From Aduncisulcus paluster (lineage: Eukaryota): DNA of 37,478 nt. Under the pieces are notes generated by a model. That model ran no database searches and had not been told where the DNA came from. It saw only the letters and a list, made by a program, of their open reading frames with translations. Location of the stretch: NCBI GenBank assembly GCA_024181965.1, contig BQXS01012576.1, positions 1 to 37,478 on the forward strand, written 5' to 3'. This document shows, in pieces, positions 1-37,478 of this stretch. The position numbers were made by a program, and so were the translations under genes. The first letter of the stretch is position 1. Each line of letters begins with the position of its first letter.

Positions 1-3000
1 TGTCCTTGGCCCATGCTTGGCAAAAGAGGGCGTTCAGCATCTTCAGCACTCTTTGAGGAAGGAGATGGGGAGATAGAACGTGGTTTGTCTTCCATATCCA
101 AAGTAGATCTTGTAATACCATTCTTTCCTAATCCAGACCTTGGTTGATCAGGGTCCAATGGCTGTTCTTCTTCACTTTCTTCTGAGGCTTCATATAGAGC
201 TTTTGAGAGATAATGATCAGAGCCAGGCATGGCTTTAAGTTCTGCGGCCCTCTTCCTTGCTGCCTCATCTTCTTTCAGTTGCTTATCCTTTGCCTTCTTG
301 ATTTCATCCTGTCTGGCGAGAGCGAGAAGATCTTCCATCTCACTTCCGCGAGTGATTCCTTCCTTGCTCACATAACCACTTCCACACACGCCTTTGATAA
401 CCTCACGATCATACTCCATCAAGAGATTGGCCTTGGAACAGGAAGGACATTTCAATGGGGAAGAAGCACCATCAACAAGTTCTTCAACAGAGGGGATATG
501 CAGGTCACTCCTTTCTTTGGTTTCGTTATGGTCACTAGGAACAGAAGTTGGACCAGAAACTATGGATGCATCAGTCTGGGCAACGGATGTGGAACTGGGT
601 TCGTGATGACATCCATCTTTTCCCTTTGCCACTTTCAAAAGACCAAAAGCACCATTCTTACGCTTCTGTTTACGCACGGCATCACCAACACAAGCACCTG
701 AACGAACAACACTCTCACAAAGTTTAGAAATGAATGAGGCAGCATTCACAATATAAGGGAGCAATGATCCAACACCACTTCCATCTCCTCTCCAATAAGA
801 AGTTCCAATCTGGCCTTCCTCTTCCTCAGGCTGGAAAGCACTTTGATGGAGAGAAGCGTCAGTTGGAACAAAAGAGGATGAAGAAGGAGCACGAGTGGCA
901 GTGCTTCTGTGTTGGGTGATCTCGCCTTGAGCTAACGAGTGACGATCGATTCTCAGGAGAGAGAATAAGGCAGCAAGAGAATCCTCAGTGATGAATGAAG
1001 AGAGGACAGAGGTACGTCCAGGGATTATAGAGGCAGCAGTTGAACCAGTAGATGATCCCACTTCTGAGTGGAGGGAAGAAGAAGACATGGCTCTGGAGAG
1101 AATATCCTTTTGACTCAATCCAGATGTTGAGCCAGTGAGACCTTCACTCACAATTCCATACCGAAGTCCCATTTCTTCAGATATCTCAACACCATCTTCC
1201 AGTATGATACGGACATCTCCAATATCACGAGGATCACACCATCCAAGTACACACAAGATCGTTTCTCTCACACTTTCTCCCCATTCCTTCATGGTTGTGA
1301 ATATCTCTTTAACACGCTCACGGACAACGGAGGAGGCCAACAGACTTGTCGAGAGCAAAATGACAAGTTCGAGAGCCTTATGTCTCAAAAGAGATGTTGT
1401 TGTCTTGGGTGGGATGGAACCGATCTGCTGTGAAGTGGAAACATTGAAAACAGTATTGGCAGCAACATTGGTCCTCAAAGTCTCAGATACGGCACAACCA
1501 TCCTTTCCAGCCTGTGCACTTGCACATTTCATCCTTCTTTGGGCTTCCTTACGCCCTCTCGAGATAACTTCATCTCTCATTGACTCGTCTACACCTTCAC
1601 AGATACCTCGGAGCAATCTCTCAATGGAATCACGTCTGAAATAGCATGCAAATAGAGAAGTTTCAGAGAAAAGGTCGGGTAAGTTGTCAAAGTTAATGCC
1701 TTCAAAATGAGCGGCAACAACTGTCAAAGGAGTTGGAGCGCTGGAGCTTTCAATACTGATGCTTCTTCCTTCTCTTTCAATGTCCACAGCCTCACAAGCA
1801 ACACCCTCTGCGGCAGCCTCAGCCATGGCTCTCTCCTTGGCTTGACGAATCCTGGATTCTTTGATCCATTGAAGACGTTCACCAACTCCGCGAGGACAGA
1901 GCATGAAGAACACTCTCACACAAAGAGCACACAGAGTTGACAGGGACAGGGAGAATGCTTGAGTTGAAGTTGCTGTGTGTTCGATCCAAGCTTCCCTCTC
2001 ATCATCACTGTCCTCAGTATCAAACTCCAGGGGAGGTAACCCTTTCATCTCACGACGATGATTCTCCTCAATCCACTGTTCATACTTACGTTGACGCCAC
2101 ATGGATCTCTCCCTCTCTCTTCCCTTGTAAGAACCATTCCACCCGCTTGCACGTTCATCTTCAAGCTCTTCAGCACACACTCGACGCAACATGACTGCGA
2201 TCACCCCACTTGCATGGATTTGTATGAATACATCAGTGCATATTTGGGAAAGACGGGATAAGTGAGCATGTCTGGTGAGTTCTTTACGAAGTTCGGAACT
2301 CTTGGAGGAAGAACCCGAAGCTCCAGTATTGGGAGGGGCAGAGTCGCCTTTGGTGGAGGTTAAGATTGAAGGATTGTCCTGTAATTGTTCAGAGGAGACA
2401 GCACCAGAGATTGTGCTTTGGAGAAGCTTGATGCTATTCTCCCTCTCTTCGCGATAACGAATAAACTCCCCACACACACGCATAATAGATGTGAGCAATA
2501 AGATGGCAGAGAGAACAAGATGTGAGTCCTTATCCCGAGTGATAATGTCAGCAAGAGTTAGGGAGAGTTTGGAGGAGCACAGAACAGAGAGAATGGCATG
2601 AATGGATGAGGGTGAGAGAGTGATGGATGTGGGGGTCGAAATCTGTGGCGTAGAGTGAGGTTTAGAACCAGGAGAGGATGGAGGCTGGCTCTCTTGATAC
2701 CCGCTCTTACCATCACCGAGAAGAATATTGAGACATTCTCCACACACCATACAAGCACGTTCTTTGACTGCGATTGGCACTGGAAGACTAAGAATCTCAC
2801 TGCAAACGTGGAACAAACCCTTTTCTTTAATTATCCGGGATGACCCAGGAATGGAAGAAGTTCCAATGGATTCAACAGAAGTATCATATGAAAAATCGGC
2901 AGGACTCCGGGCAGATCCTCCATCTTTGAGATATAAAGCTCCAATAAAAGAATGTTTGAGAGTAGTTGGAAAGAACTCGTCACTTCCAGTTCCACGAGGG

Positions 3001-4327
3001 GCAGATCTCTCCCTAACATCAGACGATTTCTTATTCAGGTCAGGCAAGCGTTTAACACCAACAGCTGTGTGGGGATCAATAAGACTATGAACAGTTGTGA
3101 TATGAGCAAGCTTTCCAAGGACATAGGCACAATATTCACGGACTCCTTCACTTGGATCATATCTAAGAGTCCTTAAAAGGGTTGGGGCGATTGTTGAAAT
3201 CATTTCTTGACACACAGATAAAGGGGGTCTTCTCAAAAGAGTAAATGAACCCCTGTCCTGTGCCATATGGGTGTGCTGGAGGTCATAAGAACGAGCACGG
3301 TCAGTTGAAATCACTTTGGACCTCGCTAAGGAAGCATTGGTATGCTGAAGATATGTACTCTTCCTGGAAGGGCTGGCTTTTTTGATAGAAGGAGGCGGGC
3401 GATATAATACTTGCTCCATCGTCTGTCCCAGCAAAGCATGTAATAAAACAACACCGGACTGTCGTAGTTCTTCTTCATGAATTGGAATACGACATCCAGA
3501 AGGACCATGTTCATACGATGAAGAACCAAGAGACAAAAACTCGGCGACAATAGAAACAACCCCAAGAGACAATGTCCTGTGAGCAAACCGAGAAAATAAC
3601 ACAGTAAATTGTGGAAAATCTTCAGGACGAATTAATTCAGGGGGGATATCCTTCCCACAGGCAAAGCGTAATATCCTACTATATAAATTGGTAAGGGATG
3701 CACGATAAGTTGCAGGAATACGCCGGTCTCCCATTATTTTAACGAATAATTTCAAAATTTGACTGCTTATAGATGATAAAAGAGTCTGGATACGTTCGAC
3801 GNNNNNNNNNNNNNNNNNNNNGCGACAATAGAAACAACCCCAAGAGACAATGTCCTGTGAGCAAACCGAGAAAATAACACAGTAAATTGTGGAAAATCTT
3901 CAGGACGAATTAATTCAGGGGGGATATCCTTCCCACAGGCAAAGCGTAATATCCTACTATATAAATTGGTAAGGGATGCACGATAAGTTGCAGGAATACG
4001 CCGGTCTCCCATTATTTTAACGAATAATTTCAAAATTTGACTGCTTATAGATGATAAAAGAGTCTGGATACGTTCGACGAATATATCAAGGCGCTTATCC
4101 GAAAAAAGCATTTCATCAAGAAGATTTAATACCTCAGCAAGCCGATATAACTCTTCTTCTTGTCCTGTTAGATGATAGTCAGATGGAAGAGACCTCTTAA
4201 CCTCATCGATAGATTCTACGGCTTCAGAAAATGCTTGAAGTAAAGTTTCAAGGACAACACGTTCATCAGCAAAGGGATCCTCAATACATGATGAAAAATT
4301 ATTCGGATTTATGTGTTGTTGGAACAT
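1..4327 (-). CDS. Large hypothetical protein, probably alpha-solenoid/HEAT-like; 3'-partial (>1349 aa), interrupted by the gap and duplication at 3544-4079
   Basis: Manual translation of the minus strand has no stop from 3599 to the window start. Its residues LFSRFAHRTLSLGVVSIV match the end of ORF 3767..4327, so removing one duplicate copy plus the Ns (278 nt) gives one frame from ATG 4327. HEAT-like segment LLRTLRYDPSEGVREYCAYVLGKLA near 3105-3180. Most of it is absent from the ORF track because it has no stop inside the window. Confidence 0.85.
3544..4079. repeat. 258-bp identical direct duplication flanking a 20-N gap (3544-3801 / 3822-4079)
   Basis: Both copies run gcgacaatagaaac...tacgttcgacg; the gap is 3802-3821. 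Confidence 0.95.
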
Positions 4328-4628
4328 ATAAGTGGGTCAAATTTTTATCTATCCGTTCTCGATTTACCATCACACTTTAACGCACTATTTTGAAAATAAC
4401 TATACATGAAAGTAAAATATTTTCTTTTTCAGAATTATTTTCTTACATTTTCACACCTTTTTGTTTCCGATGAAGCTTGAGGACGTAATATACATATTTA
4501 TCAAAAATACATATTGTCTCCTATATCTAGTATACCGTTAATATTGAATTACATTTAGAAATTGTTTATTACTGCTTTATTGTCAGTTCCAATCACATTT
4601 TTGCTTTTTGGGGGTAAAATAAGACTTT

Positions 4629-5877
4629 ATGAATGGATTTAAAAAAGTATTTGAAGCTACTGGTGTCACACCTATTAATATCGATGCTATAAATCCATCT
4701 GTATCTTTTTCCCACACTCTCCCTGATAATCCGGCTTCCTCTGAGCATTCTGGAACCATAGGTGAATCAAAATATCAAAAAGTTAGTGAATTAGAATTAT
4801 TAGAAGAAGATGAGGAGGCCTTAAGGGTGTTTCATGAGTGTGAAGACCATATATTTTCGAAAGCACCTCCTGAAGTTCCACAATTTCACCATCCACATAT
4901 TCACCCTCAATATCGTGGACTTCGACTTTTTCTTGAAACCACTGAAAATCCTACACTTATTCCCGATGAAAAACTCGAGAGAGATAGACATGAAATTATG
5001 GAGAGTTTAACCCTTCAAGATGAGCAGTTTGATACAATTGAGCTTAAAGATGAACATTATTTTCAAGCTTGGATTCGAGTATGTGAAGAANNNNNNNNNN
5101 NNNNNNNNNNGGGTGTTTCATGAGTGTGAAGACCATATATTTTCGAAAGCACCTCCTGAAGTTCCACAATTTCACCATCCACATATTCACCCTCAATATC
5201 GTGGACTTCGACTTTTTCTTGAAACCACTGAAAATCCTACACTTATTCCCGATGAAAAACTCGAGAGAGATAGACATGAAATTATGGAGAGTTTAACCCT
5301 TCAAGATGAGCAGTTTGATACAATTGAGCTTAAAGATGAACATTATTTTCAAGCTTGGATTCGAGTATGTGAAGAAGATGAGGAGGCCTTAAGGGTGTTT
5401 CATGAGTGTGAAGACCATATATTTTCGAAAGCACCTCCTGAAGTTCCACAATTTCACCATCCACATATTCACCCTCAATATCGTGGACTTCGACTTTTTC
5501 TTGAAACCACTGAAAATCCTACACTTATTCCCGATGAAAAACTCGAGAGAGATAGACATGAAATTATGGAGAGTTTAACCCTTCAAGATGAGCAGTTTGA
5601 TACAATTGAGCTTAAAGATGAACATTATTTTCAAGCTTGGATTCGAGTATGTGAAGAAGATGTGAAACGATTGAGGAGTGGTGAAGTTTTGGGTTCTTCG
5701 AGTGAAAGGGGAGGAGTTCGTGAATATCAACAATTAATGACAAAATATAGAGAGAAAAAGGAAGAAGAAAGAAGAAAAAGACTGGAAAAGGATGAGAAAA
5801 AGAGTGAAGACGGTAGGAGGAAGAAAAAGAAATCGCGACATCACAAACATAGAAGCTCAAAATATGTTTCAAAATAA
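4629..5877 (+). CDS. Hypothetical protein with a tandem 94-aa repeat (three copies in the assembly) and a basic/charged C-terminus
   Basis: ORFs 4629..5123 and 5020..5877 join across the gap 5091-5110 if the 20 Ns stand for the 16 nt gatgaggaggccttaa. This gives 414 aa with three units, or 226 aa with one. C-terminal RRKKKKSRHHKHR is NLS-like. Confidence 0.75.
4803..5662. repeat. 282-bp tandem repeat, at least 3 identical copies, bounded by the 10-bp direct repeat GAAGAAGATG
   Basis: Units start at 4803, ~5085-5089 (across the gap) and 5371. The copy 2/copy 3 junction is fully resolved sequence. GAAGAAGATG is at 4803-4812, 5371-5380 and 5653-5662. Confidence 0.95.
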
Positions 5878-7028
5878 TTTATAATTTTATGTTATTTCTA
5901 TATTGAAGATCGATTGGCTTTATTTAGACTTGGCCTTTGGGGAATAACGATAATAATAATTCAAAAATATTCTCAACAACAATGAATATTTTAGCTCAAC
6001 ACGTTTAACATTCTTACTCAGATTCAGAGAGGTCTGAGGATTTCTATTTTTGTTTTGAGAAAGAAAGAGCAATAGAAGGTAAATAGAAGCAAACTGAACG
6101 ATAGAATTGAAAGATAATGATCAAGTTTGCTAATCAGAAAGAGGATGGAACAAAAATGATTTCATGAGAAGAATTGCGGATATTTGCAGAAAAATGATTT
6201 GGATTAGAGAAAAATAATAGAAATACTTGAGACTTTATCACACGAATTCAGAGTATGGTCTTAGTCTCATCGATGAAAATAATAATAATAAAGATAAACT
6301 GTCTATAAAGGGAAGCAATAAAATATTAGCAAGGAATATTGGATAGATTCAATTTCATGGAAGACTGCTTGACATAATTCTTGGCCGAAAGTGCACTTCC
6401 ATTTGGGCACAGAGGTGGTCTTGTCCACACATAATAGACAGCAATATATAATGCCGGAGCAACATATCTCTGTGCAAAAGAACTATAAACTGGAAAAAAT
6501 TAACAGAAAGAGAAGATCAAAAATTATTAATTTTAAATTAATGTAAATTAATTAAACAAATTCAAAGAAAGTCATAAGAGGTTCCATACACGCAATCAAC
6601 AGATGTTCAAAAAAATATAATATAATAAAAAATAGGCGCCAATAACAGGATTTAGATGGAATATTTGCCGTATATTCCATCGAAGACTCTTTACACAGTA
6701 TAATCCTATCATGTTAGACCAAAAGTAGACCATTAGAACATCAGATAATCGAAGATATATGGGAGATGTAGAAAAATGGAGAAAAAAAGGGAATAATTAT
6801 TGATCTTTGGGCAGAAAAAGTAAATCAGAGAATAATTATCAAACAACAAGAAAATAAAAGAAGTACTTTGTATAAATATTTTAAAAAGTTGATAAATATT
6901 TTTAAAAAATTGAAAAAAACCCGAATATAAAACAACACGAATGATAATAAGACAATAATAAAAATGAATTAAATAAAAAATAATTGAGAGAAAAATTAAA
7001 GGTAAATTGAAGTAAATGATTGATAAAT

Positions 7029-8279
7029 CTAAGCTCGAGGTTCATTAAATCTATTTTTAGGGACGATTAAAAACTCCTCATCGCATGACAATATAGAATC
7101 GTTCTCATTCCCGTGTGACAAATAGGCATCTCCATTGCTTCCAACAATCATGAGAGAGCACTCTGTTGGAGGAGAGGAGGAACGTGAACTGTCTGAATGA
7201 TCGTGGATGTGGACAACAGAGCCGAAGGAGCCACCTGACAAAGGAAGAGGATGAGGCTTGGGGGGAGAAGGAGAGAACAACACAGCATCACTACAGACTG
7301 TATATTCTGAGTCACCTTGCCTCGGGAGGATTTCGCTACTAGGAGTCCTGAGATGCCGGTGAATATCCTCAAGGCCAGTGCAGTTGGGACTGGGGCTTCT
7401 TTGAACCTGTGATCCCTGGATAGAGTCCTTGTTTGAAGTACAGAGTGGCACTTGATGTATCACAGAGGAGTGGCTTGAACTCATAGAGTCGGATGAAGAA
7501 GAACATTCACCAACTGACGTGGTCTGTCTCAGACGATGGGGTTGAGAAGATGACTTTGAGTGAATATCGGAAGAATACTGGGAGAGAAGTAAAGCAGAGG
7601 TAGGAATGGGTTCATAGCTGGTAGAGTCATGGACCCTTGAAGTAAAAGACGGATTATCTTCAGGAGAAATATCAATGCCAATATGGGCCAAATCAGAATC
7701 AAAATGAGAAGAAGTAGAGTCAGAAGTTGAATAATGTGAATCCAGATAAGAATTTTTGTTCGTATCGCAAAAATAAGGGAAAACTGCATGAACATAGGAT
7801 TCATCCAACTCACCTTTCGGGGACATCTCCGAAGACTCCTCCCTTTCACTTGGAATGAAATAATGCAGTTGAATATCGTCAATGGGAGCTAGACACCTTC
7901 CATGTTCACTGTGAAAACGGCTTCTACATTCAAATTTTTCTTCAGACAGGCGCTGAATATGTGAATCTAATGACATCGGAGTCATTTGTAACCTTCGAGC
8001 TGAATTGTCACTATCAATAAATCTATAAGAATTCAAACTTAGATCAGGAGTGCTGTCACATTCTCCATCTTGCGATAAATATGAAAAACCAGAGGAAAAA
8101 CTCATGGAATTAAGAGAAATAGATCCACTAATTGATCCAATAGAGAGTGGAGGAATATCTTGAGTGGAAGAGTGAACTCCATAATCTTCGAGTGAATTGA
8201 CAGTAGAAAGAGCATGGTCATTTGAGATTTCAAGAGTCTCATCGAAAGATGATTCTTCGAGATCATTAATTTGATTCAT
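7029..8279 (-). CDS. Ser/Asp/Pro-rich low-complexity hypothetical protein (~416 aa)
   Basis: Long ORF with higher GC than its flanks; first ATG at 8279 (MNQINDLEE). No recognisable domain. Confidence 0.7.
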   Translation of the reverse strand: MNQINDLEESSFDETLEISNDHALSTVNSLEDYGVHSSTQDIPPLSIGSISGSISLNSMSFSSGFSYLSQDGECDSTPDLSLNSYRFIDSDNSARRLQMTPMSLDSHIQRLSEEKFECRSRFHSEHGRCLAPIDDIQLHYFIPSEREESSEMSPKGELDESYVHAVFPYFCDTNKNSYLDSHYSTSDSTSSHFDSDLAHIGIDISPEDNPSFTSRVHDSTSYEPIPTSALLLSQYSSDIHSKSSSQPHRLRQTTSVGECSSSSDSMSSSHSSVIHQVPLCTSNKDSIQGSQVQRSPSPNCTGLEDIHRHLRTPSSEILPRQGDSEYTVCSDAVLFSPSPPKPHPLPLSGGSFGSVVHIHDHSDSSRSSSPPTECSLMIVGSNGDAYLSHGNENDSILSCDEEFLIVPKNRFNEPRA

Positions 8280-8671
8280 GGCCAATGAAATAATCGGATA
8301 TAGAAAAACGAATTTGGAAGAAGAGAAAATATAATAAATCAAAATAAAGCAGCAGGAAAATAATTAAAGACTACTAGAATATTGATTTTAAAAGCCAAAA
8401 ACCGAATTAACGACCTTGCTCCAGCAAAACAGACAAAACTAATCAATTTTTTCGTGGGGCCAATCGTGGCCACAAACTTTCGATGATTATTTCAAGCAAC
8501 AGTGTCGTAAAATCGCATGAATATGATAATTATTGATTTATTCATAGAGAAATCAGACCAAATAAACATTGTTTTCTCTCAAAAACTGAGTATTATGATA
8601 ACCGAGGCAATATAATAATTTAAATGAAAATAGAGGCATAAAATGATAAAATGTATGCACGAAATTTAATT

Positions 8672-10562
8672 TTATGGAAGAGTTTTCTCTGATTTCCTCT
8701 GTTTCACCATTTCTTGGACTTCAACATCTGAATCCTCGAGCGAGACAATATCAGTCGTTTCCTTGCTTTTACATTTCATAAATTTCCATTGGTCCATGCT
8801 TTCACCATCGGTAGGCAATTTAACTGTTCCCACAATCATGACAATAAGCCCAATAATTCCAGATATGACATCAGAGAGAGGATAAGTCAAATAAATACCA
8901 TCGAGACCCATTGAAGGTGGCAAAGAATACAGGAAAATAATGTACAAAACACACTGACGGAGCAAAGAGAGGCCGATAGAGATCACAGGCCTTTGCATGG
9001 CTTGGAAGAAAATGGCAGCAGTCAAAGAACCAAAGCACATCACAAGTCCTGATATCATGGTACGGAGAGGAGCAACTCCCAAGGCTATAATGTCATCATC
9101 ATCTCCTTCATCGGCAAACATGCGTAGAAGCTTCTCTGGAACGCTCTGGAATATGATCTCCACAATGGCACATATAACAATCTGAATAATGCATACATAC
9201 AAAACCGTCTTCTTAATTCGACTCATAAGTTTAGCTCCCATGTTGGAACTCCATATAACAGTACCGGCAATACCGACGGCAACCGTGGGAAGAATGATGA
9301 AAATACTCAATTTTCCAACAACTCCTATAATGGCGAGAAGGTCAGTGACTTGATCAGCGGGCGCATAGGCATGAATTTGGTTGTTTACCAGGATTGTAAT
9401 GAAATTCTGAAGTGCTGATGGCAATCNNNNNNNNNNNNNNNNNNNNTATAACAATCTGAATAATGCATACATACAAAACCGTCTTCTTAATTCGACTCAT
9501 AAGTTTAGCTCCCATGTTGGAACTCCATATAACAGTACCGGCAATACCGACGGCAACCGTGGGAAGAATGATGAAAATACTCAATTTTCCAACAACTCCT
9601 ATAATGGCGAGAAGGTCAGTGACTTGATCAGCGGGCGCATAGGCATGAATTTGGTTGTTTACCAGGATTGTAATGAAATTCTGAAGTGCTGATGGCAATC
9701 CTGTTGCCAAAGAAAGAATAATAGCCTTGAAAGCTATTTTCAAATCCCAATGCCAAAAGTGATCCATTTTTAAGGACAATCCACACTTTTTCACAAGATA
9801 CCATATCGAGAATGGCATTACCACGTACTGAGCGATAATAGTACTGCAAGCGGCACCCTTAACACCCATGTCGGCAGAGAAGATAAGTAGAGGATCAACA
9901 GCAACATTAATTAGAGCAGAAGCAATACCAATAAGCATACTAACCATAGGTTTACCCATTGCCCTTATGAGACTGCTGGTTAATAAAGCAATGGAGTATC
10001 CAAAGGGAGTTCCGATGAGAATGATACGACCATAATCCATAGACTCTTGTTTCAAATCGTCACGAGCTCCCAAAGCAACAACAAGAGGTTCTAAAACTGG
10101 GAGACAACAAATTGGCACAAGGATACCATAGGAAATAGCCATCTTAAAAGCCACGGCAACGATATGGTTCATGCGATCGATATTCTTAGCTCCTTGAGCT
10201 TCAGCAAGTAATGCGGCCGAAGCAGAAAATAAACCTTGTGCCATGGACGAAACAACCATCTCAAATGCCATAAAGACAGAGGTTGAGGCGAGAGAATCAG
10301 TTGAATATTTTCCGATATAAATTGAATCACAGGTCGAATAAACGGCAGTTGTAAGCATTCCAATTAATGTTGGAATGATAAACATCATTAAAAGCATTCC
10401 TATGGGTTTGGTAAATAAGAATGTGGGATCATGCTCCTTATGTTTCTTGGGAGCTTTCTTACAGCACTTTTTGATTGTATCTTGGTCTTGAGGAGGAATA
10501 TCCACATCAGATTCTTGACGTTGAAGATCCAACTCTTTTGGGGACGATTCTAAAGAGGTCAT
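8672..10562 (-). CDS. MATE-family efflux transporter (MepA-like), 538 aa after removing the gap-flanking duplicate
   Basis: ORFs 9354..10598 and 8672..9472 overlap through a 254-bp duplication; removing 274 nt restores one frame. About 12 hydrophobic segments and MATE motifs YSTCDSIYIG, INVAVDPLLIF, MGVKGAACSTIIAQ, MGLDGIYLTYPLSD. First ATG at 10562. Confidence 0.92.
9173..9700. repeat. 254-bp identical direct duplication flanking a 20-N gap (9173-9426 / 9447-9700)
   Basis: Both copies run tataacaatctgaa...gatggcaatc; the gap is 9427-9446. Confidence 0.95.
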
Positions 10563-10846
10563 CGAGAACCAAACAGCTCCGCTGAAAAGTAAAATCACAT
10601 CGACGGAGTTCCTGAAACTCCGACCTTACAGCAGAGCAAACACAACAAAAATATTTACTACAATGATATTAACATTTTAAAAATTATTAAAACAACTGGA
10701 AACTAATAACATTACCAAGCAAATCACCAAGATTGGGTAGAATTATTGGGATTCCCAACGGGGATTGGAATAAAAGGAGTCTTAAATAAATAATAGTGTT
10801 AATAAACACTTCTTAAAAGAAAATAGAGTTTCAATAACTAAAGGAC

Positions 10847-11248
10847 TTATTCAGTGTCACCAGCCTTCTTGGAAGCGAAGTATTTGGAGACAGCCTTGTT
10901 TCCTTCACCGACAGCGTGCATAGCAAGCTCTCCAGGGAACTCAAGCTTGACAGCGGTAGCAACCTCATCAGCAGTGAGAGTGGTACGCTTGTTCATACGG
11001 ACGAGCTCGGAAGAACGAGAAGCAACACGGGTGAAAAGATCGTTAACCATGGAGTTCATGATAGCCATACCCTTGTTAGTGATACCGAACTTCTCTCCAT
11101 GAACATCACGAAGAACACGGTAGATGTAAGAGTGGAAGGTCTCGATCCTCTTCTTCTTGGAGGTTCTCTTCTCGCCGGTTCCCTTGGATTCGGTCTTTGA
11201 AGTCTTGGCGGTTTTGGTGGATTTGGTTCCTTTTTCTCCTCTAGCCAT
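10847..11248 (-). CDS. H2B: Histone H2B (divergent)
   Basis: Lys-rich N-terminal tail, then ETFHSYIYRVLRDVH, MAIMNSMVNDLF, KRTTLT and PGELAMHAVGEGNKAVSKY, collinear with canonical H2B. Confidence 0.97.
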   Translation of the reverse strand: MARGEKGTKSTKTAKTSKTESKGTGEKRTSKKKRIETFHSYIYRVLRDVHGEKFGITNKGMAIMNSMVNDLFTRVASRSSELVRMNKRTTLTADEVATAVKLEFPGELAMHAVGEGNKAVSKYFASKKAGDTE

Positions 11249-11846
11249 TTTTAAAAATTACGACACAAATTTATACAGACAAAAAAAAGCAAATCCACCA
11301 AAAAATAATTAACATTTAATAATCAATTTGGAAAATTTTATAATTTATATAATTTTTAAAATTACCGATATAATTTTAATTGAATATATATATTAATAAA
11401 TATATCTAAATATGGTTTTCACTTTAAAATATATATTATTTATTATTAATACACAATTGCAGGATCAATTATACTCTGTGAATTCAGAAAAATTTTCGAC
11501 TCGAAAGTTCGGAACTTCGACTCAGCCTGATCTAACTGAGTTAGAAAGATTTCATATTGAAATTAATATGATAATTCCTGATAATGCATCCTATTATTGT
11601 AATTCCTTATATTAACTTGATTGGATATCAATAAAGAACTCAATTTTTTTATTCGAAAAATTCAGCGAGAATTGAGGAATGAAGCCTTTGGATCAAGTAA
11701 TAATGTTTCATAATTAAAAATTATATTGATTTTATAGAACAATTAAATGGTATGACAAAGAAAAAGGTGAAATCATCAGATCTCTTGCATATCTAAAGTA
11801 CTATTTCAGTAGTACTGAAATATTATCAGGGATAATTGTCAATAAT

Positions 11847-12443
11847 ACAAACAAAAGAGCAATTTTCAACAGTTTTAAAATTCTGATGAGCATCATAGTA
11901 CAGTGATATAGCAAGGTGCCAGATACTTATCTCAAAAAAAATAAATGGATATATTCTATAAGTTATTCACTTTCAGCGTAGGCCCCAGCATCAATTAATA
12001 CATTTTTGACCCGAGATATCGTTTTCTCGTCGATTTGAGTCTCGCTCCAATTTTGGTGCCAGTGTCTGTCGATCTCGTCTGTTAAAGTATCTGGAGTCCA
12101 ATCTATAAAGAATAAAACAAAAAAAATAAACACATCAATAAAACAAACAAAAGAGCAATTTTCAACAGTTTTAAAATTCTGATGAGCATCATAGTACAGT
12201 GATATAGCAAGGTGCCAGATACTTATCTCAAAAAAAATAAATGGATATATTCTATAAGTTATTCACTTTCAGCGTAGGCCCCAGCATCAATTAATACATT
12301 TTTGACCCGAGATATCGTTTTCTCGTCGATTTGAGTCTCGCTCCAATTTTGGTGCCAGTGTCTGTCGATCTCGTCTGTTAAAGTATCTGGAGTCCAATCT
12401 ATAAAGAATAAAACAAAAAAAATAAACACATCAATAAAACAAA
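11847..12443. repeat. 296-bp perfect tandem duplication, no gap
   Basis: Copies at 11847-12142 and 12143-12438. Boundary homology tcaataa(t/a)acaaa at 11839-11851, 12135-12147 and 12431-12443. Confidence 0.95.
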
Positions 12444-12567
12444 TTAACTCTCAAATCATTATAAAAAACAATGATGTGTGAAATTGGAAATTAAACATAC
12501 CTTCAGACTTAAATTCTTCAAATTTATCATCTACAAATCCTATAGCGCGAGGTCTTGCTGATTCCAT
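12259..12567 (-). CDS. SEM1: SEM1/DSS1 family protein (26S proteasome lid subunit, BRCA2/TREX-2 partner), 68 aa, two exons (12567-12501, 12398-12259)
   Basis: Spliced translation MESARPRAIGFVDDKFEEFKSEDWTPDTLTDEIDRHWHQNWSETQIDEKTISRVKNVLIDAGAYAESE* matches the DSS1 pattern DDxFEEFxxEDW...WxxNW plus a C-terminal helix. The GT-AG intron keeps the frame. Not in the ORF track. Confidence 0.85.
12399..12500 (-). other. Spliceosomal intron (102 nt, phase 1) in SEM1/DSS1
   Basis: Donor GTATGT, U-rich body, acceptor ttctttatAG; splicing creates the conserved EDW motif. Confidence 0.85.
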
Positions 12568-12759
12568 GATATAAAATTAATTAAGTAACAAGAAACCGAG
12601 AACTTTGAACTTCGCTTTCAAAGCAGTAAGTTACTTAATCTGTAAAATCAAATTAATTGAACAAAACAAGATAAATTCAGCTAACTCTGAAAAAATGAAT
12701 TTTATTCCTCACACACACAAGAAAAAAAAAAAAAAAAAGAATCAGGAGAAATCAGCAAT

Positions 12760-15431
12760 CTATTCTTCTTCTACAACTTCGTCAATTGGTTTAAATAGAT
12801 CAACACCTTCATAATGAGTCACAATACAGAGACAATCGATCTGAGGATGGAAATGGCATTCTTTTGGATGGGGTACTCCTTGGTGGGGAAAAATTAGTTG
12901 GACAGGCAAAGACTCACCCATTTCTACGAGTTCTTCCTCCTCCTGAGCAGGATTTTCCTCCGATTCGCCAGACTCATCCTCTCCCTTTCCACGGAATCCC
13001 TTCTCCTCATCCTCTTCCTCGAATGATCTTCCGGCTCTCCCCATGAATTTCATTCTTCTCTGCCTCGTGCTCATGTCATCTTCCTCCTCATCTCCAACAG
13101 CGTCTGTCTCCTCAGCCTCTGCAGTGATATCCCACACAAAGACATTCCCACCTTCCTCACTGGATATGCAGAGACACACATCACTTGTGCTCCAAGCCAC
13201 TGAAGTAATTGGGGACGTGTGGAAAGATGACTGGAACACAAGGGAGGCAGTTAGAGACACTGATGTCGATGATGAAGATGTCATCAAGAGGGAGGGAATG
13301 TGCCAGACCTTGATTAGGCCGTCATCACCACCTGTGAGAAGAAGACAGGATGAATTGACGTAATCTTGGACTTCCTGGGGTTCAGATGACATAAATTGAC
13401 GAGAGATACGCTCACGACGAAGTTTACGTTCAGAGTCAGATTTCAAAGGTGTTATGGGCCCATTAAAAGTATTACTTCCCCAATCACACACATTGATATC
13501 GCCTTCATGGGCATCAGGAATAACGACAAGGGCAGTGTCACGCTTACGAGATAAGTCAAATAAGGCAATACATCCGCCTGATCCGACTCCTATGAACAGG
13601 TCATTGGAGAAAGGAGAGAAGACAACATCTTCACAACTTCCAGGCTTGCCGTATTGGTCAACAATGCCGGAATTGAACACACTGGACAATACAAAGCGAG
13701 CCTTTCTGGAGTGGTCAAAGTACTCTTTCTGTCTATTGACACCCGCTTGGCCTGCTTTGATTCTACTTCCTCTATCCCACGTGACACAGTCGATCACATA
13801 TATCATACCATTGCAATCCCCAACAACGAGACGACCGAATGATTCCCGACTCCATCTGATGGCATAACCTTCACAATCCTTCATCATAGAAAGCTCATAT
13901 ACGAGGTTTGGATTTGAACGAGAATCTTCTTCTTCTTCTTCATCCTCTGAATCTCCGCTTTCTTCCTCGCTTATAGACTTTCTCTTGGACTTTCTAGAGT
14001 GGGAGGAAGTCTTGGGTTTATCATCCAATCCCCACAACAGGGTACTTTCAAGAGCACCAATAAGCTCTGGGGTGGACTCACACACTTTCTCCCGGATTCC
14101 TTCCCCGTAATCACCCTTGAGAACGTCTTTAATCTTATTCCCGCAGTGGAATAGATGATTGGAGATATCATACACACGAATGACACCGAGTTCACTGATG
14201 CATGCGACTAACCAGGGTGCTTGAGGACACACAGCAAGTCTATTCACACAACCGTGGTGATGAATATATCTAGACATGACAACGGCATCGTCATCGTTCT
14301 CCCCTTCTTCCAGCTCTTTCTCTAGGCCCATGGATGCAGTGAGAGACTTGCCTTTCTTGCCCTTCCTGCCTTTCTCCTTCTTCGTCTTGATGTACATGCT
14401 CGCTTCGCTGTCAAGATCAATCTCTTTCATGTCATCAGTGGTACGTTGGATATTATTGACACCACAGATAATAATACTATTGTCCTTGGCTTTCTCGGCT
14501 TGAGTTCCAAGGACAAAGGAGAAGGAATGCGGGAATAGCGTAGAACGATATTGAGACATCAAATAGTTAACAGATTGCTGGTATTTGGAGGCAAGGGATC
14601 TTTCATCGCCAGATATTTCCTCTTGCTCGCTCTTTTCACTATCATCTTGGGCATCTTCATCCACAAAGACACGATGATCTGGGAGGAATGAGCATGACAA
14701 GCATGACCAATCGGTGTTTAGTCGGTAAAAAGATGTGTATGCGCCGCTGTCTCTCTCCATTTCTCCATGTTGTGGTGCTTTGGGATGGTGTGTGTGAGTT
14801 GTAAATTTGTCTTTCTCGAGATCTTCCTGAGCTAATTTATCAAATTCTTTCTTTGTCATCGGATCTTGGCCAATGGTGGATTCCTCTCCAACCTCCTCCT
14901 TGAAGATAGAGAGACACTGCTGGTAGGGGACACTAATTTGATGGGAAAGCTCTTTCAAAGCAATTTTTTTCTCTTTTATAATACGCATATACTGTTCATA
15001 CGATATTCCATGGGATTTGGCCTTGTCTTGACGCTTTTTGGCAAGACGTTGCTTTTGGCGTTTTCTACGAGCTGATCTGGATTGTTTTTGGCCAAATGAA
15101 TCAATTTTAGAAACATTGGCGGGAGAAAAGATATCCTTTTCATCAGATAACTCCTGATCAAGTTCATCAAGAACATCCATATTAACTCCAACTCCTTCTT
15201 TCTCCAGGAATGAGTCAATTTTCTCACCAGAGATCTGAATATCGGAAGTTCCACCTTCGTATTTTAATTCTTCTTCCTCTTTATGGTCAGATTTCTTTGA
15301 AACATGCCTTTTAGAAGGTTCAGCGATGGGTTTGGAACTAAATTGAAAAATGTTAACGATAAGGACAAATATATAATAAATAGATCTATAGATAGCACAA
15401 TTAATTGAAAAACGTACCCTCGTCTTTTCAT
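12760..15431 (-). CDS. RRB1: RRB1/GRWD1-like glutamate-rich WD40 protein (ribosome assembly), ~863 aa with long insertions; exons 15431-15418 and 15337-12760
   Basis: N-terminal AYTSFYRLNTDWSCLS...GTQAEKAKDNSI; WD repeats HHGCVNRL, SCEDVVFSP, AHEGDINVCDW, LTGGDDGLIKVW, FHTSPITSVAW; family-typical C-terminus LPVQLIFPHQG..KECHFHPQ. Confidence 0.88.
15338..15417 (-). other. Predicted spliceosomal intron (80 nt, phase 2) near the RRB1 start
   Basis: ATG at 15431 gives MKRR+gg, donor GTACGT, gttaac branch-like motif, acceptor caatttAG. Splicing joins in frame to SKPIAEP and replaces the non-ATG, AT-rich N-terminus of the ORF-track model. Confidence 0.75.
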
Positions 15432-15732
15432 TTCGCCTCAAATATTATCTACACGTCTCAATCATCTGTAATATGAATATTGTCTCGTTTTATAGGCTTG
15501 GTTTGATGTACTGGTTAGTTTACGATAAGAATTGTAGATAATATTGGGATGATCTCAACTATTTGTCGCCTTACATGAAAATTCCAAGGACATCCCAGAT
15601 TGTGGATATCTTTGTAATTCAAAAATAAAAGAGATTGAAAATATTACTGTAGTGATAGATAATTGTATTAGATATTGAGTCTCAATAAGAATTCAAACTT
15701 GAAAATGAAATCAAGTCTTTTGTGTTAATAGA

Positions 15733-16425
15733 ATGAAAAAGGAGAGAGAATTACTCTATTTACGGAGTAAGATTAGGTTTATGGAGATTTATTTGGAATA
15801 TAAAAGGAAATTGTTCCATGATAAACTTCAAGAAATGAAAAGAATGGAAGAAGAAGGATATTGTGGACCAACTGCCACTTCTAAAAAGGATCCTCGGTCA
15901 AAAAGAATGCCTATTATGGATAAAAGGTTATACCGCGCAGCCTTATCTGTTCTTCCAAAGCCAATACACTATCAAGGAAAAGAGTATTTTCCCATGGTAA
16001 ATCTATCTTCATACGAGTGTAAAATATCAAAAGATCAATCAGCAATTATAGAATCATGTTGTGATTCCCCTCATAAACTTGAAAAATTGATGGATTCTTC
16101 AAGTAGAGTCAAATCCTTATTATTATCTAAAGACAGGTCATTTTCAGATCTACCATATATTCAACCGTTTCATATTCAAAAAAATTTAAGCACTCACTCG
16201 AGTAAGAGTTCAAGTTTACAGTCCAGTCGGCGATCTAGCCTCTCTGGGAAAACATCCTCCGATTTCTATGATCCTACTTCAACTGTTGTGGAGGCTATCA
16301 TGGGTTTAGATCTTGCTGATAGTGAAATCAATTCGAAAGAGGCCATTGTTCCACCAATATCTTCATATATTAGCCGCAGTTCAGCAATAGATATTCTCTT
16401 TGGTTCCATTAGTGCCAAAAAATGA
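15733..16425 (+). CDS. Hypothetical protein (230 aa)
   Basis: ATG-initiated ORF with a helical/charged N-terminus and Ser-rich C-terminal half; no recognised domain. Confidence 0.65.
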   Translation: MKKERELLYLRSKIRFMEIYLEYKRKLFHDKLQEMKRMEEEGYCGPTATSKKDPRSKRMPIMDKRLYRAALSVLPKPIHYQGKEYFPMVNLSSYECKISKDQSAIIESCCDSPHKLEKLMDSSSRVKSLLLSKDRSFSDLPYIQPFHIQKNLSTHSSKSSSLQSSRRSSLSGKTSSDFYDPTSTVVEAIMGLDLADSEINSKEAIVPPISSYISRSSAIDILFGSISAKK

Positions 16426-16615
16426 AAAGAAAAGAAAAAAAATTGTGACGAATTCATGAACTTCTAATATTATTATATAGACAATAAATGAAATTATTTC
16501 TGATGAATTTGGAATATTATTTTAAATTCCTTTTTTCGGAGCGTTCAAAGGAATAATATTCTTCTTGGTACCAAATATAAAAATATAACATTTAAACGGA
16601 AAATAATAACTTATT

Positions 16616-19600
16616 ATGGAGAGATTATCCCTCCATGATGCTCAACCAATTTTGACACCACAAAGCACTACTTTTCGAAAGGGAAGTTATTTTTTACTAA
16701 AAACTACATTAAAAAATGGATTTGGAATATATTGTAGTGAAAAGGAAACAATTTTACCAATTGATTTTCCCACCAGATTTCAACTTGTTCCATATAATCG
16801 AGTATTCTGTTCCTTTTCAGCTAGTGACTCCAATCGGTGTTTGGTAGATTGTTTTTTACATGATTCCAAAGATCTTGACCATTATTCCTCGAGATATCAT
16901 CTTATTCTATTTGATATTGATTCTCTGTCGTGTGAGATCATCCTGTCAGACAATATTCGTCTTATTTCTTCAATAGGATCAGATGAATTGGGTATTTTAT
17001 ATGCCCCATTTGGGAAGTTAGATTGTTCTATAATGAGATATGATTTAGAATCGAAGAAATCCTTTCATTTCATACATTCTGTTTCAAACATTTCTCATAT
17101 TGTGATTCTTCCAGGTGATTACATTTGCATATGTTGTATGAAAAATGATTTGGAAGATCATTGTCCAATTTTTCATCTCTACCAAAAAGGAGTTTGTTTG
17201 TGGAGATTTTCTAGTGATATTCCTATCAAAATGGCTAAATATTCGATTCCTCATCCAATCAATAGCCATATTGTATGTATTCATGCTGTTGAACGGTATT
17301 CTGATACCATTACCTTCATTGTCGATTGGTTTGAGCAAAAAGTTCTTTGTTTCTTTCGTGGAATGAATGTTCCTTCTTTTTCAAATGATGGAAATTTCAT
17401 TGCTTTCTATTCGTCAACTCATCAACGGTATGTTATTCATCGTTGTGATATCAAGAATGATAACTTTGATGAAGTTTTTCACTCTGAATTGATCCCCAAA
17501 CACATTGGTCATTCTTACCAACCCCAGAATATATGCAAGGACTTGTTTATATTTCCTCAAAGTAATGGATTTATCGGGGTCGTTTCACTTATTTCATGGA
17601 GATATGGTCGTATTGGGGTTGGGGAGTCATGGAATGGTTTGATTATTCCTAAACATCAAAATATGCAGAAGAAATTTAATTATTTGGCCAAAGAAAAATT
17701 GGATTATGAATATTTTTATGTTCTTCCAATCTCCCCATTGTTTTCCTCGCTTCCTTTACTCACGCTCAGGCTTGATAGTCACCTCGAATGTTTGTCTCTA
17801 CAAGAGATGGCCCTATTCCCATTCCCTTCCTTAAAGAATGATATTCACTCTAGATTGGGAACCTTTTGTCTTCTTTCACAATATAACGGAAAGAAGTATC
17901 GAGTTGTTGCATATAACACCAAACAGCAGAAAATAATCAATTTCCATGATATTGAGCGGATTACGAAAAAGATATCAGAATCCAGTTCTCTTGATTACCT
18001 TGAAAGTTTTGAATTCGCCCAAGTCCAAGCATCAGGCTTAAATCAACATGACACACCTCGGTGTCAACGCCATGTTGATTATGATGATTGTATATATCCT
18101 GTGTGTAAGGCTCTACAGTGTAATAGCGAAGGTGATAGTTTATTCGACATTGAGTCTCCTGAGCGATGTAATTCTTCAATGTCTGTTTGTGGAAGGTTTT
18201 GTATTTTGTGTGCTTATGTTGGAGGGGGAAAGTATTCAATCCAAGTTTTTGATTTTGTTCAAGGCGTTCGTATGGTGATCAGAGATGGATTATCCCAACC
18301 TCACACAGTGTCTGTTCTTTATGAAAAGGAATTAAATTGCCTTGAAATATGTTATTATCCCGAGCGGTCTTCACTCGCTTCGATTTACTTATATCAAATA
18401 TATTTCTTCCAAAAATGTCCCTCTTCATATGATGTTTCTCAAGATTCTTCAGCTGTCTCCAACTTTTCCTCGTGTTATGGAGAATCTGAGGAGTTATTCA
18501 AATTTTACGGCTCTGAATCGATATTTGAAAGTAGTGATCACGATACTCACGACTCGCATGATTCATATTCATTTTATTCCATCGAACTAGAGACAATAAT
18601 TGATAATCTTTCGCCAATATCACACATTATTCTCTCACTTGGGTGGATAGTAGTGTTTGACGGATCAGTGAATTCATTTTCCACTTCTCCTTCGATCTCA
18701 GTTCTTTCTCGGGATGGAACAAAGTTATTCTCAACCTCTAATAATGGGGGTGTTAAGTTCAAGCCCAAAATAATTGAACTTGATGTTGATTTTTTAAAGA
18801 GTGCGGATGATGAATCGATTGAGAAACATTCAGACCAATCTTGCAGTACTGATGATCCTGTTGAGGTCAATCCAATGAGTCTTCTTCGATTGATTGCATG
18901 TTCTATTTATAAATCTGATTTTGAGAGTTTTTTGTTTATTCTCAATCCTGATTCCCATTTCCATATTGAAATTCCGAAAGCTTCGTATCCCTCGTTTTCC
19001 CCTTCAAACGAGTATCTTTTATATTCCACGCCGAAATCGGTTGTTGTATTCAGCATTATTGAAATGAATGAAATTTATGAAGTTTATTATGATGATGATG
19101 ATCGAGGAATAAGGGAGGCTCGTTTTATTATTGGCAGTAACGATCTTTTCTATTTTATTCAGAATTCAAAGTTATCAATCGCTTCTATTTCCAAAAGGAT
19201 GTGCAAAACCATCCCTCTGGTTTCTTTTTCGTCTTTGTGTCAAATAATTCCAATTTTTCCTGGGGCTTATTCAATCTGTCGCGGGGAGTGTTTTGACACT
19301 TTGATAAGTTCCAAGATTATCAATTCATTTGATGAGGAAGACTCATCTGATTATTCTAAGGTTTCTCCGATTCGTTTGCATGAAGGAATAAGAGGAATCA
19401 GAGGTGAATCTCGAAAAATGTATGATGATTTTAGTGGAGCGCTTTTTTGTGTTGAATCAAACCTTTGTCCTTTCTATCCTTCTCTCAGTGCATGCATAGA
19501 TGCTAAGGATATTATTTCTTCAACAATTAGTCGATATTCTTTTTTGTTATTCCATCCTTTTGTTCTCTCTTGCTCTGAACTGGTCGAGAACATTATATTT

Positions 19601-20089
19601 CAAATTATTCAACATCTATCGTCATGTTCTGACTCTTCAGTTCAGCTTCACCCACAATATATTCAAAGATCCATCTCTAAACTTATCCATAACACTCAAA
19701 GTACCCATAATTCCTTGATATTGGGAGACATTGGTGTTCAAGAATATGTAGAACCCGAAGAATTCAGCCAAATGCAGCTAAAATCTGGTATATTATCGCC
19801 AATTTCATCCTCGCCACTAAGTGATCGATCAATTCGATTAAATCATCCAATGATTCAGGCTTTTGTCGATAACAATTCTAATTTGCTTGATATTTTTGTA
19901 AAAAATGGAATATATCCCCTGAACCCAAGAATTTATATACCAAAACTCCATTATATTGATATTTTCAATGTTCAATTTCCATTTTCTGTCTTATTCAAGC
20001 TCTTGGATTGTGATAAGAAAAAGATCAGAATGTACTATGATATTATGGAAATATTGCTATATTCTCAGGTAGAATCAATATTTTGTTAA
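16616..20089 (+). CDS. Large hypothetical protein (1157 aa), probable tandem beta-propellers
   Basis: 3.5-kb uninterrupted ORF rich in short beta-strand patterns. TolB/PD40-like blades PSFSNDGNFIAF and PSFSPSNEYLLY. Confidence 0.8.
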   Translation: MERLSLHDAQPILTPQSTTFRKGSYFLLKTTLKNGFGIYCSEKETILPIDFPTRFQLVPYNRVFCSFSASDSNRCLVDCFLHDSKDLDHYSSRYHLILFDIDSLSCEIILSDNIRLISSIGSDELGILYAPFGKLDCSIMRYDLESKKSFHFIHSVSNISHIVILPGDYICICCMKNDLEDHCPIFHLYQKGVCLWRFSSDIPIKMAKYSIPHPINSHIVCIHAVERYSDTITFIVDWFEQKVLCFFRGMNVPSFSNDGNFIAFYSSTHQRYVIHRCDIKNDNFDEVFHSELIPKHIGHSYQPQNICKDLFIFPQSNGFIGVVSLISWRYGRIGVGESWNGLIIPKHQNMQKKFNYLAKEKLDYEYFYVLPISPLFSSLPLLTLRLDSHLECLSLQEMALFPFPSLKNDIHSRLGTFCLLSQYNGKKYRVVAYNTKQQKIINFHDIERITKKISESSSLDYLESFEFAQVQASGLNQHDTPRCQRHVDYDDCIYPVCKALQCNSEGDSLFDIESPERCNSSMSVCGRFCILCAYVGGGKYSIQVFDFVQGVRMVIRDGLSQPHTVSVLYEKELNCLEICYYPERSSLASIYLYQIYFFQKCPSSYDVSQDSSAVSNFSSCYGESEELFKFYGSESIFESSDHDTHDSHDSYSFYSIELETIIDNLSPISHIILSLGWIVVFDGSVNSFSTSPSISVLSRDGTKLFSTSNNGGVKFKPKIIELDVDFLKSADDESIEKHSDQSCSTDDPVEVNPMSLLRLIACSIYKSDFESFLFILNPDSHFHIEIPKASYPSFSPSNEYLLYSTPKSVVVFSIIEMNEIYEVYYDDDDRGIREARFIIGSNDLFYFIQNSKLSIASISKRMCKTIPLVSFSSLCQIIPIFPGAYSICRGECFDTLISSKIINSFDEEDSSDYSKVSPIRLHEGIRGIRGESRKMYDDFSGALFCVESNLCPFYPSLSACIDAKDIISSTISRYSFLLFHPFVLSCSELVENIIFQIIQHLSSCSDSSVQLHPQYIQRSISKLIHNTQSTHNSLILGDIGVQEYVEPEEFSQMQLKSGILSPISSSPLSDRSIRLNHPMIQAFVDNNSNLLDIFVKNGIYPLNPRIYIPKLHYIDIFNVQFPFSVLFKLLDCDKKKIRMYYDIMEILLYSQVESIFC

Positions 20090-20316
20090 TAATTTTGTTT
20101 ATTTATTTCACGGTAATACAAAAAAAAGAGAACTTATCATCAATATTAAATCCAATCTTCCCCGTTATAGCACTCCATGGGTTGATTCGAGCAAATTTGG
20201 AATAATACTATAAACTGATATCATTAAGCATAAAGTAAAAATAATTATCTTGACAAAAGGTGGTCAACCAATAATAATCAAACAAAAAAAGGGAGAAAAC
20301 GGGAGAATTTGTTATT

Positions 20317-21272
20317 TTAGTAAAATCCAGACTTGCCAGATTTCACAACACATTTTTCTTCAAATGGTTGAACTTTCCATCCGTTTCCATTGTGAACAGC
20401 ACCAACGGGGCAACCAAATTCACAGGTAAAGCATCCAATGCATTGTTTGGGCCTTGTTACAACGACAAGCTTCTTGGAGAGTTTCTTTTCACGTCTTTCA
20501 GTGGGATCCTCTGTACGATCCACCAAATCAAAAACATTGTAAGGACATTCACGGAAACATTTTCCACATCCTGTACAGATATCTGTCTCAATAACAGGAG
20601 GAAAAGAACTGTAAGAACGCATAGCACCAGGAGTACAGATTTTTCCAACAGCTTTCATAAATAATCCTCCGGAGGGAGACTTTGGTGCAGGAGTTTTCTT
20701 AATGATGCCATCAATAGCAATTTTGGCATTCACATCGATAAGAGAATACTCTTTAGGACCCCAATGAGCAGATCCAGATTCAAATTTGGAAGCACTCTTT
20801 GTATGGATATAAGGAGCTACCACAACAAAGTAATGAGCAATATATCCGTGTTTAGGAGCAAGGATTTCTGATGCATGCTTGAAAAAGAGAGACTTCTTAG
20901 ATCCACCACTGGTACTGAAAAAAACACAAGGCTTGTTTCCAAGATCTGGAATTCTTGGGGACATCATAATTTCTTGGGTAATTAAAGGTTCTTGGAAACC
21001 CCATACGGGAGCTCCAAAACAGAACCCGTCAAAATCATCAGAATTGAAGAGAGGGGTTTCTGGGCCACGGAGGGCCTTGTTAAGAGAGAATTCTTTCACT
21101 GAATGACCCATTGCACTAAAGATTCGGCCCATTTCCTGAGCGACATGCTTTGTGTATCCGGTAAAGGAATTGTAGAGGATTGCAATCTGAATAAAGAATG
21201 AATATAGTTAATAAAACAGGGTAACAAATAATATCATGGAAATAATAAAAATGGGTACCATACTCTAACCAT
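20317..21272 (-). CDS. Flavodoxin-like + 2x[4Fe-4S] ferredoxin fusion (EFR1-type architecture), 292 aa; exons 21272-21264 and 21186-20317
   Basis: Spliced N-terminus MVR|IAILYNSFTGYTKHVAQEM contains the flavodoxin S-x-T-G-x-T phosphate loop, followed by GFCFGAPVW and VFFSTSGG. Two CxxCxxCxxxCP motifs (CTGCGKCFRECP, CIGCFTCEFGCP). Confidence 0.9.
21187..21263 (-). other. Spliceosomal intron (77 nt, phase 0) after codon 3 of the flavodoxin-ferredoxin gene
   Basis: Donor GTATGG, tattaac branch-like motif, acceptor tttattcAG; supplies an ATG for the first flavodoxin strand. Confidence 0.85.
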
Positions 21273-21643
21273 TGTGTAAGCAAAAGAAAGCTAGCGGCTT
21301 ATGCCAGTCACGTTCAACGAAGTGAGTCACTTGATTCAAGAATTCATGTCTTTCATGATTAGACAAATTGAGGATTCTGACTTTGATATCAAGAATATTA
21401 TTCATAATTCATATCAATTATCCTATCAAATTGAAAGATATTACACATTATCATGCAGAACTGATGAATTCACCAATAAGTGGATTAATTCACTGAAATA
21501 TGATTTTACAAAAAATAATATTGAGTGAATGAGGAATATTATGCATAACAATGGAAGTAATAATGCGATATTTAGAGTTTTCAAAAAAGCAAAAACTCAA
21601 ATAGTACATCTTCAATTTGACACAAGTAACAAACAATACAAAC

Positions 21644-22894
21644 ATGAATTCAGAAGGAATAGAAAAATCCGAATGGATTAAAGCAATAGAAGATCAAGCC
21701 AAATATCAAACAACCCATAATTCAAATACTGCCTCCTCAGAGACCCCAGATGTTTCAGACGTTCATATTTATGAGGGAAAATCTAAAAAAAGCCACTCAT
21801 ATCATCCAAAACATTCTTCAACTACACTAAAATCGTCAGAATACGTTCTTTATCCAACTCAAGCATTTCAATCGCCTCCCCACGTATATTCACCGTATAT
21901 TCAAACATATGGAGCTCAAAATACTTCCCCACATGTTCAATTAGGTATTCACACACATGATATATCCCCTAGGCATTTTCAACCTTCTCCTTCTCATAGT
22001 GTCGGCTTTGCAAGTCATGCAACACCAATGGCAGTAGGTCATGGATTTTCAACTCAATATCAACCAATATTTTATCCCGGAGCCCCCATTGAATTTCCCG
22101 ATCTCAAACAACCCAAATCTCCTGTGTATTATCAAAACCAGGTGAAACATGAGAGGACGTCTGAGCATGGGAGTAAGAAAGAACATCATCATTCATCTCG
22201 TCATGCTCATCAGAAAAAACCGGTCTCTTCGGAGCCATTTTCATATTCTACTCCAATTTCTTCCCATCCTAAAACGACCAGTGCTCTAAGTTCTGCTTCT
22301 AAACGATCTCGAAAGGCCAAACACTTTATGGAAGATTCCAGCCAAGATGATTCTGCAGATTCTGTGAAAATGTCCATTGTCTCCGAGAAATCATTAAAGG
22401 GTGATAATGAACATATTTCTCTCAAGAATGTGCACAAATCTCCTGATAAATCGATGAAATTTAAGGATTATTGTCCGGATTCGGGTTCACAGTCTGAAAA
22501 GAAACAAGAACAAAATGGTGACTTGGTATCGACCTCTGATCTAATTGCTCCAACGTTTGTTTCTGTTGATATTCCCACAAAAATATCATCATCCCCAAGA
22601 GTAACTGAGCTCCAACAACTCAAAGCTGATCACAAGGCTTTGCTCCATACTCATTCGCTGCTGGAAATGACTGTAGAGGAACTGAAATCAAGTGTGGAAA
22701 CGATAACGAAGGAGAAAACAGGCATTCAGGCTGAGCTTGTGAATGCAAAATCGACGATAAAATCTCTTGAGAATCAAGTTGATTTATTATTAAAAGAGAG
22801 AACCAAACAAAAGAACCAAAATGAGAAACAGGTGGATGTAATTTCAGCTCAAAAATATGCTGTTGAGGGAAGAAAAGAATCGAGACTGAAATGA
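21644..22894 (+). CDS. Hypothetical Ser/His/Pro-rich protein with C-terminal coiled coil; probably the 5' part of a frameshifted gene
   Basis: First ATG at 21644. Heptad pattern from RVTELQQLKADHKALL to the stop. The TGA overlaps the next ATG (ATGA, 22891-22894). Confidence 0.75.
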   Translation: MNSEGIEKSEWIKAIEDQAKYQTTHNSNTASSETPDVSDVHIYEGKSKKSHSYHPKHSSTTLKSSEYVLYPTQAFQSPPHVYSPYIQTYGAQNTSPHVQLGIHTHDISPRHFQPSPSHSVGFASHATPMAVGHGFSTQYQPIFYPGAPIEFPDLKQPKSPVYYQNQVKHERTSEHGSKKEHHHSSRHAHQKKPVSSEPFSYSTPISSHPKTTSALSSASKRSRKAKHFMEDSSQDDSADSVKMSIVSEKSLKGDNEHISLKNVHKSPDKSMKFKDYCPDSGSQSEKKQEQNGDLVSTSDLIAPTFVSVDIPTKISSSPRVTELQQLKADHKALLHTHSLLEMTVEELKSSVETITKEKTGIQAELVNAKSTIKSLENQVDLLLKERTKQKNQNEKQVDVISAQKYAVEGRKESRLK

Positions 22895-24099
22895 AGCATT
22901 TGAAGGAGCAACACGCAAGAGAAAGCCTTCAAAGTCAGAGAGAATTGGCTCAAGCAAGAAGAGAGGTGAAAGAATTAACCAAGGTTATTGAAGATAAAAA
23001 ATGGGCTTCAATCTGTTCAGAAAAGAAATCAAAAGTCGTTGAATTTGGGATAAAGCCAGAATTGGATACAGGATCAAGAAAAGGTGTGAAAGATCATGAT
23101 TCTTCTTCACTCCCAAATCAAAGTTCTCAACGATCGATAGAAATTGGACGAAAAAGTGGTATTGGTCAGAACTGGTCTGTTTCTGATGGATCTCCAACCT
23201 CTCAGCAATTATTTATTCAACCAGATCTTACAATTGATCATCCCATTCCACAAAGTCAAAGTGATACCAGGGAAAAGAATGAATCTTCCAAAAGTCACGT
23301 GCATAGATATGTTCGAGATGAGGGTGAATCCAGAGAGAAACAATGGAAACGTCGCCTAGAATTTGAGAAATTTATGTATAAACAACGTCAACTCATGGGA
23401 GATAAAGAGGATTCTTCCCACAAATACATTGAGGATTCTTGTTCAAGATTTGATCACGAATTAAAATTTGAGGACAAATCTGAGTATGAGGAGGTGAGTG
23501 ATCGTCAGAGGAAACGTAGCATGCCTGATGCAAGAGATGACAAATATCATCCAGAACCTAGGCATTACATTCCTCCATATATATCTGAGCGTCAGCAGGA
23601 ACAGGACTTTTCAAAGTTTCTTGAAGCCGAAAGTCGGGAAAAGGATACATTTATGAAACAAATGGATATGATGGCTGGTCGAACATCAAGGGATAGATTA
23701 CCTCGAAAATCTCATGAAACTCCTCGTTCATCGCAGGTACAGGAATCATCTTCAATTGATGATAAAAGGAAAAGAGAAGGGGAAGTTCGAGATTCACATT
23801 CTCCTCTAAAGAATTCTCCCAATAATGTTTATTCGTCGCATGAAATGCCCCCTATTGCAACTGAGGTTGACTTTTTTGATATTCGTCGAAGATTGGGTGA
23901 AGCTCAAGCACAATTAAGTCAATTTCAACTCGAAAAAAAGAGGCTGATGGAAGAATATGATCGCTTGTGTAGTTCCCAAATCAAAAAGAGGAGAGATATT
24001 GAACGCAAACATGCTTTAAATGAATCAATTGAAATATTTTCACATCGAGTGGCCACATACAAGGCTTTGGTGAAGGATTTGGAAGATATGCTAAGCTGA
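22891..24099 (+). CDS. Hypothetical charged coiled-coil protein; probably the 3' part of the upstream gene
   Basis: 402-aa ORF that begins mid-coiled-coil and ends in a helical-hairpin-like segment (LEKKRLMEEYDRL...RKHALNESIE). Confidence 0.75.
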   Translation: MKHLKEQHARESLQSQRELAQARREVKELTKVIEDKKWASICSEKKSKVVEFGIKPELDTGSRKGVKDHDSSSLPNQSSQRSIEIGRKSGIGQNWSVSDGSPTSQQLFIQPDLTIDHPIPQSQSDTREKNESSKSHVHRYVRDEGESREKQWKRRLEFEKFMYKQRQLMGDKEDSSHKYIEDSCSRFDHELKFEDKSEYEEVSDRQRKRSMPDARDDKYHPEPRHYIPPYISERQQEQDFSKFLEAESREKDTFMKQMDMMAGRTSRDRLPRKSHETPRSSQVQESSSIDDKRKREGEVRDSHSPLKNSPNNVYSSHEMPPIATEVDFFDIRRRLGEAQAQLSQFQLEKKRLMEEYDRLCSSQIKKRRDIERKHALNESIEIFSHRVATYKALVKDLEDMLS

Positions 24100-24887
24100 T
24101 GCATCACTGTTGATGAAAGAAGAAATATTTATTAGATCTATTTGCCAAAAATAAGAAACCAAATATGACAAATATTAGATATTAAATATATAAAATATGT
24201 TTAAAATTGCAGAAAATATGAGGAAAGAAAACTTGTAAAAGAAAATCACTCTTCATTTGGGTCTTCTTTTCAAGAATGAACCAACAACAAAATCATCCTA
24301 AAAACAACAGATTTGATTCAAAAAAAAAAAAAGGTATAAATCAAATCATTAAATTTCTGTGGCGAATAATTAAAATAATGTTTTAGTTCAAAAATATATA
24401 AATTAAAATTTTAAAAAAATAAAGAAATGACAATAGGCAAAGAGGAGGAATTCAATCAAAAGAAAGAAAATCTATGAACCCACGATTTCTGAGATCTTAC
24501 TAATATCATCTTGACATCTTTCATATCTATAATCTATTGAAAAATAATAGTATTACCATCTTTCCGTGGAAAAATAATCATTGTTTTATATAAAAAAAAT
24601 CTATTTTTGGAACAAATTATATTTTAGAATAAATTACAATACCCAAGAAGGAATAGAATAATAAAAATTGATTAAAAAAGTTCAACACCTTGGACAACGA
24701 ACATGCAATATTAAAATATCCAAAAATAGAAACCAAAGCGTGAGAAAGAAAGGTTTTTGTTTCTTTGGTTGTTACGGACGAAAGATAATCAAAGAATGTA
24801 TAAACAAAACATAAACAACAATAATATTAAAATTAATATCAAAATAATAGAAAAAATAATAGAAATAATTCTGACGATCTCGACACC

Positions 24888-25744
24888 AACGATAAAATAA
24901 ATGCTTAGATGTGAGATTTGTCAGATAGAATAGAATAATGATATTCTTTGGTCGGGAGATCTTTGTTTCTAACAAAAGGTTTAGAAGAAAATAAATAGCA
25001 TTCTTTTGCTTCTTATTATTCTTATATATAATTTAAACAGAAAGATCCCGAGGAGTTCAAGCAAAAAAAAGTTGTTGATCACGATGCTGGGTGCACACGT
25101 AGCAGTATTGTGAGACAGAAAACTATAAAACAAATATACTAAATATAAACTATAAATAAGATAGAAGTGTGTGCTCACAGATACAAAATAATATATAAAA
25201 GATATAAAAATGGGAAGAATAAGAGAACGGATTGATAGTCAGAACACTGTTCATACTGGACGATGAACTTATGTATATGTATGTTGAAGCAAATAATAGC
25301 AAGGATATAAATAACGATAAAATAAATGCTTAGATGTGAGATTTGTCAGATAGAATAGAATAATGATATTCTTTGGTCGGGAGATCTTTGTTTCTAACAA
25401 AAGGTTTAGAAGAAAATAAATAGCATTCTTTTGCTTCTTATTATTCTTATATATAATTTAAACAGAAAGATCCCGAGGAGTTCAAGCAAAAAAAAGTTGT
25501 TGATCACGATGCTGGGTGCACACGTAGCAGTATTGTGAGACAGAAAACTATAAAACAAATATACTAAATATAAACTATAAATAAGATAGAAGTGTGTGCT
25601 CACAGATACAAAATAATATATAAAAGATATAAAAATGGGAAGAATAAGAGAACGGATTGATAGTCAGAACACTGTTCATACTGGACGATGAACTTATGTA
25701 TATGTATGTTGAAGCAAATAATAGCAAGGATATAAATAACGATA
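24888..25744. repeat. 425-bp perfect tandem duplication in an AT-rich intergenic region, no gap
   Basis: Copies at 24888-25312 and 25313-25737. Boundary homology aacgata(a/t)aata begins at 24888, 25313 and 25738. Confidence 0.95.
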
Positions 25745-26214
25745 TAATAGGAAAATTCAATATATTCTAAAAATAGAAAAGATATATAATGTTCATCAGT
25801 TTGAGAATTGAGACGATCTAGAACAATATATATTTGTAATAAAAAAGATATAATATGAAATCAAGAGAAATAAAATGAAAACAGCTCGATAAATTGAAGA
25901 AAAACACAACAAGGATTATTCTTCAAACGAATTAAAAAAAAAAAAAAAAATCTTAAGTTTGAAATGAAATCAATAGAATGGGATTCGAACAATAAAAAGT
26001 TGAAATTTAAATATTTGACCATCAAAAAATAGTATTAAAATCGAATTATCAACTAAATTATTAATTATCGAAAGCAAAAAGAGCAAATAAATCAAGAAAT
26101 CAGAGAAATATTGGAGAAAAACACTAAAATTAGAAACTGAGAGTGAGGAAATAATTAGTAGTCATGATAAATATAACAAAAACTTATAACAAATCAATTG
26201 GGTTTGTTCATATT

Positions 26215-28056
26215 TTAACATCCTTTTATCATTGGTTCATCACTTGAGGAACTCAGACGTCTGCGATCACTTCCAATGACAAGAGAAAGCTGATCTTCCC
26301 CCATCGAGAGATCATCTCTGGAAGAGGTGGAAGAGGTGGAGGAGATAGAAGCTGTGGAAGTGCACACAGGTTGTCTAGAACTATTCGGATAAGCACCTGG
26401 CATACCAACATGCCCATCATATCCCCTTGAGGAAATATGGCACGAAAGGGGAGCAGTGTCCTCTCGAGCAGGAGTTATGCTATTGGAATGAATGTCATAA
26501 TGGTGCTGGTATCCATGAAAGGTCATACTGGGATCATACAAATGCTGACTTGATATGGGCTGAGGAAATACGAAGGAGGGTTGGCCATGAGGTTCTTGAA
26601 CTGAAGACAGCATTTCAGGCGGATTTGAGGGTGAAACCTTGCGATTCTGGTGGTGGGATGATATTCCGACCGTGCGGCCATAACCATCGTGAGGAATCAT
26701 CTGTTCAGAAGGACATGGGATTGAATAAGATCCGGCTCGAGGGGAAGACTTGGCACTGAAATCCATATCAGAAGAAGAAGAAAATGATCCTCTTGTCACA
26801 TGAGCAGTGTGTGAATGCATTGGGAAGGAAAGGTGGGAAGACATGTCGTGGGGGGACATTCTCTTGGTACCTGTAGGCAGAGAGTCATCAGGAATTAAGG
26901 GTTGCTTGGGCAGAGATGTCTGGGAAGCGATGGAGGAACCGTGTATTTTCATGCCATGGGGAAGAATTGGTTGCTCTGAGGGGGATGAAAAACGTCGTTC
27001 TATATGGCCAGAGAAGGAAGACGGATGATGGAGAGAGATTGGACGAGGATTTGATTTGGGGGAGTGTGGAACATGACCATTCGGACAGTAGTGGGGGTTT
27101 GATACAATCGTGGAGGTTGAAGAGTGGGCATATCCGTCTGGATAAATAGTACGGCCATGAACAGGATAGGTATGATGAGAATCAATCGGATATCGCTCAG
27201 GATACGAACTGAGATGAGTCTGGGATGGGTGAGTGGCCGACAGATGCATGGATGATCCAGAAATGGACGATCTTTTCACTGTCACATCTTCTGGACACAT
27301 CGAGACTTCCATAGCATGATGAAGAGGAGAGATACTGCTTGTATGGATTGTTTGTGTATGAACCAATGGTTGATGCTTGGGAGAATAGGAAAGAACATGA
27401 CTTTGCGGATGATATAGGTCCTGTGAGGGATGAGCATATGGAATATGCTTCGAAGTTGTTGCACCGCTGTACAACGGAAGAGGATATCCATGTGGGGAAT
27501 GAAAGGACCTGTGAGGGGGATGAGCAGAGGAATGAGGACATGATGAAGGAAATTGATTAGGATAGGGGCATGAGGATTGAGGGGGGAGGGGGAGGGAGCT
27601 TTTCGAGGGAGAATGATATTGTGAAGTTGCTGATATAGCTAAAGAATGACTCATAGGGAAATGGTCAGGTGGGGAATCTGAGGATCTTGGCTGAATACAA
27701 CTTTCATGTTGATAATATTGAGATTCAGTAGGCTTCGTTAGAAAATTTATCCCTTTTGAAGAAGATTTGGGTATCTTTTTTTGCTTTCGGCCATGAAAAT
27801 TATGAAAGTGGGCATGTGAAGAGATAAAGGCTCGTTTGGCTGGCTCAGCACCTAAAAGAACGCCATTAATTCTCATGTGATGAAGACTATCAATGGCTTT
27901 CTTTTCTTCTTCTTCGGTTTCATAGTCGACGAAACAATATTTTGCACAATCTTGATCCGGCTTAGTTATTTTAACAACCTGGCCGTATGAAGATATTAGA
28001 TCACGAAAAGATTTATCAGATACGTCCTTTGCAATATTATGACAGAAAATGGTCAT
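26215..28056 (-). CDS. RNA-binding protein: N-terminal RRM plus ~530-aa His/Ser/Pro-rich disordered tail
   Basis: RNP2-like IFCHNI, RNP1-like KYCFVDY, and KKAIDSLHHMRINGVLLGAEPAK within the first ~75 aa. Confidence 0.85.
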   Translation of the reverse strand: MTIFCHNIAKDVSDKSFRDLISSYGQVVKITKPDQDCAKYCFVDYETEEEEKKAIDSLHHMRINGVLLGAEPAKRAFISSHAHFHNFHGRKQKKIPKSSSKGINFLTKPTESQYYQHESCIQPRSSDSPPDHFPMSHSLAISATSQYHSPSKSSLPLPPQSSCPYPNQFPSSCPHSSAHPPHRSFHSPHGYPLPLYSGATTSKHIPYAHPSQDLYHPQSHVLSYSPKHQPLVHTQTIHTSSISPLHHAMEVSMCPEDVTVKRSSISGSSMHLSATHPSQTHLSSYPERYPIDSHHTYPVHGRTIYPDGYAHSSTSTIVSNPHYCPNGHVPHSPKSNPRPISLHHPSSFSGHIERRFSSPSEQPILPHGMKIHGSSIASQTSLPKQPLIPDDSLPTGTKRMSPHDMSSHLSFPMHSHTAHVTRGSFSSSSDMDFSAKSSPRAGSYSIPCPSEQMIPHDGYGRTVGISSHHQNRKVSPSNPPEMLSSVQEPHGQPSFVFPQPISSQHLYDPSMTFHGYQHHYDIHSNSITPAREDTAPLSCHISSRGYDGHVGMPGAYPNSSRQPVCTSTASISSTSSTSSRDDLSMGEDQLSLVIGSDRRRLSSSSDEPMIKGC

Positions 28057-28807
28057 TTAAGAATAATTGGGAAATCGTGATTATAACCAGAACAATATTA
28101 CGAAAAATGAGTCAAAAAAAATGATCTCGTATTCAAGGGGAAAGGAAAAATGAAAATCCTTCTTGAAACTTGGATCAAAAGGATGTGGAGGGAGAGGATT
28201 TTGACCAGGCTAGAATTCACTGTTTGCAGCTTCAACATTGAAGTGGATGATCTAACGGTTCGTGCAAGAATTTATCCATAAAAGAAAGATTATTTTCAAT
28301 ATTAAATAGTTATATTGTTTTCTTATGCAGTTCATTTGCTCAGACAATTGCAAATTCCGGTAATCAATTAAATTAAGCTATTTATGCAGATAAAAGGACA
28401 TATTTATTATTGAAATAGCATACAGAAGAATTATTTATGAATGCTATATTAAGATAAGCCATAACGGCTATGATAGAAGAATTATTTCGAAAATAGAAAA
28501 AATAAAGCAGGGAAATTCTCATTACATTATTAATATTAGCAAGTAATGTAAATAATAATCATTAAGAAGTGAAAATATAATTGATGTGAGTGAATATTAA
28601 AATTGATTTTGATAGACAAGAATCAAATTTAGAAACTTAAAATTAAAAGGACTTATCATTTCAAGGTAAGATAATCCATTCAAATAACAAAAAGTAAGAA
28701 ATAAAACAAAATAAAACAACAAATTTTCAGAATTGAGAGATATATATCAAAACATCACGATTTAAGCAATATAAATATATATATAAAAATCAACGTGGAA
28801 AGTCCAT

Positions 28808-30823
28808 CTATTCATCGTCATCGTCAACAATGACCTCCAATCTTCCCTTGTTGATAACATCGAGCACTTCAGGGTTGGCCAGTCCACTCATGTCTCCCCA
28901 TTGTTCCTTGGGCTTACCATCAGCGATACCTCTGAGCATTCTCCTCATCATCTTTCCACTAAGAGTCTTTGGAAGGGCATCAACCCATTGGATGAGGGAA
29001 GGCTTGGCAAGCTCTCCAATCTTCTTCACAAGCATCTCACTATAGTCCTTCTTGAACTTCTCCAGCATAGCAGGGGTGGCTTTGGCACTCACTTGAGGGA
29101 ACAGACGGACAAAGAGATACAGACCTCTTCCCATGATAGGGTGTGGACAGCCGACAGCAGCTACTTCAGCAACAGCAGGGTGCATGGAGATACAACTCTC
29201 AACCTCACCTGTCCCAATACGATGGGCATACCCTGTCTTAATAACATCATCGACACGACCAATCACTGTGTACAGGCCATCCTCGTCACGCCTTGCAACA
29301 TCTCCAGAGTAGAAATAACCAGGATATGGGTCAAAATAAGTCTTCTTGTACTCGTCCATGTGTCCATAGAAACCAGCAATCATTCCAGCCCAAGGCCTCT
29401 TGAATACAAGAACACCTTCAACCTCATTGCCTTCAAGTTCTTTCCCACTATCATCAAGGAGAGCAGGGAATTGGGATGGCTGGGGAATATAGCCTCCACC
29501 AGGTTTGAATCCAGAGATCTCACGGTGGTGTCCAAGGAAACAGCCTTCAGATTGACCGTAAATGTGGATAAGCTCACTCTCACCATCCCTACAAACAGTC
29601 TTATGGATCCATTGCCAAAGATCGGGACTGCACACTTCCCCAGCGGTGATAACGGTTCTCAAGTGGGTCAGATCACAAGAAGAGACATATTTAGGACCGA
29701 GGGCACGTATCAAACGGTAATATGTTGGCTGAGTCATGAAGGAAGCAACAGAGTGACGCTCAAGAATCTCAAAAACACGACCAGGGGAAGGATAGAAGAA
29801 GTCTCCCTCGTACATAAGAGTAGTGATTCGAAGAAGGAAGGGACCAAGAACAGCGTAAGCGATTCCTCCAATCCAGGCGGGGTTTCCACAACACCACACA
29901 ACATCACCAGTGTCTGTATTATGATAGATATCCGGACCCATAGCTGCCCATACACAGTAAGCAATTGTATGCACAATACCTTTCGGAACACCACTTGAAC
30001 CAGAAGAATAAATGATAAAGAAAGGTTCGTTGGCCTCAACCAAAGTATAATCACATTCTTTGGGCATTGAAGCAATCTCTTTCTCGAAATTCAAATCGGT
30101 CGGATGTGATTCATAGTCTAAGCCAGTGAAATGATGGACAATTGTGTGACGGACGTTGGGACAGCCAGAGAGGGCTACATTAGCTTTTTCTTTGATTGGA
30201 TCATGTTTAATCCCGGAGATTCCTTCATCACAGGTGATAAGAATAGAGCTTCCAGATTGTTCAATACGAGTTTGAAGGGCTTCAGCGGAGAGAGCAGAAA
30301 AAACCGTAACGAATATGGCACCAAGACGAGCACAAGCTAAAATGGCCATAATCATCTGAGGACGCATTGGAAGGTAAATACAAACTCGATCTCCCTTTGT
30401 AACACCAAGTTTCTTGAGGAGATTAGCATACTGACAAACATGTTCATGCATCTCTTGATAAGAAAAGCGTTTGATATTTGAAGGGTCATTTCCTTCCCAT
30501 ATTAGGGCAATATCATCACCATTTCCTGCCTCAATGTGTCGATCCAATGCATTCCAGCAATAGTTGGTTTCATAACCAGTGAACCATTTTATCTTTCCGT
30601 TTTTCATGTCACAATCGTAAATTTTGCTCCCTTTTTTCATCCAAACGATGTGTTTCTTGAATTCTCCTTCCCAATAAGCTTCTGGATCACTCCAAGATTC
30701 ATCGAACATTGAACGGAACTGAGATGCATTGTAGTGCAAAGGAAGAGCGCTATTACAATCCCACTGAGCATATTTCTTCTTAGTGGGCATCTCAAGCGGC
30801 ATGAAAGGTTTCTCCTCGGGCAT
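28808..30823 (-). CDS. AMP-forming acetyl-/acyl-CoA synthetase (Acs-like); start could alternatively be ATG 30853 or 30886
   Basis: NYCWNALDRH, ALIWEG, GVTKGDRVCIYLPM, P-loop YSSGSSGVPKG, YFYSGDVARRDEDG, GRVDDVI, and catalytic-Lys motif LPKTLSGKMMRR. Confidence 0.95.
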   Translation of the reverse strand: MPEEKPFMPLEMPTKKKYAQWDCNSALPLHYNASQFRSMFDESWSDPEAYWEGEFKKHIVWMKKGSKIYDCDMKNGKIKWFTGYETNYCWNALDRHIEAGNGDDIALIWEGNDPSNIKRFSYQEMHEHVCQYANLLKKLGVTKGDRVCIYLPMRPQMIMAILACARLGAIFVTVFSALSAEALQTRIEQSGSSILITCDEGISGIKHDPIKEKANVALSGCPNVRHTIVHHFTGLDYESHPTDLNFEKEIASMPKECDYTLVEANEPFFIIYSSGSSGVPKGIVHTIAYCVWAAMGPDIYHNTDTGDVVWCCGNPAWIGGIAYAVLGPFLLRITTLMYEGDFFYPSPGRVFEILERHSVASFMTQPTYYRLIRALGPKYVSSCDLTHLRTVITAGEVCSPDLWQWIHKTVCRDGESELIHIYGQSEGCFLGHHREISGFKPGGGYIPQPSQFPALLDDSGKELEGNEVEGVLVFKRPWAGMIAGFYGHMDEYKKTYFDPYPGYFYSGDVARRDEDGLYTVIGRVDDVIKTGYAHRIGTGEVESCISMHPAVAEVAAVGCPHPIMGRGLYLFVRLFPQVSAKATPAMLEKFKKDYSEMLVKKIGELAKPSLIQWVDALPKTLSGKMMRRMLRGIADGKPKEQWGDMSGLANPEVLDVINKGRLEVIVDDDDE

Positions 30824-31369
30824 TGTTTCGTAATCAAAAAGCAAAATCGGCATCACAATTGTTGGGCAAGTGCAAATGGACTTCATAAACCAAATAGAAA
30901 ATGAAAAAATTAAAGACAAAAACGCATGAAAGAATTTTATTCATTGTTTATTATTTAATATTGTTATTTTCTCGCTCACAGGGAGAAAACCATTTTCGCA
31001 GATAAAACTACTTGCACCGTCTTCATAATATGAATCGTTTGCATATCTAGAATATTTGAAACTGAATTTAAGGAACACTTAAACCCCGAACGGCATTTTT
31101 GTGCATGTTTTTGAATGAAAGACTTCCCATGTTGAAGTTAACTTAACTTGAAGTTGGCTTTGTCAACGTGCTCTTTTAATCGCCCTGAACATATTCAGCG
31201 ATAATTAAGTGGCGAACTTTCAGTGGGTTCTTCACAGCTAGCATGAGAGTATTCATATATCGCGAGTGAACCACAGCTTGAAGCTGACAACTTCAGAATC
31301 CTGAATATTTCAAGTAATACTTTGATTGAAACAATAATAAATAAGGTTTGAGAAAGAATGAAGTGATTT

Positions 31370-31765
31370 TCATTTCTTTTTTCTCACAATGACACGTTTT
31401 GTAGCTAGTTTTTTCTTAGTGGCAATGCTCTTTGTCTTTCTTGATGTAGGTCGTATAATTTCAAAAGTGGGGGGTACTATTGTCTTATCAAAAGATGGAA
31501 AGGAGGCCCCATCTGCCAACAAATTCCAAATTCTTACATCCTCCACTCGTGCACTAGGGGAGCCAATTTTGAGCCAATCAATCATTTTTTTCGAATTTTC
31601 TTTGTTGATTGTATTATAACACACTCCAGTAACCGATCCATCAGCCATATTTTTGACATGTCCAGTTAAAGAAAGCTCTTGAGCCATTCGTTTCGTATAC
31701 TTACGGAACCAAACGCCTTGAACCTTTCCCAAAACTTGAAATTTAAAAGCATCAATCAATGACAT
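31370..31765 (-). CDS. Acylphosphatase with a basic C-terminal extension
   Basis: Signatures GKVQGVWFR (catalytic Arg) and GHVKNMADGSVTG (catalytic Asn), then GSPSARV and FEII. Confidence 0.92.
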   Translation of the reverse strand: MSLIDAFKFQVLGKVQGVWFRKYTKRMAQELSLTGHVKNMADGSVTGVCYNTINKENSKKMIDWLKIGSPSARVEDVRIWNLLADGASFPSFDKTIVPPTFEIIRPTSRKTKSIATKKKLATKRVIVRKKK

Positions 31766-32127
31766 TAGTTGGGCCGTTCAAATGACCAACCAAAAACGAA
31801 ATTTCATTTTGTACAAATTCGTAATGTCAGGTTGGTAGCTATGAATTTATAATTTATGTATTCAATCGTATTAAAACTATTTTTATGTTGTTTACGGCCT
31901 CATTTCATATTATACGAATTGATAGAGAAAACACAATTTCTTGCTCTTGAGAACAATAATTATTCAATTTGAGACATTTATTTCTCTTTCTCTCGCAAGA
32001 TGTGAGAAATTGAAGTTTATAACACCAAAAAATACTAAAATATCTGTTGTAACATCCAATGATGAGACAAGGTGAATAATTGAAAAATAACTCAAAAATA
32101 ATGACATTTCTTGAATGAAAAATACAA

Positions 32128-35100
32128 TCATCCACTTATAACGAGGCGATTGATAATATTTCCACGAGCTTGGGGTGAAACACATTGTAATACAGCAGAT
32201 GTTGACAATTCTCTTCTTGTAAAAGGTTTAAGTATCGATCCTTTGAATAAACAAAATGATTGAGGCTTTTTCTTCCCAATGGATGTCCAAATTTCAGCAG
32301 AACTAGGAAATGGAACAAATACGAACTCGCCTTGAGCTTTTGTAGTTTGAGATCTATCTAAATCGGAGTCTTTGTCTTCAAGTCCATCATCTGAATCGCG
32401 AGATTTGACAAGTTCAGTTATGGATGTCCAAAGAGTTCTCTTGGGCTCACCTTCTGGAGAAGCGGGCAGTGTAGTCTTGGAAGAAGGTGTTTGAACTTCA
32501 GATTTCTTCCATAAATATCCTTGTATACTCACAAATTCAGGAAATAACCTTTCGCCTTTCCGAGGAATTCCAATCATTCTGGCCAATTTCTTCCCGGGTA
32601 TTGTTATAAATACTCTCGTTTTACGACTAGAACTTGAAATAAGGGATCGCTTAGGCCACTGAATGATGGACTCAGAAGATCCTCTTTGCGAAGATTTATA
32701 TGGATATTGATCACGAGCACTTCTGGACATTGAAGGAGCAAACGATGACCCAAGATCACTTGAATCCTCACTAGGACGTAGAGTTCCATGGGATCCATCG
32801 CCGGTGCTTGTTATCAGAGAGACAGCGCCACTCACAAAAGAGGATAATATTCCTGGCTTTGGTGGAGAAGCTGGAAGAGAGCACTTGATTGGAGTGATGG
32901 ATTCGTTCTCCGTTGCAAATGAATGTTCGAATCCACCGGAATTAGAAGAGCGGATGGAAATGTGGCTGGCATCCAAGATTCGAGGAAGACTCCGGCTTTT
33001 TGGAGGGGATATTGATGAAGTGGAGGAATGTTTGAAGTGGCATGATGCAATTTGAGTCGAATATATCATAGAATTGGGAGTTTCTTTTCCTTTCGGTTGC
33101 TGGGTTACTTTCTGTTGTTTTTTGGGAGGGGAAGGCAATGGTTTCTTCTTGTTCTTTCCTTTCTTTTTCTTGGGAGACTTTGGAGATTTTGACTCCTTGA
33201 ACGAATCAAAGCCCATTATTACAACGCTGGATTCATCATCAGAGTTTTCATACAAATGTGGAACCTTCTTCTGGGGTTGTGAACGAGCAGATGGTTTCTT
33301 CTTCTTCTTTTGAATTTCTATGTCTTTCTCTGGGAATGAGGATTCATAAGAATACTCATAATCACACTCCCGTGATAATGAGGGCATCGATACGATTGTA
33401 GAATCTATATCTTCCTGCTCGAGGGAACTATATTCAACAAAAGCATATTCATACTCATACTCATATTCTTCCCTTGGAGGAGGGATATATTTCTTTGGAC
33501 GCGCTCGTCGAGGACTGGGAGTGCGAGATGATTTACCATGCATTTTTCGAAAAGACCGATCGATATCATACTTTGAACTTAAATGTTTTTGATTCTTCCT
33601 TCCTTTTTTGTTTGTTGAGTGTTTGTTTTTCTTATTTCTAGAAGAATATTTGCTTCGCGAATGAGAATACTTGCTCTTTTTTCTTCTTTTTTTGGACTTT
33701 TCAGAAGCTGATGCATCACATGCCCAAAAACAACAGAATATCCCTGATTTGCCTGTGCATATCCATCGGAAAATGAAGATAGCAACAATAATAGCTCCAA
33801 TTTCATACAAAAAGGTTGTGTAGCAACGGAGGATCCAGAGACACTTAACGTTGAATAATCCACAACTTGACACACAATATCCTGGGAGACGACCATACCA
33901 CTCAGATGATTCATAACCAGGCTGATCGATGATACCATCGGAAGTGTCGGTGGCTTTTGGTGTGAACGTCACTACTTTTGTATCATACAGCTTGCTTGAT
34001 GAAGAAGATGATCGTAGATACACGGTGCACTCCATTTCTTCCGACAAAGGAGAGGTTGATGATATGGAAAAAGATCGTTGAACTTCTTGTTGAGCTTCAA
34101 TTCCAACAGTTTGGGAAGGTACGGTCATTATTTCTTCACTACATTCAGTAACAGACAATGAGAAATCAGCGTTAAGCAAAGAATCTTCGTTCTTAACAAC
34201 CACAATCATCTTTCCTTCTTCTGCGAGGGCTTCATACTCTTCAACATAAGCATCAGAGATACTGGCATCAGAGGCTTCATTGGTTACGAATGATATAGAA
34301 TCTGCTGCGAGCTCAATAAGCATCATTGTTGTTTGTTCTCCTGGGACGTCATATGTCAACGTATATGCAATAGATCCTTCTGTGTCTTGTTCTGTCTCGA
34401 CAGTGCACCCATCACCATAGATATCGACAAGATATAGCGGTTGTTCACTGTTATCGATTCGATCCAGATCAGAATCATACAGATCACTGGCTTGATTGGC
34501 AAGACAATCGCCTGCACTCGAGTTTGAACATGTCTGTGTGTTAAAAGCAGTGAAGGAAGTTCCAACCCGATTACATAGACTTCCATCCAATGAGATATTC
34601 TGATCTGAAATTATCAACCAAGCATCCTTACCGAGAGCAACAAGATCATCATCAGATGGAAACATGGGAGCAAGGAGATACTTATTCACTGGACTTTTCT
34701 TGAGTGCTGTGGCTTCAAAATCACCGACAATTTTAAGAAAAACGTTTGAATCTGCAGAAGTAAGTTGAGTAAGGGATGGATCGAGTGTGAATGTCTGTGT
34801 TTCGGCAGTTGTTCCAGATCCAGTCGTTATGGAACAGGTGATCGAATAATAAATATCCTCATTTCCAATCAAAAATCCGGCATACCATAATTCAGACATT
34901 CGAAGACAATGGGCAAAATCTTTGAGAGTTGTAAGACCGCAAGTAATTCCACTTCTTAATTCTGTATCATATGTGTAAGCTTGACAATTACAACACATGC
35001 CCTCGGATCCATCGATAGCATTCATGTCTGAGTCATACGAATAGCCGCATGTTGGTTCAGATCCACTGTCGACACAAGGGCTGGTGAGATAATTGGAAGT

Positions 35101-35463
35101 TATGACCTCCTCATATACCCGAGAATTAAACATTTTCAAATATTGAAGTGGATACACAAATTGAGCTTGTGACTTCGAACACGAGACACTAATATTCGTT
35201 TCTACTGTGACTTCATTGTCATTTTCATCTGTAACACTGTCAATAACGGCTTCGACGGATGTTCCAATGGATGTGGAGTCAAGAGATAAGGATATTACAA
35301 CTTTTTGTTCACAATTTTGATCAATACCGGAATCAGAAGATGTATTAGTGCAACTTTCAAGTGTAGATGATGATAAAATTGAACATATAGAAAAATTTAA
35401 GAGAATCGAAAAAAATATGACAAGAAAAGAAATTCGAAGGGAAATAAAGTTCAAATAATTCAT
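32128..35463 (-). CDS. HAP2: HAP2/GCS1 gamete membrane fusogen (class II fusexin), 1111 aa, intronless
   Basis: Signal peptide; SSSTLESC...CEQKVVISL; YPLQYLKMFNSRVYEE; CVD...PTCG...SEGMCCNC; AHCLRMSELWY; core motif LDGSLCNRVGTSFTAFNTQTC...GDCLANQ; Ig-like domain III; one TM (~aa 549-568); Cys cluster and polybasic tail. Confidence 0.95.
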   Translation of the reverse strand: MNYLNFISLRISFLVIFFSILLNFSICSILSSSTLESCTNTSSDSGIDQNCEQKVVISLSLDSTSIGTSVEAVIDSVTDENDNEVTVETNISVSCSKSQAQFVYPLQYLKMFNSRVYEEVITSNYLTSPCVDSGSEPTCGYSYDSDMNAIDGSEGMCCNCQAYTYDTELRSGITCGLTTLKDFAHCLRMSELWYAGFLIGNEDIYYSITCSITTGSGTTAETQTFTLDPSLTQLTSADSNVFLKIVGDFEATALKKSPVNKYLLAPMFPSDDDLVALGKDAWLIISDQNISLDGSLCNRVGTSFTAFNTQTCSNSSAGDCLANQASDLYDSDLDRIDNSEQPLYLVDIYGDGCTVETEQDTEGSIAYTLTYDVPGEQTTMMLIELAADSISFVTNEASDASISDAYVEEYEALAEEGKMIVVVKNEDSLLNADFSLSVTECSEEIMTVPSQTVGIEAQQEVQRSFSISSTSPLSEEMECTVYLRSSSSSSKLYDTKVVTFTPKATDTSDGIIDQPGYESSEWYGRLPGYCVSSCGLFNVKCLWILRCYTTFLYEIGAIIVAIFIFRWICTGKSGIFCCFWACDASASEKSKKRRKKSKYSHSRSKYSSRNKKNKHSTNKKGRKNQKHLSSKYDIDRSFRKMHGKSSRTPSPRRARPKKYIPPPREEYEYEYEYAFVEYSSLEQEDIDSTIVSMPSLSRECDYEYSYESSFPEKDIEIQKKKKKPSARSQPQKKVPHLYENSDDESSVVIMGFDSFKESKSPKSPKKKKGKNKKKPLPSPPKKQQKVTQQPKGKETPNSMIYSTQIASCHFKHSSTSSISPPKSRSLPRILDASHISIRSSNSGGFEHSFATENESITPIKCSLPASPPKPGILSSFVSGAVSLITSTGDGSHGTLRPSEDSSDLGSSFAPSMSRSARDQYPYKSSQRGSSESIIQWPKRSLISSSSRKTRVFITIPGKKLARMIGIPRKGERLFPEFVSIQGYLWKKSEVQTPSSKTTLPASPEGEPKRTLWTSITELVKSRDSDDGLEDKDSDLDRSQTTKAQGEFVFVPFPSSAEIWTSIGKKKPQSFCLFKGSILKPFTRRELSTSAVLQCVSPQARGNIINRLVISG

Positions 35464-35926
35464 AAAAATGGAGGGAAATAAAAAAAAATTTCAAGAAAAT
35501 GGGAGAAACTCATATCGAGAACAGTTTGGCACAATCAAAAAAAAGACAAATTCTAGAAAATTAGAACCAAATTTTAGAAAAAGTCTTCGCCACATCAAAA
35601 CGACTTTATGGACACTAAACCAATTATTTTCAACCCATTTGTAAAATGATAATAACTATGAAAGGAAAGAAATCATTATTTCATTACTATCACAAACAAC
35701 AGTAGAACAGATAAGAACTGAAGGAATATCATCACAATTATTACTTAAAGGATGATATATTCAATATTCATAAAATTAAATTGCAGCAAAACGGCTGTAT
35801 TATCAAGTCCATTTTTCTTTGCAATACCAAGTTTCATTTGTGATTTAAACCTTGTATTTGGATTTGAATTTCAGTTTTCTTTTTAATTTATCTTATTATA
35901 TATAATATTTCAATCATTCTGAACAA

Positions 35927-37478
35927 ATGTCTGATCACGGCGAAGATCATATTGATAGCCCATCTCAACCGGCTCATTTATATGTTTTACGGAAAGTAGC
36001 ATCCCAGACTCTGTTTGATGATGATGATTTTCCACTTTTTGGACCTCCAAGTGATTTTCAATCAGTTGGGGGCACTCAAGGTTCTTTATCAGGTACACCT
36101 GCCTTTTTACAACTTCAATTATCTAGTCCTGAATATACTTCCAAGCCTCCTGTTGATATTGATGGTGATATGGCTTCTGACAACCCCATGGCACAATTGC
36201 ATCGCCTTGCGATGGAACTTCAGTCTGTAGATAAGGAATCCCAGGAAAAAGAATACACAAAACCTACTTTTGATATACATGATCACTCTAAATCTCACTC
36301 TCGCTCTGGATCTCAAGATAGTCCATTGCCTATGGCACAAATTCGAAAAGAATCTAAGCGCATTGATGCCTCTCCTTCGCCAACCAAAACGCCTCCACAG
36401 ACTCCTTCTGTTGTCTTTTCAACCCTTCCCTCCCATCCTCCCTCGACACATGTTGATCCTCTCTCATTGTGTCCTTCCACTCTTTCTCAGCATTTAAACC
36501 TCATGGAAGACAATGACGGTGAAGGCTTACGCATTGTGGGATTGGATGAGAATGGTGAAGACGCGTCCACTTCAGGCAATAGTAGTCCAGGTGGTAATGA
36601 TGCTCGTAATACAGGAGGGAGTTATCCAATGGAATTGTTTGATCGTGAAAACGCTACAATTAGTGCTGGGGAGCGGCAGACAGATAGTTTGTCGCCTGAA
36701 CCCCATGTTGAGATACGTCCACAATTGATAAGTCGCCCCCCATCCTTCGATCTTCTCAAAGATCGATCTGGATCATTGATGCGTATATCCTCTTCTGATG
36801 AAACCACTACTCATCCGTCTGGTTCTCCCAAGAGCTCTCCCTCTCATCCAACTGATCCATCCGACACCAAGAAACACTCCATTCCAATCCATCCCCAGGC
36901 CATTCGGGATGCCATCCTTGGTGATTCAGCACAACACACATCCAGATCTTCGTCCATTCCTGACCTTCTATATGATCGCTCTTTGGGTCTTTCTTGCCGC
37001 ACTCCTCCTTCTTCAGGGAGATTTAAGGATGACAGTGCACAAGGTCATCAAAAGTCCTCCTCTTCTTCTTTTTCCTCCTCTTCTTTTTCCTCCTCTTCTT
37101 CCTCTATTCGTCGCTCTAGCTCCACTTCTACGCTTGTCAAGAATCATCACAGTCGGAGTGATATCAGAGCACCCTCTTCAACGCTCTCAACAGTGGATTC
37201 TATCCCTTCTCATGAAAGGGAAGATGGGAATACTATGGATGATATCAACCCCTTGTCTTCATTCACACCTCTCTCATTTATGCTAAATAGGATGTCAAAG
37301 TCCCATTCATCGCAATCATTCAGTAGAAACTATGATGGAATTTTAGGAGAACAAGAAAGCTTGGGGACAAAAACACTGACAAAAGAGGAGATTAGAGAAG
37401 AGATTGCAGCTCAGAAAGAACGACAAGATGAGCAAAAAAAATGGCAGTTCCTTCTTTCTGGTGGAACTCTTTCCGAGA
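35927..37478 (+). CDS. Ser/Pro/Asp-rich hypothetical protein, 3'-partial (>517 aa)
   Basis: Manual translation from ATG 35927 (MSDHGEDHIDSPSQ...) is open to the window end (...EEIAAQKERQDEQKKWQFLLSGGTLSE). Missing from the ORF track because it has no stop. Confidence 0.8.
   Translation, partial: MSDHGEDHIDSPSQPAHLYVLRKVASQTLFDDDDFPLFGPPSDFQSVGGTQGSLSGTPAFLQLQLSSPEYTSKPPVDIDGDMASDNPMAQLHRLAMELQSVDKESQEKEYTKPTFDIHDHSKSHSRSGSQDSPLPMAQIRKESKRIDASPSPTKTPPQTPSVVFSTLPSHPPSTHVDPLSLCPSTLSQHLNLMEDNDGEGLRIVGLDENGEDASTSGNSSPGGNDARNTGGSYPMELFDRENATISAGERQTDSLSPEPHVEIRPQLISRPPSFDLLKDRSGSLMRISSSDETTTHPSGSPKSSPSHPTDPSDTKKHSIPIHPQAIRDAILGDSAQHTSRSSSIPDLLYDRSLGLSCRTPPSSGRFKDDSAQGHQKSSSSSFSSSSFSSSSSSIRRSSSTSTLVKNHHSRSDIRAPSSTLSTVDSIPSHEREDGNTMDDINPLSSFTPLSFMLNRMSKSHSSQSFSRNYDGILGEQESLGTKTLTKEEIREEIAAQKERQDEQKKWQFLLSGGTLSE

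What the first reader, a model, noticed from the sequence alone, without database searches (positions are those of the whole stretch)
32128..35463. Intact HAP2/GCS1 fusogen: evidence for cryptic sex or cell fusion in an apparently anaerobic protist
Seen: a full-length gene with signal peptide, conserved Cys framework, candidate salt-bridge pair E118 (VYEE) and R170 (LRSGITC), HAP2 core motif, TM helix, juxtamembrane Cys cluster (CTGKSGIFCCFWAC) and polybasic stretch. The predicted fusion-loop segment between CCNC and AHCLR is short (QAYTYDTELRSGITCGLTTLKDF) and poor in Trp/Phe. Established: HAP2 is the ancestral eukaryotic gamete fusogen, and a conserved Glu-Arg bridge organises its fusion loops. 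Inference: the organism, probably a metamonad-type flagellate (a group in which gamete fusion is rarely observed), retains a working fusion apparatus, possibly with a minimal membrane-insertion surface.
Basis: partly seen in the sequence, partly recalled or inferred. Interest (0 to 1): 0.75.

Follow-up and report, generated by a model that had tools for sequence, protein, structure and literature searches.

The report
Intact HAP2 fusogen gene, free-living fornicate
This is a complete, well-conserved copy of HAP2, the ancient sperm-egg fusion protein, in a free-living low-oxygen flagellate related to Giardia; it hints at unseen sex, but the same gene is already on record in the organism's closest free-living relatives.

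Summary
Window 32128-35463 (-) is one uninterrupted 1111-codon ORF. It matches Pfam HAP2-GCS1 almost end to end (E 6.9e-89). It keeps every family-invariant residue tested (31 of 31), including the Glu118/Arg170 pair. Its ectodomain folds confidently (pLDDT 85.7) into the class II fusogen fold of solved HAP2 structures (TM 0.77). [quoted passage not shown] The HAP2 groups with Kipferlia bialata HAP2.

The "minimal fusion loop" is weak. Only one sub-loop is short, its Trp/Phe count equals the family median, and Trypanosoma cruzi HAP2 is already known to use three short loops.

HAP2 in free-living metamonads (Carpediemonas, Kipferlia, Monocercomonoides) and the cryptic-sex inference drawn from it were published in 2021. 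No paper I could search mentions it for Aduncisulcus. Expression, selection and the other sex genes could not be tested.

The scan has noted HAP2 genes before on other genomes.

Verdict: correct, a new member of a known kind, moderately low interest.

The parts
32128..35463 (-). Complete HAP2/GCS1 coding sequence, 1111 codons plus stop (32128-32130), no intron needed
   Evidence: ORF list and translation. Pfam PF10699 E 6.9e-89. Collinear alignments to solved HAP2 chains.
35377..35463 (-). Signal peptide, about residues 1-29
   Evidence: Hydrophobic segment 3-35. Alignment to T. cruzi HAP2 starts at residue 29. A database gene call (P0002) starts at M111 and so lacks this part and the conserved C38 and C51.
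33820..35376 (-). Ectodomain, residues 30-548: class II fusogen domains I, II and III plus a Cys-rich stem
   Evidence: AlphaFold2 model with mean pLDDT 85.7 and pTM 0.77. Foldseek: Chlamydomonas HAP2 6e18_A E 4.7e-43, TM 0.77; Arabidopsis 5ow3; T. cruzi 5ow4; then archaeal Fsx1, viral class II proteins and EFF-1.
33829..35316 (-). Pfam HAP2-GCS1 match, residues 50-545
   Evidence: profile positions 3-512 of 515, 299.2 bits.
34900..35112 (-). Domain II tip, residues 118-188: E118, the bc connection, CCNC 157-160, the cd connection with R170 and C175, and AHCLR 184-188
   Evidence: In the 92-row alignment E118 is Glu in 91 rows and R170 is Arg in 90. The equivalent salt bridge is E126-R185 in Chlamydomonas, E117-R163 in Arabidopsis and E121-R176 in T. 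cruzi, per PMC6089408 (passages).
33760..33819 (-). Transmembrane helix, about residues 549-568
   Evidence: Hydropathy segment 544-576, peak 2.05.
33676..33759 (-). Juxtamembrane Cys cluster (569-582) and polybasic stretch (to KKRRKK 591-596)
   Evidence: Positions. A review says polybasic and potentially palmitoylated Cys residues in HAP2 tails affect localisation or function in other species (PMC8777248, passages).
32131..33675 (-). Long lineage-specific cytoplasmic tail, residues 597-1111, rich in Ser, Lys and Pro
   Evidence: Composition: S 18%, K 12%. No similarity to 149 HAP2 homologues, best E 0.19. No second Pfam family at E<=1. TM plus tail is 564 residues, against at most 449 in the 91 aligned homologues.
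35464..35926 (.). 463-bp AT-rich spacer shared with the divergently oriented ORF 35927-37477 (+); presumed promoter region
   Evidence: ORF coordinates. GC is 0.317 over 35001-36000. Promoter function is inferred, not tested.

Best explanation
The gene is the intact, vertically inherited HAP2/GCS1 orthologue of the free-living microaerophilic fornicate Aduncisulcus paluster, or a near-identical relative.

The product is a type I membrane protein: signal peptide, class II fusogen ectodomain of about 520 residues, one TM helix, a Cys-rich and polybasic juxtamembrane segment, and a tail of about 515 residues.

By analogy with characterised HAP2 proteins, its most likely action runs as follows. 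It sits on the surface of one gamete-like cell. It inserts the nonpolar tip of domain II into the partner membrane; that tip is held in shape by the E118-R170 salt bridge and the conserved disulfides. It then trimerises and folds back into a hairpin, merging the two membranes.

Shown here: family membership, fold, conservation of all invariant residues, topology, lineage. Inferred: that it is expressed, that it fuses cells, and that the fusion belongs to a sexual cycle. The tip resembles the three-short-loop type of T. cruzi HAP2 rather than the amphipathic-helix type of plants.
For: - Pfam PF10699: E 6.9e-89, 299.2 bits, profile positions 3-512 of 515.
- phmmer against solved chains: T. cruzi 5ow4_A 2.4e-61, Arabidopsis 5ow3_C 2e-41, Chlamydomonas chains about 1e-32, 7s0k 5.8e-26.
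- Representative library: 658 relatives at E<=1e-3.
- Conservation: the query keeps 31 of 31 informative columns that are >=90% conserved among 91 homologues. At the 80% level it keeps 48 of 53, which is 0.906 against a family median of 0.925.
- Salt-bridge residues: E118 is Glu in 91 of 92 rows and R170 is Arg in 90 of 92.
- Fold: AF2 ectodomain model pLDDT 85.7, pTM 0.77; Foldseek TM 0.77 to Chlamydomonas HAP2, TMt 0.83 to Arabidopsis and 0.85 to T. cruzi.
- Topology: hydropathy shows one signal peptide and one TM helix.
- Open frame: the frame stays open for 526 low-complexity codons past the juxtamembrane segment. By my own estimate from base composition, chance would give roughly e^-35.
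- Lineage: the neighbouring acetyl-CoA synthetase is 620/633 identical to an EukProt protein labelled Carplike_NY0171. NY0171 is A. paluster, whose genome GC is 39.1% (PMC9933649, read whole).
- Phylogeny: the query groups with Kipferlia bialata HAP2 and one metagenome protein at SH-aLRT 99.
Against: - Expression: no evidence of any kind.
- Transcript fragments: no near-identical shorter protein turned up in the word-index search. That search does hold this organism's EukProt set, since it found the ACS there. This is weak negative evidence at best.
- Selection: none could be measured, because the nearest relative is only 31-34% identical.
- Other sex genes (GEX1, SPO11, DMC1, HOP2/MND1) could not be searched; no whole genome is held.
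- Salt-bridge geometry and trimer formation were not measured: no coordinates were available to scripts, and three copies exceed the complex tool's stated size limit.
- No sexual or parasexual process has been seen directly in Metamonada according to PMC8516963.
- Species assignment rests on one neighbouring gene plus GC content.
Confidence: 0.75

Rival explanations
1. The protein is a working fusogen but serves a non-sexual or parasexual cell-cell fusion (for example fusion of vegetative cells or cyst-stage cells), not gamete fusion followed by meiosis.
For: Nothing here ties the gene to gametes. Sex has not been observed in Metamonada (PMC8516963). The unusually long, lineage-specific tail could reflect different regulation.
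Against: In every organism where HAP2 has been tested, the papers read here describe it as a gamete or mating fusogen. The related free-living metamonads that keep HAP2 also keep the karyogamy gene GEX1 (Supplementary Data 2 of PMC8516963).
Confidence: 0.1
2. The gene is a silent relic: no longer used, and not yet visibly decayed.
For: No expression evidence was obtained. No transcript-derived fragment was found in the protein collection. Per the published table, parasitic and diplomonad relatives and Trichomonas have no HAP2 hit, so loss is common in the wider group.
Against: The 1111-codon frame is intact, including 526 low-complexity codons. The query keeps 31 of 31 invariant family residues, and 32 of the 91 homologues score lower than it on the 80% conserved-column measure, so it ranks in the middle of the family. 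The branch length in the tree is ordinary, 0.71 against a median of 0.63.
Confidence: 0.12
3. The gene does not belong to the flagellate: it comes from a contaminating eukaryote in the culture, or from a recent transfer or virus-like element carrying a fusexin.
For: The culture contains other organisms (food bacteria; PMC9933649). Fusexins do occur on mobile elements in archaea (7p4l hit; earlier scan notes).
Against: The gene lies on the same 37.5-kb scaffold as an ACS gene 98% identical to a transcript-derived protein of the same organism, with no N-run between them. Its GC (about 0.40) matches the neighbouring coding regions. It groups with the HAP2 of another fornicate, Kipferlia, at SH-aLRT 99. 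Its architecture is the typical eukaryotic one with a TM anchor.
Confidence: 0.03

Closest known systems
Kipferlia bialata HAP2 (GIQ82473.1, KIPB_003620, g3620.t1; UniRef name 'Generative cell specific-1/HAP2 domain-containing protein')
   Same: Nearest named relative in the tree (clade SH-aLRT 99). 158/509 identical over the ectodomain. The same short first cd sub-loop of 9 residues. Also a free-living fornicate. Listed as the Hap2 of K. bialata in Supplementary Data 2 of PMC8516963.
   Different: Only 31% identical. The tails are unrelated. The Kipferlia protein is 872 aa against 1111 aa here.
Trypanosoma cruzi HAP2 (PDB 5OW4; Fedry et al. 2018, PMC6089408)
   Same: Best sequence match among solved structures (E 2.4e-61, residues 29-567). 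TMt 0.85 over domain II. The salt bridge E121-R176 corresponds to E118-R170. Its membrane surface is made of three short loops without an amphipathic helix, and the model here predicts mostly coil in that segment.
   Different: In the alignment the cd connection here is 4 residues shorter. According to the review passage, T. cruzi HAP2 has almost no cytoplasmic tail; this protein has about 515 residues.
Chlamydomonas reinhardtii HAP2 (PDB 5MF1, 6DBS, 6E18)
   Same: Best structural match (TM 0.77, E 4.7e-43). A long cytoplasmic domain of 500 residues or more, with polybasic and potentially palmitoylated Cys motifs that matter for localisation or function (review passage).
   Different: 23-24% identity. 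The alga is predicted to have two fusion loops bearing amphipathic helices; nothing of the kind is predicted here.
Hap2 of Carpediemonas membranifera, C. frisia and Monocercomonoides exilis (Salas-Leiva et al. 2021, PMC8516963)
   Same: The same inference was already made: HAP2 plus GEX1 in free-living metamonads is taken as strong evidence of unseen sexual reproduction. The table shows Hap2 in these taxa and Kipferlia, and blanks for three Giardia genomes, Spironucleus, Trepomonas and Trichomonas.
   Different: Aduncisulcus was not among the 18 proteomes of that study (head row). I did not align these three sequences by name.

Membership tests
HAP2/GCS1 (Pfam PF10699), eukaryotic gamete fusogen | Significant, near full-length match to the family profile | tested here: met
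   E 6.9e-89, 299.2 bits against a cut-off of 27.4; profile positions 3-512 of 515.
HAP2/GCS1 (Pfam PF10699), eukaryotic gamete fusogen | Three-domain class II fusion protein fold of the ectodomain | tested here: met
   AF2 pLDDT 85.7, pTM 0.77. The top 9 listed Foldseek PDB ranks are all HAP2 chains, with TM up to 0.77 (query-normalised) and 0.85 (target-normalised); Fsx1, viral class II proteins and EFF-1 follow.
HAP2/GCS1 (Pfam PF10699), eukaryotic gamete fusogen | Conserved disulfide-forming Cys framework | tested here: met
   All Cys columns conserved in >=90% of 91 homologues are Cys in the query: C38, 51, 130, 139, 157, 158, 160, 175, 186, 297, 312, 320, 441, 479. Stem Cys 530, 534, 541 and 547 are also present. 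Disulfide pairing itself was not measured.
HAP2/GCS1 (Pfam PF10699), eukaryotic gamete fusogen | Invariant Glu-Arg salt bridge anchoring the fusion loops | tested here: inconclusive
   Both residues sit in the right columns: E118 is Glu in 91/92 rows and R170 is Arg in 90/92. Equivalents are named in PMC6089408.
HAP2/GCS1 (Pfam PF10699), eukaryotic gamete fusogen | Type I topology: signal peptide, single C-terminal TM anchor | tested here: met
   Two hydrophobic segments only, 3-35 and 544-576. This is a hydropathy scan, not a dedicated predictor.
HAP2/GCS1 (Pfam PF10699), eukaryotic gamete fusogen | Trimeric post-fusion hairpin | not tested
   Three copies of the 519-residue ectodomain exceed the 1000-residue limit stated for the complex tool, so no job was sent.
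HAP2/GCS1 (Pfam PF10699), eukaryotic gamete fusogen | Gamete- or mating-specific expression, and a requirement for cell fusion | not testable with these tools
Fornicate (Carpediemonas-like organism) HAP2 orthologue group | Groups with HAP2 of another fornicate rather than with other eukaryotes or prokaryotic relatives | tested here: met
   Clade of the query, K. bialata P0010 and metagenome protein P0004 with SH-aLRT 99. Quick IQ-TREE, LG+G4, 92 rows, 522 columns. Only 6 of 92 rows carry names, and no bootstrap or AU test was run.

The most novel reading that the evidence does not exclude
Aduncisulcus paluster, a culturable free-living relative of Giardia, has an unobserved HAP2-driven gamete fusion step. 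Fornicate HAP2 proteins (this one and Kipferlia's) use a reduced, Tyr/Leu/Ile-based three-short-loop insertion surface like that of trypanosomes. They couple it to a very long lineage-specific cytoplasmic tail that controls when and where fusion happens. If so, this gene is a ready marker for finding the first gametes in Fornicata.
Probability: 0.45. Interest if true: 0.55.

Novelty: new member of a known kind. Interest (0 to 1): 0.3.

Why it matters
Sex has not been directly observed in Metamonada according to PMC8516963, so the case for it rests on gene inventories. This gene adds one more free-living fornicate to the published pattern. In that pattern HAP2 is kept in Carpediemonas, Kipferlia and Monocercomonoides, and no hit is reported for Giardia, Spironucleus, Trepomonas or Trichomonas.

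The strain is in culture, so the gene gives a concrete probe (transcript, antibody, tagged protein) for looking for gametes. It does not change the picture, because the inference was already drawn for sister lineages. From memory of fornicate phylogeny, not from any call, Kipferlia branches closer to diplomonads than Aduncisulcus does, so this gene would not narrow the point of HAP2 loss.

Tried and rejected
- Whole-genome search for HAP2 and other sex genes: no genome is held for this window. GEX1, SPO11, DMC1 and HOP2/MND1 were therefore not searched.
Nothing can be said on expression.
- Word-index protein searches. The near-length search returned only the window's own called protein, among 7997 scored candidates. 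The 'shorter' search returned only one distant protein (P0123, 28% identity), among 7043 candidates. So no close paralogue and no transcript fragment was found. The index needs shared 5-mers.
- dN/dS: not computable. The nearest relatives are 31-34% identical.
- Tail: no Pfam family at E<=1. No ESM Atlas neighbour; the Atlas holds the full 1111-aa sequence but no model. BLASTP against 149 HAP2 homologues gave a best E of 0.19. A single-sequence AF2 run on residues 850-1111 gave pLDDT 35.2, which is uninterpretable.
- Trimer prediction: not sent; three ectodomains exceed the tool's stated size limit.
- Model coordinates are not exposed to scripts, so the E118-R170 distance and disulfide geometry were not measured.
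- Earlier notes of the scan for this genome: none.
- Paper search was badly framed (min_terms 2 did not force the organism's name) and gave nothing useful. One search replaced it.
- Second naming look-up of 10 further homologues: only one carried a name, Pygsuia biforma.
- Considered and dropped: a kinetoplastid or heterolobosean origin, suggested by the best PDB hit being T. cruzi. It is rejected by the ACS neighbour and the tree.
Full report
**1. Observation**

The minus strand of window 32128-35463 carries one uninterrupted ATG-started ORF of 1111 codons under table 11 and table 1.
- VYEE 116-119, which gives E118
- CCNC 157-160
- LRSGITC 169-175, which gives R170
- AHCLR 184-188
- the 23-residue segment 161-183
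- the Cys cluster 569-582
- KKRRKK 591-596

A hydropathy scan finds two hydrophobic segments only: 3-35 (signal peptide) and 544-576 (TM helix). The window has three 20-N runs, at 3802, 5091 and 9427. None is near the gene.

**2. What it is**

Sequence evidence:
- Pfam gives a single family, HAP2-GCS1 (PF10699). The match is E 6.9e-89, 299.2 bits against a cut-off of 27.4, covering residues 50-545 and profile positions 3-512 of 515.
- Six distinct solved sequences match, all HAP2: 5ow4_A at 2.4e-61 over residues 29-567, 5ow3_C at 2e-41, three Chlamydomonas chains near 1e-32, and 7s0k_A at 5.8e-26.
- A filter-only HMMER search of 1.84 billion representatives finds 658 relatives at E<=1e-3 and 153 at E<=1e-30. 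Apart from the window's own called protein, the best are only 32-33% identical.

Conservation was tested on an alignment:
- I aligned the ectodomain (residues 30-548) with 91 of the 149 listed non-self hits. I left out 58 that were short or matched in several pieces.
- Among the 91 homologues, 32 columns are >=90% one residue. One of these is the start Met, which I had trimmed from the query. The query has the family residue at the other 31 of 31.
- At the 80% level it keeps 48 of 53 columns, or 0.906. The family median is 0.925 and 32 of the 91 homologues score lower.
- E118 is Glu in 91 of 92 rows and R170 is Arg in 90 of 92. These are the columns of the salt bridge that Fedry et al. 2018 give as E126-R185 (Chlamydomonas), E117-R163 (Arabidopsis) and E121-R176 (T. 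cruzi). R163A abolishes Arabidopsis gamete fusion (PMC6089408, passages).

Fold evidence:
- AlphaFold2 on that alignment gives mean pLDDT 85.7 and pTM 0.77, a mostly beta structure.
- Foldseek against the PDB puts HAP2 chains at all of the top nine ranks. The best are 6e18_A (E 4.7e-43, TM 0.77), 5ow3 (TMt 0.83) and 5ow4 (TMt 0.85).
- Archaeal Fsx1, bunyavirus, alphavirus and retroviral class II proteins and C. elegans EFF-1 follow.

**3. Whose gene it is**

- No whole genome is held.
- The acetyl-CoA synthetase gene 1.2 kb downstream (28808-30886, minus strand) is 620/633 identical to an EukProt protein labelled Carplike_NY0171. It is 68% identical to an NCBI protein of Aduncisulcus paluster.
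- The genome announcement PMC9933649 (read whole) states that NY0171 is A. paluster. It describes a free-living microaerophilic fornicate whose draft genome has 39.1% GC. The window's coding parts run at about 0.40-0.47 GC.
- No N-run lies between the two genes.
- In a quick maximum-likelihood tree (92 rows, 522 columns, LG+G4) the query forms a clade with Kipferlia bialata HAP2 and one metagenome protein, SH-aLRT 99. Names come; only 6 of the 92 rows are named.

I infer the species only and did not try to identify the record.

**4. The fusion-loop claim**

| Segment | Query | Family median | Range | Rows as short or shorter (query included) |
|---|---|---|---|---|
| C160..C186, whole cd connection | 25 aa | 29 | 23-43 | 5 of 85 |
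| First cd part, C160..R170 | 9 aa | 13 | 4-18 | 10 of 85, including Kipferlia at 9 |
| Second cd part, R170..C186 | 15 aa | 16 | 13-24 | 44 of 90 |
| bc segment, E118..C130 | 11 aa | 10 | 7-18 | 61 of 89 |

- The W+F count is 1, equal to the family median. The hydrophobic fraction is 0.28 against 0.23.
- T. cruzi HAP2, the best solved sequence match, is described as using three small nonpolar loops with no amphipathic helix.
- The model here shows mostly coil over this segment, with block pLDDT of 71-81.

The tip is thus of a known short-loop type. It is not an outlier.

**5. The tail**

- After the TM helix come the Cys cluster, a polybasic run and about 515 further residues, rich in Ser (18%) and Lys (12%).
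- TM plus tail is 564 residues, more than in any of the 91 aligned homologues, where the maximum is 449.
- A review notes tails of 500 residues or more in Chlamydomonas and Toxoplasma. It also notes that polybasic and potentially palmitoylated Cys residues affect localisation or function (PMC8777248, passages).
- The tail has no detectable relative or domain. A single-sequence fold of its last 262 residues was uninformative, at pLDDT 35.2.
- Its open frame is nevertheless far longer than chance would leave. This is my own estimate from base composition.

**6. How it most likely works**

- Shown: a complete type I class II fusogen of the HAP2 family with all invariant residues.
- Inferred from characterised orthologues: surface display on one mating partner, insertion of the domain II tip into the other membrane, trimerisation and hairpin fold-back, and membrane merger.
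- Not shown: expression, fusion activity, and any link to meiosis.

**7. What is known already**

- Salas-Leiva et al. 2021 (PMC8516963; passages, Supplementary Data 2) list Hap2 for Carpediemonas membranifera, C. frisia, K. bialata (g3620.t1, the same protein as my P0010) and Monocercomonoides exilis.
- The same table has blanks for three Giardia genomes, Spironucleus salmonicida, Trepomonas and Trichomonas vaginalis.
- The authors call Hap2 plus Gex1 strong evidence for sexual reproduction in C. membranifera, while noting that no sexual process has been directly observed in Metamonada.
- Aduncisulcus was not among their taxa.
- In the searchable library, 'Aduncisulcus' with 'HAP2' returns only a classification paper. 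'Aduncisulcus' with 'meio' returns that paper and an unrelated Giardia preprint. 'NY0171' returns only the genome announcement, which does not mention HAP2.
- The protein itself is already in public collections. A truncated call starts at M111, and the full 1111-aa sequence is in the ESM Atlas.
- Earlier notes of this scan report HAP2 genes on other genomes (Naegleria, Cyanidioschyzon, bacterial and archaeal relatives) and none for this genome.

**8. Verdict**

This is a new member of a known kind. Interest is 0.3.

Noticed in passing
window 3544-4079, 4798-5658, 9173-9700: Each of the three 20-N runs (3802-3821, 5091-5110, 9427-9446) is flanked by direct duplicates of 254-293 nt: two pairs are 100% identical, and at the third the copies either side of the N-run are 91% (a third copy is 99% to the first). 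This is the signature of overlapping contig ends joined with a gap instead of being merged. The joins split the MatE transporter gene into two overlapping ORFs (8672-9472 and 9354-10562) and create a false internal repeat in ORF 5020-5877.
   Followed up: partly
window 35133-35463 (residues 1-110 of the HAP2 ORF): The gene call held in the protein collection (P0002, 1001 aa) starts at M111. It therefore lacks the signal peptide and the conserved C38 and C51. Homology to T. cruzi and Arabidopsis HAP2 begins at residues 20-29, so M1 at 35463 is the better start.
   Followed up: yes
window 28808-30886 (-): AMP-forming acetyl-CoA synthetase. After two fornicate hits (98% and 68%) and a partial Aduncisulcus protein (58%), the next rows that carry names are bacterial or archaeal MAG proteins at 39-42% identity. 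This is a possible prokaryote-derived gene, as is common in anaerobic protists. The 13 mismatches to the NY0171 transcript-derived protein all lie in the last quarter of the protein (residues 526-691), which suggests alleles or a paralogue-chimeric transcript.
   Followed up: no
window 20317-21132 (-): A 271-aa protein with a C-terminal 2x[4Fe-4S] ferredoxin-type domain (Fer4 family hits, E down to 4.9e-11). This fits an anaerobic or microaerophilic metabolism.
   Followed up: no
window 35927-37477 (+): A Ser-rich ORF of at least 517 aa with no Pfam family lies head-to-head with HAP2 across a 463-bp AT-rich spacer. An earlier scan note on a red alga described HAP2 paired divergently with a receptor-like gene. 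Nothing comparable is recognisable here.
   Followed up: partly
window 32131-32330 (last ~65 residues of the HAP2 tail): The extreme C-terminus is less low-complexity than the rest of the tail. The single-sequence model draws several strands followed by a terminal helix there, but at pLDDT about 30-40, so no fold can be claimed.
   Followed up: partly
whole window: Many long ORFs (1244, 1157, 806, 613 and 517 aa) have no Pfam family or only a short domain, and are rich in Ser/Pro/His low-complexity sequence. GC alternates between about 0.42-0.48 in coding stretches and 0.25-0.31 in spacers.
   Followed up: no
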